From a bacterium (GTDB lineage Bacteria > Patescibacteriota > Microgenomatia > Levybacterales > UBA12049), in contig JAKALS010000004.1 in assembly GCA_021813145.1 (NCBI GenBank), positions 72,594-136,593 on the forward strand: DNA of 64,000 nucleotides, written 5' to 3'. Below are positions 1-64,000 of this stretch, piece after piece. Each line of letters starts with the position of its first letter. The first letter of the stretch is position 1. Both the position numbers and the translations under genes were made by a program. The notes beneath the pieces were generated by a model that was not told the DNA's origin, ran no database searches, and worked only from the letters and a program-made list of their open reading frames with translations.

Positions 1-15
1 TCGCCCCGTCTATTT

Positions 16-1212
16 CTAGGAATGTGTATTTTTTCTTGTTCTTTCATAGTAAAAAGTTGGGAGTGTCAGTTTAACCATGGTCCCTCTGTCTAATTCAGAA
101 GATATTTTAATTTTTCCGTTGTGCCTGTCGATTATCTGTTTACTTAGATAAAGACCGAGTCCCATTCCCTCTATTGTATGGTTTTCGCCTTTATAGAAAC
201 TATTAAATATTTTAGGTAAGTCTTTTTTAGGTATTCCTTTTCCCTTGTCTTCCACAGAGACGGTTGTATATTTTTTATCAGGCGATTCGATTTTTACAAT
301 TATCGAATTTTCCTCCGCGGAATATTTTGCCGCGTTATCTAAAAGGTTAATTACAACTTCTATCATCTTGTTAAAATCCGCAATAACGGTATCATTGGTT
401 ACTCCTACCCCGTCTTTAAATACTACTTTTCTTTGCTGATGATTCGCCTTAAAGCTCATTATTGCGTGTTTAACGATTTCTTTAAGACTTGAGGGTTCAA
501 ATTCATACTCGAGCCTTCCAGATTTTATCCTGTCAAGTTCCAGTAATTCGTCAATTAACTTTGTCAGCCTTGCCATTTCATCAAGGATATGCTCTACCCA
601 GTCTGTATTTAATTTTTCACCTTTTGCTAACCTTCTTTGCATTAATTGAACAAAAGTAGAAACAGTTGTTATAGGAGTTTTTAGCTCATGAGAGGCAAGA
701 GAAATAAATAAATCTCTTGTTTCTATTTCTTTTTCCAAATCCGCATATAATTGAGCTTTTCTTATGGATAACATAGAAAGCGATGCCAGGAGTTGTAGAT
801 TGGCCATATCTTCCCTTGTAAATTCTTTTGTTTCAGAGGTTACGGCAAGCGCCCCCATAGACTTTCCCCTGTTTTCCAAGGGGACTACCAAATCGGATTT
901 TATTTTTGTGCCTGTGAATTCGGAGTGGGCCCTTCGGAGATCCTCACCTTTTAATATTTTGGGTTTTCCGGTTTTGTATACCTTATAAATATATCCTTCC
1001 TTTCGCGGCTTTATTTTCCCAAGGAGCGGGTTTGTAGTATAGACAATTATAAACCTGGATTTTTCCCTTAAGAGGATAGAGGCATAGTTGGCTCCGGAAA
1101 TTCTTACCGCCTCTTTAGCTATAATAGCGTAAGTATCCGCAATTGTTACGGGCTGCAAAAACTTCACTGCACTTTCATATAATCCGTAAATGTTATTTAG
1201 TCTCTTACTCAT
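16..1212 (-). CDS. GAF-domain sensor histidine kinase
   Basis: H-box ASHELKTPIT, N-box NLLDNAAKYS, G1 DKGKGIP, G2 GMGLGL; N-terminal GAF-like region. Confidence 0.92.
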   Translation of the reverse strand: MSKRLNNIYGLYESAVKFLQPVTIADTYAIIAKEAVRISGANYASILLREKSRFIIVYTTNPLLGKIKPRKEGYIYKVYKTGKPKILKGEDLRRAHSEFTGTKIKSDLVVPLENRGKSMGALAVTSETKEFTREDMANLQLLASLSMLSIRKAQLYADLEKEIETRDLFISLASHELKTPITTVSTFVQLMQRRLAKGEKLNTDWVEHILDEMARLTKLIDELLELDRIKSGRLEYEFEPSSLKEIVKHAIMSFKANHQQRKVVFKDGVGVTNDTVIADFNKMIEVVINLLDNAAKYSAEENSIIVKIESPDKKYTTVSVEDKGKGIPKKDLPKIFNSFYKGENHTIEGMGLGLYLSKQIIDRHNGKIKISSELDRGTMVKLTLPTFYYERTRKNTHS

Positions 1213-1350
1213 AGAAGAATTCTAATGGGGAATTGTATTATATCACTCTTTGTCCAATTCGTTCTTACATTTTTCTTACTTCTTTTTTGTTGTGTTCACA
1301 TGCATTAAGAATAGTATTATAAATCCAAAAGATGAAAAAGGGAGTTAATT

Positions 1351-1518
1351 ATGAAACAAGATTTACAAAAAGTATTATTCTATCCGTTGAAGAAAATAAA
1401 TTCTGTAGTTATGGCTTTCGCTATAGTTGTTTCGTCGCCCTTAGACGATGAATCGGCAGAACACGTAAGTTCAATCGTCTTCGAAGGGAATAAGAAAACT
1501 ATTTTAAATCCCGTTTAA
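1351..1518 (+). CDS. small hypothetical protein (55 aa, MKQDLQKVLFYPLKK...)
   Basis: ATG preceded by an AAGGGAG Shine-Dalgarno; open to TAA at 1518; fills the intergenic gap. Confidence 0.45.
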   Translation: MKQDLQKVLFYPLKKINSVVMAFAIVVSSPLDDESAEHVSSIVFEGNKKTILNPV

Positions 1519-1520
1519 TT

Positions 1521-2192
1521 TTATTCTTTAATTATATATCCGAATCCTCTTACCGAGTGGATCAGTTTTTGGGGGAAACCGGAATCCACCTTTTTTCTTA
1601 AGTATCCGATGTATACATCTACGGATCTTGTTTCGATATCCGGAGAGGTATACCAAATGTTGTTGAGTATCATTTCTCGTGTTACAACCTTCCCCTTATG
1701 AGTTATAAGGTATTCAAGGAGCTTGTACTCTCTTGGAGTAAGCTGGATGAGTTTTCCGTCTCTCCTTACCTCGTATGTTTCCTGATCGAGCTCCAGATTG
1801 GCGACCCTTTTCTTCACTTCTGCGCTGGGGTGATTTCGAAGTCTTGCATTTATTCTTGCCAAAAGTTCCTCGAGCTCGAAAGGTTTTGTCACGTAGTCGT
1901 CTGCTCCGAGGTTTAAGCCCTTTACGATATCAAGGGTATCATTTCGTGCGCTAAGTATTACAACACGTAAATCCGGATAATTTGCTTTAATTTCTTTACA
2001 AACACTTTCTCCTCCCATATTGGGCAAGCCCAAATCCAAAAGGACAAGATCAACTTTTGTCTTTTTAAGCGCATTAAGAGCCTGTATACCGTCGTAAGCA
2101 CTGTGGACCAGAAACTGGTTTTCGGAAAGAAACTGCTTCAAGTATTCGTGTAGGTCTTTTTCGTCTTCGACTATCAATATGTTCCTAACCAT
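1521..2192 (-). CDS. OmpR/PhoB family response regulator
   Basis: REC motifs VEDE, LLDLGLP, GADDYVTKPF; wHTH tail VRGFGY. Confidence 0.95.
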   Translation of the reverse strand: MVRNILIVEDEKDLHEYLKQFLSENQFLVHSAYDGIQALNALKKTKVDLVLLDLGLPNMGGESVCKEIKANYPDLRVVILSARNDTLDIVKGLNLGADDYVTKPFELEELLARINARLRNHPSAEVKKRVANLELDQETYEVRRDGKLIQLTPREYKLLEYLITHKGKVVTREMILNNIWYTSPDIETRSVDVYIGYLRKKVDSGFPQKLIHSVRGFGYIIKE

Positions 2193-2315
2193 AGGGGTAC
2201 TATTATATCAAATATATTCAAGTTTGTGCCCCTTTTACCCTTCTCTTACATTTTTATGCTTTAAACTTAAACTAAAATTGTTAACCTTTTAAAACTCTAA
2301 AAGGAGGTGAAAAAA

Positions 2316-2567
2316 ATGGGAGTAATTTCGTGGATTGTATTCGGGTTGATAGTAGGTGTGATAGCCAACTATATTGACCCTCAGGCGGCAAGAGGAGGAT
2401 TGGTAGGAGCCATAATATTGGGGATAGTAGGCGGATTGGTAGGAGGCTTTCTCTCCTCAATGGTTTTTGGAGTGGGAGTAACAGGATTTAACATAACTTC
2501 TCTTGTAATCGCTGTAGTAGGAGCTTTGGTGCTTCTTCTAATAGGAAGAGCTTTAAACAGAGCTTAA
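2316..2567 (+). CDS. GlsB/YeaQ/YmgE (transglycosylase-associated) membrane protein
   Basis: ISWIVFGLIVGVIA...GIVGGLVGG...AVVGALVLL; AGGAGGTG SD before ATG 2316. Confidence 0.88.
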   Translation: MGVISWIVFGLIVGVIANYIDPQAARGGLVGAIILGIVGGLVGGFLSSMVFGVGVTGFNITSLVIAVVGALVLLLIGRALNRA

Positions 2568-2573
2568 ATTAAA

Positions 2574-2610
2574 GTAAATGCGCGGATCTTCCTTTTTTCC
2601 GTGCATTTGC
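2574..2610. terminator. hairpin between convergent genes
   Basis: GTAAATGCGCGGA...TCCGTGCATTTGC inverted repeat with G-T pairs. Confidence 0.5.
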
Positions 2611-2615
2611 TGTGG

Positions 2616-2954
2616 CTATTTGCGGTTTTCTTCCTCTATTCTTTTTTCCAGAGTTTTAAGCTTATCGTTTATGGCCCTTTCTATGTCCACACCCGCAGCT
2701 TCTGCAAGCATCATTGTAGTTAAAATTACATCGGCAAACTCCTGGTAAATGTTTCTTTTGTCGAATTTTTCTAACTTAGCCCTTCTTTGCAGTTTTAAAA
2801 TTCCCAAAATATCGTTGCAAAGCTCTCCTACTTCTTCATTGAGTTTTACGGTTTTTGTGAGGATCTCTTTTTCTTTTTGAGAGTAGAGCTTATAATGGGG
2901 CCTTGATTTGGCATTAAGAACCGAAACTTTCTCTGCAAGATTTTTTAAATTCAT
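2616..2954 (-). CDS. MazG-like NTP pyrophosphohydrolase
   Basis: KLNEEVGEL...EFADV acidic motif; start placed at ATG 2954. Confidence 0.82.
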   Translation of the reverse strand: MNLKNLAEKVSVLNAKSRPHYKLYSQKEKEILTKTVKLNEEVGELCNDILGILKLQRRAKLEKFDKRNIYQEFADVILTTMMLAEAAGVDIERAINDKLKTLEKRIEEENRK

Positions 2955-2977
2955 GTTATACTGAGTATAACATGAAT
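2949..2977. promoter_or_regulatory. 29-bp perfect palindrome holding two TATACT -10 boxes and both divergent start codons
   Basis: ATTCATGTTATACT-G-AGTATAACATGAAT. Confidence 0.6.
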
Positions 2978-3478
2978 GAATTAATGATTTTATCTGCAAA
3001 ATATCTTTTTATAGTCCCAGTGCTGTTAACGGTTATTTATATACTCCTTGAGTTTATAAAAAATAAAAAGGAAATTATTTTTTTTGCAGTTTTTAATCTC
3101 CCCTTATCTTTAATAATCGCCAAAATAGCAGGACATTTTTTTTATGACACTAGACCCTTTGTCAGAGGGCATTTTGTTCCGCTTATAAGTCATGCTCCCG
3201 ACAACGGTTTTCCCTCGGATCATGCTCTTTTGAGCTTTGCCTTAGCCTCGTTGGTTTTTGCCTATAGTAAGCCTTTGGGTTTAATCCTTTTTGCGATAGG
3301 TCTAATAGTCGGATTTTCAAGGGTTTATGTAGGCGTTCATTCTCCCCTAGATATAGCCGGGAGTTTTGTTATAAGCGTCCTTATTGCCTGTCTCGTTTAT
3401 CTGTTCTTAAAGACGAAGAGGGGGCAGGCATTTTTTGTTAAATTTAATTCCCTGAGTTTGCAAAAGAAAACCTCATAA
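2972..3478 (+). CDS. PAP2 family undecaprenyl-diphosphatase (BcrC-like)
   Basis: K...RPF, FPSDH and SRVYVGVHSPLD PAP2 motifs. Confidence 0.88.
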   Translation: MNELMILSAKYLFIVPVLLTVIYILLEFIKNKKEIIFFAVFNLPLSLIIAKIAGHFFYDTRPFVRGHFVPLISHAPDNGFPSDHALLSFALASLVFAYSKPLGLILFAIGLIVGFSRVYVGVHSPLDIAGSFVISVLIACLVYLFLKTKRGQAFFVKFNSLSLQKKTS

Positions 3479-3492
3479 CCTACAATAAGCTC

Positions 3493-3873
3493 ATGAAAGA
3501 ACTGGAAGTTGTCGGTGAAGAAACCTGGAATAAGAAAAGAGTGGCTCTTGGAATTTTTGTCCTTATATTGATTTTGGCAGGACTGTTTGGGTTTAAGACT
3601 TATGTGCTGGATAAAAATTCTCCTTCACAATCCGTAGAGGGGGCATCGGTTTTTGCGACACCCGCAGATACCTCAAGTCCTCTGCCCGACTTAAAGTCGA
3701 ATGTTTCGGATCAGATAAATACCCTCCAACAGGAGGCATCAAACTTAAATATAACCGATATTGCAACTTCATCGCCTCAAGTACAAAAGGTGATCAATGA
3801 TTTAAAATCTCTTCAGGATTTGCCAAAAAGCCAGGCAAAGGATTTTTGCCAGCAGGTATGTAACAGCTTATAA
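3493..3873 (+). CDS. hypothetical single-TM protein
   Basis: N-terminal TM helix; TTGCAA-17-TACAAT promoter 6 nt upstream of ATG. Confidence 0.7.
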
Positions 3874-3875
3874 AT

Positions 3876-4880
3876 ATGGAAGAAATAAGAGAAAGAGTAA
3901 ACAATCTTATAAATAAGCTCGACATAGAGGAAAAACAGATAAGAATAAAAAGTATAGAAGCTGAGAGTACTGACCCGGCTTTCTGGCAGGACCACGTAAA
4001 TGCAGCCTCAAAAATGAAAGAGCTTTCAATGTTGCAGGAAGAAGTGGCAAAAGTGGACCTTTTAAAAAATTTTCTTTCGGAAGGTAAGGGCCAAGAGGCT
4101 GAAAAGCTTCTTGATGAGCTCGAGGAGCTTTTATATTTTTCAAGCCCTTATGACAAAGGCAATGCGATTGTGTCTCTGCATTCGGGACAAGGAGGGGTAG
4201 AGGCTATGGACTGGACGCATATGCTTTACAGGATGTATACAAGGTATTTCGAGCGAAAAGGATGGAAGTTTGAAGCGTTTGAAGAAACCCCCGGGGAAGA
4301 GACTGGGCTTAAAAGTGTCACAATTTCCGTAGAAGGTCCTTATGCATACGGACTTTTAAAGGGAGAAGCGGGAGTGCACAGGCTTGTACGTCAGTCTCCT
4401 TTTAACGCCGATAATTTAAGACAGACATCTTTTGCCCTTGTGGAGGTATTACCCGATGTAGGAGAAGAAAACGACATAGAAATAAAAGACGATGATTTGG
4501 AATGGGATTTTTTCAGAAGCGGAGGTCACGGAGGCCAGAATGTCAATAAGGTTTCAACAGCGGTAAGATTAAAACATAGGCCTACGGGAATAATAGTAAC
4601 TGCCCAAAGTCAGCGTTATCAGGGGCAAAACAGAGAATACGCACTTAAAGTTCTTAAAGCAAAGCTTTGGGTACTCAGAGAAGAGGAGCGCAAAAAACAG
4701 GAACAGGAGCTTAAAGGTGGATACAAAACTCCCGGATGGGGTAATCAGATAAGATCATATGTTCTTCATCCTTACAAAATGGTCAAAGATTTGCGGACAG
4801 GATTTGAAACCGGCAACACAGAGGCTGTTTTAGATGGAGATATCGACGAATTTATAGACGAGGAGCTTAGAAAACTCTAA
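3876..4880 (+). CDS. prfB: peptide chain release factor 2
   Basis: SPF anticodon-mimic motif, GGQ motif, WGNQIRSYV. Confidence 0.96.
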
Positions 4881-4953
4881 AATTGAGTATAAAAGGGTTG
4901 ATAAAAATCCCAAAATATGTTTTACTTAGTGGAGGAGGTGAGAACTTTATTAA

Positions 4954-5412
4954 ATGGAAGAAAAACAAAACGATTTAGTCCACGATTTTAATCCTTCAGG
5001 AAAAAGCTTTAAGTTTACACCTAAAGTCGCACTTATTTTTTTAGTTATCATTTTGCTTGGACTCGGAAGCGGATATGCCCTTTCTAAAAAATCTTCACCG
5101 GTAGCAAAATTATCGGGAAGTAATGTAACTGCAAGTAATGGCTCTACGCTTCAAAAAGGAACTATTTACGGTTCGAACGATACTTCAACCTTTAAGGATA
5201 CTGCGGAAGGGGTATTGAATGTAGGCGGAATAGACGGAGAAGGAGCCTATCATTTAGTAAGACCGGGAGGCCCAAGTCAGGATGTTTATCTTACCTCTTC
5301 ATCGTTAGATTTATCCAAATTTGTTAATCAAAAGGTAAAAGTTTGGGGACAAACTCAGAAAGCTCAGCACGCCGGCTGGCTAATGGATGTCGGCAGGGTT
5401 GAAGTAGAATAA
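4954..5412 (+). CDS. hypothetical membrane-anchored protein
   Basis: TM helix followed by a beta-rich domain; GGAGGTGA SD; overlaps the ftsE start. Confidence 0.75.
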   Translation: MEEKQNDLVHDFNPSGKSFKFTPKVALIFLVIILLGLGSGYALSKKSSPVAKLSGSNVTASNGSTLQKGTIYGSNDTSTFKDTAEGVLNVGGIDGEGAYHLVRPGGPSQDVYLTSSSLDLSKFVNQKVKVWGQTQKAQHAGWLMDVGRVEVE

Positions 5413-6185
5413 TGATAAAACTGGATAAAGTCTCAAAAAAATTCGGAACGGGAGTTTTTGGTCTCTCGGATATAAGTTTTGATATAGAAAAAGGAGAATT
5501 TGTTTTTCTTGTGGGTCCAACAGGATCCGGTAAGACTACAATTTTTAGGCTTCTTATAAGAGAAACATTACCAAGCGAAGGTTCTATTTTTGTTAACGGT
5601 TGGGATATAGTTACGTTACCAAAACAAAAGATACCTCATTTAAGAAAAAAAGTTGGAGTCGTTTTTCAGGATCTTAAGCTTCTTTCCGACAGGACAATAC
5701 TTGAGAATATCCTTTTGCCTTTGGATGTAGCGGGAGTGAGTCTAAATGAAGCTAAGGTAAAAGCCGAGGAAGTCCTAACTCAAGTAGGTCTTATTTCCCA
5801 CAAAGATAAATTTCCGATTCAGCTTTCGGGCGGAGAACTTCAAAGAGTCGCAATAGCAAGGGCCCTTATACTTTCTCCGGATATTATTCTGGCAGACGAG
5901 CCCACAGGAAATCTTGATCCTGCAACTTCCTGGGAAATAGTAAAACTTCTTTCTGATATAAATGAAAAAGGAACAACAATTCTTATGGCTACGCATAACC
6001 TCGATATTGTCAAAAGCCTTGCGAAAAGAATAATCGAACTTGAAAAAGGGCATTTGGTAAACGACAATAAAAACAATAAAGAAGAAAAAGAAAAAAAGTC
6101 TCATCCAAAAAAAGAGGAAGAAAAAGAAATTAAAGAAAAAGAAACAGGAGAGGAAAAAAAGGAGGAAAAACATGAAACACTTTAA
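5412..6185 (+). CDS. ftsE: cell division ABC ATPase FtsE
   Basis: GPTGSGKT, VVFQD, LSGGELQR, ADEPTGNLD; adjacent to ftsX; K/E-rich tail. Confidence 0.92.
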   Translation: MIKLDKVSKKFGTGVFGLSDISFDIEKGEFVFLVGPTGSGKTTIFRLLIRETLPSEGSIFVNGWDIVTLPKQKIPHLRKKVGVVFQDLKLLSDRTILENILLPLDVAGVSLNEAKVKAEEVLTQVGLISHKDKFPIQLSGGELQRVAIARALILSPDIILADEPTGNLDPATSWEIVKLLSDINEKGTTILMATHNLDIVKSLAKRIIELEKGHLVNDNKNNKEEKEKKSHPKKEEEKEIKEKETGEEKKEEKHETL

Positions 6186-7038
6186 AACTACATGGAGAAA
6201 TATGAGAAGATCCCCGTACCAGGCCTTTGCAGCGATTCTTATAATGATGTTGACTTTTCTTACGGTTTCCTTCTTTGTATTTCTAATAGGAGGTTCTTCG
6301 GAGGTTATTAATTATTTCGAATCCAAGCCCCAGGTTACAGCTTTCTTCAAAAATGACGCAAAACAAAGCGATATAAATACTCTAGAAAATAATTTACAGT
6401 CAACTGGTAAAATAGCTTCGATAAAATTCGTTTCTAAAGATGAAGCTTTAAAAATTTACAGAGAACAGAATAAAAATGATCCGCTTCTTTTAGACCTTGT
6501 TACGGCAGACATACTCCCCGCATCTTTGGAGATTTCAACTACTCAGATAGAAGACTTGGCTCCCATTTCGAATACTTTAAAAAATTCGCCTATTGTACAG
6601 GAAGTAGTTTATCAGCAGGATGTGGTTTCTGCTTTAACGTCCTGGACATCTGCCATTAGGAAAATAGGACTGGCTTTAATAGTTGTTCTTTCTCTCGTTT
6701 CGGTTTTTATAATGGTGACTATAATAGGAATAAAAATATCCCAGAAAAAAGAAGACATAGAGATAATGAGGCTCATAGGAGCATCCAATTGGTATATCAG
6801 ATGGCCCTTTATATTTGAAGGCATGTTTTATGGAGTAATAGGAGCTTTATTCGGTTGGGCGATAGCTTCCGGAGTTCTTTGGTACAGCACACCTTTTTTG
6901 GAATCCTTTTTAAGAGGCATTCCGGTCCTTCCCGTTTCTCCGCTTATTTTTGTCGAGCTTTTGGGAACAGAGCTTGTTTTGGCGGCCCTTTTAGGTGCCT
7001 TTTCGAGCTATCTGGCAGTTTTAAGATATCTTAAATAG
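6172..7038 (+). CDS. ftsX: cell division permease FtsX
   Basis: 4-TM topology, FVSKDEAL, EIMRLIGASNWYIRWPFIFEG. Confidence 0.93.
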   Translation: MKHFKTTWRNMRRSPYQAFAAILIMMLTFLTVSFFVFLIGGSSEVINYFESKPQVTAFFKNDAKQSDINTLENNLQSTGKIASIKFVSKDEALKIYREQNKNDPLLLDLVTADILPASLEISTTQIEDLAPISNTLKNSPIVQEVVYQQDVVSALTSWTSAIRKIGLALIVVLSLVSVFIMVTIIGIKISQKKEDIEIMRLIGASNWYIRWPFIFEGMFYGVIGALFGWAIASGVLWYSTPFLESFLRGIPVLPVSPLIFVELLGTELVLAALLGAFSSYLAVLRYLK

Positions 7039-7069
7039 AAACCGGCATAAAAATAATGTTATATGAGAT

Positions 7070-8347
7070 ATGAAATTAAAAATGAAAAAAATTCTTTTTC
7101 CGGCTCTTTTGATTTTGGTTTTTCTTTTTAACGTATCTTCGGGAGTTTTGGCTCAAAGTGCTTCTCCCACCCCCACTCCTTCTTCCTCTCCGTCCGACGC
7201 CTCGACAGCTACCAGTAGTGTTCCCGATTGCGCAAACAACAATATAAGCGTTGCGGATTGTCCTTCTTATTTACAAAATAAAATAAGCGGTTTGCAGGGA
7301 CAGGAAAAAACTTTGTCTACTCAGATTGCAGTGATGAATAGCCAGATAAATCTTACCGAGGCAAGGATTGAAGCAACTCAGGAGCAGATTACCAATTTGT
7401 CTTTGGACATCGATACGGCAGGTAAAAAAATATCGGGGCTTGAAAGCTCACTAAATTCCCTGGTAACAGTCTTGGCAAACAGGATAGTAGCAACTTATGA
7501 AGTAGGAACTATCCAGCCTCTTCAGATACTCTTAACTTCCTCTACGGCTTCCGACTTTTTCTCAAGGCTTAACTATTTAAAAATTGCTCAGGCTCATGAT
7601 AAGGAGCTTATATATGACACCCAGCAGGCAAAGGTCGATTACACAAATCAAAAGACGATTCTTGAGGCTGAAAAGAAGAAAGTTGTTGATCTTCAAGCAC
7701 AGCTCCAGTCTTATACTGACCAATTAAATCAGGAGAAATCGTCAAAACAGGATTTACTTACGCAGACTCAGGGAAATGAAGCTACTTATCAATCTTTGCT
7801 CCAGCAAGCTCAAGCTCAACTTTCAGGTTTTCAGAGATTTGTAGCAAATCAGGGTGGAGCTTCCATATTAAGCGGTCAGACTTATTGTGACGGTTGGGGA
7901 TGTTATTATAATCAAAGAGACTCGCAGTGGGGAAATACTCTAATAAATAACCAGTCCGGGTATACAATGGCGGGGTACGGGTGTCTGATTACCTCAATTG
8001 CAATGATAGCAAGCCACATGGGACATAAAGAAATTCTTCCGGGAGATATAGCAACAAGCGGAGACAGTAATTTTGCCGTAGGTACGGCAATGCTTAAATA
8101 CTCTATTTCGGTAAAAGGAGTTAATATTTCAAGAAGCGGAGTCTCTCCTCTCGACTCGGCTTTATCGAGCGGGCCTGTGATAGTAGGAATATATGCTTAC
8201 GGGGGAACCCATTTTGTTGTCCTTAAAAGCGGATCGAACGGAAATTATACAATGGATGACCCTTTTATAGCGGGTGGACATGACATATCTTTTACCGACC
8301 ATTATTCCTTAAATAGTATATTTGAAATAGACAGAGTCTCTATGTAG
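7070..8347 (+). CDS. PcsB/CwlO-type coiled-coil cell-wall hydrolase with a C39-like catalytic domain
   Basis: signal peptide, long coiled coil (DFFSRLNYL), C-terminal YYNQRD..W...GCLITS...HFVV...DP; follows ftsEX. Confidence 0.75.
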   Translation: MKLKMKKILFPALLILVFLFNVSSGVLAQSASPTPTPSSSPSDASTATSSVPDCANNNISVADCPSYLQNKISGLQGQEKTLSTQIAVMNSQINLTEARIEATQEQITNLSLDIDTAGKKISGLESSLNSLVTVLANRIVATYEVGTIQPLQILLTSSTASDFFSRLNYLKIAQAHDKELIYDTQQAKVDYTNQKTILEAEKKKVVDLQAQLQSYTDQLNQEKSSKQDLLTQTQGNEATYQSLLQQAQAQLSGFQRFVANQGGASILSGQTYCDGWGCYYNQRDSQWGNTLINNQSGYTMAGYGCLITSIAMIASHMGHKEILPGDIATSGDSNFAVGTAMLKYSISVKGVNISRSGVSPLDSALSSGPVIVGIYAYGGTHFVVLKSGSNGNYTMDDPFIAGGHDISFTDHYSLNSIFEIDRVSM

Positions 8348-8510
8348 ACTTTTATGTTCGATAGAAATAAAGAGTTGTTCATTTTGTTTTCTATATACTT
8401 ATCTTTATTAAACTTTGTTTTTGTATTTAAGGCTTATTCTGTTTCCTCACCGTTGATAAATATCCCCTATCTTGTTTTTAGCAATTCATTATAAGAAAAT
8501 AAAAAACAGG

Positions 8511-8954
8511 ATGAATAAAGAGGAAGTTTATATAACAAAAAGTTTTGAAGAAACGAAATTACTCGGCGAAAAATGCGCAAAAAATCTTAAGGCCGGAGGA
8601 ATTATAGCTCTTTACGGTGAATTGGGAGGCGGAAAAACGACTTTCGTTCAAGGTATTGCTCTAGGACTTGGTATAGAAAGAAGGATAATTTCGCCTACTT
8701 TTATAATAGTAAGGACATACGAATTAAATATAGAAAACGCCAAAAATTTTTACCATATCGATTTATATAGAACACAAAATCAAGATGATATAAAAGGTTT
8801 AGGATTAGAAGAAATTATAAGTGATGGAAAAAATATTGTTGCGATAGAATGGGCAGAAAAGATGGGAGAATTTCTTCCTGAAAAAAGAACAGATATATTT
8901 TTTAAATATATAGAAGGTGATAAAAGAGAGATAAAAATAATAAAACATGAATGA
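8511..8954 (+). CDS. tsaE: t6A biosynthesis ATPase TsaE
   Basis: GELGGGKTTF, SPTF, HIDLYR, IEWAE. Confidence 0.95.
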   Translation: MNKEEVYITKSFEETKLLGEKCAKNLKAGGIIALYGELGGGKTTFVQGIALGLGIERRIISPTFIIVRTYELNIENAKNFYHIDLYRTQNQDDIKGLGLEEIISDGKNIVAIEWAEKMGEFLPEKRTDIFFKYIEGDKREIKIIKHE

Positions 8955-9525
8955 TATAGAAAAAGCGGTAAAAATTTTAAACCAAGGAGGAATCATAATT
9001 TTTCCTACGGATACGGCTTTTGGAATAGGCTGCCGTGTGGACAGGGAAGATGCCATAAAAAAATTGTTTGCAATCAGAAAGAGGCCAAGAGATCAGGCAG
9101 TGCCCGTATTATTTGATAATAAAGAAACAATAAAAAAATTTGTTACCGAAATACCTTCAGACGTAGAGGAAAAGTTAATGGACAGATATTGGCCCGGTGC
9201 TTTGACAATAGTAATGTCTTGCTTAACAGATAGAGTTCCCGTTCTTGTGCGGGGAGGAGGAAAAAATATAGGAGTAAGAATTCCCGATAATGAAACGATA
9301 CTTTCGATCATAAAAAAAACAGGAACGGGAATTTTGGGACCTTCTGCAAATTTTCACGGAGAGGCCACTCCCTACGCATTTGAAGACCTAAATCCTGAGC
9401 TAGTAGGATTGGTAGACTATGTAGTTCCCGGGGAATGTAAACTTAAAAATGCGTCTACTGTTATTGACTGTTCGGGAAATGAGTGGCAAATTATAAGAGA
9501 AGGGGCAATTAAGCTTAATTTATGA
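8947..9525 (+). CDS. tsaC: L-threonylcarbamoyladenylate synthase (Sua5/YrdC)
   Basis: FPTDTAFGIG, KRP, YWPGALT, SAN, STVID, REGAI. Confidence 0.93.
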   Translation: MNDIEKAVKILNQGGIIIFPTDTAFGIGCRVDREDAIKKLFAIRKRPRDQAVPVLFDNKETIKKFVTEIPSDVEEKLMDRYWPGALTIVMSCLTDRVPVLVRGGGKNIGVRIPDNETILSIIKKTGTGILGPSANFHGEATPYAFEDLNPELVGLVDYVVPGECKLKNASTVIDCSGNEWQIIREGAIKLNL

Positions 9526-9845
9526 TGGGAAGAATTCTGTTTATAGATACAAGCAGCAGTAAGGAAGCATCGGTAACTTTAAGGGAAGACAGAGGGGCCT
9601 TTTGTGTAACTTCTGACGCAACAAAACTCAAATCACAGGTTCTTTTACTTTTAATAGATAAAGTTTTAGAAGATAACGAAATTTCCCTTAGAGACTTGAC
9701 TGGAATCGAAGTTAATTTGGGCCCGGGTTCTTTTACGGGTTTGAGAGTGGGTGTTTCAGTGGGTAATACCCTTGCTTTTGCATTAAAAATTCCTATTAAC
9801 GGCAATAAAGTTGGCGTTTTAGTTGAGCCGTTATATAATAATTAA
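9522..9845 (+). CDS. tsaB: TsaB, short form (N-terminal domain only)
   Basis: ILFIDTS and GPGSFTGLRVG motifs; only 107 aa. Confidence 0.85.
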   Translation: MMGRILFIDTSSSKEASVTLREDRGAFCVTSDATKLKSQVLLLLIDKVLEDNEISLRDLTGIEVNLGPGSFTGLRVGVSVGNTLAFALKIPINGNKVGVLVEPLYNN

Positions 9846-9847
9846 GT

Positions 9848-10768
9848 ATGAAGGATTTTATGCGCCATTTATTTTTTCCTCATGTTTCAAATAATTACCG
9901 TCCGAAGCTTCTTCATCATAAAACTTTACTCATTGTTACCCTAATAATATTTTTTGCCGGATTCTCCCTTTCGGCTATAAGGAACACTTTCCCTTCAGTT
10001 CTGGGCACATTCAGTAATATCAGCAATCAACAGCTACTTCTTTTAACAAATGAAAAAAGACAGGAAAACGGTCTTCCGCCTCTTACTTTAAACTCGGAGC
10101 TTGACAGCGCTGCCTTGGCTAAGGCCAACAATATGTTCACAGAGGATTACTGGGCCCATGATTCTCCGGATGGAAAAACGCCTTGGTATTTTATAAAGCA
10201 GGCAGGATATAACTATGTTTATGCGGGAGAAAATCTCGCAAGAGGTTTTACTACCCCTTCCGACGTAGTAAACGCCTGGATGGCAAGCCCTGAGCACAGA
10301 CAGAACATGCTTTCTCCAAATTATACAAATGTGGGTTTCGCGGTAGAAACAGGGAAATTAACGGGAGAAGATACGGTTCTGGTTGTTGAGATGTTTGGAA
10401 GTACTACGCTCGCGGGTTCTACTCAAAATGAATTGGGTAGTCAAAACAATAATACGAAAGAGGTATCTTCCGCAAGCTCGCCCACTCCTCCTGTTGTTAC
10501 AGAAAACAGCGTTCCTAAAAGCGGTACGGTTCTTGATGCGAGCAAAACGCCTATTCCCAGCGTGAAACCCCTGATAGACAGCGCTTCTTTTTCTTCCGAT
10601 ATAGCTCTTTTTATAGTTTCGATTTTTATACTCACTCTTATTCTTGATATGATCGTAATAGAGAGAAAAAAAGTCGTTCGTATTGTCGGACACAACATAG
10701 ACCATATAATGTTTTTGTCTTTGCTTTTGATTCTTATCCTGTTTATGATTAGGGGAGTAATAATATGA
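9848..10768 (+). CDS. CAP (SCP/YkwD) domain membrane protein
   Basis: AGENLA, WMASPEHRQNML. Confidence 0.9.
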   Translation: MKDFMRHLFFPHVSNNYRPKLLHHKTLLIVTLIIFFAGFSLSAIRNTFPSVLGTFSNISNQQLLLLTNEKRQENGLPPLTLNSELDSAALAKANNMFTEDYWAHDSPDGKTPWYFIKQAGYNYVYAGENLARGFTTPSDVVNAWMASPEHRQNMLSPNYTNVGFAVETGKLTGEDTVLVVEMFGSTTLAGSTQNELGSQNNNTKEVSSASSPTPPVVTENSVPKSGTVLDASKTPIPSVKPLIDSASFSSDIALFIVSIFILTLILDMIVIERKKVVRIVGHNIDHIMFLSLLLILILFMIRGVII

Positions 10769-11040
10769 TTAAGAAAAAAATTAACGAACACTTACTGTAT
10801 TACATTTCGCTTTTTATCATTCTTTTTTTAGGTTTTATTTTAATTATTTCTTTATCAGTGAATAAATCTTTACAGCTTGCAGTATTTATAGTACTGGCCC
10901 TTTTCTATGTAATTTGGGGCCTATTACATCATTATATGAATCATGAATTAATGACTAAGGTTGTGGTAGAATATATCCTTATTGCATCACTTGGAGTAGC
11001 AATAATGCTATTTTTGCTAAAAGGAGGTTACGGAATATGA
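10765..11040 (+). CDS. small 3-TM hypothetical protein
   Basis: hydrophobic ORF overlapping the upstream stop; WGLLHH motif. Confidence 0.7.
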   Translation: MIKKKINEHLLYYISLFIILFLGFILIISLSVNKSLQLAVFIVLALFYVIWGLLHHYMNHELMTKVVVEYILIASLGVAIMLFLLKGGYGI

Positions 11041-11079
11041 CCGGTTCGATTTTGAACGGCCGTATTTGAAGATAGAAAT

Positions 11080-11805
11080 ATGAAAGGAGTAATTCTTGCA
11101 GGAGGACTTGGAACAAGACTTTATCCTCTCACACATGTTACCAATAAGCATCTTTTGCCTATTTACGACAAGCCAATGATTTTTTATCCGATAGAAACCC
11201 TTGTGAAAGCCGGAATAACCGAGGTTCTTTTGGTAACAAGCGGTCCACATGTCGGTCATTTTTTGGGTGTTTTAAAAAACGGAAAAGAATTAGGTCTAAA
11301 GCACCTCGAATATGCCTATCAGGAAAAACCGGACGGCGGTATAGCCGACGCGCTTTCTTTAGCCGAAAGTTTTGCAGACGGCCAGAGCCTTGCGGTTATC
11401 CTAGGCGATAATACTACAGACTCCGATATTTCCGAGGATGTCAAAAATTTTAAAGAGGGAGCTCTTATTTTTCTAAAGAAAGTAGAAGATCCCAAACGTT
11501 TCGGGGTCGCTGTTTTTGATGAGAAAGACAAAAGTAAGGTTATAGCCATAGAGGAAAAACCTCAAAATCCGAAAAGCGATATGGCCGTTACAGGACTTTA
11601 TTTATACGATTCAAAGGTTTTCGACATTATTCATAGTATCAGGCCTTCAGATAGAGGTGAGCTTGAAATAACAGACGTTAACAATACCTATATCAATGAA
11701 GGACAATTAAGATGGGCAGAGCTTAAAGGCTTTTGGAGCGATGCGGGTACTTTCGACAGTTTGGCTGCGGCCAATTATTATTGGGCAAAAAAGGGTGGTA
11801 AATAA
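11080..11805 (+). CDS. rmlA: glucose-1-phosphate thymidylyltransferase (short RmlA/SpsI type)
   Basis: GVILAGGLGTRLYPLT, NKHLLPIYDKPM, RGELEITD. Confidence 0.88.
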   Translation: MKGVILAGGLGTRLYPLTHVTNKHLLPIYDKPMIFYPIETLVKAGITEVLLVTSGPHVGHFLGVLKNGKELGLKHLEYAYQEKPDGGIADALSLAESFADGQSLAVILGDNTTDSDISEDVKNFKEGALIFLKKVEDPKRFGVAVFDEKDKSKVIAIEEKPQNPKSDMAVTGLYLYDSKVFDIIHSIRPSDRGELEITDVNNTYINEGQLRWAELKGFWSDAGTFDSLAAANYYWAKKGGK

Positions 11806-12818
11806 TGAAAATTTTGGTCACCGGCGGGGCGGGATTTATAGGTTCTAATTTTATCCTCTATTGGCTTAAGAATCATCCCCAAGATTTAGTCATAAACTTG
11901 GATAAGCTTACTTATGCAGGCAATCTCGAAAATCTCAAAGACATAAAAGATAATAAGAATTATTCTTTTATGCACGGGGATATATGTGATAGGGAAATTG
12001 TGGATAAGGCGATGGAGGGAGTAGGTCTTGTAGTCCATTTTGCTGCCGAAAGTCATGTCGACAGGTCGATAATGAACCCTTCCGAATTTGTAAAAACAAA
12101 CGTTTTAGGCACACAAGTCCTTTTAGACAGTGCTTTAAAGAATAAAATAAAGAGATTTCATCATATTTCAACGGATGAGGTTTTCGGAAGCCTTAAACTT
12201 AATGATTTGAGTATTTTTAATGAACGAACAAATTATAACCCCAGAAGCCCTTATGCAGCAAGTAAAGCTGGGTCAGATCATTTAGTAAAAGCCTATCATG
12301 TAACCTATGGTCTTCCTGTTACAATTTCCAATTGTTCAAATAATTTCGGACCATATCAATTTCCGGAAAAATTTATTCCTCTGGCTATTACAAACCTTTT
12401 GGAAGGTAAAAAAGTTCCCGTTTATGGCGACGGTCTTTATGTAAGAGATTGGTTATATGTAGAAGACCATTGCCGGGCAATAGACCTGATCTTGGAAAAA
12501 GGGACAGTCGGCGAAACATACTGTATAGGAGGGCTTACGCAAGACATCAATAATCTTGAAGTGGTAAAAAAGATTCTGAAAATATTAGGAGAAGGAGAAG
12601 AAAAGATAGAATACGTAAAAGACAGACCCGGACACGACAGAAGATATGCGTTGGATTGGTCAAAAATTAAAGATGAACTCGGGTGGGAACCTTTATACGG
12701 TTTTGACGAATGGCTTAAAAAAACCGTTGAATGGTACAAAAAAAACAGGCAGTGGTGGACAAATGTAAAAAACGGCGAATACAAAACATACTATAAAAAA
12801 CTGTATGGGAGGCCTTAA
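11805..12818 (+). CDS. rmlB: dTDP-glucose 4,6-dehydratase
   Basis: GGAGFIG, DKLTYAGN, HFAAESHVDRS, STDEV, YAASK, DRPGHDRRY. Confidence 0.95.
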   Translation: MKILVTGGAGFIGSNFILYWLKNHPQDLVINLDKLTYAGNLENLKDIKDNKNYSFMHGDICDREIVDKAMEGVGLVVHFAAESHVDRSIMNPSEFVKTNVLGTQVLLDSALKNKIKRFHHISTDEVFGSLKLNDLSIFNERTNYNPRSPYAASKAGSDHLVKAYHVTYGLPVTISNCSNNFGPYQFPEKFIPLAITNLLEGKKVPVYGDGLYVRDWLYVEDHCRAIDLILEKGTVGETYCIGGLTQDINNLEVVKKILKILGEGEEKIEYVKDRPGHDRRYALDWSKIKDELGWEPLYGFDEWLKKTVEWYKKNRQWWTNVKNGEYKTYYKKLYGRP

Positions 12819-12820
12819 TA

Positions 12821-13735
12821 ATGAAAGTGTTAATGACCGGTTCCTCGGGCCTTGTCGGAACGAGAATAAAAGATCTTTTAGACTACGAATTTGAGGATAT
12901 AAACAGAAGGCACGGAGTGGATATTGCAGATAAAAATTCTCTCTTTAAAAAAGTAGCTTCTTCAAATGCCCGAATTCTTCTTCATCTTGCGGCAAAAACG
13001 GACGTAGATACTTGTGAAAAAGATAGGGAAATTGATGAAAAATTCCTGCAACAAAATAATCCGGACAGAGATTTATGGCTAAAATCACAGACAGCATGGG
13101 GAATAAATGTTTTGGGAACAAAAAATGTTGTGGATGCATGCAGAAAATACAATAAAAAACTTATATATATATCAACGGACTTTGTTTTCGACGGAACAAA
13201 AGAAGATGGATACACGGAAGAAGATAAGGAAAATCCTCTAAACTGGTATGGGAAAACAAAATTCGAGGCTGAAAAAACGGTAAGGGAATCCGGAATAAAT
13301 TGGGCAATAGCAAGAATTGCATATCCTTACAGAGCGGAGTTTGTCGAAAAAAAAGATTTCGTCAGAACAATTCTTGAAAGACTACAAGCCGGAAAAGCTG
13401 TTTATATGATTACGGATCACATTATGACACCTACTTTTGTTGATGATTTTGTTTTAGCGGTTGATACACTTATAAAAAATAATTCGGAAGGCACTTTCCA
13501 TACGGTTGGAGAAAGTTTTATTTCTCCTTATGATGCGGCAAATCTAATTGCGGAAAGGTTTGATCTTAACAAAGGCCTAATTTTTAAAACAACAAGAGAT
13601 ATTTATTTTAAGGGAAAAGCCGAAAGGCCCTTTTTTCTAGGCCTTAAAAATGATAAAATCACAAAGTTAGGGCAAAAAATGAGAGCGTTTGAGGAAGGAT
13701 TGGATGTAATCCAGAAACAGCTCCGGGATAAATAA
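12821..13735 (+). CDS. rmlD: dTDP-4-dehydrorhamnose reductase family
   Basis: GSSGLVG, AAKTDVDTCE, ISTDFVFDG, YGKTK. Confidence 0.88.
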   Translation: MKVLMTGSSGLVGTRIKDLLDYEFEDINRRHGVDIADKNSLFKKVASSNARILLHLAAKTDVDTCEKDREIDEKFLQQNNPDRDLWLKSQTAWGINVLGTKNVVDACRKYNKKLIYISTDFVFDGTKEDGYTEEDKENPLNWYGKTKFEAEKTVRESGINWAIARIAYPYRAEFVEKKDFVRTILERLQAGKAVYMITDHIMTPTFVDDFVLAVDTLIKNNSEGTFHTVGESFISPYDAANLIAERFDLNKGLIFKTTRDIYFKGKAERPFFLGLKNDKITKLGQKMRAFEEGLDVIQKQLRDK

Positions 13736-13737
13736 AT

Positions 13738-15027
13738 ATGACTGTAACATTTATAGGACACGGCTATGTTGGACTTGTGACAGCTGCCGTATTTGCGGAT
13801 TTTGGCAATACGGTTTATGTGATAGGTCATACAAAAGAAAAAATCGAGAACCTCAAAAAAGGAATAATACCGATTTATGAGCCCGGACTTGAAGAATTGG
13901 TCAAAAAAAATGTAGACTCGGGAAGATTAATTTTTACCCTTGATTATAAACCCGCAATATCAGAATCAGATATCGTTTTTATTGCTGTAGGTACGCCTAC
14001 AACAAAGACAGGCGATGCCGATCTTTCTGCGGTTTTGGCGGTGGCAGAAGAAATAGGAAGAAATTTGGAAGGTTATACGGTTGTGGCTACAAAAAGTACC
14101 GTTCCGGCGGGAACAAACAAAAAAGTAAAAAGAATACTTGAAGAAACAAAGCCGGAGGGAACAGAAATTGACTATGCTTCGGTTCCGGAATTTTTAAGGG
14201 AGGGAAGTGCAATTTCAGATACAACAAACCCGGACAGGGTAGTGATAGGCGCAGAAAGTCAGAGAGCAAGGGATTTACTGGTAAAACTCCATGAACCGAT
14301 TAAAGCTCCGGTAATACTTACAAATTTCGAAACGGCAGAGCTTATAAAATATGCAGCAAATGCTTTTTTGGCTCTTAAAATCTCCTATGCAAACTCTATT
14401 GCCAAGCTTTCCGAGGCTTTGGGGGCAGATGCACTAAAGGTTTTAGAGGGAATAGGAATGGATAGAAGAATCGGAAACATGTTTCTTTCTCCGGGTCCCG
14501 GATACGGAGGGAGCTGTTTTCCGAAAGACGTTAAAGCTCTTATTTCTATAGCTAAAGATAATGATTATCCTTTTTCTCTTTTGGAAGAAGTTGAAAATAT
14601 TAATGGCCAATCACGAAGAGATATTGTAAGAAAAGCAAGAAAAACTTTAAGCGATTTAAGAGGTAAGAAAATAGGAATACTGGGCCTTGCCTTTAAAGCT
14701 AATACCGATGACATGAGGGATGCTCCGGCTATAGACATCATCAATTTATTGCAGAACGACGGGGCAAAAATTTCTGCTTTCGATCCTAAGGCAATGGAGA
14801 TTGCTGCGGGTGTTTTAAAGAATGTAGATTATAAAAAAGATGCCTACCAAGCATGCGATGGCGCAGATTTAGTCATTGTTCTTACCGAATGGAATGAATT
14901 CAGAGAGTTGGACTTCGAAAAGATAAAATCTGAAATGAAAACGCCGAACATTATTGACGGAAGAAATCTTTATGACCCGGAAGAAATGAAAGCAAGAGGA
15001 TTTACATATATAGGTGTAGGAAGATAA
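13738..15027 (+). CDS. ugd: UDP-glucose 6-dehydrogenase
   Basis: GHGYVG, AVGTP, KSTVP, PEFLREG, GYGGSCFPKD. Confidence 0.93.
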   Translation: MTVTFIGHGYVGLVTAAVFADFGNTVYVIGHTKEKIENLKKGIIPIYEPGLEELVKKNVDSGRLIFTLDYKPAISESDIVFIAVGTPTTKTGDADLSAVLAVAEEIGRNLEGYTVVATKSTVPAGTNKKVKRILEETKPEGTEIDYASVPEFLREGSAISDTTNPDRVVIGAESQRARDLLVKLHEPIKAPVILTNFETAELIKYAANAFLALKISYANSIAKLSEALGADALKVLEGIGMDRRIGNMFLSPGPGYGGSCFPKDVKALISIAKDNDYPFSLLEEVENINGQSRRDIVRKARKTLSDLRGKKIGILGLAFKANTDDMRDAPAIDIINLLQNDGAKISAFDPKAMEIAAGVLKNVDYKKDAYQACDGADLVIVLTEWNEFRELDFEKIKSEMKTPNIIDGRNLYDPEEMKARGFTYIGVGR

Positions 15028-15031
15028 TTTT

Positions 15032-15994
15032 ATGTCCAAAAAAATTCTTATCACCGGAATCTCCGGCTTCGTAGGAAGCCACCTTGCCGAACTTCTCCTT
15101 TCAAAAAACTTTGCCCAAATTTATGGAACTTATCTATCGGACTCCGGTTTTACCAATCTTGAAGGCTTTAAAGAAAAAGTAGAACTGATACATGTCGATC
15201 TTTCTGACGAGGAAAAAGTTGATGCTCTCATAAAAGATATAAAACCTGATATTATTTATCATCTTGCTGCTGCGGCTTCGGTTGCTCAAAGTTTTTCTTC
15301 TCCGGCAAAACCCGTTTTAAACAATATTTCTTCGCAGATAAATATTCTAGAAGCCTTAAAAAAGTACGAGCTTTTTGATACTAAAATTCTTGTCGTATCA
15401 TCCGCCGAGGTTTACGGAGACGTCTCATCGGAATTTTTACCTATCGATGAAAGTACCCCGTTTAAGCCTACAAATCCTTACGCGGTTTCAAAACTTACAC
15501 AGGATTTTTTGGGACTCCAGTATTTTCTTTCTTACGGAATAAAAGCCGTAAGAGTAAGACCATTTAACCATATAGGTCCAAGACAAAGCCCGAATTTTGT
15601 AGTAGCGGCATTTGCAAAAAAAATTGTAGAAATAGAAAAAGGTAAAAGGGAAAATATTCTGACGGTAGGAAATCTCGATGCTAAAAGGGATTTTACCGAC
15701 GTGAGAGACATGGTAAAAGCTTATGCCCTGGCGATGGAAAAAGGCAAAGACGGAGATGTCTATAATCTCGGTTCGGGAGTGTCGTATAAAATAAAAGATG
15801 TCCTTGATAAAATGCTTTCTTTGTCTAGTGTCGATATTAAGGTAGAAACGGACAGATCATTATTGCGTCCCATCGATAACCCCGATCTTGTCTGTAACCC
15901 TAATAAATTTAAAAAGCTTACAGGGTGGAAAACGGAAATATCTCTTGAAAAAACAGTCAAAGACACTCTGGACTATTGGAGAGAGATAATCTAA
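15032..15994 (+). CDS. GDP-4-keto-6-deoxy-D-mannose reductase-like SDR (Rmd-like)
   Basis: GISGFVG, SSAEVYG, YAVSK, RPFNHIGPRQ; adjacent to gmd. Confidence 0.75.
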   Translation: MSKKILITGISGFVGSHLAELLLSKNFAQIYGTYLSDSGFTNLEGFKEKVELIHVDLSDEEKVDALIKDIKPDIIYHLAAAASVAQSFSSPAKPVLNNISSQINILEALKKYELFDTKILVVSSAEVYGDVSSEFLPIDESTPFKPTNPYAVSKLTQDFLGLQYFLSYGIKAVRVRPFNHIGPRQSPNFVVAAFAKKIVEIEKGKRENILTVGNLDAKRDFTDVRDMVKAYALAMEKGKDGDVYNLGSGVSYKIKDVLDKMLSLSSVDIKVETDRSLLRPIDNPDLVCNPNKFKKLTGWKTEISLEKTVKDTLDYWREII

Positions 15995-15999
15995 AATAA

Positions 16000-16980
<981 letters not shown>

Positions 16981-16981
16981 T

Positions 16982-17932
16982 ATGCAGACAGTTCTGGTTG
17001 CAGGAGGTGGAGGATTCATCGGTTCCCATCTTTGCAAAAGTTTACTCTCCGATAACTTCAAAGTAATTTGCGTAGATAATTTTGTTACAAGTAATAAAAG
17101 AAATGTTGAGGAACTGTTGCCGGATAAAAATTTCAGGCTTATAGAGCAGGATATAACAAAATCTTTTGAACCGGGGGAAAAAATAGACTTTATTTTTCAT
17201 CTTGCTTCTCCGGCTTCCCCCAATGCCAAAAGTCCGAGAAGCTATATTAACTTTCCTGTAGAAACACTTCTTGCCAATTCCCAGGGCACACATATGCTCT
17301 TGGATTTGGCGAGAGAAAACAAGAGTAAATTTTTATATGTTTCGTCTTCCGAGATTTACGGTGATCCCGAAGTTTCGCCCCAGAAAGAGGATTATTTCGG
17401 GAATGTCAATCCGAATGGACCAAGATCCGTATATGACGAATCAAAAAGGTTTGGGGAAGCCATAACAATGGCGTATTTCAGAAAATTCGGACTGAATATA
17501 AGAATAATCAGGATTTTCAATACGTACGGGCCAAAAATGCAAAAAGACGACGGAAGGGTTGTTTCAAATTTTATAAATCAAGCCCTTTGGGAAAAAGATT
17601 TTACTATTTACGGCGACGGAAGCCAGACAAGAAGCTTTTGTTATGTAGATGATATGGTTTCGGGACTTAAGCTTGCAATGTTTAAAGACGGAACGCAGGG
17701 AAAAGTATACAATCTTGGAAATCCCGATGAACGATCTGTAAAAGAACTTGCAGATATAATAAAAAAACTTACGGGGTCTGAATCTAAAATAATTTTTGAG
17801 GAACTTCCATTTGACGATCCTAAAACCAGAAGGCCCGATATCGAAAGAGCAAAAGAAGAACTCGGATGGGAACCTATGGTCCGTCTTGAAGAAGGCCTTC
17901 AAAGGACAATAGAATATTTTAGAAGTTTGTGA
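16982..17932 (+). CDS. UDP-glucuronate decarboxylase (UDP-xylose synthase)
   Basis: HLASPASP, SSEIYGDP, YDESKR, RIFNTYGP, DDPKTRRPDI. Confidence 0.88.
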   Translation: MQTVLVAGGGGFIGSHLCKSLLSDNFKVICVDNFVTSNKRNVEELLPDKNFRLIEQDITKSFEPGEKIDFIFHLASPASPNAKSPRSYINFPVETLLANSQGTHMLLDLARENKSKFLYVSSSEIYGDPEVSPQKEDYFGNVNPNGPRSVYDESKRFGEAITMAYFRKFGLNIRIIRIFNTYGPKMQKDDGRVVSNFINQALWEKDFTIYGDGSQTRSFCYVDDMVSGLKLAMFKDGTQGKVYNLGNPDERSVKELADIIKKLTGSESKIIFEELPFDDPKTRRPDIERAKEELGWEPMVRLEEGLQRTIEYFRSL

Positions 17933-17948
17933 TTTAATATAAGTAGCA

Positions 17949-19082
17949 ATGAAAGTAGTAATAATAATTCCTACATATAACGAGAAGGGCAACATAGAGA
18001 GATTAATTAAAATTTTAGAAGAAGAAATTTTTCCTCAAATAAAAAACCACGATATGAACATTCTTATTGCAGATGACAGTTCCCCGGACGGAACGGAGCA
18101 GGTGGTCAGAGAACTCATGAAAAAATGGGAGAATATTGACATAAATATAGGGGAAAAACATGGTCTGGGAGCGGCTTATGTAAGAGCTATGACTTATGCG
18201 ATAGATAAGATGGATGCAGATGTTATGTTTGAAATGGATGCCGACCTTTCCCACGATCCTCAAAAAATCCCGGCTTTCTTGGAAAAAATTGATCAGGGGT
18301 ATGATTTTGTAATAGGCACACGTTACAGTCAGGGTGGCTCTATCCCGGCAAATTGGGGTATAAGCAGAAAAATGTTTTCCGTATTCGGCAATCTTCTTGT
18401 TAGAACAATATTGTTGAAGTTTTCTATACATGATTGGACAGGCGGATACAGGGCGATTAAAAAAGAAGTGTTTTTAAAAGAAAAAAGTGAGCTCACCGCG
18501 TTTAGAGGATACACTTTTCAAGTATCTTTTCTTAATAAGGCCGTGAGGGACGGATTTAAGGTGGCCGAAGTGCCTATTGCGTTTACAGACAGGACTTTGG
18601 GTAAATCAAAAATTGCCGCAAAAGAATACATAATTGATCTATTGAAATACGTAATTACAGCAAGTATAAAAGAAAAACTTTTCGGTCCTTTCGGTAAATT
18701 CCTGGTTGTAGGAGGAATAGGGTTTATAATCCAGACCGTTCTTTATTATCTTTTAGTGCATAATACCAACCTTTTATTGGGAATCGCTAATTTTATAGCT
18801 GCCCAGTTTGCCATTTTTTCCAATTATAATTTAAATAATTTATGGACTTTTGGCGAGAGGAAGTCAAAGGGGATTAAAGAATATTTTGCAAAAATGATAG
18901 GTTTTTTTGCCACATCGGAATTAGGAGTTTTTATAATACAGTCGGGAATAATTCAATTATGCCAGATTTTATTCGGAAGAAAATATGCTTTCGAGTATTA
19001 TATATTTGCAACTATAATACTTCTGTTTTATAATTTTGGAGCGTATAATTTAATCATTTGGCGAAAAAAACCTCATAAATGA
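17949..19082 (+). CDS. polyprenol-phosphate glycosyltransferase (GT2, DPM1-like) fused to a GtrA domain
   Basis: PTYNE, DDSSPDGT, MDADLSH; C-terminal KFLVVG...NYNLNNLWTF. Confidence 0.88.
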   Translation: MKVVIIIPTYNEKGNIERLIKILEEEIFPQIKNHDMNILIADDSSPDGTEQVVRELMKKWENIDINIGEKHGLGAAYVRAMTYAIDKMDADVMFEMDADLSHDPQKIPAFLEKIDQGYDFVIGTRYSQGGSIPANWGISRKMFSVFGNLLVRTILLKFSIHDWTGGYRAIKKEVFLKEKSELTAFRGYTFQVSFLNKAVRDGFKVAEVPIAFTDRTLGKSKIAAKEYIIDLLKYVITASIKEKLFGPFGKFLVVGGIGFIIQTVLYYLLVHNTNLLLGIANFIAAQFAIFSNYNLNNLWTFGERKSKGIKEYFAKMIGFFATSELGVFIIQSGIIQLCQILFGRKYAFEYYIFATIILLFYNFGAYNLIIWRKKPHK

Positions 19083-20662
19083 AGTTCATAAATTGGTTTA
19101 AGAAAAATCCCGAAAAGTTGCTGCTTGTTGTCATTTTGTTGACTGCGGCTTTTTTAAGGCTCTACAGAATTCAGGATTACATGACCTTTTTGGGAGACGA
19201 GGGAAGGGATGTCCTTGTAGTTTACGGAATTTTGCACGGGCACCTTACTCTCTTGGGTCCCACCGCATCCGTCGGGGGTTTTTTCCTTGGACCCATTTAT
19301 TACTATTTTATGGCTCCATTCCTCTGGTTATTTAATTATAATCCTGTGGGTCCCGCCGTAATGGTAGCTTTATTCGGAATCGCGACAGTTTGGCTCGTTT
19401 ACAAATTCTCTGAAGAATTTTTCGGTAAAGAGGTTGGAATAATAAGCTCTTTATTATATGCAATATCTCCCCTGGTAATCGAATATTCTCGGTCTTCGTG
19501 GAATCCCAATCCTCTCCCTTTTTTCTCGCTGCTTGGTCTTTATGTCCTTTACAGAGGTGTGGTAAGTGGTAAGCTGAGAAATTTCTTTATTGCAGGTATT
19601 CTTCTTGGTATTTCTATGCAGCTTCATTATCTGGCCACTTTTCTGGCTCTAATAATGATTTTATATGTTTTGTTCTCCGAAATCTTTAGGATAAAAAATG
19701 ATTGGATAAATTTAATTAAATCTTTGCTTATAAAATATCTTTATTCGTTTGCAGGTTTTCTTATCGGTTGGTCGCTTTTTCTTGCTTTTGAAATAAGGCA
19801 CGGTTTTCCGGACTTTAAAAGCATTATCAACTTTATTTTTCACTCGGGAAATACGGGGCCAAGTACAGGATTTTTACCTATTGTATCGAATGTTTTTTTC
19901 AGATTATTCGGAAGGCTGATAGCTTATTTTCCTTCTCCCGATCAATATTTTCATTACAATCCTTTTGCCCTGAATTTATGGATCTTATTTACTTTGATGC
20001 TTGCTTTATTCAGCACTTTTCTTTTAGTGGTTAAACTGTTCAAGAGCTTCAGGGAGAAGAGCGAAAACTTCAATAAATACCTTCTTCTTTTTATGTGGAT
20101 TTTTGCAGGAGTGGTTCTTTTCGGATTTTATAAAAAAGATATTTATGATTATTATTTCGCCTTTATGTTTCCCCTGCCGTTTATTCTGACAGGTTTGTTT
20201 ATTTGGAATATTTTCAGTTTTAATAAATTCAAAATTCTTGCAAAAGGTCTCGCCGTGGGTCTATTTTTAGTTTTGTTTTTGTTGAACATTTCGGGGATTC
20301 CATTCAGATATCAACCTAATAGACAATTAAATCAGATGGAAACGATATCAAGATTTGTAATGGACAAGACAGGAGGAAAGCCTTTTAATTTTGCCCTGAT
20401 AACGGGTAGCAACTCCGATTTTGCTTACCGTTATTTCTTTACGCTTTGGGGAAATCCTCCTGTTACTATACAAAATTCAGTAATTGATCCTAAAAGAACA
20501 ACGGTAACTAGCCAACTTATGGTTGTTTGCGAAAGCCTTCCCTGTCAGCCTTTGGGAAATTCATTGTGGGAAATCGCAGGTTTTGGCAGGGCAAATATAG
20601 CAGGTCATTGGAATGTTTCGGTTGTAGAGGTGTATAGGTTGGTGCATTATAAGGGTAAGTAG
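19079..20662 (+). CDS. ArnT/PMT-family (GT-C) membrane glycosyltransferase
   Basis: FLRLY...FLGDEGRD, GPIYYY, SRSSWNPN; multi-TM. Confidence 0.85.
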   Translation: MKFINWFKKNPEKLLLVVILLTAAFLRLYRIQDYMTFLGDEGRDVLVVYGILHGHLTLLGPTASVGGFFLGPIYYYFMAPFLWLFNYNPVGPAVMVALFGIATVWLVYKFSEEFFGKEVGIISSLLYAISPLVIEYSRSSWNPNPLPFFSLLGLYVLYRGVVSGKLRNFFIAGILLGISMQLHYLATFLALIMILYVLFSEIFRIKNDWINLIKSLLIKYLYSFAGFLIGWSLFLAFEIRHGFPDFKSIINFIFHSGNTGPSTGFLPIVSNVFFRLFGRLIAYFPSPDQYFHYNPFALNLWILFTLMLALFSTFLLVVKLFKSFREKSENFNKYLLLFMWIFAGVVLFGFYKKDIYDYYFAFMFPLPFILTGLFIWNIFSFNKFKILAKGLAVGLFLVLFLLNISGIPFRYQPNRQLNQMETISRFVMDKTGGKPFNFALITGSNSDFAYRYFFTLWGNPPVTIQNSVIDPKRTTVTSQLMVVCESLPCQPLGNSLWEIAGFGRANIAGHWNVSVVEVYRLVHYKGK

Positions 20663-20664
20663 CC

Positions 20665-20814
20665 GTGGAAAAACCTTCAAGCGAAAAGGAAAAATTCAGA
20701 AAAGGCTTAAGACTTCAGCCTTGCCGTAATTGCGGATTTTTAATGGGAGATATGCCGGGTTCAAGAGACGCTTACTGTAAAAACTGCGGATATAAAGACC
20801 CCTGCTGCGAATAA
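20665..20814 (+). CDS. 49-aa zinc-finger microprotein
   Basis: GTG start 2 nt after the upstream stop; MEKPSSEKEKFRKGLRLQPCRNCGFLMGDMPGSRDAYCKNCGYKDPCCE with two CxxCG motifs. Confidence 0.7.
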   Translation: MEKPSSEKEKFRKGLRLQPCRNCGFLMGDMPGSRDAYCKNCGYKDPCCE

Positions 20815-20815
20815 A

Positions 20816-20859
20816 AAAAACCCCGGATTATTAGTAGAACTAGATAACGCGGGGTTTTT
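20816..20859. terminator. bidirectional intrinsic terminator
   Basis: AAAAACCCCG...CGGGGTTTTT between convergent small ORFs. Confidence 0.7.
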
Positions 20860-20872
20860 CTATTCAAAGAAA

Positions 20873-21016
20873 TTAAGCAGCTCCGATTTTGTACATTCCT
20901 GTACCGCAAACTGGGCATTTGCCCTTGAGAGCCGGTTTACCATTTTTCATGGTAACTTTCTGTGCGTTCGGATCTTCTCTCTTTGCTCTGCATTTAACAC
21001 AATACATTGATGCCAT
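20873..21016 (-). CDS. 47-aa zinc-ribbon protein (DUF5679-like)
   Basis: MASMYCVKCRAKREDPNAQKVTMKNGKPALKGKCPVCGTGMYKIGAA; GGGGGTGA SD. Confidence 0.82.
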   Translation of the reverse strand: MASMYCVKCRAKREDPNAQKVTMKNGKPALKGKCPVCGTGMYKIGAA

Positions 21017-21037
21017 ATAATTTTTCACCCCCCTTCA

Positions 21038-21340
21038 TCAATAAATTAGGCCGTCTATAGAAAATATATGAGCTTTCAAAATAAATAAAAGCAAAAACTG
21101 TAAAACGATAATCACCGCGCTAAGAATTGCAGTTTTTCTTAAGTCTTTTACAAGATATGGATAAGTGTTTGTAAAAATCTCCTGTCTTTTTATTGGTGCT
21201 TTAAAAGTGGTTTGTATAACCGGAGTTTCTTTTTTTTCTTCGTTACTTACCGAAAAAGTCACATGGTTCGTCGAGGCATTTAATTGTCGTCTAAGATCGG
21301 CTATTATTTTCTGTTGACGAGTTTTTTTCTTTTTAGCCAT
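21038..21340 (-). CDS. hypothetical protein, basic N-terminus and C-terminal TM
   Basis: ORF with its own sigma70-type promoter. Confidence 0.7.
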   Translation of the reverse strand: MAKKKKTRQQKIIADLRRQLNASTNHVTFSVSNEEKKETPVIQTTFKAPIKRQEIFTNTYPYLVKDLRKTAILSAVIIVLQFLLLFILKAHIFSIDGLIY

Positions 21341-21351
21341 GCTAGAAGCCT

Positions 21352-21391
21352 AGATTACACTATTGACACGAGCCTGTCAAGAGGCTAAGAT
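21352..21391. promoter_or_regulatory. overlapping divergent sigma70 promoters
   Basis: + strand TTGACA(21363)-17-TAAGAT; - strand TTGACA(21380)-17-TAATCT. Confidence 0.7.
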
Positions 21392-21403
21392 AATTAAATA
21401 TCT

Positions 21404-21871
21404 ATGGCTGTCGATTTAGTGCTGGTTGCCTTGGGAATTGTTTCTATTTGGCTTTTAGTACTAACGATTTTTTTTTGGAAAACCCTTTCGCACTACAACA
21501 AGCTAACAAAGGGAGTAAGTGAAAAAAGTTTAAAAACTGTACTGGAGAGGCTTTTAAAAGACGACGAATTAAACAGGAAAGAGATTGATTTTTTAAAGGA
21601 ATATTGTGCTAGAATTGAAAAGGAAGGCCTTTTACATATCCAGAAAGTAGGCCTTATAAGATTTAACCCTTTTAAGGATACGGGAGGAGACCAGAGTTTT
21701 ATCCTGTCTCTTACCGACGGTAATGATACGGGAGTCATAATTTCGGGATTATATTCCAGGTCGGGGACAAGGTGGTACGCAAAAAGAGTTCTCGACGGAA
21801 AGGGCGCAGAATACGAACTTACAGACGAAGAAAAGAAAGTTTTAAAAGAAGCGTCCGGTACAAATAAGTAA
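21404..21871 (+). CDS. DUF4446 family protein
   Basis: KVGLIRFNPFKDTGGDQSF...YAK...EE. Confidence 0.85.
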   Translation: MAVDLVLVALGIVSIWLLVLTIFFWKTLSHYNKLTKGVSEKSLKTVLERLLKDDELNRKEIDFLKEYCARIEKEGLLHIQKVGLIRFNPFKDTGGDQSFILSLTDGNDTGVIISGLYSRSGTRWYAKRVLDGKGAEYELTDEEKKVLKEASGTNK

Positions 21872-21874
21872 TTT

Positions 21875-23047
21875 ATGAATAAACAAAAGTTATTTACGGT
21901 TCTTGCGGCGGTTTTAGTATATTTATTGTCTACAGGCGCTTCTTATTTCTTGTTCACAAGGGCCGTATCCTCTCAGGCTATAACATCACCTCTTCCTACC
22001 CCGGCTGTAGGCGCAAACGGGCAACTTGCATTCGACAACTCGCTCCCAAAAACAGAGGCTTGTCCTTTAAATGGGGTCTTATATTCTAAACAACAGGAGC
22101 AGTGGTGGCAAAAACACAGGCCTTTGGGGGTAATGATAGAGAATCAGGTGGAGGCAAGGCCGCAGTCAGGACTTTCGGGAGCAGACGTAGTCTATGAGGC
22201 TGTCGCGGAAGGCGGAATCACAAGGTTCTTGGCGGTTTTCTACTGTCAGGACGCGGGAGAAATAGGTCCCATAAGGTCGGCAAGAACATATTTTATTGAC
22301 TTTATATCCGAATATGGAAACAGCCCGTTATACGCCCACGTTGGAGGAGCAAACCAGCCGGGTCCGGCGGATGCTCTGGGGCAACTGGATACTTACGGAT
22401 GGACAGGATATAACGATATGAACCAGTTTTCCATAGGCTTTCCCACCTATTGGAGAGATTACAACAGGGCGGGTCATACCGTTGCGACTGAACATACGAT
22501 GTATTCTACCGTACAGAAACTTTGGGACTATGCAGCGACTAATAGGGGTTTGACGAATGTGGATAAAAACGGGGTATCCTGGGATACAACCTTTATTCCT
22601 TATAAATTCGTAGACGACGCTCCTCTTTCGACAAGGCCGGCTTCCCAGACGATACATCTGGAATTTTGGACCGGGGACCCGAATTACTATGTAGACTGGA
22701 ATTACAACCCCAAAACAAATCTTTACGCAAGAGTCAACGGCGGACAACCTTTCATAGACAGGGATACGAATAAACAGGTAATGGCTAAAGATATAGTTGT
22801 TCTTGAAATGGTCCAGACTCACGCAAATGACGGATACGAAGATAATGTCCACCTCTTATTCCAGGATAAGGGAACGGGTAGGGCGGTAGTATTTAAGGAC
22901 GGAAAAAGGATAAATGCCACATGGGAGAAAGACAGCAGGACCGGAAGAACAATAATAAGGGATACAAGCGGAAATCAGATTGCCTTTGACAGAGGACTTA
23001 TCTGGTTCGAAATACTACCCACGGATGGTGTCCTCACCGTTAAGTAA
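21875..23047 (+). CDS. DUF3048 (YerB-like) protein
   Basis: VMIEN..EARPQSGL, EGGITRF, GPIRSAR. Confidence 0.88.
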   Translation: MNKQKLFTVLAAVLVYLLSTGASYFLFTRAVSSQAITSPLPTPAVGANGQLAFDNSLPKTEACPLNGVLYSKQQEQWWQKHRPLGVMIENQVEARPQSGLSGADVVYEAVAEGGITRFLAVFYCQDAGEIGPIRSARTYFIDFISEYGNSPLYAHVGGANQPGPADALGQLDTYGWTGYNDMNQFSIGFPTYWRDYNRAGHTVATEHTMYSTVQKLWDYAATNRGLTNVDKNGVSWDTTFIPYKFVDDAPLSTRPASQTIHLEFWTGDPNYYVDWNYNPKTNLYARVNGGQPFIDRDTNKQVMAKDIVVLEMVQTHANDGYEDNVHLLFQDKGTGRAVVFKDGKRINATWEKDSRTGRTIIRDTSGNQIAFDRGLIWFEILPTDGVLTVK

Positions 23048-23108
23048 AAATAATACTTGAAAATTATTTTTACAATGTTGTATATTAGTGTTCAGAAAAG
23101 AACAAAAT

Positions 23109-23684
23109 ATGTTTTCAGATCTTATTACATCTAAATCGCGAATAAGAATTTTAAACGTTTTTTTAACGTCACCTTCCTCCATGTATCACGTAAGAGAGCT
23201 AGTCAGAAAAACGGGAGATGAAATTAACGCGGTAAGAAGAGAACTCGCTTATCTTGAAAAAAAAGGAATTTTAGTAAAAGAACCGAGGGCAAACAGAGTT
23301 TACTATTCGCTTAGCAGAAATTACCCGTTTTATTATGACCTTTTAAGGCTCGGTTCTAAAAGTTTTGGTTTGGGGGCAGAAATAATCAAAAACAGGGTAA
23401 AGCTTGGAAAAATAAAATACGCAATGTTTTCAGGTAAATTTGCCAGGAGAATAAAAGACAAACCCGATGAGGTAGATTTCTTGATAGTAGGGACAATTGT
23501 TCTTCCCGAACTTGCTCTTTTAATAAGGGAGGAAGAGAGAAAGCTTGAAACAGAGATAAACTATACCGTAATGACCGAAGAGGAGTTTGATTTCCGAAAG
23601 AAAAAAAGTGATCCTTTTATCTTATCGATACTATCAGGCTCCAGGGTAATGCTTATAGGTGACGAGGAGAGTATGCTTTCATGA
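23109..23684 (+). CDS. wHTH transcriptional regulator with a nucleotidyltransferase-like domain
   Basis: N-terminal HTH (HVRELVR..INAVRREL); C-terminal FSGKFA...VDFLIVG. Confidence 0.75.
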   Translation: MFSDLITSKSRIRILNVFLTSPSSMYHVRELVRKTGDEINAVRRELAYLEKKGILVKEPRANRVYYSLSRNYPFYYDLLRLGSKSFGLGAEIIKNRVKLGKIKYAMFSGKFARRIKDKPDEVDFLIVGTIVLPELALLIREEERKLETEINYTVMTEEEFDFRKKKSDPFILSILSGSRVMLIGDEESMLS

Positions 23685-25036
23685 GAAAAAATCCCCGAAT
23701 TCTTTTCTGGTTTATAATAGCTCTGACTATTTTTGCAATAATAGTTGATTTACCTGCCATCAATAATTTATCCTTAGGTCCTTTTAAACAGAAAATAAAC
23801 TTCGATTTAAATAGCGTATTAAAAAGTGTGGGTATAAACGGTCAGATTGCATTTAGGCGGGGATTAGATATAGAAGGCGGGACAAGCATGACTTTTCAAG
23901 CCGATATGGCCGGAATTCCACAAGCACAAAGAGCAGCAGCGCTAAGCTCGGAAAAAGATACAATAGAAAGAAGAATAAATCTTTTTGGAGTATCGGAGCC
24001 GGTAGTTCAAACTTCTACTCTTTCGACCGGTCAATCGAGAATTATAGTAGAGCTCCCGGGAATTTCCGACCTTAACCAGGCAAGAAGCATCGTTGGCACA
24101 ACCGCTAAATTGTCTTTCTGGGAAGAGGGGGCTTCGGGAAGTGCTAAAATAGCTTCATCTTCCGCCTTGCCTTTAGGCATCACTTCGGTTCTTCAAAACC
24201 CTGTCAAGACAAACTTAAGCGGCAACGATATACAATCTACAAGTGTTACTTTTGACCAGAATACCGGAAAACCACAAGTCCAGCTTAACTTTACGTCTGA
24301 AGGCACACAAAAATTTGCGGACATAACAAAAAGAAATGTGGGGAAAGTTGTTGCCATTGTTCTTGATAATGTTGTCATAGAGGCCCCGACGGTTCAGCAG
24401 CCGATACTTACGGGGAATGCCGTAATAACAGGGGCTTTTACAACAGACCAGGCAAATCAATTGAGTACGGAGCTTAATGCGGGTGCTTTGCCGGTCTCGT
24501 TAACTCTTTTACAAAGTCAGGTTGTAGGCCCTACATTAGGTCTTACATCCCTTGAAAAAAGTCTTGTCGCCGGAATATTGGGTTTTATCATTATTATAGT
24601 TTTTATGACGATTTTATACGGCAGATTGGGCGCCATCGCAAGCGTGGCACTTACTCTATATACTTTATTTGTTTTAGGTATTTTTAAATTAAGTTCCCTG
24701 ACTCCCTACGGTGTCACCCTGACGCTTTCAGGAATCGCAGGATTTATCCTTTCGATAGGAATGGCTGTAGATGCTAATATTTTAATTTTTGAAAGGATGA
24801 AAGAAGAAAGGCGCCTCGGAAAACCGACTGAAGCCGCTATAGAAATTGGTTTTTCAAGAGCCTGGACGTCGATAAGAGATTCAAATGTTTCTACCCTTAT
24901 AACAAGCGCTGTGCTCTATGACTTAGGAACAGGGGAAGTAAAAGGTTTTGCCCTTGTACTCGCAATAGGAGTTTTGGTTTCTATGTTTTCGGCAATAGTA
25001 GTGACCAGAACATTTTTAAGAGTTGTATATAAGTAA
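23681..25036 (+). CDS. secD: protein translocase subunit SecD
   Basis: GLDIEGG, RINLFGVSEP, GALP, GMAVDANILIFER. Confidence 0.95.
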   Translation: MRKNPRILFWFIIALTIFAIIVDLPAINNLSLGPFKQKINFDLNSVLKSVGINGQIAFRRGLDIEGGTSMTFQADMAGIPQAQRAAALSSEKDTIERRINLFGVSEPVVQTSTLSTGQSRIIVELPGISDLNQARSIVGTTAKLSFWEEGASGSAKIASSSALPLGITSVLQNPVKTNLSGNDIQSTSVTFDQNTGKPQVQLNFTSEGTQKFADITKRNVGKVVAIVLDNVVIEAPTVQQPILTGNAVITGAFTTDQANQLSTELNAGALPVSLTLLQSQVVGPTLGLTSLEKSLVAGILGFIIIIVFMTILYGRLGAIASVALTLYTLFVLGIFKLSSLTPYGVTLTLSGIAGFILSIGMAVDANILIFERMKEERRLGKPTEAAIEIGFSRAWTSIRDSNVSTLITSAVLYDLGTGEVKGFALVLAIGVLVSMFSAIVVTRTFLRVVYK

Positions 25037-25037
25037 T

Positions 25038-25946
25038 ATGAATATAATCGGTAAAAAATATCTTTATTTTTTAATTTCTCTCATAGTAATCATACCCGGG
25101 GTTGTGTCGCTTATTCTTTTCGGGCTAAATCTGTCGATAGATTTTACGGGGGGCTCTCTTATTACTGTTTCTTTTCCTAAGTCAATAACGCAAAGCGATG
25201 TGAATTCAGTTTCTTCTATTCTCAAAAAGGAAGGATTGACGGTATCTAGTACCCAGGCTTCGGGTAATCTGCTTAACGTAAGAACCCAGACAATGGACCA
25301 GAAACAGGATGAAAGGTTTATCTCTGACCTTTCATCTCTCAAAGGCACAAAACAGGAAGAATTTCAGTCAATAGGCCCTACCATAGGAGCCGAGACTACT
25401 ACCAACGCTGCGACAGCTGTCGCACTGGCTTCACTTTTTATCGTTTTGTATATAACCTGGTCTTTCAGAAAAGTTCCCAAGCCCGCAAGCAGCCTAAGAT
25501 TCGGAATCTGCGCTGTTATAGCTCTTATTCATGATGTTTTAGTTGTTGTCGGGCTTTTTGCCATATTCGGACATTTTTTCGGGGTAGAAGTCGACAGTCT
25601 TTTTGTAACTGCACTTCTTACGATTATCGGCTTTTCGGTGCACGACACGATTGTGGTTTTTGATAGGATAAGGGAGAATTTAAGGAGAGTAAGCGGCCTT
25701 TCCTTCGAGCAGGTCGTAAACGAGTCTATACTTCAGACTTTAGACAGGTCTCTGAATACCTCTTTAACCGTCGTTCTTGTCCTTGTCGCGCTCCTTTTAT
25801 TCGGAGGCGAGAGCATAAAATGGTTTGTTGTGGCGCTTTTGATAGGCGTAATAAGCGGAACATATTCTTCTATATTTAATGCTTCTCCCCTTCTTGTTCT
25901 CTGGCAGGAACTGAGCGAGAAATTTGGAAAGAACAAGAATAAATGA
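25038..25946 (+). CDS. secF: protein translocase subunit SecF
   Basis: [36 protein letters not shown]. Confidence 0.95.
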
Positions 25947-27133
25947 GAAAATTTTTTACCTCGGAATCGGTTACCGAAGGACATCCCGATAAAATTTGCG
26001 ACCAGATTGCAGATGCTGTTTTGGACGAGCTTTTGACAAAAGATCCCAAGTCAAGGGTAGCGATAGAAGCCCTTATTACAAACGGAGTAGTATTTATAGC
26101 AGGTGAGGTTACCTCTGACGCTTATGTAGAAATTCCGGAAATCGCAAGAAACGTAATAAAAGATATAGGTTATACAAATGCGGAGTACGGATTTCATTGG
26201 GAAACAAGCGGAGTTGCAACGGCTATTCACTCCCAGTCTTCCGATATAGCAAAAGGCGTGGACAGTTTTAAAGAAGGAAAAGGAGGGAAAATCTTAAAAG
26301 AAGACCTTGAAAATTTGGGAGCGGGAGACCAGGGGTTAATGTTTGGTTATGCCTGTAGCGAGACAAAGGAGCTCATGCCCTTACCAATAACTCTTGCCCA
26401 CAATCTGTGCAAAAAACTGACGCTGGTGCGTAAAAAGGGAATAATAAAAGGCTTAAGACCGGACGGTAAATCCCAAGTTACCGTAGAATACGAAAACGGG
26501 ATTCCCATAAGAGTCGACGGTGTTCTTATAGCAGCCCAGCATGACGAAAACATTAACCCGGAAAAGCTTAAAAAGGAAATTACGGAAAAAGTGATTAAGT
26601 CTGTAATACCCGCAAAATTAATAGACAAAAAAACAAAATTCTGGGTTAACACAACGGGAAGATTTGTAATCGGAGGACCCCAGGGAGACACCGGTCTTAC
26701 AGGAAGAAAAATCATAGTAGATACCTACGGAGGCTATGCAAAACACGGCGGGGGAGCGTTTTCGGGCAAAGACCCCACAAAAGTCGATAGGAGCGCCCAA
26801 TATATGGCAAGATATGTAGCAAAGAACATAGTGGCGGCAGGTCTTGCCGACAGATGTGAGGTACAGATTTCTTATGCCATAGGAAGGTCCGAGCCAATGT
26901 CGGTTTTGGTTGATACCTTTCAAACGGGAAAAATAGACGATGCGAGGTTAAGCGGAATAGTTACAGAAATTTTCGATTTAAGGCCCGGAATGATAATCAA
27001 GAATTTAAATTTAAGAAGGCCTATCTACAGACAAGTGTCGGCATACGGCCACTTCGGCAGACCCGAACTTGACTTGCCTTGGGAGAAAACTGATAAAATA
27101 AATGTATTGAGGAGGCTCTCAAAATATGAATAA
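25943..27133 (+). CDS. metK: S-adenosylmethionine synthetase
   Basis: [28 protein letters not shown]. Confidence 0.97.
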
Positions 27134-27578
27134 GCAAAAATTACAGGAAGAATTAAAACAGTCTATGCTTGCAAAAGACGAACTTAAAACTTCTGTTTTA
27201 AGAATGCTTCTTTCAGCATTAAACTATTACGAAATTCAAAAAGGCGGGGCCGGTTATGAGGCAACAGAAGAAGATGTTTTAACAGTAATCCAAAAAGAAG
27301 TGAAACAAAGAAATGATTCCATAGAACAATTTAAAAATGCGGGAAGAAATGAGCTGGCGGAGAAAGAAGAAAAAGAGCTCGAAATTCTAAAGAAATATTT
27401 ACCCGAACAATTAAGCGAAGAAGATGTAAAATCTTTGGTAGACGAAGCCATAAAACAAACAGGCGCATCAACCATGCAGGATATGGGAAAAGTAATGGGT
27501 TATTTATCTGCGAAAATAAAAGGGAAAGCCGACGGGGGATTTGTAAGTAGATTGGTAAAAGAAAAACTTTCCTCTTAA
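27126..27578 (+). CDS. GatB/YqeY domain protein
   Basis: [29 protein letters not shown]. Confidence 0.92.
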
Positions 27579-28945
27579 CTTAAACCTTCGTATATTTCCC
27601 TTGCTCTTTGCAATAAATATTTCTTGGAGTTTTTGGATAAGTCTTCGTCCGTTTCTTCGAAAAGTTTTTCAAGTATTATTCCTACATTTGGCCCGGGTTT
27701 TATATTAAGCTCTTTCATGATATCGTTTCCGTCAATCGCAAGGTCGTTTATAGAAAAGGGCGCAGGTTTTAATTGCTCTTCAATTTTATCCTTGAATAAC
27801 TTAAGTCTCCAGCTTTCTGCCGTTTGGGTTCCTCCTCCCAGTCTGTCTCCAACTCTTAAATCCATCATATCTTTTACGTTTTCGACTCCGACTTTTCTTA
27901 TAAATCTTCTAACAGCCGCATCTGTCTGATTTTCGTTAACAGAAAACATATGCCAGCGTATAAGATTTACTATTTTGTCGCAGTCTTTTTTTGAAAATCT
28001 TAATCTTTTGCATATTTCTCCGGCCATTTTTGCTCCTACAACCTCATGGTTATGGAAAATTACAAGACCTTCTTTATCTTCTCCTTTTACCCTCGGTTTT
28101 CCTATATCATGTATCAAGGCCGAAAATCTTACGACAGGATCATTAGACGGGCAGAATTTTAAAGACAAAACATTATGGGTAAAAACATCTTCTTTATGGT
28201 GTCTCCCCGGTCTTGCTTGCGATACTCCCACTCCTTCCAAAAGTTCGGGTAATATATATACCAGAAGTCCGCTTTCTTTAAGCATCATAATACCCTCGTA
28301 TGGATTTTGGCTTTTTAATATTTTCAGAAGTTCGTCGTGGATTCTTTCGTTGGACACATTTTTTATAAGAGCCGAATCTTCTTTTATTTTATTCCAGGTA
28401 TTTTCTTCGATTTGAAAATCTAATTCGGTTGCAATTCTTACTGCTCTTATAAGCCTTAACGCATCTTCTTTAAACCGTATATTTGCATCTCCCACAGCCT
28501 TTATAACTTTATCTTTTATATCTTTTTGCCCGTTAAAAGGATCAATTAGTTCGAATGACAATGGCTCGGATGAAGCAAGATGAAGGGCTATGGCATTGAT
28601 GGTAAAATCTCTTCTTGAAAGATCCTCTTCTATTGTTTTTCCCCAGGAAACGCTTTCGGGGTGTCTTTTGTCTTTATACTCTCCTTCTGTCCTGTATGTT
28701 GTTATCTCTACGACTGCATTTTCTTTTAAGGGGATGCCCACCGTTCCGAAATTATTATCGTAAAAAGCACTAGGAAAAATTTTTAACAGTTCTTTTGGCG
28801 TTGCATTGGTAGTCAAATCCCAGTCTTTAACGCCCTTTTTAAGAAGGAGATTTCTTACGCATCCCCCTACAAAATAAATTTCAAATCCGGCTTTTTCTAC
28901 CTTTTTATAAACTTCGAGTATATTTGCGGGAATCATGTTTTGCAT
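27575..28945 (-). CDS. cca: CCA-adding tRNA nucleotidyltransferase with HD domain
   Basis: VGGCVR, DWD, RRDFTINA, EDALR, HDIGKP. Confidence 0.88.
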   Translation of the reverse strand: MQNMIPANILEVYKKVEKAGFEIYFVGGCVRNLLLKKGVKDWDLTTNATPKELLKIFPSAFYDNNFGTVGIPLKENAVVEITTYRTEGEYKDKRHPESVSWGKTIEEDLSRRDFTINAIALHLASSEPLSFELIDPFNGQKDIKDKVIKAVGDANIRFKEDALRLIRAVRIATELDFQIEENTWNKIKEDSALIKNVSNERIHDELLKILKSQNPYEGIMMLKESGLLVYILPELLEGVGVSQARPGRHHKEDVFTHNVLSLKFCPSNDPVVRFSALIHDIGKPRVKGEDKEGLVIFHNHEVVGAKMAGEICKRLRFSKKDCDKIVNLIRWHMFSVNENQTDAAVRRFIRKVGVENVKDMMDLRVGDRLGGGTQTAESWRLKLFKDKIEEQLKPAPFSINDLAIDGNDIMKELNIKPGPNVGIILEKLFEETDEDLSKNSKKYLLQRAREIYEGLS

Positions 28946-28994
28946 AGCTTGCCGCGGTTCGTTAATCTTGCTATAGTATAGCAGAACTTTTTGT

Positions 28995-30695
28995 ATGAAA
29001 AAATGGGAGCTGATAAGTAAGTTTGGAATTCAGAATTCAAAATTGGGAATAGAAGATATAGTAAAAATACTTCTTGCAAATAGGAATATTAATACAAAAA
29101 GAGAAACAGAAGAATTTTTAAACCCCAAACTTTCGCAAGTAACACCAAAAAACGTAAAAATAAACAAACTCCATCTTGAAAAAGCGGTAAAAAGAATAAA
29201 GAAGGCTATAAAAAATAAAGAACAAATTATAGTATTCGGGGATTATGATGTGGACGGAATTTGCGGGAGCGCAATTCTTTGGGAGACCTTAAATTATTTG
29301 GGTGCAAAAGTGCTTCCGTATATACCAAACAGGATAGATGAAGGTTACGGACTTTCAAAAAAAGGAATTTCAAATCTCAAACTAAAAATACCTGATATAG
29401 AATTAATAATAACGGTAGATAACGGAATTGTCGCCAACGAAGCAGTTGAGTTTGCAAAAAAAGAGGGAATAGAGATAATTATTACCGATCATCATGTTCC
29501 TTCGAAAAATCTGCCGAAGGCATACGCAATTGTTCATACGACTCTTCTTTGCGGAACAGGAGTGGCATATCTTTTTGCGAAGGAAATTTCAAATTCCAAA
29601 TTTCAAATTCCAAATAAATCAATAATCAGTAATCAAAAATCTTTAATCGATAGTCATTTGGAATTGGTTGCTTTGGCAACGGTTGCCGATTTGGTTCCTT
29701 TAACGGGAGCAAGCAGGGTTCTTCTAAAGGATGGTCTTTTAAAATTGCACGAAACAAAAAGGCCCGGACTTTTGGCATTATTTCAGGAAGCGGGAATAGA
29801 CAAAAACTCGATAGGAGTCTATGAGATAGGGCACATAATTGCCCCGAGGCTTAACGCAATGGGAAGATTAGAGAGCGCAATGGATTCCCTGCGTTTGGTA
29901 TGTACGACAAATAAACAGAGGGCAAGGGAACTCGCTTTTAAGCTTTCAAGCACGAATAAAGAAAGACAAATTCTAACCGAGGAAACGGTTAACCATGCCA
30001 GATCTTTGGCAAAAGAAAAAGGAATAGAAGAGCTTTTATTTATTTCCAACGAAACATACGAACAGGGAGTAATAGGACTTGTAGCAGGGAGGTTGGTAGA
30101 AGAGTTTTACAGGCCTTCCATTGTCGTATCAAAAGGAGAAATTTTCAGCAAGGCTTCTGCCCGTTCGGTTTCGGGGTTTAATATCATTGATTTTATAAGA
30201 GAAGACTTGGGACTTTTGGTAGATGTAGGAGGACATCCTATGGCAGCAGGCTTTACGGTAGAAACGCAAAAATTGCTGCTTTTGGAAGAAAGCCTTAAAA
30301 AAAGAGCTAAAAAATTGCTGACTCCTGAAATTTTGGAAAGAACATTAAGAATAGATATGGAATTGCCGGAAGGTCTTATAACACAGAAGTTGTACGACTC
30401 ATTGAAAAAACTTGAGCCTTTTGGAATGAAAAATCCTGAACCCACCTTTTTAACGAAAGGACTTGTTATTGAGAATATAAGATTAGTGGGAAATGGAAAT
30501 AAACACCTAAAGATAGATTTCAAAACTCAAATTTCAAATTCCAAATTTCAAAGCATTTACTTTAAAGGAGGCGAAAATAATTCGCTTTCAATAGGGGAAA
30601 ATGTTGATGTGGTCTACGTAATTGATGAAAATGAATGGAACGGTAGAAAAAGTTTGCAGCTGAAAATAAAAGATATCAGGCCGACGGAAAACTAA
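28995..30695 (+). CDS. recJ: ssDNA exonuclease RecJ
   Basis: GDYDVDG, TVDNG, TDHH, PRLNAMGR, GGHPMAAG, EPFG.NP. Confidence 0.95.
   Translation: MKKWELISKFGIQNSKLGIEDIVKILLANRNINTKRETEEFLNPKLSQVTPKNVKINKLHLEKAVKRIKKAIKNKEQIIVFGDYDVDGICGSAILWETLNYLGAKVLPYIPNRIDEGYGLSKKGISNLKLKIPDIELIITVDNGIVANEAVEFAKKEGIEIIITDHHVPSKNLPKAYAIVHTTLLCGTGVAYLFAKEISNSKFQIPNKSIISNQKSLIDSHLELVALATVADLVPLTGASRVLLKDGLLKLHETKRPGLLALFQEAGIDKNSIGVYEIGHIIAPRLNAMGRLESAMDSLRLVCTTNKQRARELAFKLSSTNKERQILTEETVNHARSLAKEKGIEELLFISNETYEQGVIGLVAGRLVEEFYRPSIVVSKGEIFSKASARSVSGFNIIDFIREDLGLLVDVGGHPMAAGFTVETQKLLLLEESLKKRAKKLLTPEILERTLRIDMELPEGLITQKLYDSLKKLEPFGMKNPEPTFLTKGLVIENIRLVGNGNKHLKIDFKTQISNSKFQSIYFKGGENNSLSIGENVDVVYVIDENEWNGRKSLQLKIKDIRPTEN
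29584..29647 (+). repeat. heptamer tandem repeat (AAATTTC/AAATTCC, then AxTAATC-like units) inside recJ
   Basis: AAATTTC AAATTCC AAATTTC AAATTCC; an identical 24-mer recurs at 30529-30552. Confidence 0.75.
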
Positions 30696-31545
30696 CCGTT
30701 CTGGCGTTTAAAGCTCTATATGTCAATTTTTCCAATTCTTGTACCACTCTTTCTCTCTTTTTCATAGATGCTCCCGTGTATGATTCGACAAAGCTTTGCG
30801 GAGAAGGGAAGTCTGAACCATTTAATCCTTTTTCACGAATCTGGTGAGTATAGAGTTCGAAGAAATCGTTAAATTTGCTGTCATATGCCGTAGCAAGTTT
30901 TTCCCTTAAGCCTTTTGCTATCCCCACCTGTCCCCTGGGAGAAGCACTCAAAAATCTATCTTCGAGTTTTTCTATCTCTGCTGCTACTTGGTCCTCATCT
31001 TTACCCATATTGGTTAAAGCTGTTCTCCAGGCGTCGGTATAGACGTCAAATCTTCTAAGAAGAAAATCTTCTGCCTCGGTTTTCATTTTTAAAGCCAATT
31101 CAACTTTTCTTGGTAGATTTGCGGAATCGAAAGCTGCTTTTCTGACATTAAATATTTCTGCTATTTCATCGTTAGATTTCCCGTTTGCTTCTATGAGAAG
31201 TTCATCGTAAAAACAAAGACTTTCCATAAAAACCGAATTAACCGAGCTTGTAACTCTTGTCCTTTCTTCCTCTAAAAAATCTTTTTGGTCACTTAATGAC
31301 AATTTATTGAATGCATACTCTCTCTCCGAGAGACTCATTTCTACTTCTTCAGGGATTCTACCCCTTCCTACTTGAAATGCTCTGTCAGCATTTTGGATGG
31401 CATTAAATCTTTCGACAGCATGCATATACCTGATTCTTTTAGATACTTCCACGCGAGGGAAAGCCGGAGCTTTATCGGGGGAAAAAGCTTTACCCGCTGT
31501 AATTAATGCTTCGCTAGGTGTATATGTAAAAGTCTCTATCGCCAT
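30676..31545 (-). CDS. hypothetical helical protein
   Basis: long ORF, no recognised motif; ATG MAIETF. Confidence 0.7.
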   Translation of the reverse strand: MAIETFTYTPSEALITAGKAFSPDKAPAFPRVEVSKRIRYMHAVERFNAIQNADRAFQVGRGRIPEEVEMSLSEREYAFNKLSLSDQKDFLEEERTRVTSSVNSVFMESLCFYDELLIEANGKSNDEIAEIFNVRKAAFDSANLPRKVELALKMKTEAEDFLLRRFDVYTDAWRTALTNMGKDEDQVAAEIEKLEDRFLSASPRGQVGIAKGLREKLATAYDSKFNDFFELYTHQIREKGLNGSDFPSPQSFVESYTGASMKKRERVVQELEKLTYRALNARTVSFPSA

Positions 31546-31690
31546 AAAAAAACCTTTAAACACAACTTCAGTTGTGATTAAAGGATACTACTTAGTAATA
31601 AGCCTTAAACTATAAGTCATTACTATAAGATAATTTAATACTAACACTATTGAGGCTTCTTGTCAAGATTACTATTTTCAGGTATTATGT

Positions 31691-33052
31691 ATGGGCATGA
31701 CAGGTACAAAAAGGGTTTTATCTTCAGAGGCTACGCAGTTTATTGGAAAAGAAATAAGTATTTCGGGTTGGGTACGTATAAGACGTGATCACGGAAAACT
31801 TATTTTTTTGGATATAAGAGACAGAGAAGGAATAATTCAGGTTGTAGTAAATCCTAAGGTTTCGGAAGAGGCTTACAGGGAGGCGTTGGAATTAAAGCCC
31901 GAGTATGTAGTAACTATTGTAGGAAAAGTAAATAAAAGGCCTGAGACTGCAATAAATAAAGACATTATAAGCGGGACCGTAGAGCTAGAAGCTTTAAAAA
32001 TAAAAATAATTACAAAAGCCAAAATACTCCCCTTTGATATGGGCGGAAATGAGCTAAATCTTGAGCTTCCTACACTTTTAGACCACCGGGCTCTTACTTT
32101 AAGACATCCAAAAATTCAGGCAATCTTTAAGATTCAGGCAGTAATAATAGACAGTTTTAGGGAATACTTAAAAAAAGAGGGATTTTTTGAATTTCAAGCT
32201 CCTTCCATAGCGCCAGCTGTCGCCGAAGGGGGAGCAGAAGTTTTTCAAATAGATTATTTCGGCAATAAAGCTTATCTTTCACAAAGTCCTCAGCTATACA
32301 AACAGATTGTAATGTCGGCATTCGAAAGAGTCTTTTCGGTGAATAAAATTTTCAGGGCAGAGCCGAGCGTTACGACAAGACATTTGGCCGAAGTAATTTC
32401 CCTTGATGCGGAAATGGCATTTATAGATTCATGGACGGATGTTAAAGACATGGCGGAATCGGTAGTACGCTATATCCTTGAAAGAGTAGGGAAAGAATGC
32501 GGATCAGAGCTTAAACTTTATAACGCTGCTCTTCCGAAAATGATAGATAAAACTCCCGTTCTAAGCTTAAGAGAGGCACAAGAAAAAATATTTAAACATT
32601 CCAAAAGAGACGTGAGAAAAGATAAAGATTTAAATCCCGAAGATGAAAAAGAGATATGTGCGATTATAAAAGAAGAAACAGGTTCGGATTTTGTATTTAT
32701 CTACGGTTACCCTACAAAAAATAAACCTTTTTATGTTTATCCAAACCCTAAGGATCCCCAGTATAACGAAGGTATGGATTTATTATGCAGGGGTGTGGAG
32801 TGGTTATCGGGTGGAAGAAGAGTAAACGATTACGATCAATTAATGAATCATGTCAAAGAATGGAATATGGATCCTAAAAAAATCGCAATGTTTCTCGAGG
32901 CCTTTTCTTACGGGGTGCCTCCCGAGGGAGGATTTGCTTTCGGCGCGGAAAGAATGACTATGCAAATTTTAGAGCTCCAAAATGTCCGGGAGGCCAGTAT
33001 GTTCCCGAGAGATATGGAGAGAATCGATGAAAGGCTTTCCAAAGTTAAGTAG
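31691..33052 (+). CDS. aspS: aspartyl-tRNA synthetase, archaeal/non-discriminating type (no GAD insert)
   Basis: OB-fold (RDHGKLIFLDIRD), EGGAEVF, SQSPQLYKQ, FRAE, GAER, FPRD. Confidence 0.88.
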   Translation: MGMTGTKRVLSSEATQFIGKEISISGWVRIRRDHGKLIFLDIRDREGIIQVVVNPKVSEEAYREALELKPEYVVTIVGKVNKRPETAINKDIISGTVELEALKIKIITKAKILPFDMGGNELNLELPTLLDHRALTLRHPKIQAIFKIQAVIIDSFREYLKKEGFFEFQAPSIAPAVAEGGAEVFQIDYFGNKAYLSQSPQLYKQIVMSAFERVFSVNKIFRAEPSVTTRHLAEVISLDAEMAFIDSWTDVKDMAESVVRYILERVGKECGSELKLYNAALPKMIDKTPVLSLREAQEKIFKHSKRDVRKDKDLNPEDEKEICAIIKEETGSDFVFIYGYPTKNKPFYVYPNPKDPQYNEGMDLLCRGVEWLSGGRRVNDYDQLMNHVKEWNMDPKKIAMFLEAFSYGVPPEGGFAFGAERMTMQILELQNVREASMFPRDMERIDERLSKVK

Positions 33053-33962
33053 TCTTAAAAAGAATTACTTACTTCTATCATTTTCATTTCTTGTAATACT
33101 ACTTCTGATTCTGCTTTTTTTAAGCGTTTATCTTAGGGTAAGAATAATAGAAGATACGGTTTTTCCCTCTTCTTTTGCAGTTTCTTCCGGGTTTAAGTTT
33201 CCTATCTTAAAAACCGAATTTATACCCGATATTTCCGCCCAGGGAGCAGTAATTATGGACGCCGATTCAAAAACTGTTTTATATTCCAAGAATCCCGAGT
33301 TGCGGTTTTCTCCCGCATCTACCACAAAAATAATGACTGCCTTAACTGCTCTTGAGTATTTTAAGACTACGGATATCTTAACGGTTAAAACAGCAACAGA
33401 TGACGGTTCTATTTTGGGGCTTAAAAAGGGTGAAAAAATGACCTTTCAGAATATGCTCTATGCAATGCTTTTGCCATCCGCAAACGATGCTGCTTTAGCA
33501 ATATCTCAAAATTATCCGGGTGGGGAAAAGGCTTTTGTTGCAAAAATGAACGATAACGCAAAAAAATTCAACCTTTATAATACCCACTATGAGGATCCGG
33601 CCGGACTTATGGACGACGGAGATTATACTACACCCGTAGACCTTGCGCGCCTTGCGTCGATAGCCATTAAAAACCCGGAATTTGCAAAAGTAGTTTCTAC
33701 GAAAGAAAAAGTTATAAGTGATATATCCGGAGCAAATGTCTATGACATTCAAAATCTTAACGAACTTTTAGGAGTTGACGGAATAGACGGTGTAAAAACC
33801 GGCTATACGGAAGAGGCCGGACAGGTCTTAGTTACGTCAAAGCTGGAAAACGGACACACTATAATAATGGTTGTGATGTTGAGTCAGGACAGATTTGCGG
33901 ATACCGAAAAACTTCTTAACCTTGTTTCGGGGAATATTACTTATTTACCCATACATCCGTAA
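33027..33962 (+). CDS. D-alanyl-D-alanine carboxypeptidase (S11)
   Basis: PASTTK (SxxK), SAN, KTG motifs. Confidence 0.92.
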   Translation: MKGFPKLSSLKKNYLLLSFSFLVILLLILLFLSVYLRVRIIEDTVFPSSFAVSSGFKFPILKTEFIPDISAQGAVIMDADSKTVLYSKNPELRFSPASTTKIMTALTALEYFKTTDILTVKTATDDGSILGLKKGEKMTFQNMLYAMLLPSANDAALAISQNYPGGEKAFVAKMNDNAKKFNLYNTHYEDPAGLMDDGDYTTPVDLARLASIAIKNPEFAKVVSTKEKVISDISGANVYDIQNLNELLGVDGIDGVKTGYTEEAGQVLVTSKLENGHTIIMVVMLSQDRFADTEKLLNLVSGNITYLPIHP

Positions 33963-34983
33963 CAAGAGGAACATAGGCATAAAAACCGTTGTCTCCAGAA
34001 AAAACAGCAATAGGCATAAGATAGTCCTGTTTTTTATCCCCTATGTAATATCCGAGAGCAACATTTCTTATCGAAATGTAATCGCTGTTTCCAAAGTAAG
34101 AAGCTATATATCCTTTACCTTGTTTTAATTCATCAAATGCCTGTTGTGCTGTTTTTATAGGATAGGTAGCATAAGTTGAAGAGATGGTTTGATGATAAAA
34201 ATTTACCTGTGCCACTTGAGGTTGGTCTTGTCCTGCAACTACAAGAACATTCATTGTAGAATTTATTGCCTTCGGATAATAAATCGGAAGCTTATCTACA
34301 TCTTTTTGGAAGAAATCAACTTCAATAACCTGCGTATTTGAAATGCTGGATGCAGTTGTAAGGGTATTATTATTTATGGAATAAATGAAAGTTTGCGTTT
34401 TTGATGTATCTATATCGGATGGAAAAGAATCCATACCTGAAAGGAAACTCTCTGCCACACTGATAGCTCCATTTTGATCGGGAAGGTTTCCGGCCGCCTG
34501 AACAGTAGGATCGGTCATAAAAGAAGAAGAAAGGTTAAAGTTTAGAGAAAAAATGTTCATTGTTATGGTGCGGTTGAGTGGTCCGTTATCTTCCCACTGG
34601 TACACCTGGTTGGAAACAGGCACCTCTGCGGAATTAAATCCTACTGCTGCAACGCTGCTTCTTGCTTTATTAAGAGCCAAGAGATCCGGAGCTTTGGAAA
34701 CCATTTTGTAAACTTTTAACCTGTCGGGAAAAACCGGCAAGATTCCCGTAACGGTGTCGAGGGAATACGTAAAGCTTTTACCACTGGCATTGGCCGGAAA
34801 GGATATTGTAGGCAGTTTATTAAAGGAAACTGTCGGAGGGGGCGGAGGTGTAGGAAAAAACGTGTTTTTAAAGTAAGAAATAAGTCTTACCGAGATTACG
34901 GCTAAAAAAAGTAAGACTATTATTATTGCACCCCATTTAATAAATGTTCTTGTTTCGGCAGTAGCCTGACTTAATGTCAGCAT
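33937..34983 (-). CDS. hypothetical membrane-anchored protein
   Basis: N-terminal TM then a polyproline linker; TATACT 6 nt upstream of ATG. Confidence 0.75.
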   Translation of the reverse strand: MLTLSQATAETRTFIKWGAIIIVLLFLAVISVRLISYFKNTFFPTPPPPPTVSFNKLPTISFPANASGKSFTYSLDTVTGILPVFPDRLKVYKMVSKAPDLLALNKARSSVAAVGFNSAEVPVSNQVYQWEDNGPLNRTITMNIFSLNFNLSSSFMTDPTVQAAGNLPDQNGAISVAESFLSGMDSFPSDIDTSKTQTFIYSINNNTLTTASSISNTQVIEVDFFQKDVDKLPIYYPKAINSTMNVLVVAGQDQPQVAQVNFYHQTISSTYATYPIKTAQQAFDELKQGKGYIASYFGNSDYISIRNVALGYYIGDKKQDYLMPIAVFSGDNGFYAYVPLVTDVWVNK

Positions 34984-35031
34984 ATATTGAGTATAGGAAA
35001 ATTTTAAGCTACAATGCAAGAGACGTCAGCT

Positions 35032-36285
35032 ATGAAAGAAAACTCAAAAGTGAAAGTAAGATTTGCCCCGAGTCCCACGGGAATACCGCATATAGGAAAT
35101 ACAAGGACGGCTCTTTTTAATTTTTTGTTTGCAAAGCACAACGGAGGCGAATTCATATTAAGGATTGAGGATACCGATCAAAAACGAATTGTAAATGGTG
35201 CTAAGGAGGCTATATTTGAGATTCTTCAATGGTTGGGAATAAAACACGACGGAGAGGTTGTTTACCAGTCTCAAAGACTCGATTTGTATAGAAAATATGT
35301 TCAAGAGCTTTTGGACAAAAAAATTGCGCATGAAAAGGAAGGAGCTATTTGGATAAAGGTTCCCGAAGAAGAAAAATTCGAATGGGAAGATAAGGTAGGA
35401 AATAAAAAAATTTCCTTTGTTGGAAAAGATGTTGATGAATTTGTAATCTTGAAATCCGACGGTTATCCAACGTATCATCTTGCAAATGTTATTGATGATC
35501 ACTTGATGGAAATTACTCATGTAATAAGGGGTGAAGAATGGATTTCTTCGACTCCGAAACACATATATCTATATCGGGTATTCGGCTGGGACAGACCTCA
35601 TTTTGCACATCTTCCGGTTATTCTTGGTCCCGATAAGACAAAACTTTCAAAAAGACACGGCGCAAAATCCGCGCTTGATTACAAAGCAGAAGGTTATCTT
35701 CCGGAGGCGTTGATTAATTTTATGGCGCTTTTAGGTTGGAATCCGGGAGGGGATCAAGAACAATTTTCCTTTGAGGAGATGATTAAATTGTTTAAACTGG
35801 AAGACATAAATACCGCTAATCCTGTTTTTGATATCAAAAAACTCGATTGGTTAAATGGCTTATGGATTAGGACTCTGGACGAGAAGGGAAAGCTGAAAGA
35901 AGAACTCGAAGAGTTCTATGCAGGGAATAAAAGGATGGAAAGGGAACTAAAAGGAGAAAAATCAAAAATAATGATTAAGGCATCTGCTTCACGAATGAAG
36001 ACTCTTTCGGATTTTCAATCTTTAATAAATTTAAAAAGACAAAGATATTTAACGGAAAAAGAAAAAGAAACGGCATTAAAACTTTTAGATTTTCTGAAGA
36101 AAAAATTAGGTGATAAATGGGAAAATGAAAAACTGCTTCTGGCAATGAAGGACTTTAGTAAAAGCGAAGGAATTCCTTTTAAAACTATTTATTTTCTTAT
36201 GTCGGGGAAAGAACAGGGAATAGGATTATTGGAATTAAACGAAATATACGGAAAAGAATTTTTTATTAAAAATCTTAAAGGATGA
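35032..36285 (+). CDS. gltX: glutamyl-tRNA synthetase (compact)
   Basis: RFAPSPTG.PHIGN, LRIEDTD, KLSKR; Zn-binding insert absent. Confidence 0.93.
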   Translation: MKENSKVKVRFAPSPTGIPHIGNTRTALFNFLFAKHNGGEFILRIEDTDQKRIVNGAKEAIFEILQWLGIKHDGEVVYQSQRLDLYRKYVQELLDKKIAHEKEGAIWIKVPEEEKFEWEDKVGNKKISFVGKDVDEFVILKSDGYPTYHLANVIDDHLMEITHVIRGEEWISSTPKHIYLYRVFGWDRPHFAHLPVILGPDKTKLSKRHGAKSALDYKAEGYLPEALINFMALLGWNPGGDQEQFSFEEMIKLFKLEDINTANPVFDIKKLDWLNGLWIRTLDEKGKLKEELEEFYAGNKRMERELKGEKSKIMIKASASRMKTLSDFQSLINLKRQRYLTEKEKETALKLLDFLKKKLGDKWENEKLLLAMKDFSKSEGIPFKTIYFLMSGKEQGIGLLELNEIYGKEFFIKNLKG

Positions 36286-36872
36286 GTAAATTTATAGCAG
36301 AGTTTATTTCAGTTATTCTCAATCCACTTGTTCTTCTTGTGCCTTTGCCGTTTTTTCTTGTTTATGAAACAGGAGGAAGTTTGGCAAGCTCCATTCTTTG
36401 GACGATTATAACATTTCTCTTTATTTTTTTATTTTTTGTTTTTATACTTTTCGGTATCTGGAGAGGATTTTTTTCTGATCTTGACGTTTCCAGAAGAAAA
36501 CAAAGACCTCTTTTATTCCTGGTTGCAATACTTTTAACTTTAGTTTATATATCAATCCTTTTTATTTTTCATGCTCCCGTAATCCTTTATATTGCCGCTG
36601 TTTCTGTTATGGCGGGGCTTGGAGCGGTGGATATGGTGAATTCTGTTATAAAAGCAAGCGTGCACCTTGCTACGCTTTCTGCTGTTTCCACTTTTTTAGT
36701 AATAGTAGAAGGTTGGCCTTTTCTTTTCGCATATTTACTTATTCCGGTTCTTGCTTGGTCTAGGATTAAGACTAAAAATCATACCCCGAAAGAAACAGCC
36801 CTGGGAACAAGTCTTGGAATTCTGTTTACTTTAACGGTTTATGTTATATTTAAATATATAATTCATGTTTAA
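36282..36872 (+). CDS. PAP2-like membrane protein
   Basis: KASVH...WSRIKTKNHT; multi-TM. Confidence 0.65.
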   Translation: MSKFIAEFISVILNPLVLLVPLPFFLVYETGGSLASSILWTIITFLFIFLFFVFILFGIWRGFFSDLDVSRRKQRPLLFLVAILLTLVYISILFIFHAPVILYIAAVSVMAGLGAVDMVNSVIKASVHLATLSAVSTFLVIVEGWPFLFAYLLIPVLAWSRIKTKNHTPKETALGTSLGILFTLTVYVIFKYIIHV

Positions 36873-37227
36873 CAATTTAATAAAATCTTTTGGTTACGCA
36901 TTCCAGGGAATATATTTCGCCTTTAAATACAACAGAAATATCAGGATTCATTTTGCTGCCGCAATTCTGGTTATTATTGCCAGCATTATTTTAAAAGTTA
37001 ATGCTTTTGAGATGGGAATTTTGGGAATAATGATACTTTTGGTTATTTGTACGGAGATGATAAATACGGCAATAGAAGAAGTTGTAAATCTTTTAGTAAA
37101 TGAGCATAGAAAAGAGGCAAAAATAGCAAAAGATGTTTCTGCGGGAATGGTTTTACTTACCGCAATGGGTTCTGTTATAGTAGGAATCCTTATATTCGTT
37201 CCTCATATTTTAAAATTTTTCAGATAA
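36865..37227 (+). CDS. dgkA: diacylglycerol/undecaprenol kinase
   Basis: SFGYAFQG, EMINTAIEE, AKDVSAG. Confidence 0.9.
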   Translation: MFNNLIKSFGYAFQGIYFAFKYNRNIRIHFAAAILVIIASIILKVNAFEMGILGIMILLVICTEMINTAIEEVVNLLVNEHRKEAKIAKDVSAGMVLLTAMGSVIVGILIFVPHILKFFR

Positions 37228-37229
37228 AC

Positions 37230-38207
37230 TTATGTCTTTTTTAGCTCGCCATGAGTATAGAGCCATGCAAGTTGGCTTTTTACCTGTTGTAGTGTGACTT
37301 CCTGTCCTAATTCTTCGCTTAACAATCTCGCAATTTCTGTTCTTTCCGGTCGTTTATTCTTGGGAAGACGCATGTATCTTTTAACTCCTTCGCGAATCTT
37401 CGCAAATCCTTTCCCAGTGTAGTAAGGGGTCCTTTCGAACACCATTCTACGGTCAACCACCCTTATTCTTCTGGCTCCGGTCATTCTGCCAACAACACTT
37501 CTTACCTGCTCTTTTGTAAATACCGTACTTTCCGCAATCTCGTTTACATTCATATTTTCTCTCAACTCTATTATCTGTTTTGCTTTTTCTTCAAATCGTT
37601 GGCTTTGTACCTTTCCCCTCGGATCCGGCTCAATAAGTTTTAACGCGATAAGCTTGCTTCTTATTCTACCTATTTTCCCCTGGTCAATACCTATTTCTTT
37701 TTCCATATATGAATAACTTTTTCCGAGTTTGCTTAGTCTGAATACATCTAAAACATTTGGTTGGCTTAATAAATCTCGTATTCTGTCATCCCGGTCAATT
37801 TTCTCAACCGACTCCATGGACATGTCAAATTCTTCCGCTGTTTTCCAAACCGTGTGCCCCCTTTTTAAAAGTTTTTGCACTCTTAGCCTGAATAAAGGGT
37901 GAAGCTCTTGATAACGGTTATAAAAATCGCTGTATCTTTGTGTTTGTTTGTTATCCTGCAAAACATTATCGACAATAGCATCAGGGTTATCTCTTATTTC
38001 TCCGAATTCTTTTAAGGGTCCAAAAGATCCGGTTTCATGCCAGACAAAAAAATAAAAGAGTGCCTGCCTGTCTTTATGAGAAAAATTAAATCTGTCGAGG
38101 ATATTTACTGCAAGAGCTTGATCCTCACTAAGTTTAAATCCGGCTAGGCTCTTTTTAAGAGACGGAGAAAACTGTTCCGGATTAAGGGTTTCGCTTTTTT
38201 GAGGCAT
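37230..38207 (-). CDS. hypothetical protein with several HTH-like segments
   Basis: long ORF; basic HTH-like stretches; TATAAT 10 nt upstream. Confidence 0.6.
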   Translation of the reverse strand: MPQKSETLNPEQFSPSLKKSLAGFKLSEDQALAVNILDRFNFSHKDRQALFYFFVWHETGSFGPLKEFGEIRDNPDAIVDNVLQDNKQTQRYSDFYNRYQELHPLFRLRVQKLLKRGHTVWKTAEEFDMSMESVEKIDRDDRIRDLLSQPNVLDVFRLSKLGKSYSYMEKEIGIDQGKIGRIRSKLIALKLIEPDPRGKVQSQRFEEKAKQIIELRENMNVNEIAESTVFTKEQVRSVVGRMTGARRIRVVDRRMVFERTPYYTGKGFAKIREGVKRYMRLPKNKRPERTEIARLLSEELGQEVTLQQVKSQLAWLYTHGELKKT

Positions 38208-38305
38208 AAGAATTGAGATTATACCATAGCTGTGAAAGAATGAAGTAGGTGTGTTTCCCTCGATTTCTCACTACAGCCGTAAGTGAGCGTAGCGAGTTGA
38301 ATCGG

Positions 38306-38376
38306 CTACGGGACTTGGATTCGAACCAAAATGAATGGATTCAAAATCCACGATCCTACCATTAGATGATCCTGCA
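38306..38376 (-). tRNA. tRNA-Gln(TTG)
   Basis: TGCAGGA-TC-ATCTAATGGTAGGAT-C-GTGGA TTTTGAA TCCAT-TCAT-TTTGG TTCGAAT CCAAG-TCCCGTA-G; CCA not encoded. Confidence 0.9.
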
Positions 38377-38466
38377 ATACGCCCAAATTATATCAAAAGA
38401 CGAATAAGTTTGCCCATTTACATTAGCTAAGCCTTGCCTTAACTGTTGGTGCTATAATTTTAGAAT

Positions 38467-39072
38467 ATGTTTGGCCTTGGAGATATTATTTTAATAAGTT
38501 GGGCGGTTTATCTTTTTTATTGGATTATTAATTGGAAAAAAGTAAAGCCCTCTAAGGAGAAGAAATTCGATCTGGCCCGTTATCGTGCTTTAGGAATTAT
38601 ATTCGTAATTGTTATTATCGTAGTTTCCAAAAAATTTAACCTTTTGGCTTCGTGCAGGGCAAGTTCTTCGGGATGTATATATAGCAATATTTTCTCGCCT
38701 CAACATGCTTTATTTGCATTGCAACTTATCGGCGTTTTATTAACGGTTACCGGAGTAGTGATTGCCGTATTGGCAAGAAGAACTTTGGCCGATAACTGGA
38801 GTAATACAGTTGAGCTGAAAAAAGGACACGAGCTTGTGACAAAAGGTGTTTACGGTTATGTCAGGCACCCCATATATTTAGGAATCTGGCTTATGGCTTT
38901 AGGTACAGTCATGTATGTTCAGTCCGTAATCGTTTTTCTTATTTTCCTTTTTTTATTCGGAGTCTTTGCATTGAGAATAGGGGAGGAGGAAAAATTAATG
39001 ACGCAGACTTTCCCCAAAGAATACCCAGAATACAAGAAGCGAGTTAAGACCATTATTCCTTTTATCTGGTAA
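38467..39072 (+). CDS. isoprenylcysteine carboxyl methyltransferase (ICMT/PEMT) family
   Basis: LVTKGVYGYVRHPIY, EEKLM...YPEYKKRV..IIP. Confidence 0.88.
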   Translation: MFGLGDIILISWAVYLFYWIINWKKVKPSKEKKFDLARYRALGIIFVIVIIVVSKKFNLLASCRASSSGCIYSNIFSPQHALFALQLIGVLLTVTGVVIAVLARRTLADNWSNTVELKKGHELVTKGVYGYVRHPIYLGIWLMALGTVMYVQSVIVFLIFLFLFGVFALRIGEEEKLMTQTFPKEYPEYKKRVKTIIPFIW

Positions 39073-39333
39073 AATAATACAGCCCAAAAACTACTGGGGT
39101 TCTTGGTTTTAGTTTTGTTACTTGCATTCGGAGACTAATATAACTTTTGGAAATGTTGTGAGCGAAAACTCAGATTCTTATTCCCAAATGTTTTATTATT
39201 CGGTGCCCAAAAAGCCGGGAGGGGTCAAAGGAGCTTTGCTGGAGCTAGTTGAAGATTTCCGAACCGCAAACTGGTTAGAAATCGTCAAGTATCCAGAGTT
39301 AGTTTATCAACAAACTAACAAATATCTTTATTC

Positions 39334-39870
39334 TTAGGCTAACTTAAATGTCGATACCAAATCCCATTTGTGATTGTCTTTAGATGAGAATAAAGAAAAA
39401 GAATCAATTTTAATTTTATACTTAGGGTTATAATTTGATAGTTCTTGTTTACATTTTTCAAGTTCCGCCTTAGGAATGCTCTCTCCAATTGTAGCGTGAG
39501 GTATATAATTGTCTAATTCAAATTTGGGTTCTTCAACATCTTTAATAAAATCTTTTAATTTTAGAGCAATTAGTTTATGCAAATTTTTAATTTTATCAAT
39601 GTTTTTGATGGCAATAAAAATAACACCATTTGCTGAATTTTCAAAGTAACCCAAACCATTAGTTTCAATTTCAAAAGTATTAGTGCTTAATGCTATTTCA
39701 TTAAGAATTTCTGTAATCCTTTTTATAGAGACTAATAACATAAAAGGCATTTTCAGTGTAATATGAGGAACAATATCATAGATTGATTTGTTATATTTAT
39801 TTCTTAATACTGACAACTCGTTGGAAATAACATCTGGGAAAGTTAAAACTATTGCAAATTGCTCGTCCAT
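39334..39870 (-). CDS. 2H phosphoesterase (2'-5' RNA ligase/YjcG-like)
   Basis: two HxT motifs, PHITL and PHATI. Confidence 0.88.
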   Translation of the reverse strand: MDEQFAIVLTFPDVISNELSVLRNKYNKSIYDIVPHITLKMPFMLLVSIKRITEILNEIALSTNTFEIETNGLGYFENSANGVIFIAIKNIDKIKNLHKLIALKLKDFIKDVEEPKFELDNYIPHATIGESIPKAELEKCKQELSNYNPKYKIKIDSFSLFSSKDNHKWDLVSTFKLA

Positions 39871-39962
39871 AAAATGATTATATCAAATGAGGTTAAAGTT
39901 CGAATCAAGTCAGCGGTTGCACAGTTTGATGTAGTTTTTAGAGGGGTGATATAATCTCAGAC

Positions 39963-40538
39963 ATGGACGTATATTACAAAAAGGAAATAACATATCCCTT
40001 CGCTGGGCAAAAATTTGTATTTGATATTGGAGAAACTTTATTTTCCACATTTGCAGTTGATCATGGTACTGACATACTTATTCGTGCCCTTGTTACTAGT
40101 AGTCCTAAGAGCATCCTTGATTTAGGTTGTGGTTATGGACCACTTGGAATAATCCTTGCAAAAAATAATCCAAAAGCTGAAGTCACGATGGTTGATCGTG
40201 ATTTACTTGCTGTTAGATATACCAAATTCAATATTGAAAAAAATAATGTCTCTAATGCAATCGCAATGGGAAGCCTTGGGGTGGAAGAAGTAAAAGACAA
40301 AAAATTTGATCTGATAGTGTCAAATATCCCAGCAAAAATTGGCGATGATGCAATTGCGCAAGAATTTATTCTGCAACCCTATGAACAACTCAATCCAGGT
40401 GGTGAATATTGGTTTGTAGTTGTAAGTGCATTAAACCGTCTAATTCCTAAATTAAACCCGAAGTACAAACTGAATATTGAGTATATTAGAAAAAGAAGTG
40501 GTCACACCGTATACAAAATCAGGAAGCCTGAAAATTAA
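39963..40538 (+). CDS. small class I SAM methyltransferase (RsmC/MTS-like)
   Basis: FS...VDHGT, LDLGCGYG, IVSNIP. Confidence 0.85.
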   Translation: MDVYYKKEITYPFAGQKFVFDIGETLFSTFAVDHGTDILIRALVTSSPKSILDLGCGYGPLGIILAKNNPKAEVTMVDRDLLAVRYTKFNIEKNNVSNAIAMGSLGVEEVKDKKFDLIVSNIPAKIGDDAIAQEFILQPYEQLNPGGEYWFVVVSALNRLIPKLNPKYKLNIEYIRKRSGHTVYKIRKPEN

Positions 40539-41066
40539 AATTAGAATAATAAGTTTCCACTTCGGACAACAGAGCCAGCAAGTTTTTTAACCTCGAAAAA
40601 GTAGATACCGCAAATATACCAAGAATGATCTTTCCGCCTTTAAATTCTATAATAACTTGGGTACGAGACATTTCTATTTCGTCAATATTACTTACCGATT
40701 TTGCTCCGAAAAATCTTCATATAGAAAGCAAAATCATAGTGAAACAAGCAAAAAGGAAGAGATTAACCGAAAGAAGATAAAATTAGAAGACAATAACAAT
40801 AAAATAGGGATGTTTTTTATGTGTTATTTATTATTCTAGATATAACACATCAAACGATATCATTATTGAGATACTCCTTTTATAGAGTCTCGTTTATCTA
40901 ACTTAGTCAACAAAAACAAATTGTTTCCGTAAATTATAAAATTTACCCCTGTTCCTAAACCTCTTCTTATCTATGATTTCCAGAATCCCAAAAATACGAA
41001 ATTTCCGAAACAAAGAGCTATTGAAAAGATTATAAGACTGAAATGGTTCTAGGCCGAGATGGCCAG

Positions 41067-42365
41067 CTAAGGTCGCAAGTTAAACTCTTCTTGTAGTTGA
41101 TTTATAGAAATTGTATTAGGTCTTTCGGGGTGAGGAGGTCCTAAGTCACTTCCTGTATCTACAAAATATATTTCTTTCCCGTCGAATAATAAGTTTGTCC
41201 AGAATTTTCCTACTGGTTGAAAACCTTGACTGTCAAGAATATTGGCAATATCTGTCAAACGTTGCATGAGATATGACCTTACACTACCTGGGGTAGAGTT
41301 GGAATTAATTATTGTGACTAATTCCTCATAACTTTTTGCATTGGCAATATACTCCTCAAATATATCCGCTCCTTTTATTCCATAAATTTTTGGAGTTATT
41401 ATGCCCAAACCTTGTAATAATTTAAGCCTATTCCACATTTGCCTCGCATGTAGTTCGCTATTTCCCATAGACACCACCGCTTTTTGGGCCACGTGTTGTA
41501 TCTTTACATTCCCTGATTCATCTTGAGTTACAACTGAATACGCAGTTAAGAATGTCTCAGCGCCTAATTGTGTAAACTCCATAATTCTTTTTAAGGCGAG
41601 CAGCATTTCTTCCTGTCTCAAAACGTTGACTTCTCTGAGCGTGGCTTCACTTACAGGCATTACCAAGTTTAAATTTCTAGATCTTAAAGCCTCAAGCCTT
41701 TTTTTTAGCCATTCGGTTTCTAGTTTTACATTATTAATTTTTTCTACTTTTGTATCCCCAGAACTTCCATGCACTAAGTTTTTCCTTACAGATAAAGCAA
41801 ATCTCCCCCTAATGCTGTCCGGAGATGCTTTCTCAGGATTAGTTGCGCCTATTTGCTGTCTCCATTCTGCTACTGCATTTCCATCAGGCGCATAAAGCAA
41901 GAAATATGTTATTGGGCCGCTAAGCATATGAGTTTTAAACAATTGCCATTCGTTTGTATCATCGGTTTTAATAGAAGAAAGCCTTTGCCTTACTTCTTCA
42001 GGATAGAATTCCTCAATGTCATCAGGCGAGGGAGATAGGCTAATTGTAAACACTACTTCCAGAGGGGATTTAATCATTCCAAGAAGTATTCTTTCGCCCA
42101 CCTCATCGCTATCAACGGATAATTTACTATCTTCGGTTCTTGGTTTGATTGCGCCTAATGTTACTTTCCCTTCTTCGATTAGTTGATTTAGCGCGGGATG
42201 GTCTAAAACGTCAATCATTTTATCGAGCTTATATCTTTCTAATTCTCCCAAGACGAGTCCTTCTGAATATCTAGTTTGAGAGTTTTCGGTAAAATAGGTT
42301 TCGGAAAGTACTTTTCTGCTTAACACTCGAGATTGTTCAATGGTAGCAAAACTTTCTCTAGTCAT
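41067..42365 (-). CDS. nucleoside-diphosphate kinase fused to a degenerate protein-kinase-like domain
   Basis: AIKP, SGP, WRQQIGATNP..A.PDSIRG.F..N.VHGS; C-terminal TPKIYG...EYI...NLLFD..IYFVDTG. Confidence 0.75.
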   Translation of the reverse strand: MTRESFATIEQSRVLSRKVLSETYFTENSQTRYSEGLVLGELERYKLDKMIDVLDHPALNQLIEEGKVTLGAIKPRTEDSKLSVDSDEVGERILLGMIKSPLEVVFTISLSPSPDDIEEFYPEEVRQRLSSIKTDDTNEWQLFKTHMLSGPITYFLLYAPDGNAVAEWRQQIGATNPEKASPDSIRGRFALSVRKNLVHGSSGDTKVEKINNVKLETEWLKKRLEALRSRNLNLVMPVSEATLREVNVLRQEEMLLALKRIMEFTQLGAETFLTAYSVVTQDESGNVKIQHVAQKAVVSMGNSELHARQMWNRLKLLQGLGIITPKIYGIKGADIFEEYIANAKSYEELVTIINSNSTPGSVRSYLMQRLTDIANILDSQGFQPVGKFWTNLLFDGKEIYFVDTGSDLGPPHPERPNTISINQLQEEFNLRP

Positions 42366-42366
42366 A

Positions 42367-42459
42367 TTATTTTTTTATCCTTTCCAACAATCTCAAAAAG
42401 TCATCTATTTTTTTTATTTCCCTCTTGAGCTTTCCTATTTTTTTTGATTTAGTATCCAT
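42367..42459 (-). CDS. 30-aa Lys-rich peptide (MDTKSKKIGKLKREIKKIDDFLRLLERIKK)
   Basis: frame stays open through three poly-A runs; stop is 1 nt before the ndk ATG. Confidence 0.3.
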   Translation of the reverse strand: MDTKSKKIGKLKREIKKIDDFLRLLERIKK

Positions 42460-42555
42460 TTGGGCGCATTTTACTACTAGGAAGTTATGTTTGTCAAAAA
42501 ACTACGAGACTTGTAAATTATTCTATTTTGAGTATAATACTATCGGACAATTTAT

Positions 42556-44001
42556 ATGAGCCTAGAAAGAGAAGGGGGGAGGACGCTATTAATTAATCCT
42601 CCCTATACGGATTATTTTGATTCCGATCATTTTAAGCTTTCAAGACCTGATAGAAATTTATCTGGAGTTAATCTTCCTTTGGGAATAGGTTATATTGCTT
42701 CTTTCCTTCAAGAACGCGGAATTGAAGTTGACGGGCTAGATATGGAAGTGACTCAATCGTCACTTTCTGAAATAGCAGATAGAGTAAATAGAGAGGGAAT
42801 AAGATTTGTCGGTATTACTTCCGTAAGCAGTATTATAGATAAAGCTATCAGAATAGGAACTTATCTAAAAAAAAATACGGATGCCTATGTAGTCTTAGGT
42901 GGGGTTCATGCGACTGCAGAGCCTCAGGAAACAGCGTCTTTGGAAAGTTTTGATGCTGTAGCTGTCGGAGAAGGTGAGTTAACAATGCTTGATTTGGTGA
43001 CGGGATTACCTCCCGAGCAGGTAAGAGGGCTCTTATATAGAAAAAGTGGAGATGTAAAAATAAATCCGCCTCAACCAATTATTGAAGACTTAGATTCGCT
43101 GCCTCCTCCGGCGATAAACTTATTCCCTTTTGATCAATATAGGCCAAGCTTACATAGAGATTTGGATCCATCAATAGATCAGCCTTATTATACAGTAATT
43201 TCGTCTAGGGGATGTCCATACAGTTGTAGGTTTTGCTACTCCAAGGGAGTTTTTTCGTATAGAGTAAGAGATAGAAGTATAGGTAATGTAGTGGATGAAA
43301 TCGAGTCTTTCGCAAGAGAAAGAGGAAGAACTAAGGTAATGTTCTATGATGATACGTTTTCCTATGATAGGGCAAGAACTTTAGAGTTTTGCAATGAGGT
43401 AGGCCAAAGAAATCTAGATATTGTTTGGGGATGTAACACGAGGGTGGATAGAGTAACGCCGGAGATTTTAGCGGAAATGAGGAAAAGAGGATTAAAAAGA
43501 GTTTATGTTGGCGTAGAATCAGGCAATGATGCAATTTTAAAGCAGATGATGAAGGGGCTCACGAAAGATAAGGTTAGAAAGGGATTAGCAATTATGGCGG
43601 ATTCGGGTGTTGAAGTATCTGCTAGTTATATCATTGGAGTTCCGGGAGAAACAAGGAAGACTATTGAAGAAACGATAGCCTTTGCTATTGAAAATAATAC
43701 TGACTATGCTCATTTTTATACATTTACGCCTGACCCCGGATCTCCATATTACGTAGATTTGAAGTCGAGAGGAATCATAAAACCTTATGACTGGCTTAGC
43801 TACGGTCAAATGATTAGAAAAGGCACAGAGGCATTAGGCGAGAGAATTGATTGGGCAGAGCTACTCGAGTATACTAGAGAGGCGTATAGGAGATATTACT
43901 CTAGACCTGAATATCGTAGAATGAGAGAAAGGAAATTAAAAACTCCCTTGGAGCATTATCAAATGGAACTTTTAATAAATGAATATTCTGGAAATTTATA
44001 A
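42556..44001 (+). CDS. cobalamin-binding radical SAM enzyme
   Basis: PLGIGYIAS, VLGGVHAT, GEGE, SRGCPYSCRFC (CxxxCxxC), GVESG. Confidence 0.92.
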   Translation: MSLEREGGRTLLINPPYTDYFDSDHFKLSRPDRNLSGVNLPLGIGYIASFLQERGIEVDGLDMEVTQSSLSEIADRVNREGIRFVGITSVSSIIDKAIRIGTYLKKNTDAYVVLGGVHATAEPQETASLESFDAVAVGEGELTMLDLVTGLPPEQVRGLLYRKSGDVKINPPQPIIEDLDSLPPPAINLFPFDQYRPSLHRDLDPSIDQPYYTVISSRGCPYSCRFCYSKGVFSYRVRDRSIGNVVDEIESFARERGRTKVMFYDDTFSYDRARTLEFCNEVGQRNLDIVWGCNTRVDRVTPEILAEMRKRGLKRVYVGVESGNDAILKQMMKGLTKDKVRKGLAIMADSGVEVSASYIIGVPGETRKTIEETIAFAIENNTDYAHFYTFTPDPGSPYYVDLKSRGIIKPYDWLSYGQMIRKGTEALGERIDWAELLEYTREAYRRYYSRPEYRRMRERKLKTPLEHYQMELLINEYSGNL

Positions 44002-44008
44002 TTAGAGT

Positions 44009-44452
44009 ATGGCTGAGCGAGAACCCGTAGAAAAACAGATTACTGTATTTGTAGGGTGCGTAGTGAAAAATGGATACGTATTGTTGGTTCAAAGAGCCGA
44101 GGAGGAATGTCCTGAAGCTCACATGAAATGGGAATTGCCTGGAGGTAAAGTGGATTTCAACGAGACACCGCAGGAATCGGTAGAGAGAGAATTTTTTGAG
44201 GAGACAGGGGTTAGGATAAAAGCTAGGAGTTTACTTCCCCGCGTTCAAGTTAGCTATTGGCAATATCCCTGGGGTAGGCAGCAGACGCTCGTTTTTTGTT
44301 TTACGTGTGATTTTGTTAATAGTAGTCCTTTCTTAGGTGATCATCACGTAGAGAAAATAGCATGGACACCAGTCAATGAAGTTAATAGATTACAAACAAT
44401 TCCGGGAACTAAGGAGTTTATTGAATTATCCCTACAACATTTAAGTTTATAA
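44009..44452 (+). CDS. Nudix hydrolase (MutT-like)
   Basis: Nudix box GGKVDFNETPQESVEREFFEETG. Confidence 0.92.
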   Translation: MAEREPVEKQITVFVGCVVKNGYVLLVQRAEEECPEAHMKWELPGGKVDFNETPQESVEREFFEETGVRIKARSLLPRVQVSYWQYPWGRQQTLVFCFTCDFVNSSPFLGDHHVEKIAWTPVNEVNRLQTIPGTKEFIELSLQHLSL

Positions 44453-45031
44453 TTTTTCTCTGTGCGTATAGTTGCCTTCTAACATTGTCGTAAATAATAT
44501 TTTGTCTAGTTTTGGAGTTAGGGAAGTAAGTCCATCATTTTCAATGACTGCATCTGCTAATTCTAAGCACCTTTCTGCCTGAACCCTGCTTCCATCTGTC
44601 TCCTCAAGGTTAATTAAATTTGTAAACTCTTGCCAAGTCGTCGGATCTCCTGGTCTTCCTCTTTCTTTTAACATCCTGAATCTAATCTCCGGAGGCATGC
44701 TTAATCCTAATATAAACGCACCCAACTCAGTTTTTAAAAATCTAACTTCTCCTGGGCTCCTAACACTATCTATTACCACTTTTTGAGTTCCTGAAGACTC
44801 AATCCAAATTTTTGCTCTTCTAGCCAAAATATCATCACCAAATTTTTCCCTGAGCGCACTACTTATTCCAAAAAGTGTTTTTCTATTATCGTCTAGCGCC
44901 AGGATGGTCGCAACGTCTCTCAAAGTTTGCGATAATGAATAATAGACAAAGCCTCTTCTTTGTAGATCTGAAGCGATAGTACTTTTGCCAGAAGCCGGGC
45001 TCCCGACAAGGCCGATAGCAAGAGTTTTCAT
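44447..45031 (-). CDS. P-loop nucleoside-monophosphate kinase-like protein (archaeal dephospho-CoA/dNMP kinase-like)
   Basis: GSPASGKS, LREKFG, IDSVRSPGEV, ADAVIEND. Confidence 0.78.
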   Translation of the reverse strand: MKTLAIGLVGSPASGKSTIASDLQRRGFVYYSLSQTLRDVATILALDDNRKTLFGISSALREKFGDDILARRAKIWIESSGTQKVVIDSVRSPGEVRFLKTELGAFILGLSMPPEIRFRMLKERGRPGDPTTWQEFTNLINLEETDGSRVQAERCLELADAVIENDGLTSLTPKLDKILFTTMLEGNYTHREKL

Positions 45032-45088
45032 TTGTACGAGATTATAGCAGAAGAACCCTCTCCTTACAAATAATATAGGATAAATATT

Positions 45089-45262
45089 TTGGGATATCTC
45101 AAAGAACCCGGTAACTATCTGGTTATTGTTATATTTCGGGGATTTATTTCGGATAATGTTTATCAACCCAGGGTGGATACCCAGCCCATGGCTTCGGTTC
45201 TTGTAAAAAACGGATATATAACTCTTGCACCCGATTTTTGGACTACGGGCAGTCTTCCAAAG
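45089..45262 (+). pseudogene. fragment of an alpha/beta-hydrolase (S9/DLH-like)
   Basis: PGNYLVIVIFRGF...LVKNGYITLAPDF, then frameshift to (L)DYGQS; no intact start or catalytic half. Confidence 0.6.
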
Positions 45263-45565
45263 ACCATATAAGCCAAGCCCGCTGCCTCCTCAGTTCGATA
45301 TTTGCTTCCGGGTTCAGTTGGGGTATCCGGGCTGTTCGAACTATACGATTAGCCCGTTATATCAAAAAATTCGTAATGCTGACAAGCAGGATGTTGATGA
45401 CAGCTGAGCATCTCGGTCTAGACCCGTTTAGTCGTTATAACTGATTGTATCACTTCGAGGCTAAATGAGACAAATGAGACAGTATAAAAAGGGATGTCTC
45501 AATGATGATATAGTTTGATATATTCATTCTTTGGGTCTGCTTTGTCTTGATGATATAATGCTTTT

Positions 45566-46054
45566 GTGGAAGTCAATGCTACGACAGAGAAAATAATTAA
45601 ATTATTAAAAGATAATAAGATTTGGTTCGAAATGCATGAGCATGCCCCAGTCAGAACCTCTGAAGAGGCAGCCAAATTAAGAATCGGATATACTCTACAT
45701 CAGGGCGCAAAAGCTTTAATTCTTCACATCGATGATGGTCAAAAAAAGCGGTTTTTAATGTGCGTTTTGCCTGCCGATAAAAAGATCGACAACAATAGAT
45801 TAAGGCAGATTTTACAAACTAAAGACATTCGTTTCGCAACCATCGATGAAGTAGAAATAGTCACAAATGGAGTAAAAATCGGAGGCGTTCCTCCATTTGG
45901 GAATTTATTTACTGTAGAAACTATTGTAGATAACGAACTGCTTACTAACGAGACCATAGTTTTCAATGCAGGAGATAGAAGAATCACTATTGCGATGAAA
46001 GCTAAGGACTACATTTTTCTTACAAAACCTAGGCTGGAGTCTTTCTGCAAATAG
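45566..46054 (+). CDS. YbaK/ProX aminoacyl-tRNA trans-editing domain
   Basis: H..VRTSEEAA, GAKALI, RFAT, GGVPPFG, FNAG. Confidence 0.9.
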   Translation: MEVNATTEKIIKLLKDNKIWFEMHEHAPVRTSEEAAKLRIGYTLHQGAKALILHIDDGQKKRFLMCVLPADKKIDNNRLRQILQTKDIRFATIDEVEIVTNGVKIGGVPPFGNLFTVETIVDNELLTNETIVFNAGDRRITIAMKAKDYIFLTKPRLESFCK

Positions 46055-46069
46055 TTTTGGTTTTGAAGA

Positions 46070-46771
46070 TTAGGTTTTTCTGCTGTAGTATCTTTCTAGT
46101 AATGCTAAGGATAAGATCTCAACAGAATTATAGACTGGAAGCGAATATTCAATTGGAAATACTAAAGGTAATTCTGTGCAAGCAAGCACTATAGCCTCCG
46201 CGCCCTCTGACTTTAATATATCAGCTATTCTTTTTAGGTTATTCATATCTTCACCGGTTGAGGACTCAGAAATAACATTTCTTATTGCCTGTTCTATTAT
46301 TGGAAACTCTTTTTCATCAGGTACTATTACATTTACTTCTTTTTTCTCAAGAGCCTTTTGATAAATAGATGAATTAAGAGTTGATGGGGTGCCTAGTAAC
46401 CCAACTTTCTTAATATTATCTTTTTCAATTTGAGTTACAACCTCATCAACGATAGAAACGAATGGAAAATTAGATATAGATTGTAAATCCTGAAGCATTA
46501 TGTGAGCAGTATTGCAAGCAATTGCGCCACATAGAACATTCAGCTTATTCAGTTCTAAAACTTTTTGTTTCAATATCTCAAGCGCTTCTTTTTCTTTCGT
46601 AGAAGAAGATATGAAATCAGGAACAGGAACAGAATACAAGACAATTTGCGGAAAGTCCTCATTATTTACCGCATGGAATTGTTTGACTGCATTATTAATC
46701 AGCGCCGAGTATAAATACGCAGACGCTTCTGGTCCCATTCCTCCTATAATTGCTATTGGTTTATTTTTCAT
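46070..46771 (-). CDS. PLP-independent aspartate/amino-acid racemase (RacX/YgeA-like)
   Basis: IIGGMGPEAS, IACNTAH, LACTELP; true start 46771 because the upstream ORF extension is the T-box leader. Confidence 0.9.
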   Translation of the reverse strand: MKNKPIAIIGGMGPEASAYLYSALINNAVKQFHAVNNEDFPQIVLYSVPVPDFISSSTKEKEALEILKQKVLELNKLNVLCGAIACNTAHIMLQDLQSISNFPFVSIVDEVVTQIEKDNIKKVGLLGTPSTLNSSIYQKALEKKEVNVIVPDEKEFPIIEQAIRNVISESSTGEDMNNLKRIADILKSEGAEAIVLACTELPLVFPIEYSLPVYNSVEILSLALLERYYSRKT

Positions 46772-46781
46772 ATTAGTCAAC

Positions 46782-46975
46782 AAAAAACCCTTGCAAATTC
46801 TCAAGATGAAATTCTCAAAAACTTGCAAGGGTCCTGCAAAAGGACTGTGCCACCTTGCTTTGGTCTTATTCATGACGCGCTCCGTTACCGACACACGTTG
46901 CTGACTTTTACGGTTTCGCCTCCGTGACTGATTAAGTCCTGCTCCCCGATCCCAACCATATCGGATCAACGCATT
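46782..46975 (-). ncRNA. T-box riboswitch (ultrashort stem I, UGG/Trp specifier, intrinsic terminator)
   Basis: stem I UGC-GUU-GA-UCCGAU-[AUGGUUGGG]-AUCGGG-GA-GCA; antiterminator CAAGG-UGGCACA-GUCC...GGAC-CCUUG; terminator CCCUUGCAAG...UUUGCAAGGG-UUUUUU. Confidence 0.82.
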
Positions 46976-46989
46976 TACTTTCTAAGCGT

Positions 46990-47018
46990 AGGATACCACA
47001 AAACAGAAATTACGTCAA
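46990..47018 (-). promoter_or_regulatory. sigma70 promoter of the T-box leader
   Basis: TTGACG-17 nt-TATCCT with extended TG. Confidence 0.7.
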
Positions 47019-47506
47019 GCAGCTTGGGATGATTCAGGCACAGTCCATTCCTTTAGATCAGTCTCAAATTCTCTTACCAGATTAACTCCTTTTTTGACTG
47101 CATTTGTGCTGTTTGGTAAAGAACTTTCTCCCTGTCCAGTGTATTCAATTAATGCATCTGGGTATCCATGCGTAATTATAGTTGTATCCACATGTACCTT
47201 TCGACCATCTCCCATTAACTCCAACTGTTGCCCTTCCCATATTGGCATAAAATTAATTTCATATAAATGACCGTTGCCGGCGATTATTGGAAAGCTGCTC
47301 CTATTTCCTAAAACAAGCAAGCTTCCATATGTGTCGCTTTGAAGAAATCCGGGAGTTCTAATTAAAGCAGCAATTACAGTATCGATTATGCGACAAGCAT
47401 TATCTAATCTTTCTGATTGAATTAGTTGTCTATTTTCTGTCCCTAGCCATGCATCAAATGCTATAGCGCTTATTTGCTGCTGTACTGCTTCTCTATTTAA
47501 ACTCAT
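47015..47506 (-). CDS. hypothetical protein
   Basis: 4 nt downstream of the trpS-like gene; no recognised motif. Confidence 0.7.
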   Translation of the reverse strand: MSLNREAVQQQISAIAFDAWLGTENRQLIQSERLDNACRIIDTVIAALIRTPGFLQSDTYGSLLVLGNRSSFPIIAGNGHLYEINFMPIWEGQQLELMGDGRKVHVDTTIITHGYPDALIEYTGQGESSLPNSTNAVKKGVNLVREFETDLKEWTVPESSQAA

Positions 47507-47510
47507 ACGC

Positions 47511-48680
47511 CTATTTTACCTTAAGAGGTGATCGGATTGGAGTATCAAATATAAATTCCGGTGTTCTTGCTTTTGCCTCTGGCAATTTACCTTGATGATC
47601 AGCGAGATACACCAAGACTTCATCGACTGCTTGAGCCTTACATTCTCCGCACAAAATCTCACCACTACTACATTGCTCAGCAAGCCTGCTATTATCAAAG
47701 TGGTATGTTCTTAATTGATATATAGGACAGATTTCGGGAACTCCTCCATGCTCCCTTTGGAAACTGCCCAAAACACTGCCCCCTGTGTAAGCTGACATAA
47801 TTTTCTTTTTTGCAGTTTTGGGATCATCTGTTAAGAATACCGCGCCTTCTGGTCTGGATGCGGACATTTTTCCTTTTCCATCCAAACCTGCTCCAAATTT
47901 TGTGAATGTTGCTGCAGGCGGAGTAAATCCCTTTTTGCGGGCTGCATCCCTTGCCAATAATATGTACGGATACTGATCAACTCCTACCGGAATTACCGTT
48001 GGTTTTGGCCCCCCAAGTTCTTCATATTGAGGTAAGAGAATTTGTGCTAGTTGAACTGCTCCTCGATAGAAAACCGTACCAGAGTTTTCACCTTCCTCAT
48101 CTTTACCGAATCCAAAAACTCCGAAAATTTTATTTAGGCTTGTGTGTTTTGCGATATCCATAGCGGCATTGTAAAGGTCCGGATAGTCAGAATCTACGAA
48201 TATGTGTGTTTTATCTGGAGAAAAACCCATAGCTATAATGCTTGGAATTACAGATTCGTAAGCAGTTCTTCTAGCCTCACCTAGACTACTAGCTTTACCA
48301 ACAAGATAACTCTCGTCGTTTGTTATGGGAATATATACATCCGCTCCTTGTCTTTGCATCCATAATAATTCGTCGAAGACTTGTTTGTGCCCAAAATGTA
48401 ATGGGCCTGAAGGGTTAAGCCCTGAAACCACAGCCCATGGCTCTCCATTGGCCATTGCGCCAACTACGCTTTCTAAATCTCTATGAGCGAAGGTAACTCC
48501 TAATTCCATTAGTCGACTTGGATCAGGATGATATAACCTAAATCTATCAATAGGTTTTAAATCTAGCTCAGCCATTTTTTGAGGATAATAAGCTAACTCC
48601 TCATCTCGCTTTGCTAATTTAGCTTGATGATCTTGTCTTGAAATTTCTTCTAGTTGTGTTTGTCGTTCAGGTCCTAGCAT
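47511..48680 (-). CDS. trpS: tryptophanyl-tRNA synthetase-like protein, archaeal type
   Basis: SGLNPSGPLHFGH (HIGH), PVGVDQ, KMSAS, AYTGG, C-x18-C-x6-C-x2-C. Confidence 0.8.
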   Translation of the reverse strand: MLGPERQTQLEEISRQDHQAKLAKRDEELAYYPQKMAELDLKPIDRFRLYHPDPSRLMELGVTFAHRDLESVVGAMANGEPWAVVSGLNPSGPLHFGHKQVFDELLWMQRQGADVYIPITNDESYLVGKASSLGEARRTAYESVIPSIIAMGFSPDKTHIFVDSDYPDLYNAAMDIAKHTSLNKIFGVFGFGKDEEGENSGTVFYRGAVQLAQILLPQYEELGGPKPTVIPVGVDQYPYILLARDAARKKGFTPPAATFTKFGAGLDGKGKMSASRPEGAVFLTDDPKTAKKKIMSAYTGGSVLGSFQREHGGVPEICPIYQLRTYHFDNSRLAEQCSSGEILCGECKAQAVDEVLVYLADHQGKLPEAKARTPEFIFDTPIRSPLKVK

Positions 48681-48681
48681 A

Positions 48682-49461
48682 TTATTTAACGGGATATGAA
48701 TTAACTAATGTTCTTAAAAACATTACGGTTTCGTCTATCGCCCTTGGATTGACATTAGTAATGTCATCATCTTTAGTTTGCATTCTGTGCCAAGCTCCTT
48801 CGTGGTAACGCGCTATTACTGCTGCTGCTAAACCCTCTTCTAGAAAGGCTAGATTGTCAGCATTTGGACTATGGTCCCTAAGCTCAACAGGTACTCCTAC
48901 TTTCTTCCCGTGCTCAATGAGAAGCTTATTTAGTTCAGCTGTGTTATCAAGTCTTCTTCCAGTTGTTTGGAAAACCGACATATTTCCTTTTCCAACTGCT
49001 TGAATTGTAATCGCCCCATCGTAAGTATCGATAAATTCCGTTTCATCTGTTATTAAATGTTGTACAAATAGTTTTGACCCTGGAACAAAATCAGGATTTC
49101 TTCGTTGTCTAGTAGCTAAATCCGGATCTAATCCAGCATCAAAATACACCAACCTGATATTAACCGGCAATTTTGCCTTCTGTAAGTGTTCGCTCAACTT
49201 TAATAGCGTGACTACGCTGCTTCCATTGTTGTTGGCGCTTGGTAATGTACCAAAAGTATCGTAATTCGCAGTTACCCAAAGATCATGCGGTTTGTCGTAA
49301 TCAAAAGCAACTACAAGATGTCTGTCAACCCCGCGGGGAGATGTAATTTCGTAAACACGAGGAATTATGCCAAGCTTTCTAGTCTCTTCATCCAAATAAT
49401 TTGCCCGGCCTTCGGTGCCTTGCCCCATTAAACTTTTTAAACTCTTATAGGTTTCTATCAT
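48682..49461 (-). CDS. M28 peptidase-fold protein with its Zn ligands replaced
   Basis: VTANYDT, SANNNGSSV, FDAGL, TIQAVG, ADNLAF, MQTKDD align with M28 AHYD/ANDNASG/FDAEE/NLDM/SDH..F/YHT..D. Confidence 0.7.
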   Translation of the reverse strand: MIETYKSLKSLMGQGTEGRANYLDEETRKLGIIPRVYEITSPRGVDRHLVVAFDYDKPHDLWVTANYDTFGTLPSANNNGSSVVTLLKLSEHLQKAKLPVNIRLVYFDAGLDPDLATRQRRNPDFVPGSKLFVQHLITDETEFIDTYDGAITIQAVGKGNMSVFQTTGRRLDNTAELNKLLIEHGKKVGVPVELRDHSPNADNLAFLEEGLAAAVIARYHEGAWHRMQTKDDDITNVNPRAIDETVMFLRTLVNSYPVK

Positions 49462-49463
49462 AT

Positions 49464-50474
49464 TTAAAATCTTGACAGTACGTAAGTTTCCACATCTCTT
49501 CCAACTCTTTCTTTTAAGACATTTGGCGAAATTTGTCCATCATAAAACTCATCAGCTAGTGTTATTGGAGAATCAACGCCTTCCAATCTTCTTTTTGCCA
49601 TTTCGCAAATAATTCCGATATCTAAGGTTGGATTGGGAACCGCGGGGTTAGTAGAAATGAATGAAGCACTTATTAATTCTCTAACATAATCAGGGTCTGA
49701 TCTTTCGATTACTATTCTATTTCTTTGCAAACGTTTGCTTCCTGTTTTATATGCAGTAATCCCATGATCTTCAATGCCCTCATTGGCAAAGAAATATGAC
49801 CAATTCATTCCTAGCGGAAAAGTTGGGGTTAGAAAAAGAGACATTAAGCCTTTTTGCCCACTTCTTTCAGCAACTCTTCTGGCGACATCGTCATACAGAT
49901 CTTCTCTTGGTGGCCCAACTTTTATGTCAAGCCCCAAGATTGTGGCGATTTCGTCAAAAGAATACATGAATCCTTTTACTCTTTCAATTTCTACTTTCGA
50001 TTCAGGAACTGTTTTCTCTACTGCCGCCATAAGTTCTGGATCTGCATTGCAGGTTTGCATAACCCTGTCTCTTTCGGCAACAAATTCTGGTGAATCTATA
50101 TATTCACTCATTCTTACAACTCTCAGTCCCGTATTGTATACGTCATTAACTTTACTTACGAATTTTGCTCTTTGATCGCCAAGAAGCATATAATAATCCT
50201 GATGTTCCTGTCCAACATTTCTACAAGCTGCGGTGTCTGCAACTAAAATTGAAGGATCAACGTTAGAACCCTCCTGTTTTAAGGCTTCTGCAAGATACGA
50301 AACGAACAAGTAATATTTAAGACTATCGATCGGATGACCTTTATCATCATATGTCTCTCCGTAGAAAAGTCTCATAGGCTCAGGAGCAATGCTGCCCGCT
50401 CTACTCCTTATGTCTTCTGCTGAAGGAGCTTGCGAAACTAAACCACGTGTCGATAGTAATCTTTCAATATTCAT
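49464..50474 (-). CDS. degenerate class Ic aaRS / cyclodipeptide-synthase-like Rossmann protein
   Basis: FYGET, ILVAD, YSFDEIA (YxxxE), DIKVGPPRE, RIVIERSDPDYVRELI; no HIGH or KMSKS. Confidence 0.55.
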   Translation of the reverse strand: MNIERLLSTRGLVSQAPSAEDIRSRAGSIAPEPMRLFYGETYDDKGHPIDSLKYYLFVSYLAEALKQEGSNVDPSILVADTAACRNVGQEHQDYYMLLGDQRAKFVSKVNDVYNTGLRVVRMSEYIDSPEFVAERDRVMQTCNADPELMAAVEKTVPESKVEIERVKGFMYSFDEIATILGLDIKVGPPREDLYDDVARRVAERSGQKGLMSLFLTPTFPLGMNWSYFFANEGIEDHGITAYKTGSKRLQRNRIVIERSDPDYVRELISASFISTNPAVPNPTLDIGIICEMAKRRLEGVDSPITLADEFYDGQISPNVLKERVGRDVETYVLSRF

Positions 50475-50569
50475 ATCCTTTACTATAGGGACGTAATTAT
50501 ACTCCCAACTCTAGTTAATTTCAACCCATCTAGATTGAAAATAAAGATATTAAGCAGTATAATTCTGCC

Positions 50570-51613
50570 ATGGTTAATGAACAATATAGGCCAGAAGTCA
50601 TAAATGCCGAACAAAGACTAGGAATTCACTTTGTCAAACCCGATAGCTATTTGGCTGACAGATTAAATTCTCAAATTGCAATAATTGCTGAAACTTTGAA
50701 TGTTCCCGCTAGTATGCCCGTTATACCAGCAAGGGGATTTATTGATAGGCCTTTATTAACCGGGCAGAGACGTGAGATAGATCAACTTATAGAGCTAGAA
50801 TATGCTAATGATGCTGTAGACTTGCAAGATGGATTAACGGCAATTCCTGTAAGAGAAAATGGCGAACGAATGGTACATTTACCTACGCTATTTGAAAGAG
50901 ACAGAATTCCTCTAAGTTTATCATCGCTTCCGTTTCATGAGGCTTGTGGAGAATGGGCGGGAAAAGAAAGGGTATTCTGGGCAAGACAGCAAGTTGCAGA
51001 ACATTTATTAAGAGCAGGAATAGCATTAGATAAGTTAGATATCGTTTTGCATATTGAAGATGCTTTTCGTCCCGTTGGGGTTCAAGAAGGACTTTTTCTT
51101 AGAAGAGCGAAAATGATACTTCAGGAACATCCTGAATGGATAGTTAACTGGGATAAAGTTTGGGCAGAAGCAAGAAGCAAAACAGCCATAACTCCCTTAA
51201 TGGCAGGTCATAAGTCAGGCGCTGCGTTAGACATAACGTTACGAAAGAAATCTAATGGGGAACCTCTATCTATAGGGAACAAATATCCCGAAGGTGGAGC
51301 TAAGGTTGCATTACGTTATCCATATGTTACTCAAGAAGAATGGGCTGCGCGTCAGTTATTCGTCCGCACCATGGAAATGGCAGGTTTACGAAGATATCCA
51401 TATGAAACTTGGCATATCTCATACGGTGACTTGTCTGCGGGTATTTCAGCTGATTCTGATACGGAAATAACGTCGGGTTACGAAGCAATGTACGGTCCTA
51501 TTGAGGGCTTCAACTCTAATGGTGAAGTAATTCCTTACTCTACAGATACGTACAATCAACCATTCTATTCGCAGTTAGAATTACTGGATATAATAAAGAG
51601 GGAAGGTAGATAG
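50570..51613 (+). CDS. VanX/DdpX-like D-Ala-D-Ala dipeptidase (M15D)
   Basis: EDAFRP..VQ, GHKSGAALDITL, ETWHISYG; TTGAAA-17-TATAAT promoter. Confidence 0.8.
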   Translation: MVNEQYRPEVINAEQRLGIHFVKPDSYLADRLNSQIAIIAETLNVPASMPVIPARGFIDRPLLTGQRREIDQLIELEYANDAVDLQDGLTAIPVRENGERMVHLPTLFERDRIPLSLSSLPFHEACGEWAGKERVFWARQQVAEHLLRAGIALDKLDIVLHIEDAFRPVGVQEGLFLRRAKMILQEHPEWIVNWDKVWAEARSKTAITPLMAGHKSGAALDITLRKKSNGEPLSIGNKYPEGGAKVALRYPYVTQEEWAARQLFVRTMEMAGLRRYPYETWHISYGDLSAGISADSDTEITSGYEAMYGPIEGFNSNGEVIPYSTDTYNQPFYSQLELLDIIKREGR

Positions 51614-51617
51614 CTTC

Positions 51618-52775
51618 TTATTTTACTTCAAAAACAACAGTATCTTTTGTAATACGGTCCATTTTTTCTAGATCAACATCCCACCCTCTACCAGGTGTAG
51701 TTGGCACTTTAATATATGCTCCATCAGGTTCTCTTTCCATTGGAGCAACACATGGATCGTCACCTTCTTTAAAATATGCGGAAGTGCCTGAGATATCAGA
51801 TGGTAACGTAACTCCTGGATGCGCAGCCATCGCTAAAGAATGAGCCTTCCCAGGAGAAGTTAGCTCAACCATTCCGCCAACCCATGTGTCAACTCCTCTT
51901 TCTTGACAGTAATCAATCATTTTTCGAGCAATGTCTAATCCTCCAACTCTAGTCACCTTAATGTTAATTATGGGGATTCCTCCTTCTACTGCTTGTTCCA
52001 AATCGCTCATTGTATGAATACTCTCATCTAAGCAAATTCTTCCTGGAACACTATTTACATTAAATTCTTGTTGTAATTGTGTATGAGCAACGATATCGTT
52101 ATATGCCAATGGCTGTTCCATCATTAGCAAATCAAGATTTCCATATCCAATAAGTAATCTTTTGTGCTCTGGATTATGTAAATCAAAAGATGAGTTAGCG
52201 TCAATCATGAGTAGTACATCTGGATATGCTGTTCGAATACGTGCAATCTTATCCAAATCTCCTTGACTTGGCCCAACTTTTATTTTTATACGACGGTATT
52301 TATCTTTTGAAATTCTTTCTGCAATTTGTTCTAACGAATCGTTTTTTGAAATGCTTACTCCTACCTCGACTTGAGGCTTTTCTCCTCCCAATAATGTGAA
52401 CAAAGGAACATCCTTATCGATTGCTTCAGCATCCAAGTATAGATTAGCGAATGCCGCTTGGAAAATTGGATGATCCATAAGAAATCCTAGAGATCGAACA
52501 GCTTCGCGTGGATCATCGAAATCTTTGCCTACAAATTTACTTCCAATTTCATTTAGTAATGCCCATGCCTCTATGGTTGATTCAGACCCATAAACAGGGA
52601 ATTTAGTAGTATCTATTGAACTCCAAGCTTCAACTCCATTTGAAGTTTGCCCACGCAGAGCAATCATATCTCTTTTGGGACCAATATCTCGAGGTAAACC
52701 ATCAACGTCACCAAGAGAAAAGACATGTCTCATCTCCGGCGTGATGTATCGTGCTTCTAAACGTTCGAATTTCAT
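51618..52775 (-). CDS. enolase-superfamily NSAR/OSBS (N-acyl/succinyl amino-acid racemase)
   Basis: KIKVGP, IDAN, EQP, LDES, INIK..RVGG, WVGGM, PSDIS. Confidence 0.85.
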   Translation of the reverse strand: MKFERLEARYITPEMRHVFSLGDVDGLPRDIGPKRDMIALRGQTSNGVEAWSSIDTTKFPVYGSESTIEAWALLNEIGSKFVGKDFDDPREAVRSLGFLMDHPIFQAAFANLYLDAEAIDKDVPLFTLLGGEKPQVEVGVSISKNDSLEQIAERISKDKYRRIKIKVGPSQGDLDKIARIRTAYPDVLLMIDANSSFDLHNPEHKRLLIGYGNLDLLMMEQPLAYNDIVAHTQLQQEFNVNSVPGRICLDESIHTMSDLEQAVEGGIPIINIKVTRVGGLDIARKMIDYCQERGVDTWVGGMVELTSPGKAHSLAMAAHPGVTLPSDISGTSAYFKEGDDPCVAPMEREPDGAYIKVPTTPGRGWDVDLEKMDRITKDTVVFEVK

Positions 52776-52781
52776 AATAAT

Positions 52782-53408
52782 TTAGTAATCTAAGTTAAAT
52801 ACTAGAGCATATGCATCTCCAACATTGTAATTTAGTTCACTGTATGAAATCCTATCGTTTTGGGGAATATCCGCATACATAGGCCGTCCGTATAACCCTG
52901 GAAGCAAGACTCTCTCATCCATAGAATAACCTCTGATTTCCCCTGATTGCTTCATTGCTTCGAGTGTATTTTTAATACCGGCTTCAATATTTGGATTTTG
53001 CGTCTCGGTAAACACAATGTGATAACCTCTTTCAATTCCCCTTCTTACTCTTTCCTGAGACATTTTTCTATAAAGACCTGTTTTTTGCGCTTCACCTTCA
53101 ATTAAAACGCCTGCAAGGTAAACGCCCATTCCTTCTGGAAATGGAAAGTTAACCCCTGGAATTCCGTCAAAGGCATCTTTTGGAGATTTAAATTCTATTG
53201 AATCGAAACCAACAGCTCTTCCAGAGCCTTCTGCGACATAAATACTTAAAACATCTCCTTTTAAATGCCTTCGAACATCATCATCTGTGGGGACAAAACC
53301 GCTGGTATTTCGGCAGGCAAGAATTTGTTGAATTGTATCTTCGCCAATTCTCGGATCTTCACAACCAGCGACACTTTCTAAACGTCTAGCAATTATATTT
53401 TCTATCAT
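52782..53408 (-). CDS. GNAT-fold acyltransferase-like protein
   Basis: VYLAGVLI...QKTGLY acetyl-CoA-binding-like motif, TQNP; GGGAGGTGA SD. Confidence 0.6.
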   Translation of the reverse strand: MIENIIARRLESVAGCEDPRIGEDTIQQILACRNTSGFVPTDDDVRRHLKGDVLSIYVAEGSGRAVGFDSIEFKSPKDAFDGIPGVNFPFPEGMGVYLAGVLIEGEAQKTGLYRKMSQERVRRGIERGYHIVFTETQNPNIEAGIKNTLEAMKQSGEIRGYSMDERVLLPGLYGRPMYADIPQNDRISYSELNYNVGDAYALVFNLDY

Positions 53409-53510
53409 TTAGTCTCACCTCCCTTTTTTTCAATCTCATAGTTAATTAATGGAGTTATACACCTAAGTCTTGTAAAATGCAAGAGTTATAGGCTTTAAGG
53501 AATATTTTAC

Positions 53511-53852
53511 TTAACCTTTTCTCTCACCACCTCTGTAGACATAGGTATCAATTTCATTACAAAGCCTTGGCCAAAGAACATCGATAATTCGTTCATGTAC
53601 CATGCCAACGTTTATATCAAGTTCTTGCATTGTCTGTTGCCCTTGTTCAGTAGTCATCTTATACAAAGGACTATCTCCCTTAATCCTGCTTCCACTAAAA
53701 GTCCATTCTATTTCAGTTCTTTGTTGATCACTTAGTCTAAATAAGTCAATCCCAGCTAATTCTAATGTAACCGGTTTATCTACGGGAATCTCTGTTGCAG
53801 CTAATATTGCTTTCACTTTCTCTGTGGGAGTTAACTCTGCAAAAGCTTTCAT
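53511..53852 (-). CDS. hypothetical protein
   Basis: ATG with TATAAT 8 nt upstream. Confidence 0.55.
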   Translation of the reverse strand: MKAFAELTPTEKVKAILAATEIPVDKPVTLELAGIDLFRLSDQQRTEIEWTFSGSRIKGDSPLYKMTTEQGQQTMQELDINVGMVHERIIDVLWPRLCNEIDTYVYRGGERKG

Positions 53853-53920
53853 TAGTCAATATTATACATCTGATATTCAAGAGTGGGGACTGCGCACATC
53901 TTGAGTTGTGCGACCCTAAA

Positions 53921-54409
53921 CTATTTCTTAAACTTATACCTTTTTGTAAATACCACCAAGAGGACGACAAAAATTAAGGAAGCACCTAGTGGTGGGAGAA
54001 TATATAATATTAAGCCCAAAATATTATAAGCAAATGAAATAATACCATTCATCAAATCAACGATCTTCGAAAAGATGCCATACATCCCAAGGATTAATAG
54101 CAACCATATAAATTTTTTAGTTTCTTTATACAACTTTCGATCCCTAAGTTTTCTTACAGCTAAGATATATAAACCTAGCCAAAGCTTAAGCCGATACAAT
54201 ACAGCTCCTACTGTTACATAAACCAATGCGCTGTAAAATGCACGATCTAATAAATTAGGGGCTGAAATTGGTTCTATCTTTTTCCACACAAAACTTTTTC
54301 CTAGAGTGAAAGACCACAATAATAATGCTAAAACAAAAAGAACAGTAAATAATGCAGACGCAATAATTCCCCTTTCACGTTTTATAAGAATTTTTTTATA
54401 CCATAACAT
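53921..54409 (-). CDS. 3-4 TM membrane protein downstream of nucC
   Basis: hydrophobic helices; co-oriented with the CBASS genes, ~30 nt gap. Confidence 0.65.
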   Translation of the reverse strand: MLWYKKILIKRERGIIASALFTVLFVLALLLWSFTLGKSFVWKKIEPISAPNLLDRAFYSALVYVTVGAVLYRLKLWLGLYILAVRKLRDRKLYKETKKFIWLLLILGMYGIFSKIVDLMNGIISFAYNILGLILYILPPLGASLIFVVLLVVFTKRYKFKK

Positions 54410-54441
54410 AATCACAAGAGGCAGGTTTAAAAATGTAAACT

Positions 54442-55182
54442 TTACTTTAAATATTCGTTTATATCCATAGCGGGGACAGTTCCTAATTTTTGAAGCTCAA
54501 TAATTAAATTCATAAAAAAATTTACCAAGCTATTTTCATCCTTTTGCAAAGCCAATTGATAAGGTTTTTTATTCTCATCCCAAGGATGATAACTTGAAAG
54601 TTTAAAATATGTTTTTCCTATCAATGAACAACCAAAATTTATTACTTTATTTTCATCGGAATTAACTACTATTCCTTGCATCTCCTTTGACAATGAGCCG
54701 TCAAAAGCTAAAATACCTGCAAGTACTCTAGCGTGTTTCTTAGGAGGATATACCCCTCCCGCATGAGGAATTTCAATACTCGTTCTTTTAAGTTTTCTTA
54801 CGGACTCTGCTTTATTTTGAGCGTAGGTTATATTCTCTTTACTTAAATCCTGTTTTACCTCAATAACTGCATACACACATTCAGCAGGAACATATGTAAC
54901 ACCATTTTGTCTCAATATAAATGGTGAATATTGCCTATCAAAGATGACAATGTCAATCTGGTCACTTATTTCTCCGTCGGAGTCAATAACGAAAGCTTTA
55001 TCCGCACAGTACCTTTTAGGAAGATAGGTTGAAAGCATTTCTATCCACTCTAATTCTGTGAAATCACCTTTCGCCGTAGAATGTCCAACAACAGATCTGT
55101 TAAAAGTTAGCTTAGCTTCCATTTGCGTTTGTAAACCTTTAAATATTTCTTTTGTATTGATTTTGTTTTTTGCTTTTACCAT
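54442..55182 (-). CDS. nucC: CBASS effector endonuclease NucC
   Basis: H..AKGD..E..W...L..YLPKRY, SDQIDIVIFDRQYSP, VPAECVYAVIEVKQ, TVPAMD. Confidence 0.92.
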   Translation of the reverse strand: MVKAKNKINTKEIFKGLQTQMEAKLTFNRSVVGHSTAKGDFTELEWIEMLSTYLPKRYCADKAFVIDSDGEISDQIDIVIFDRQYSPFILRQNGVTYVPAECVYAVIEVKQDLSKENITYAQNKAESVRKLKRTSIEIPHAGGVYPPKKHARVLAGILAFDGSLSKEMQGIVVNSDENKVINFGCSLIGKTYFKLSSYHPWDENKKPYQLALQKDENSLVNFFMNLIIELQKLGTVPAMDINEYLK

Positions 55183-55967
55183 ATAACAGGCGACAAATTT
55201 CCCGTAAGATAAATCGATGTTAAACTACTCGCCGCTTCATTTTTTATTTTAGCTTTTTCTACTTGCGTTAATTCTTCAGATACTTCGTTTCCTAGATTTG
55301 AGGGATCGAGAATAACTTTATCTTCAAAATCATTTGCAAGATAAGTCATTATATCAATAAAATTTTGTGAGGGGCTTCTCGAATAGGATTTTCCGCTTAA
55401 AGCTTCAATAACAGACAACTCTAAATAAAAGGATGGAAAATCTAAGCTCCATAATTTTCTCCAAATTTTCAAAGCTTTGATGTCGGAAATCCTACCTGAA
55501 TTTGCAACGTAACTTATATGTTCATCTATATTTGTTTTCGTCCATGTACCTGGTTTTCTTTTCCAAATAGAGTGATCAGCACTATTAAGAGACTGCTCAA
55601 CCCCTGCTACTAAATCAATTTTGTATCCTGAATGATTTATGCCGATGGAAACATTTTGTTCTCTTACGGAATATCCGGCACCATTAAATCTATTTTTTAA
55701 AGTTGTATATACCTGTTGTAATGTATTACAGGTACTAACAGACGGATTTAGCGAAATGAAATAATCTATGTCAGTTGTACCCGTTATACCAGTCCCTTTT
55801 GCTAAAGATCCCGATAGTTTTAATTCATACTCGTGTCCATTTGCCCAAGAAAGTATATGTATATTCAATTCATTTCCTATTTGAATAACATCATAAGTGA
55901 CATTTGGCGAATGACTTAAAACAACGCTGTTTATGTAATTATCGCTTGCAGATATGTCTAAATTCAT
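55176..55967 (-). CDS. cGAS/DncV-like nucleotidyltransferase (CD-NTase)
   Basis: SGSLAKGT...TDID, QNVSIG, IDLV, K.W, SFYLEL, DPSNLGNEVS; overlaps nucC. Confidence 0.9.
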   Translation of the reverse strand: MNLDISASDNYINSVVLSHSPNVTYDVIQIGNELNIHILSWANGHEYELKLSGSLAKGTGITGTTDIDYFISLNPSVSTCNTLQQVYTTLKNRFNGAGYSVREQNVSIGINHSGYKIDLVAGVEQSLNSADHSIWKRKPGTWTKTNIDEHISYVANSGRISDIKALKIWRKLWSLDFPSFYLELSVIEALSGKSYSRSPSQNFIDIMTYLANDFEDKVILDPSNLGNEVSEELTQVEKAKIKNEAASSLTSIYLTGNLSPVIW

Positions 55968-56013
55968 AAATTCTATTGTAATTTTGATAACAACAAAGAC
56001 TTGATGTCTGGGA

Positions 56014-56205
56014 TTATCTTCCGTGACCAGCTTTATTGTGAGCTCGTCTGGAAATTACATATTCTTCTCCACTTTTTGGAGTAGGGGGAAATCTTTCTCC
56101 TCGATCAACGGTAACTTCATGTTCCGTTTTTCCACCGCGGGGACCGATTACTCTTGCTTCTCCTGAAAACGGAGATATTTCTCCTGGCTTAAATGTTTTA
56201 GGCAC
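56014..56205 (-). CDS. YjzC-like small protein
   Basis: FKPGEISPFSG...VIGPRGG...GERFPPTP; GTG start overlapping the lexA end with GGGTGA SD. Confidence 0.8.
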   Translation of the reverse strand: MPKTFKPGEISPFSGEARVIGPRGGKTEHEVTVDRGERFPPTPKSGEEYVISRRAHNKAGHGR

Positions 56206-56833
56206 TTTTATCACCCGCCTTAACAACATCAACAACAATTCCTTGTATTAAAAGGTCTTCGAAAACATAGATCGGTTTATTTGCGGGGTTTGACGAAATT
56301 GGCTCAAGGATAATATGTCCATCTCCATTTTTAAGCTTTTTAATTGTCGCATCGTCTCCGATTAAAGCTACAATTATTTGTCCAGGGTTTGCTGTATTTT
56401 GTTTCCTGATTAACACGTAGTCACCGTTATCGATTGTTCTGCCGTTAATATCCGCCTCGTTCATACTATCTCCAACCGCTTTTAAGAAGAAGTAATCATT
56501 TAGCGTAACTTTTATTTTTTTAGATTCGTAGGGAATGTAGGCTTCGATATTTTGAGTAGCAAGAATTGGAGTACCAGCCGCAACGTTTCCCACAAGGGGA
56601 ATGTTTATTTTTTCTCCAGAATAAGAAGGCTGTAAAGATCGGGATTGATTAGGAGTGTGGGAAAGATAATCCTTCTCCTTTAGAGCCTCCACGTGTCTTT
56701 GAACGGCGCTAATATAGTTATGTCCAGAAGCTTTTCTAATCTCTTCAAGAGTTGGAGGTTTACCAAGTTTAATAGTTAAATCTTTTATGATTGTTAAGAT
56801 ATTTCCCTGTTGGGCTGTTAGACTTTTTCTCAT
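56198..56833 (-). CDS. lexA: LexA repressor (S24 autopeptidase)
   Basis: LTAQQ, PPTLEEI wHTH, VAAG cleavage site, GDSM catalytic Ser, ATIKK catalytic Lys. Confidence 0.9.
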   Translation of the reverse strand: MRKSLTAQQGNILTIIKDLTIKLGKPPTLEEIRKASGHNYISAVQRHVEALKEKDYLSHTPNQSRSLQPSYSGEKINIPLVGNVAAGTPILATQNIEAYIPYESKKIKVTLNDYFFLKAVGDSMNEADINGRTIDNGDYVLIRKQNTANPGQIIVALIGDDATIKKLKNGDGHIILEPISSNPANKPIYVFEDLLIQGIVVDVVKAGDKSA

Positions 56834-56836
56834 GGT

Positions 56837-56860
56837 TGGTATATAATACCACTAATAGTG
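56837..56860. promoter_or_regulatory. two adjacent palindromes, candidate LexA operators
   Basis: TGGTAT-ATA-ATACCA (56837-56851) and CACTA-A-TAGTG (56850-56860) in the divergent gap. Confidence 0.4.
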
Positions 56861-56865
56861 TAAAT

Positions 56866-57582
56866 ATGCAAGCAGCAGATTCAAACAAAGGTATTAAGTC
56901 AAACCAGTATTGGGAAGATATGGCTTCTATCCTCTCTAATATGAAAAGGTTTAAAAAAGCTGTTATTGATGCTAGGATAAAATGGAAAATCCCAATAACA
57001 GGCTTGCCATGGGATAAAAGGGGTAATTGGTATTCTTCATTATTCGTAAATCCAGACAACACAGATAAAAACTATTATACTTCTGGACAAGATCAACTTA
57101 TTCCGCCAAGTGAAGTTATTCGTTCGACTTTAAAAGAAATATCCGAACAGTTTAACTTAGATAACAGATGGCATTCCTCGCTTCTTCTGCATATTGCTTC
57201 TGATGACGTTCCTTTAACTGCCCCTTTCGGATCACCCTCCCTTGAAATACGCATAAACGATTCAAGACTACCGGAGAAGGAGTGGATTATAAAAAGAATG
57301 TGGATTGAGATTTATCCCGACACCAGTTTAAAAGATATTCAAACACTCTGGAAACGTATCGAGACTTACCAATCAATGATGTCTACGCAATATCCTAAAA
57401 AGAGACGTCCTTTGGAAAACGTTAAAAAGTATATTAAAGTTAGGGAACTTGAAGATAACAATACTACACATAAAAAGATAGCAAATGATTATCCTGAACT
57501 TGGATTTGGCACTTACAAAGACGTCGCAGACTTTAAAAATCGGATTGAAGAAAGATTTTCCCCAAAAAGAGTTAGAAAATAA
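56866..57582 (+). CDS. hypothetical protein, possible C-terminal HTH
   Basis: divergent from lexA; C-terminal THKKIA helix pattern. Confidence 0.65.
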   Translation: MQAADSNKGIKSNQYWEDMASILSNMKRFKKAVIDARIKWKIPITGLPWDKRGNWYSSLFVNPDNTDKNYYTSGQDQLIPPSEVIRSTLKEISEQFNLDNRWHSSLLLHIASDDVPLTAPFGSPSLEIRINDSRLPEKEWIIKRMWIEIYPDTSLKDIQTLWKRIETYQSMMSTQYPKKRRPLENVKKYIKVRELEDNNTTHKKIANDYPELGFGTYKDVADFKNRIEERFSPKRVRK

Positions 57583-57645
57583 CGGTCTTTATTAAAGCAA
57601 TATAAATCGGTATTCATAGTGCTCTTGATGCCCTAGTATAAGGGT

Positions 57646-58962
57646 ATGCAAAACTTAAACATTGTCTATTCGGACATTTCCCAGCTTAAACCCGCTACAT
57701 ATAATCCGAGGGCTTGGAATGATGAGGCAATAAAGCAACTTACGGAAAGTATTAAACGTTTCGGATTAGTAGACCCTATTATCGTAAACGGTTCTAAAGA
57801 AAGATTTAATATTGTAATTGGTGGACATTTTAGACTTAAGGTTGCCAAGGATCTAGGATATGCTGAAATCCCCTGTGTCTATGTAAATATCCCTGACATT
57901 GAGAAAGAAAAGGAATTAAATCTTCGATTAAACCGTAATGTCGGTGAATGGGACTGGGATTTACTTTCCGAATTTGGAGAAAACTTGCTTTCAGACGTTG
58001 GCTTCTCTAGTGAAGAACTGGATGATATTTTTCAAATTGAAGAAACACCCGAGCAATTTGACCTTTGGAAAGAACTACAAAAATTAAATATCACTAAAAT
58101 TGCGACTCAAAAGGGGGACGTATATAAGCTAGGTGAAAATAGATTAATGTGTGGAGATAGCACCATAGAAAGTGATGTGCTGAAACTAATGAACGGTGAA
58201 CAAGCGGATATGTGCTTCACGGATCCTCCGTATCTTTTAGATTATCTCCACGGAAAGAAAAAGAAGGGTAAAGTAACCGAGGGTTTTGGAGCAAAAAGAG
58301 ATAGAAAATATCTTGAAACAGACGTACTTCCTCCTGATTTTACAGAAAAGTGGATGACAAACATCGCCAAAATCCAAAAGCTAGATTTCTCAATCATAAT
58401 TTTTGAAAATCCCAAGAACTTAAGGACAATTTGGTGTGAACTTGAGAAACATTGGAGATACAGAAATACAATTGTTTGGCATCTTCCAAATAGAATGCAA
58501 GGATTTGCCGCAAAATATAAGTTCTTCAATAAACATGACATTGCTCTAGTTGGGACAAGTGGCGATATTGGTTTAAACCTTGCTAGCGAAGACGAACTGT
58601 TTCAGAATGAATATGAAAATGCTCTATACGCAACTTCCGGAAAACCACACTGGGAAGGATATGAAAAAGGAAAGAAAATCCAACCAAGTGATTTTATTGA
58701 ATTTGTTGCTTCAGACGAAAAACACTCAGGACAAGGAATAATTTTCGGCACCAAACCTATCGAGGTTCTTATTCCTTATCTTAAGGTTTTAACAAAACGC
58801 GGAGATTTGGTAATTGAACCATTTGGTGGTAGCGGTAGTACGCTTATCGCCAGCGAAAAACTTAGAAGACGCTGCTTCATTATGGAGAAATCACCTGTCT
58901 ATGCGGAAGTAATCATAAAACGCTGGGAAAAGTTAACTGGACAAAAAGCAATAAAAATGTGA
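57646..58962 (+). CDS. ParB-N domain fused to an N4/N6 DNA methyltransferase (phage type)
   Basis: LKPATYNPR..SIKRFG..DP...GGHFR; CGDST, FTDPPY, TKP, EPFGGSGST. Confidence 0.9.
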   Translation: MQNLNIVYSDISQLKPATYNPRAWNDEAIKQLTESIKRFGLVDPIIVNGSKERFNIVIGGHFRLKVAKDLGYAEIPCVYVNIPDIEKEKELNLRLNRNVGEWDWDLLSEFGENLLSDVGFSSEELDDIFQIEETPEQFDLWKELQKLNITKIATQKGDVYKLGENRLMCGDSTIESDVLKLMNGEQADMCFTDPPYLLDYLHGKKKKGKVTEGFGAKRDRKYLETDVLPPDFTEKWMTNIAKIQKLDFSIIIFENPKNLRTIWCELEKHWRYRNTIVWHLPNRMQGFAAKYKFFNKHDIALVGTSGDIGLNLASEDELFQNEYENALYATSGKPHWEGYEKGKKIQPSDFIEFVASDEKHSGQGIIFGTKPIEVLIPYLKVLTKRGDLVIEPFGGSGSTLIASEKLRRRCFIMEKSPVYAEVIIKRWEKLTGQKAIKM

Positions 58963-59369
58963 AAACAGATAAAAACAAACAAATATTAATTGATCAACTA
59001 AGAAAAACGCCGATTATTCAAATCGCTTGCGAAAAATCAGGAATTGGACGAGCAACATATTATCGTTGGAAAAAAGACGATGCAAAATTTTGCGAAAACG
59101 CAGACGAAGCTTTGCAAGAAGGAAGCTTGTTGGTTAATGATATTGCGGAATCTCAGTTAATGAGTGCAATTAAGGATAAAAATATAACTGCAATAATCTT
59201 TTGGCTTAAACACCATCACCCAAATTACGCGACCAAAGTAGAAGTTACTGCAAGACTTAAGGCAGACAATGAAACTTTAAGCCCAGAGCAAGAAGCTTTA
59301 GTAACTAAGGCTTTACAAATTGCGGCTCTAATTCCAAAAGTAAAGGAGGAAGAAAAGCATGATACCTAA
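58959..59369 (+). CDS. HTH protein, probable terminase small subunit
   Basis: ACEKSGIGRATYYRW, AIIFWLK; directly upstream of the large terminase. Confidence 0.7.
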   Translation: MKTDKNKQILIDQLRKTPIIQIACEKSGIGRATYYRWKKDDAKFCENADEALQEGSLLVNDIAESQLMSAIKDKNITAIIFWLKHHHPNYATKVEVTARLKADNETLSPEQEALVTKALQIAALIPKVKEEEKHDT

Positions 59370-60867
59370 TTTAACTGAAAATGAATTACTCGAGATAAAA
59401 AATAAAAGAGTTGTCAGAAGAAACCTTGCAAAAAATAGTCATTTTTGGTTTTTCTCCATTTATCTTAGTCACTATATTAAATTCCCCTTTGCCGCTTTTC
59501 ATCATGAAATGTTTCGTATTACCGAAGATTTACTTCTTCGTTTTGTTGTGCTAGTTGCTTTTAGAGGCTCTGGCAAATCAACCATTATGACTTTGTCTTA
59601 CGTAATTTGGTCAATAGTCGGATTACAAAAGAGAAAATTTGTTCTCATCTTAAGCCAGACACAAAATCAAGCCAAAACACACATGGCAAATATCAAAAGA
59701 GAGTTGGAATCTAATGAATTGTTAAAAGCGGACATCGGGCCATTTGAAGAGATAAGCGATGAATGGGGTTCAAATTCAATTGTTCTTTCAAACTTTGGCG
59801 CAAGGATTACTATTGCCTCAACAGAACAAAGTATTAGAGGGTTAAGACATGGTGAACACAGACCGGATTTAGTTATTTGTGACGATGTAGAAGACTTAAA
59901 TAGCGTTAAAACTAGAGAAGGACGGGATAAAACATTTCAGTGGTTAACAGGAGAAGTTTTACCAATCGGAGACCAGAATACCAAGATTTTAATTATTGGT
60001 AATCTTTTACACGAAGACAGCCTTTTAATGAGACTCAGGCAGGCAATTGAAAATGAAAGAATTAATGGAAGATTTTACTCTTATCCTTTACTCGATGACG
60101 ACGATCAAATTTCTTGGCCCGGGAAATATAAAACATTAAAAGATATCGAAGATTTAAAAAAGTCTATTGCTTCAGATTCGGCTTTCTCAAGAGAATATCT
60201 ATTAAAAATTATTTCTGAGGATGATAGGCTGGTTAGGCCGGAGTGGGTTCAGTATTACGATGTTCTTCCTAACCAAGAAGGAAATAACTTTCGAGAAACA
60301 GCAACTGGAATTGATTTAGCAATCTCTGAAAAAGAGTCAGCGGACTGTACAGCAATGGTTTCAGCAAAAGTTTTTGGTTACGGAGACGATTTAAAAGTGT
60401 ACATACTTCCAGATCCTATAAACGCAAGAATGGATTTCCCCACAACCTTAGAATCGGCCATAACTCTATCAAAAGGGTTAGGAACTTATTATCCGACAAA
60501 ACTATACATAGAAGAAGTTGGTTATCAGTCCTCTTTAATACAAAGCTTAGTCAGTAAAAACATTCCGGCCGAGGGAGTAAAGGTAGCAGGTCAAGATAAA
60601 AGGGCAAGACTGGCATTGGTTACGCACATGATTCAACAAGGTAAGGTTTTATTTCCAAGAACCGGTGCTGAACAATTAATTGAACAGCTAACAGGTTTTG
60701 GAATTGAAAAACACGATGATTTAGCAGATGCCTTTGCAATACTTATGTTAAAAATTCTTGAAATGGAAAGCCAAGCGGAACCAAGAATCACTATTTTAGA
60801 AGTTGGAAGTATGTTTGGAGATTCTCCGTTTGATTACAAACCTATCACTATAGATACAATTTTCTAG
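59359..60867 (+). CDS. phage terminase large subunit
   Basis: Walker A FRGSGKS, Walker B LVICDDVE, nuclease GIDLA...HDDLADA. Confidence 0.87.
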   Translation: MIPNLTENELLEIKNKRVVRRNLAKNSHFWFFSIYLSHYIKFPFAAFHHEMFRITEDLLLRFVVLVAFRGSGKSTIMTLSYVIWSIVGLQKRKFVLILSQTQNQAKTHMANIKRELESNELLKADIGPFEEISDEWGSNSIVLSNFGARITIASTEQSIRGLRHGEHRPDLVICDDVEDLNSVKTREGRDKTFQWLTGEVLPIGDQNTKILIIGNLLHEDSLLMRLRQAIENERINGRFYSYPLLDDDDQISWPGKYKTLKDIEDLKKSIASDSAFSREYLLKIISEDDRLVRPEWVQYYDVLPNQEGNNFRETATGIDLAISEKESADCTAMVSAKVFGYGDDLKVYILPDPINARMDFPTTLESAITLSKGLGTYYPTKLYIEEVGYQSSLIQSLVSKNIPAEGVKVAGQDKRARLALVTHMIQQGKVLFPRTGAEQLIEQLTGFGIEKHDDLADAFAILMLKILEMESQAEPRITILEVGSMFGDSPFDYKPITIDTIF

Positions 60868-61073
60868 AATAGGTCAGATAAGGAGACTTTAAGAGCTTTT
60901 GCTATTTTATCAATCGTTTGAACAGGTGGGTTACTAAGACCCCTTTCAATCCTACTAACAGTTGTGTAGTGTAGTCCGACTTTATCAGCCAAATCTTCTT
61001 GGGTCATCTTTTTATCTTTCCTTGCCCTTTTAATCCTTTTTCCTAATTTCTCATTGACTCTATATTTTCTCAT
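60864..61073 (-). CDS. XRE-family HTH regulator
   Basis: TQEDLADKVGLH..VSRIERG..NP; palindrome AGCGTC-A-GACGCT at 61110-61122 upstream. Confidence 0.9.
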   Translation of the reverse strand: MRKYRVNEKLGKRIKRARKDKKMTQEDLADKVGLHYTTVSRIERGLSNPPVQTIDKIAKALKVSLSDLF

Positions 61074-61193
61074 AGTAATAAAGTAATGAATCTAAGAATA
61101 AAAATGTATAGCGTCAGACGCTTTATTTAGCCTTGACTTTATGCTTAAATATAAGTAATATGTCATCAATAGGCACGAAAGGAGGTGATAAGA

Positions 61194-61697
61194 ATGGAAG
61201 AAAAGAAAAAGAATTGGTTTATGCGACATAAAATTATCACTGGGATTTTAGTTTTTATTGTATTAGTTGGCGTATTGGGCGCAGCAGGTAGTAAGTCGGG
61301 AAACTCCGGAAGCAACAATCAATCTAGTTCAGCAAGTAATAGCGCTCCAACGCAAGCAGTCCAACAGCCACCTACGGTTGTTGTTGCAACAGCTCTTGTC
61401 GGAGATTATGATAAAAACAAACTCTCGGCACAAGATAAATATACGGGCAAAACCGTTCAGACAACTGCATACATAGATAATATCAGCGATGATATTACTG
61501 GAAATTACTATTTATCTTTGCATCCAACAAATGACCAGTATTACGCAGGAACAAGTATTTCCTGCTACTTTGCAGATAAATCTGCGAAATCTGAATTAAC
61601 GTCTTTGCAAAACGGTCAATCAGTGACGGTGCAAGGAACAATGGCAGATATGTCGTTAGGGATTGTAGTAATGAACGATTGTAAAGTCGTGAAATAG
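61194..61697 (+). CDS. membrane-anchored OB-fold (tRNA_anti-like) protein
   Basis: KKNWF..HKI.TG TM; YDKNKLSAQDKYTGK...VTVQG; GGAGGTGA SD. Confidence 0.75.
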   Translation: MEEKKKNWFMRHKIITGILVFIVLVGVLGAAGSKSGNSGSNNQSSSASNSAPTQAVQQPPTVVVATALVGDYDKNKLSAQDKYTGKTVQTTAYIDNISDDITGNYYLSLHPTNDQYYAGTSISCYFADKSAKSELTSLQNGQSVTVQGTMADMSLGIVVMNDCKVVK

Positions 61698-61715
61698 GTA
61701 ATAGAATTATTCTAT

Positions 61716-61746
61716 TAAGAAAACCTCTGGGCAAGGGGTTTTCTTA
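61716..61746. terminator. bidirectional intrinsic terminator
   Basis: TAAGAAAACCTCT-GGGCA-AGGGGTTTTCTTA. Confidence 0.7.
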
Positions 61747-61800
61747 TGTCTTCTACTGGACTTCCTCTCTTTTCTGCGGTACTGTTGACCTATAAATAGG

Positions 61801-63087
61801 ATGAGTATAAATAGTATCCAAAACAATGAGAATATCCTGTATTGTCTGTATGCTCGAAAATCTACAGAAGATGACGAAAGACAAGCTATGTCGATAGACT
61901 CCCAGATCAAAGAAATGACAGAAATGGCATTAAAAGAAGGAATAATTATTAAAGAAATTCGTCAGGAAAAACACTCTGCAAAGCTTTCAGGACAAAGACC
62001 AATATTTAACTCCCTTCTCCAAGACATACGAAACGGAGTATTTACTGGAATCCTTACTTGGGCACCAGACAGATTAAGTAGAAATGCCGGGGATTTAGGA
62101 ATGTTGGTAGATTTAATGGATCAAGAGAAATTACAAAAGATTAAAACGTATTCTCAAACATTTTCCAATAATCCTAATGAAAAATTCTTATTGATGATTT
62201 TATGTTCTCAGGCAAAACTTGAAAACGACCAGAAAGGAATAAATGTTAAAAGAGGCATTAGAGCAAAGTGCTCAATGGGATGGCGCCCGGGAATTGCGCC
62301 ACTCGGATACATGAATAGAGCTTTTGGAGGTGTAAAGGATATAATCGTTGATCCAAAGCGAGGACCAGTTGTAAAAGAAATGTTCGAGAGGGTTGCGTAT
62401 AGACAACAAAGTGGAAGAAGAATAAAAGAATGGATGGATAAAATTGGTTTTACCACCAGAAACGAAAAGAAAATACAAATTAGCTTAATCTATCTTATGC
62501 TTCGTAATCCATTTTATTACGGATATTTCGAATACTCAGGGGACTGGCATAAGGGAGCACATGAACCGTTAATTACAAAAGAAGTATTTGATGAGGCACA
62601 AAAAGAGCTAGATGAAAGATGCATTCCAAAAGTCAGAGGCAAAACAGAATTCCCATACAAAGGATTATTTAATTGTTATACTTGCGGAACGTCTGTCTGT
62701 GGGGAGGAAAAATATAGGAAAAAGAAAAATGGATCAACCAATTATCATGTTTATTATCACTGCACAAGATCTAGGAATCCTAACTGTAAGGAACCATATG
62801 TAACTGAAATAGATTTAATAAAGTTAATTAAGCAAAATATCCTTAACCTATCAGAGGAGACATTAAAAGAGAATTTAACATCTAATATTATTGATGAACT
62901 CTATAAATATCAGCCTATTGTTGAGGAAATAGAGTTTTACAAAAGAGATGACATTGAATACGACGGGAAGGTGGATCTGAAAGACATTATTGTTTACGCT
63001 TGCAGCAAATCCCCGATTAAATTTAGAAGAGAATTAATTCAGAGTCTTCCGATTCCTAAAAACCTACACAATCTTCTGCTTATTTAA
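61801..63087 (+). CDS. large serine recombinase (resolvase + recombinase + Zn ribbon)
   Basis: YARKST, DRLSRN, G..PG.APLGY, NPFYYG, HEPLI, CYTCG...YYHC. Confidence 0.92.
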   Translation: MSINSIQNNENILYCLYARKSTEDDERQAMSIDSQIKEMTEMALKEGIIIKEIRQEKHSAKLSGQRPIFNSLLQDIRNGVFTGILTWAPDRLSRNAGDLGMLVDLMDQEKLQKIKTYSQTFSNNPNEKFLLMILCSQAKLENDQKGINVKRGIRAKCSMGWRPGIAPLGYMNRAFGGVKDIIVDPKRGPVVKEMFERVAYRQQSGRRIKEWMDKIGFTTRNEKKIQISLIYLMLRNPFYYGYFEYSGDWHKGAHEPLITKEVFDEAQKELDERCIPKVRGKTEFPYKGLFNCYTCGTSVCGEEKYRKKKNGSTNYHVYYHCTRSRNPNCKEPYVTEIDLIKLIKQNILNLSEETLKENLTSNIIDELYKYQPIVEEIEFYKRDDIEYDGKVDLKDIIVYACSKSPIKFRRELIQSLPIPKNLHNLLLI

Positions 63088-63240
63088 GAATGCAATATGC
63101 TATATGGCCTAAATGGTTCGAATCCGAGAAGTCTGATTAAGTAAATTTTAGCTTCAAAATAGCATTTTGGGGGAGTTAGAACCAAAAAATCTACAGCATG
63201 AGTTATACAAGATTAGCTTACTATCATAATCTAATCTTAA

Positions 63241-63402
63241 GTGGTGCTTTCGTTCGAGCACAGTTCTGCTGGCGAACTTGCCCGTAGGTGGAACCAGATT
63301 TTACCTAGCTTTTTAGCTACCTTTGAGAAACTCAAGAATCTTGGCTTCACCTACTACAATGGCAACGTCTCTGTTATTTTACCAGAAAAGGAGGAAAAAT
63401 GA
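63241..63402 (+). other. 53-codon open frame coupled to the PLD gene; small gene or orphan recombinase C-terminus
   Basis: VVLSFEHSSAGELARRWNQIL...; TGA overlaps the next ATG (ATGA). Confidence 0.3.
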
Positions 63403-63848
63403 ATTCCCTTCTCTCTTCCGGACTTTTTGACGAAAAGACCTTTTATCAAGTCTTTATTCAAGACTTAGAAAACAGTAAAGAGGAAGTGTTTATTGAAAGC
63501 CCGTTTATAACAACAGAACGGACAAAACCCCTTATTCCCCTATTCAATAAATTGCTTGAAAAAGGAGTGAGAATATACGTAATGACAAGAGATCCAAAAG
63601 AACACGAGGAAAAAATGGAATATCAATCAGAAGAAATAATATCCTGTTTTGAAAGACTTGGAATACAGGTTTTACTCTGTATCGGAAATCATCATAGAAA
63701 ACTGGCAATAATTGACAGAAATATTTTATGGGAAGGAAGTCTTAATATTCTTTCCCAAAACAATAGCCGGGAGATAATGAGAAGAATAGAAGGTGAAGAG
63801 TTGTCTTTGGAAATGTTTAATTTCCTTAAGCTTTACAAATTTATTTAA
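63399..63848 (+). CDS. PLD-family (single HKD) nuclease-like protein
   Basis: IESPFIT, HRKLAIID....EGSLN. Confidence 0.85.
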   Translation: MNSLLSSGLFDEKTFYQVFIQDLENSKEEVFIESPFITTERTKPLIPLFNKLLEKGVRIYVMTRDPKEHEEKMEYQSEEIISCFERLGIQVLLCIGNHHRKLAIIDRNILWEGSLNILSQNNSREIMRRIEGEELSLEMFNFLKLYKFI

Positions 63849-63866
63849 CGAATATATACTACGGCT

Positions 63867-64000
63867 ATGAGTTACGAAATAAACGAAAAAGATATTCAAA
63901 GCATTATTAATTTCTTAAAGAAAACCGATCCGGAAAATGCCACTCCTGAAATGGCAATAGCTATTTTGGAACATCTTCAAAAAACTTTTCATTCTTTAAG
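63867..64000 (+). CDS. hypothetical protein, truncated by the window edge
   Basis: MSYEINEKDIQSIINFLKKTDPENATPE...; TATACT 6 nt upstream. Confidence 0.6.
   Translation, partial: MSYEINEKDIQSIINFLKKTDPENATPEMAIAILEHLQKTFHSL

Follow-up and report, generated by a model that had tools for sequence, protein, structure and literature searches.

What does a class Ic synthetase homolog that has lost its ATP motifs do in an operon with an extra tryptophanyl-tRNA synthetase (TrpRS)? The question is raised by four minus-strand genes in the window, the 64,000-nucleotide stretch analysed here, from a contig of a Levybacterales bacterium with a tiny genome (Table 1). The first-pass annotation had read them as a candidate new tRNA-dependent peptide-bond system. 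The four-gene arrangement is real, but the system is not new, as it matches ORF1/TrpRS-A2 of Mukai, Reynolds, Crnkovic, and Soll (2017, PMC5370408). We conclude that the ORF1/TrpRS-A2 pair probably serves in tryptophan starvation, by maintaining a supply of correctly charged Trp-tRNA. A fuller version of this reading, in which ORF1 would also be an ATP-independent deacylase of tRNA loaded with D-Trp or a wrong amino acid, is put forward tentatively.

Table 1. Features of the locus, with positions in the window.
Feature	Position	Strand	Basis
ORF1 (A2 clade), ATP-less class Ic synthetase homolog, 336 aa	49464..50474	-	predicted full archaeal TyrRS fold
M28-fold pseudo-peptidase, optional accessory	48682..49461	-	metal-ligand positions substituted
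TrpRS-A2, extra archaeal-type TrpRS	47511..48680	-	motifs and archaeal best matches
163-aa ORFan, co-oriented passenger outside the conserved module	47015..47506	-	
Short-Stem-I transcriptional T-box	46780..46975	-	UGG specifier, antiterminator, terminator
Asp/Glu-family racemase behind the T-box, 233 aa	46070..46771	-	both catalytic Cys present
YbaK/ProX-family tRNA deacylase, recurrent neighbour of ORF1 genes	45566..46054	+	
Back-to-back sigma70 promoters of the ORF1 operon and the VanX-like gene	50496..50563		identical hexamers
VanX/M15-like D,D-dipeptidase homolog	50570..51613	+	
OSBS/NSAR-subfamily enolase, probable N-acylamino acid racemase	51618..52775	-	
Probable GNAT-like acyltransferase, travels with NSAR and VanX-like genes	52782..53408	-	

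The 2017 paper describes a four-Cys archaeal-type extra TrpRS, with no function assigned, that CPR bacteria and DPANN archaea have in addition to a canonical TrpRS; a synthetase-like ORF1 is always beside it. The genome studied here likewise has a canonical bacterial trpS (contig C6), as well as a tyrS (contig C4). The Cys motif of its TrpRS-A2, a putative 4Fe-4S site, is C318-x18-C337-x6-C344-x2-C347, with a shorter first spacer than the published C-x22-C-x6-C-x2-C type. The assignment was made from the features that the paper describes and from three clades whose gene orders agree with it, not from its sequences. The M28 insert, the racemases, and the T-box do not appear in its text, where ORF1 is predicted without a Rossmann fold, whereas our model has a complete one. 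A literature search for "TrpRS-A" found no follow-up to the 2017 paper.

The ORF1 model aligns to TyrRS over residues 1-336, which supports the earlier proposal of an ATP-less class Ic protein that retains its anticodon domain. Relative to archaeal and eukaryotic TyrRS (2cya) and the Leishmania pseudo-dimer (3p0h), both ATP motifs are lost: the HIGH motif has no conserved His in either register, and a longer insert takes the place of the missing KMSKS loop. Instead of decay, the pocket has new invariant charged residues, with Glu at the two amine-binding Gln positions and a Lys on the floor of the side-chain pocket. Eleven pocket positions (G39, D50, D80, Y171, E175, K185, G187, E191, D195, Y242, and R253) are conserved across four clades that share only about 20-35% identity; Y171 is at 100% in all of them, E175 at 100% except for 82% in A1, and Lys185 is invariant throughout.

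Like the cyclodipeptide synthases (CDPSs; AlbC, YvmC, Rv2275, and BcmA; PF16715), ORF1 has a class Ic Rossmann fold with CP1 and no ATP motifs. The CDPS-like middle region noted earlier was recovered as a profile match of residues 74-157 to AlbC, and Tyr171 and Glu175 do occupy amine-binding positions, those of Tyr178 and Glu182 in the CDPS Tyr-x3-Glu site. The position of the catalytic Ser37, placed by sequence register, reads T41, again with a hydroxyl group, in 97-100% of the three Trp clades (A1, A2, and A-like) and Gly in the Tyr clade. In contrast to ORF1, CDPSs have no obligate synthetase partner and no separate anticodon domain (PMC4159871), and most aligned CDPSs end at about residue 220. 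The cyclising Tyr202 of CDPSs, as given in PMC11580168, falls on the invariant Gly187 of ORF1 in a register that is inferred rather than superposed, and the basic helix alpha4 with which CDPSs bind tRNA is neutral in ORF1 (residues 88-113; means of 4.7 K/R and 4.4 D/E in 66 A2 proteins).

TrpRS-A2 retains its ATP motifs, HFGH (95-98) and KMSAS (271-275), which together with GVDQ are conserved in 54 A2 proteins. Its pocket is altered (V85, N121, R206, and Q213), and Ser302 replaces the anticodon-domain Arg, a residue lost in TrpRS-A1 as well. V85, Q213, and S302 presumably correspond to the indole-NH acceptor and anticodon Arg positions, and no canonical acceptor (Tyr or Asp) or Arg stands there. 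TrpRS-A2 is a second synthetase, probably a scavenging and less selective one. The C-terminal domain of ORF1 is conserved. In the A-like clade the anticodon-domain signature is gone from both partners.

The coupling of the two genes is as tight as had been suggested. Of 65 ORF1 genes, 53 have TrpRS-A right behind them and 9 more have M28 in between; of the remaining 3, two end with the contig after M28 and one has TrpRS-A nearby on the opposite strand. Of the outcomes that would have refuted the first-pass annotation, neither of those open to computation, a fold other than class I and a lack of co-occurrence with TrpRS or M28 genes, was observed. Three natural fusions were found. The ORF1 and TrpRS trees have matching clades, and the distances of ORF1 and its partner are correlated (rho 0.66, a value reached by none of 2000 permutations), which shared ancestry alone could yield.

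Mukai et al. (2017, PMC5370408) proposed, by analogy with the double-length TyrRS of Leishmania, that ORF1 is the noncatalytic subunit of a heterodimeric TrpRS of which TrpRS-A is the catalytic one. By providing an anticodon domain, or by activating its partner allosterically, it would turn the pair into a starvation enzyme of high affinity or relaxed specificity. The one-to-one pairing, the fusions, the matching clades with their distance correlation, and the lost Arg of TrpRS-A1/A2 beside the conserved ORF1 C-terminal domain all agree with this proposal. We nevertheless find it somewhat unlikely, as 11 conserved pocket positions with new chemistry exceed the needs of a dead subunit, and a single dimer interface could hardly accommodate the partners of the Tyr clade, which include both bacterial- and archaeal-type TyrRS. 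That diversity of partners favours coupling through the tRNA.

In the Tyr clade, ORF1 lies upstream of TyrRS in 10/10 genomes, and in 9 of the 10 the TyrRS used is the sole housekeeping one. Nine of the ten loci also have a tRNA-Tyr and a UAC T-box, although T-boxes are commonly found ahead of tyrS, and this one may act on that gene alone. Tyr-clade proteins contain Tyr at 0.33x background, and 8/10 have no more than 2-3 Tyr where about 11 would be expected; 12 are present in the one member that lacks both tRNA and T-box. Trp is entirely missing from 11/11 A1 pairs. The A2 clade is weakly depleted in Trp (0.28x, with one conserved Trp), and 92 of 317 proteins of the genome also have one Trp or none.

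The T-box of the window has a UGG specifier (46954-46952), an antiterminator from 46856, a terminator (46833-46786), and a promoter candidate of its own (47018-46990). Antiterminator and terminator overlap, folding at -13.1 and -29.3 kcal/mol, and 9/16 pairs covary, in both helices. UGG occurs in 16/16 distinct leaders. The antiterminator bulge, UGGC, fits the G73 of the only tRNA-Trp of the genome, which is not linked to the ORF1 locus. A GGR (Gly) specifier was rejected, since tRNA-Gly has U73. Specifier, Stem II, UGGN antiterminator, and terminator are shared with T-box riboswitches (RF00230; review PMC7583486), from which this leader differs in combining a short Stem I with a terminator. 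The window's own copy was below detection in the RF00230 search, whereas homologous leaders match the Rfam T-box under its gathering score (E 7.7e-9 for locus L005). Here the T-box comes after the ORF1 operon and does not control it; the leader precedes the racemase, whose true start is ATG 46771. UGG short-stem T-boxes also precede racemase-ORF1-TrpRS-A2 (L005), racemase-trpS (L055), and A1 operons; among A2 operons the leader is intact only in L005, degenerate in L053, and truncated in L054 and L057-L060.

Among 29 long-flank ORF1 genes, 11 have a racemase nearby and 18 have none; YbaK is near 9/29. The OSBS/NSAR enolase is found in only 6/401 genomes of the class, yet beside 7/29 long-flank ORF1 genes. 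The GNAT-like gene has no Pfam or NCBIfam match, and its label was taken from context and sequence. In this locus the third enzyme with these two genes is VanX-like, whereas L001 and L089 have a D-aminoacylase-like hydrolase instead, a difference that would be compatible with either direction of the pathway. Some ORF1 loci contain three pairs together with an opine dehydrogenase, peptidases, or an EamA transporter.

In the preferred starvation-module reading, TrpRS-A2 would charge the tRNA, and the retained anticodon domain of ORF1 would bind it once charged. Tyr171, Glu175, and Glu191 would grip the alpha-amine as in the first CDPS step, and ORF1, possibly as a heterodimer with the synthetase, would hydrolyse the ester if the load were D-Trp or a wrong amino acid. 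This would free the tRNA and pass the D-amino acid to the neighbouring racemases. In favour of this reading are the pairing and fusions, the T-box leaders, the cognate depletion in the Tyr clade and the A1 pairs, the mixed TyrRS partners, the newly charged pocket, and the racemase and YbaK neighbours. Against it count the position of this ORF1 operon outside T-box control, the single intact leader among A2 operons, the weak Trp depletion of the A2 clade, the long-flank genes that have no racemase nearby, and the lost anticodon-domain signature of the A-like clade. Few synthetases are prone to chiral errors, and TyrRS and TrpRS belong to these few (PMC10123102). The trans-editing deacylases DTD1 and YbaK/ProX, which hydrolyse mis-acylated tRNA without ATP, resemble ORF1 solely in the role proposed for it; their folds are unrelated, and our searches found no class Ic-derived deacylase. 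DTD1 is absent from this genome but is not under-represented in ORF1 genomes (3/18 versus 80/401 in the class), so ORF1 is no simple DTD replacement.

The same DTD1 distribution would be accounted for if ORF1 were a cofactor-free epimerase, with D-Trp or D-Tyr loaded by the synthetase and inverted on the tRNA, an indirect charging that would salvage D-amino acids. The alpha-protons of esters are relatively acidic, and the invariant Lys185 with Glu or Tyr could act as acid and base. Such an enzyme would cover cognate depletion, T-box control, and racemase neighbours together, and explain why the Trp clades have a dedicated altered-pocket synthetase whereas the Tyr clade uses the housekeeping TyrRS. 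We consider it unlikely, however: it would be partly redundant with a racemase of free amino acids controlled by that T-box, and we know of no precedent for a cofactor-free aminoacyl-tRNA epimerase. If true, ORF1 would be the first tRNA-dependent epimerase, and aminoacylation would have a further indirect route, by which auxotrophic CPR bacteria and DPANN archaea could draw on D-amino acids in starvation. If ORF1 edits or epimerises aminoacyl-tRNA, this activity would be new for the class Ic scaffold. ORF1 would then also stand as a living link from synthetases to CDPSs and hint at how auxotrophic CPR and DPANN cells survive amino-acid shortage. Its fold, invariant pocket residues, reciprocal Trp/Tyr wiring, and D-amino-acid neighbours reduce the question of its function to a few direct assays.

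The peptide-bond proposal itself, in which ORF1, bound to M28, would move the amino acid of Trp-tRNA to Thr41 and from there into a cyclodipeptide or another amide, appears quite unlikely. It can draw on the AlbC match, the CDPS-like amine site, the conservation of T41 in the Trp clades, the three-pair loci, which resemble a biosynthetic cluster, and, as a lead only, the CDPS-like and PvcA clusters listed by the Atlas at 0.93-0.95. Against it stand the Gly in place of the cyclising Tyr, the neutral helix, and the Gly at position 41 of the Tyr clade, and the wiring to uncharged-tRNA sensors with depletion of the cognate amino acid is a supply-side signature that disfavours any peptide product. 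Nor is a core role supported for M28, which is beside 12/73 ORF1 genes, and the 163-aa orphan falls outside the system.

The M28 fold is metal-free, as first described: the His/Asp/Glu/Asp/His metal ligands and the catalytic Glu of M28 metallopeptidases are absent from this protein. The ligand positions are N66, N78, G110/L111, and Q154, read against YwaD and 4fuu, and Q228, which we take to be the last from its motif; N66, N78, L111, Q154, and Q228 are invariant in 11/11 aligned homologs.

Other ATP-independent chemistry is highly improbable, whether PvcA-like and directed at the amine or a transfer that lets empty tRNA-Trp or tRNA-Tyr decode in an emergency with another aminoacyl group (Phe, for example), even with a plant/yeast-type chorismate mutase near 17/73 and a HisC-like aminotransferase near 9/73 ORF1 genes, 20 of 30 Atlas feature matches with DIT1_PvcA, and locus tRNAs whose discriminators are foreign to the host (A73 in bacterial A1 loci and G73 in five archaeal-type A2 loci). 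The orthogonal tRNAs of other ORF1 loci could serve genetic code expansion.

The four minus-strand ORFs of the operon are separated by gaps of 2, 1 and 4 nt, as the first-pass annotation had described. ORF1 and its TrpRS belong to a known family, the ORF1/TrpRS-A2 of Mukai et al. 2017 (PMC5370408); the earlier proposal of a new system is not supported. In that paper ORF1 always adjoins TrpRS-A1, -A2 or -A-like and its function is given as unclear, with a role in tryptophan metabolism and a possible heterodimer suggested. The same three clades were recovered in our trees, and the window synthetase carries the four-Cys motif of A2. The accessible text of PMC5370408 makes no mention of a peptidase, T-box, racemase or deacylase, and its Figure 4 may draw further genes. 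No functional study of ORF1/TrpRS-A was found in a literature search covering the main texts of mostly open-access papers; a 2022 review (PMC9437257), in its accessible text, cites it solely as an orthogonal pair. Overall this is a genuine, conserved module that belongs to a kind already described though still unsolved, and in this genome it is accompanied by an optional pseudo-peptidase and a racemase under a Trp T-box.

Features of the window and of related ORF1 loci
Feature	Position	Strand	Remark
ORF1	49464..50474	-	ATP-less class Ic synthetase homolog
M28-fold protein	48682..49461	-	
TrpRS-A2	47511..48680	-	
Orphan	47015..47506	-	163 aa
T-box leader	46780..46975	-	no Rfam match
Racemase	46070..46771	-	longest ORF call (46070-46969) begins at a TTG within the leader; real start ATG 46771
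YbaK	45566..46054	+	
NSAR	51618..52775	-	
DUF6602 + SMODS nucleotidyltransferase	54442-55967		CBASS-like pair
HisC-like aminotransferases beside ORF1 clusters	L084:4286-5365 and relatives		zero Trp in 14/14 copies, without family control
Rossmann-like protein, 555 aa	L006:5465-7132		no known family; between trpS and racemase-ORF1 operon
Two families directly flanking ORF1 or TrpRS-A	L085:1-777, L088, L091, L035:2-613, L036		unannotated; no NCBIfam match

The host genome (954 kb, 100% complete) encodes a bacterial trpS and tyrS of its own, together with a single tRNA-Trp (G73); none of them lies close to the operon, so the operon TrpRS is an extra copy. ARAGORN lists 43 tRNAs in this genome, among them tRNA-Ile(UAU) and a single tRNA-Met(CAU) and no tRNA-Asn. 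Named relatives of ORF1 come from Patescibacteria and DPANN archaea, and the module is patchy, with none in 24 same-family genomes. Conservation of the trio was examined in 73 non-redundant A2-clade ORF1 genes, 65 of them with downstream DNA. TrpRS-A follows ORF1 directly in 53 of the 65 and lies on the opposite strand in one; an M28 gene follows directly in 11, nine of these then leading to TrpRS-A and two being cut by the contig end. The predicted coupling to TrpRS-A thus held (53 direct and nine via M28), but M28 lies near only 12/73, and the orphan, taken earlier as part of the system, was found in no other mapped ORF1 locus. Three natural fusions were present. Among 29 ORF1 genes flanked on both sides by 2.5 kb or more of sequence, drawn from related genomes and hence not independent, the flanks held racemase (11), YbaK (9), chorismate mutase (9), aminotransferase (7), NSAR (7) and M20 hydrolase (4); at other loci the neighbours include TrpB2 and a Trp ABC transporter. 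Of the 401 genomes of the host's class, 6 contain NSAR. It was recruited on two occasions, given that identity to the archaeal copy is no more than 34%. At NSAR loci lacking ORF1 (L148-L150), a conserved protein of ~470 aa precedes NSAR and an M20 hydrolase often follows it.

The last His ligand position of the M28 protein is presumably Q228. Alignment to YwaD and 4fuu placed N66, N78, G110-L111 and Q154 at the other ligand positions, bearing out the metal-free fold. These amide replacements are invariant in 11/11 homologs, so the pocket is kept under selection, probably for binding a ligand.

The leader upstream of the window racemase has an antiterminator and a terminator, and leaders homologous to it match RF00230. 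Both-side changes were seen in 9/16 pairs, a level reached in 0/500 shuffles, the structure having been drawn from the same sequences. All 16 distinct short-stem leaders carry UGG followed by a purine. A Gly specifier (GGR), allowed by the register, was rejected on the discriminator, since tRNA-Gly carries U73 and the T-box N is either C or U; moreover, the L055 leader heads trpS. T-boxes are switched on by uncharged tRNA (PMC7583486). Short-stem leaders are found at the head of A1 operons, and in L005 one precedes racemase-ORF1-TrpRS-A2. In the host genome the leader precedes the racemase alone, and a number of the A2 leaders have become degenerate or been truncated. Among A1 leaders, seven have U as the N and two have C. 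Some loci carry a tRNA-Trp gene with a discriminator foreign to the host (L003, L004, L008, L098, L109; L019, L034-L039, L063, L068, L071, L078), G73 standing beside archaeal-type A2 pairs and A73 beside bacterial A1 pairs.

A distant ORF1 lies upstream of TyrRS in ten class genomes (L041-L046, L133-L136), 9/10 also with tRNA-Tyr and a UAC T-box; there ORF1 sits between tRNA-Tyr and tyrS, behind the T-box, and in L045 and L046 its start is 1-2 nt past the end of the tRNA. The adjoining TyrRS is the only one found in nine genomes and an extra archaeal-type enzyme in G216. Position 41 of these ORF1 proteins is Gly, and position 178, the tyrosine-OH position of TyrRS, is Asp in the six aligned. 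Eight of the ten contain just 2-3 Tyr versus about 11 expected, at a median pairwise identity of 38%, and in six only the two invariant Tyr remain; the member without tRNA and T-box has 12, and Trp-clade ORF1s have 11-20. Trp is absent from 11/11 A1 pairs, and its content in A2 ORF1 is 0.28x, weak alone. A low content of the cognate amino acid is a mark of proteins that the cell needs once the supply of that amino acid fails (PMC4209129).

By its regulation and composition the ORF1 family belongs to the supply side of charged tRNA. This counts against the earlier proposal that Trp-tRNA is spent on a peptide product. That the pocket is both remodelled and conserved suggests that ORF1 catalyses a reaction on an aminoacyl ester. 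We tentatively favour an editing deacylase, since chiral errors are a known failing of TyrRS and TrpRS (PMC10123102) and racemase and YbaK are neighbours; DTD1, present in 3/18 ORF1 genomes versus 80/401 class genomes, shows no anti-correlation, which counts against this reading. A non-catalytic subunit seems rather unlikely, an on-tRNA epimerase improbable, and a CDPS-like transferase more doubtful again: the amine site would work as in the first step of CDPSs, but ORF1 differs from them (PMC4159871, PMC11580168) in anticodon domain, Tyr202 and basic helix. Some other chemistry is the least probable.

L007, L063, L067, L078 and L095 carry tandem sets of two or three ORF1/TrpRS-A pairs that belong to different clades, and some of these loci also have an opine dehydrogenase or Trp ABC transporter. 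More distant ORF1 clades are formed by P0229, P0234, P0236, P0246 and P0252, and by P0228, P0244 and P0249.
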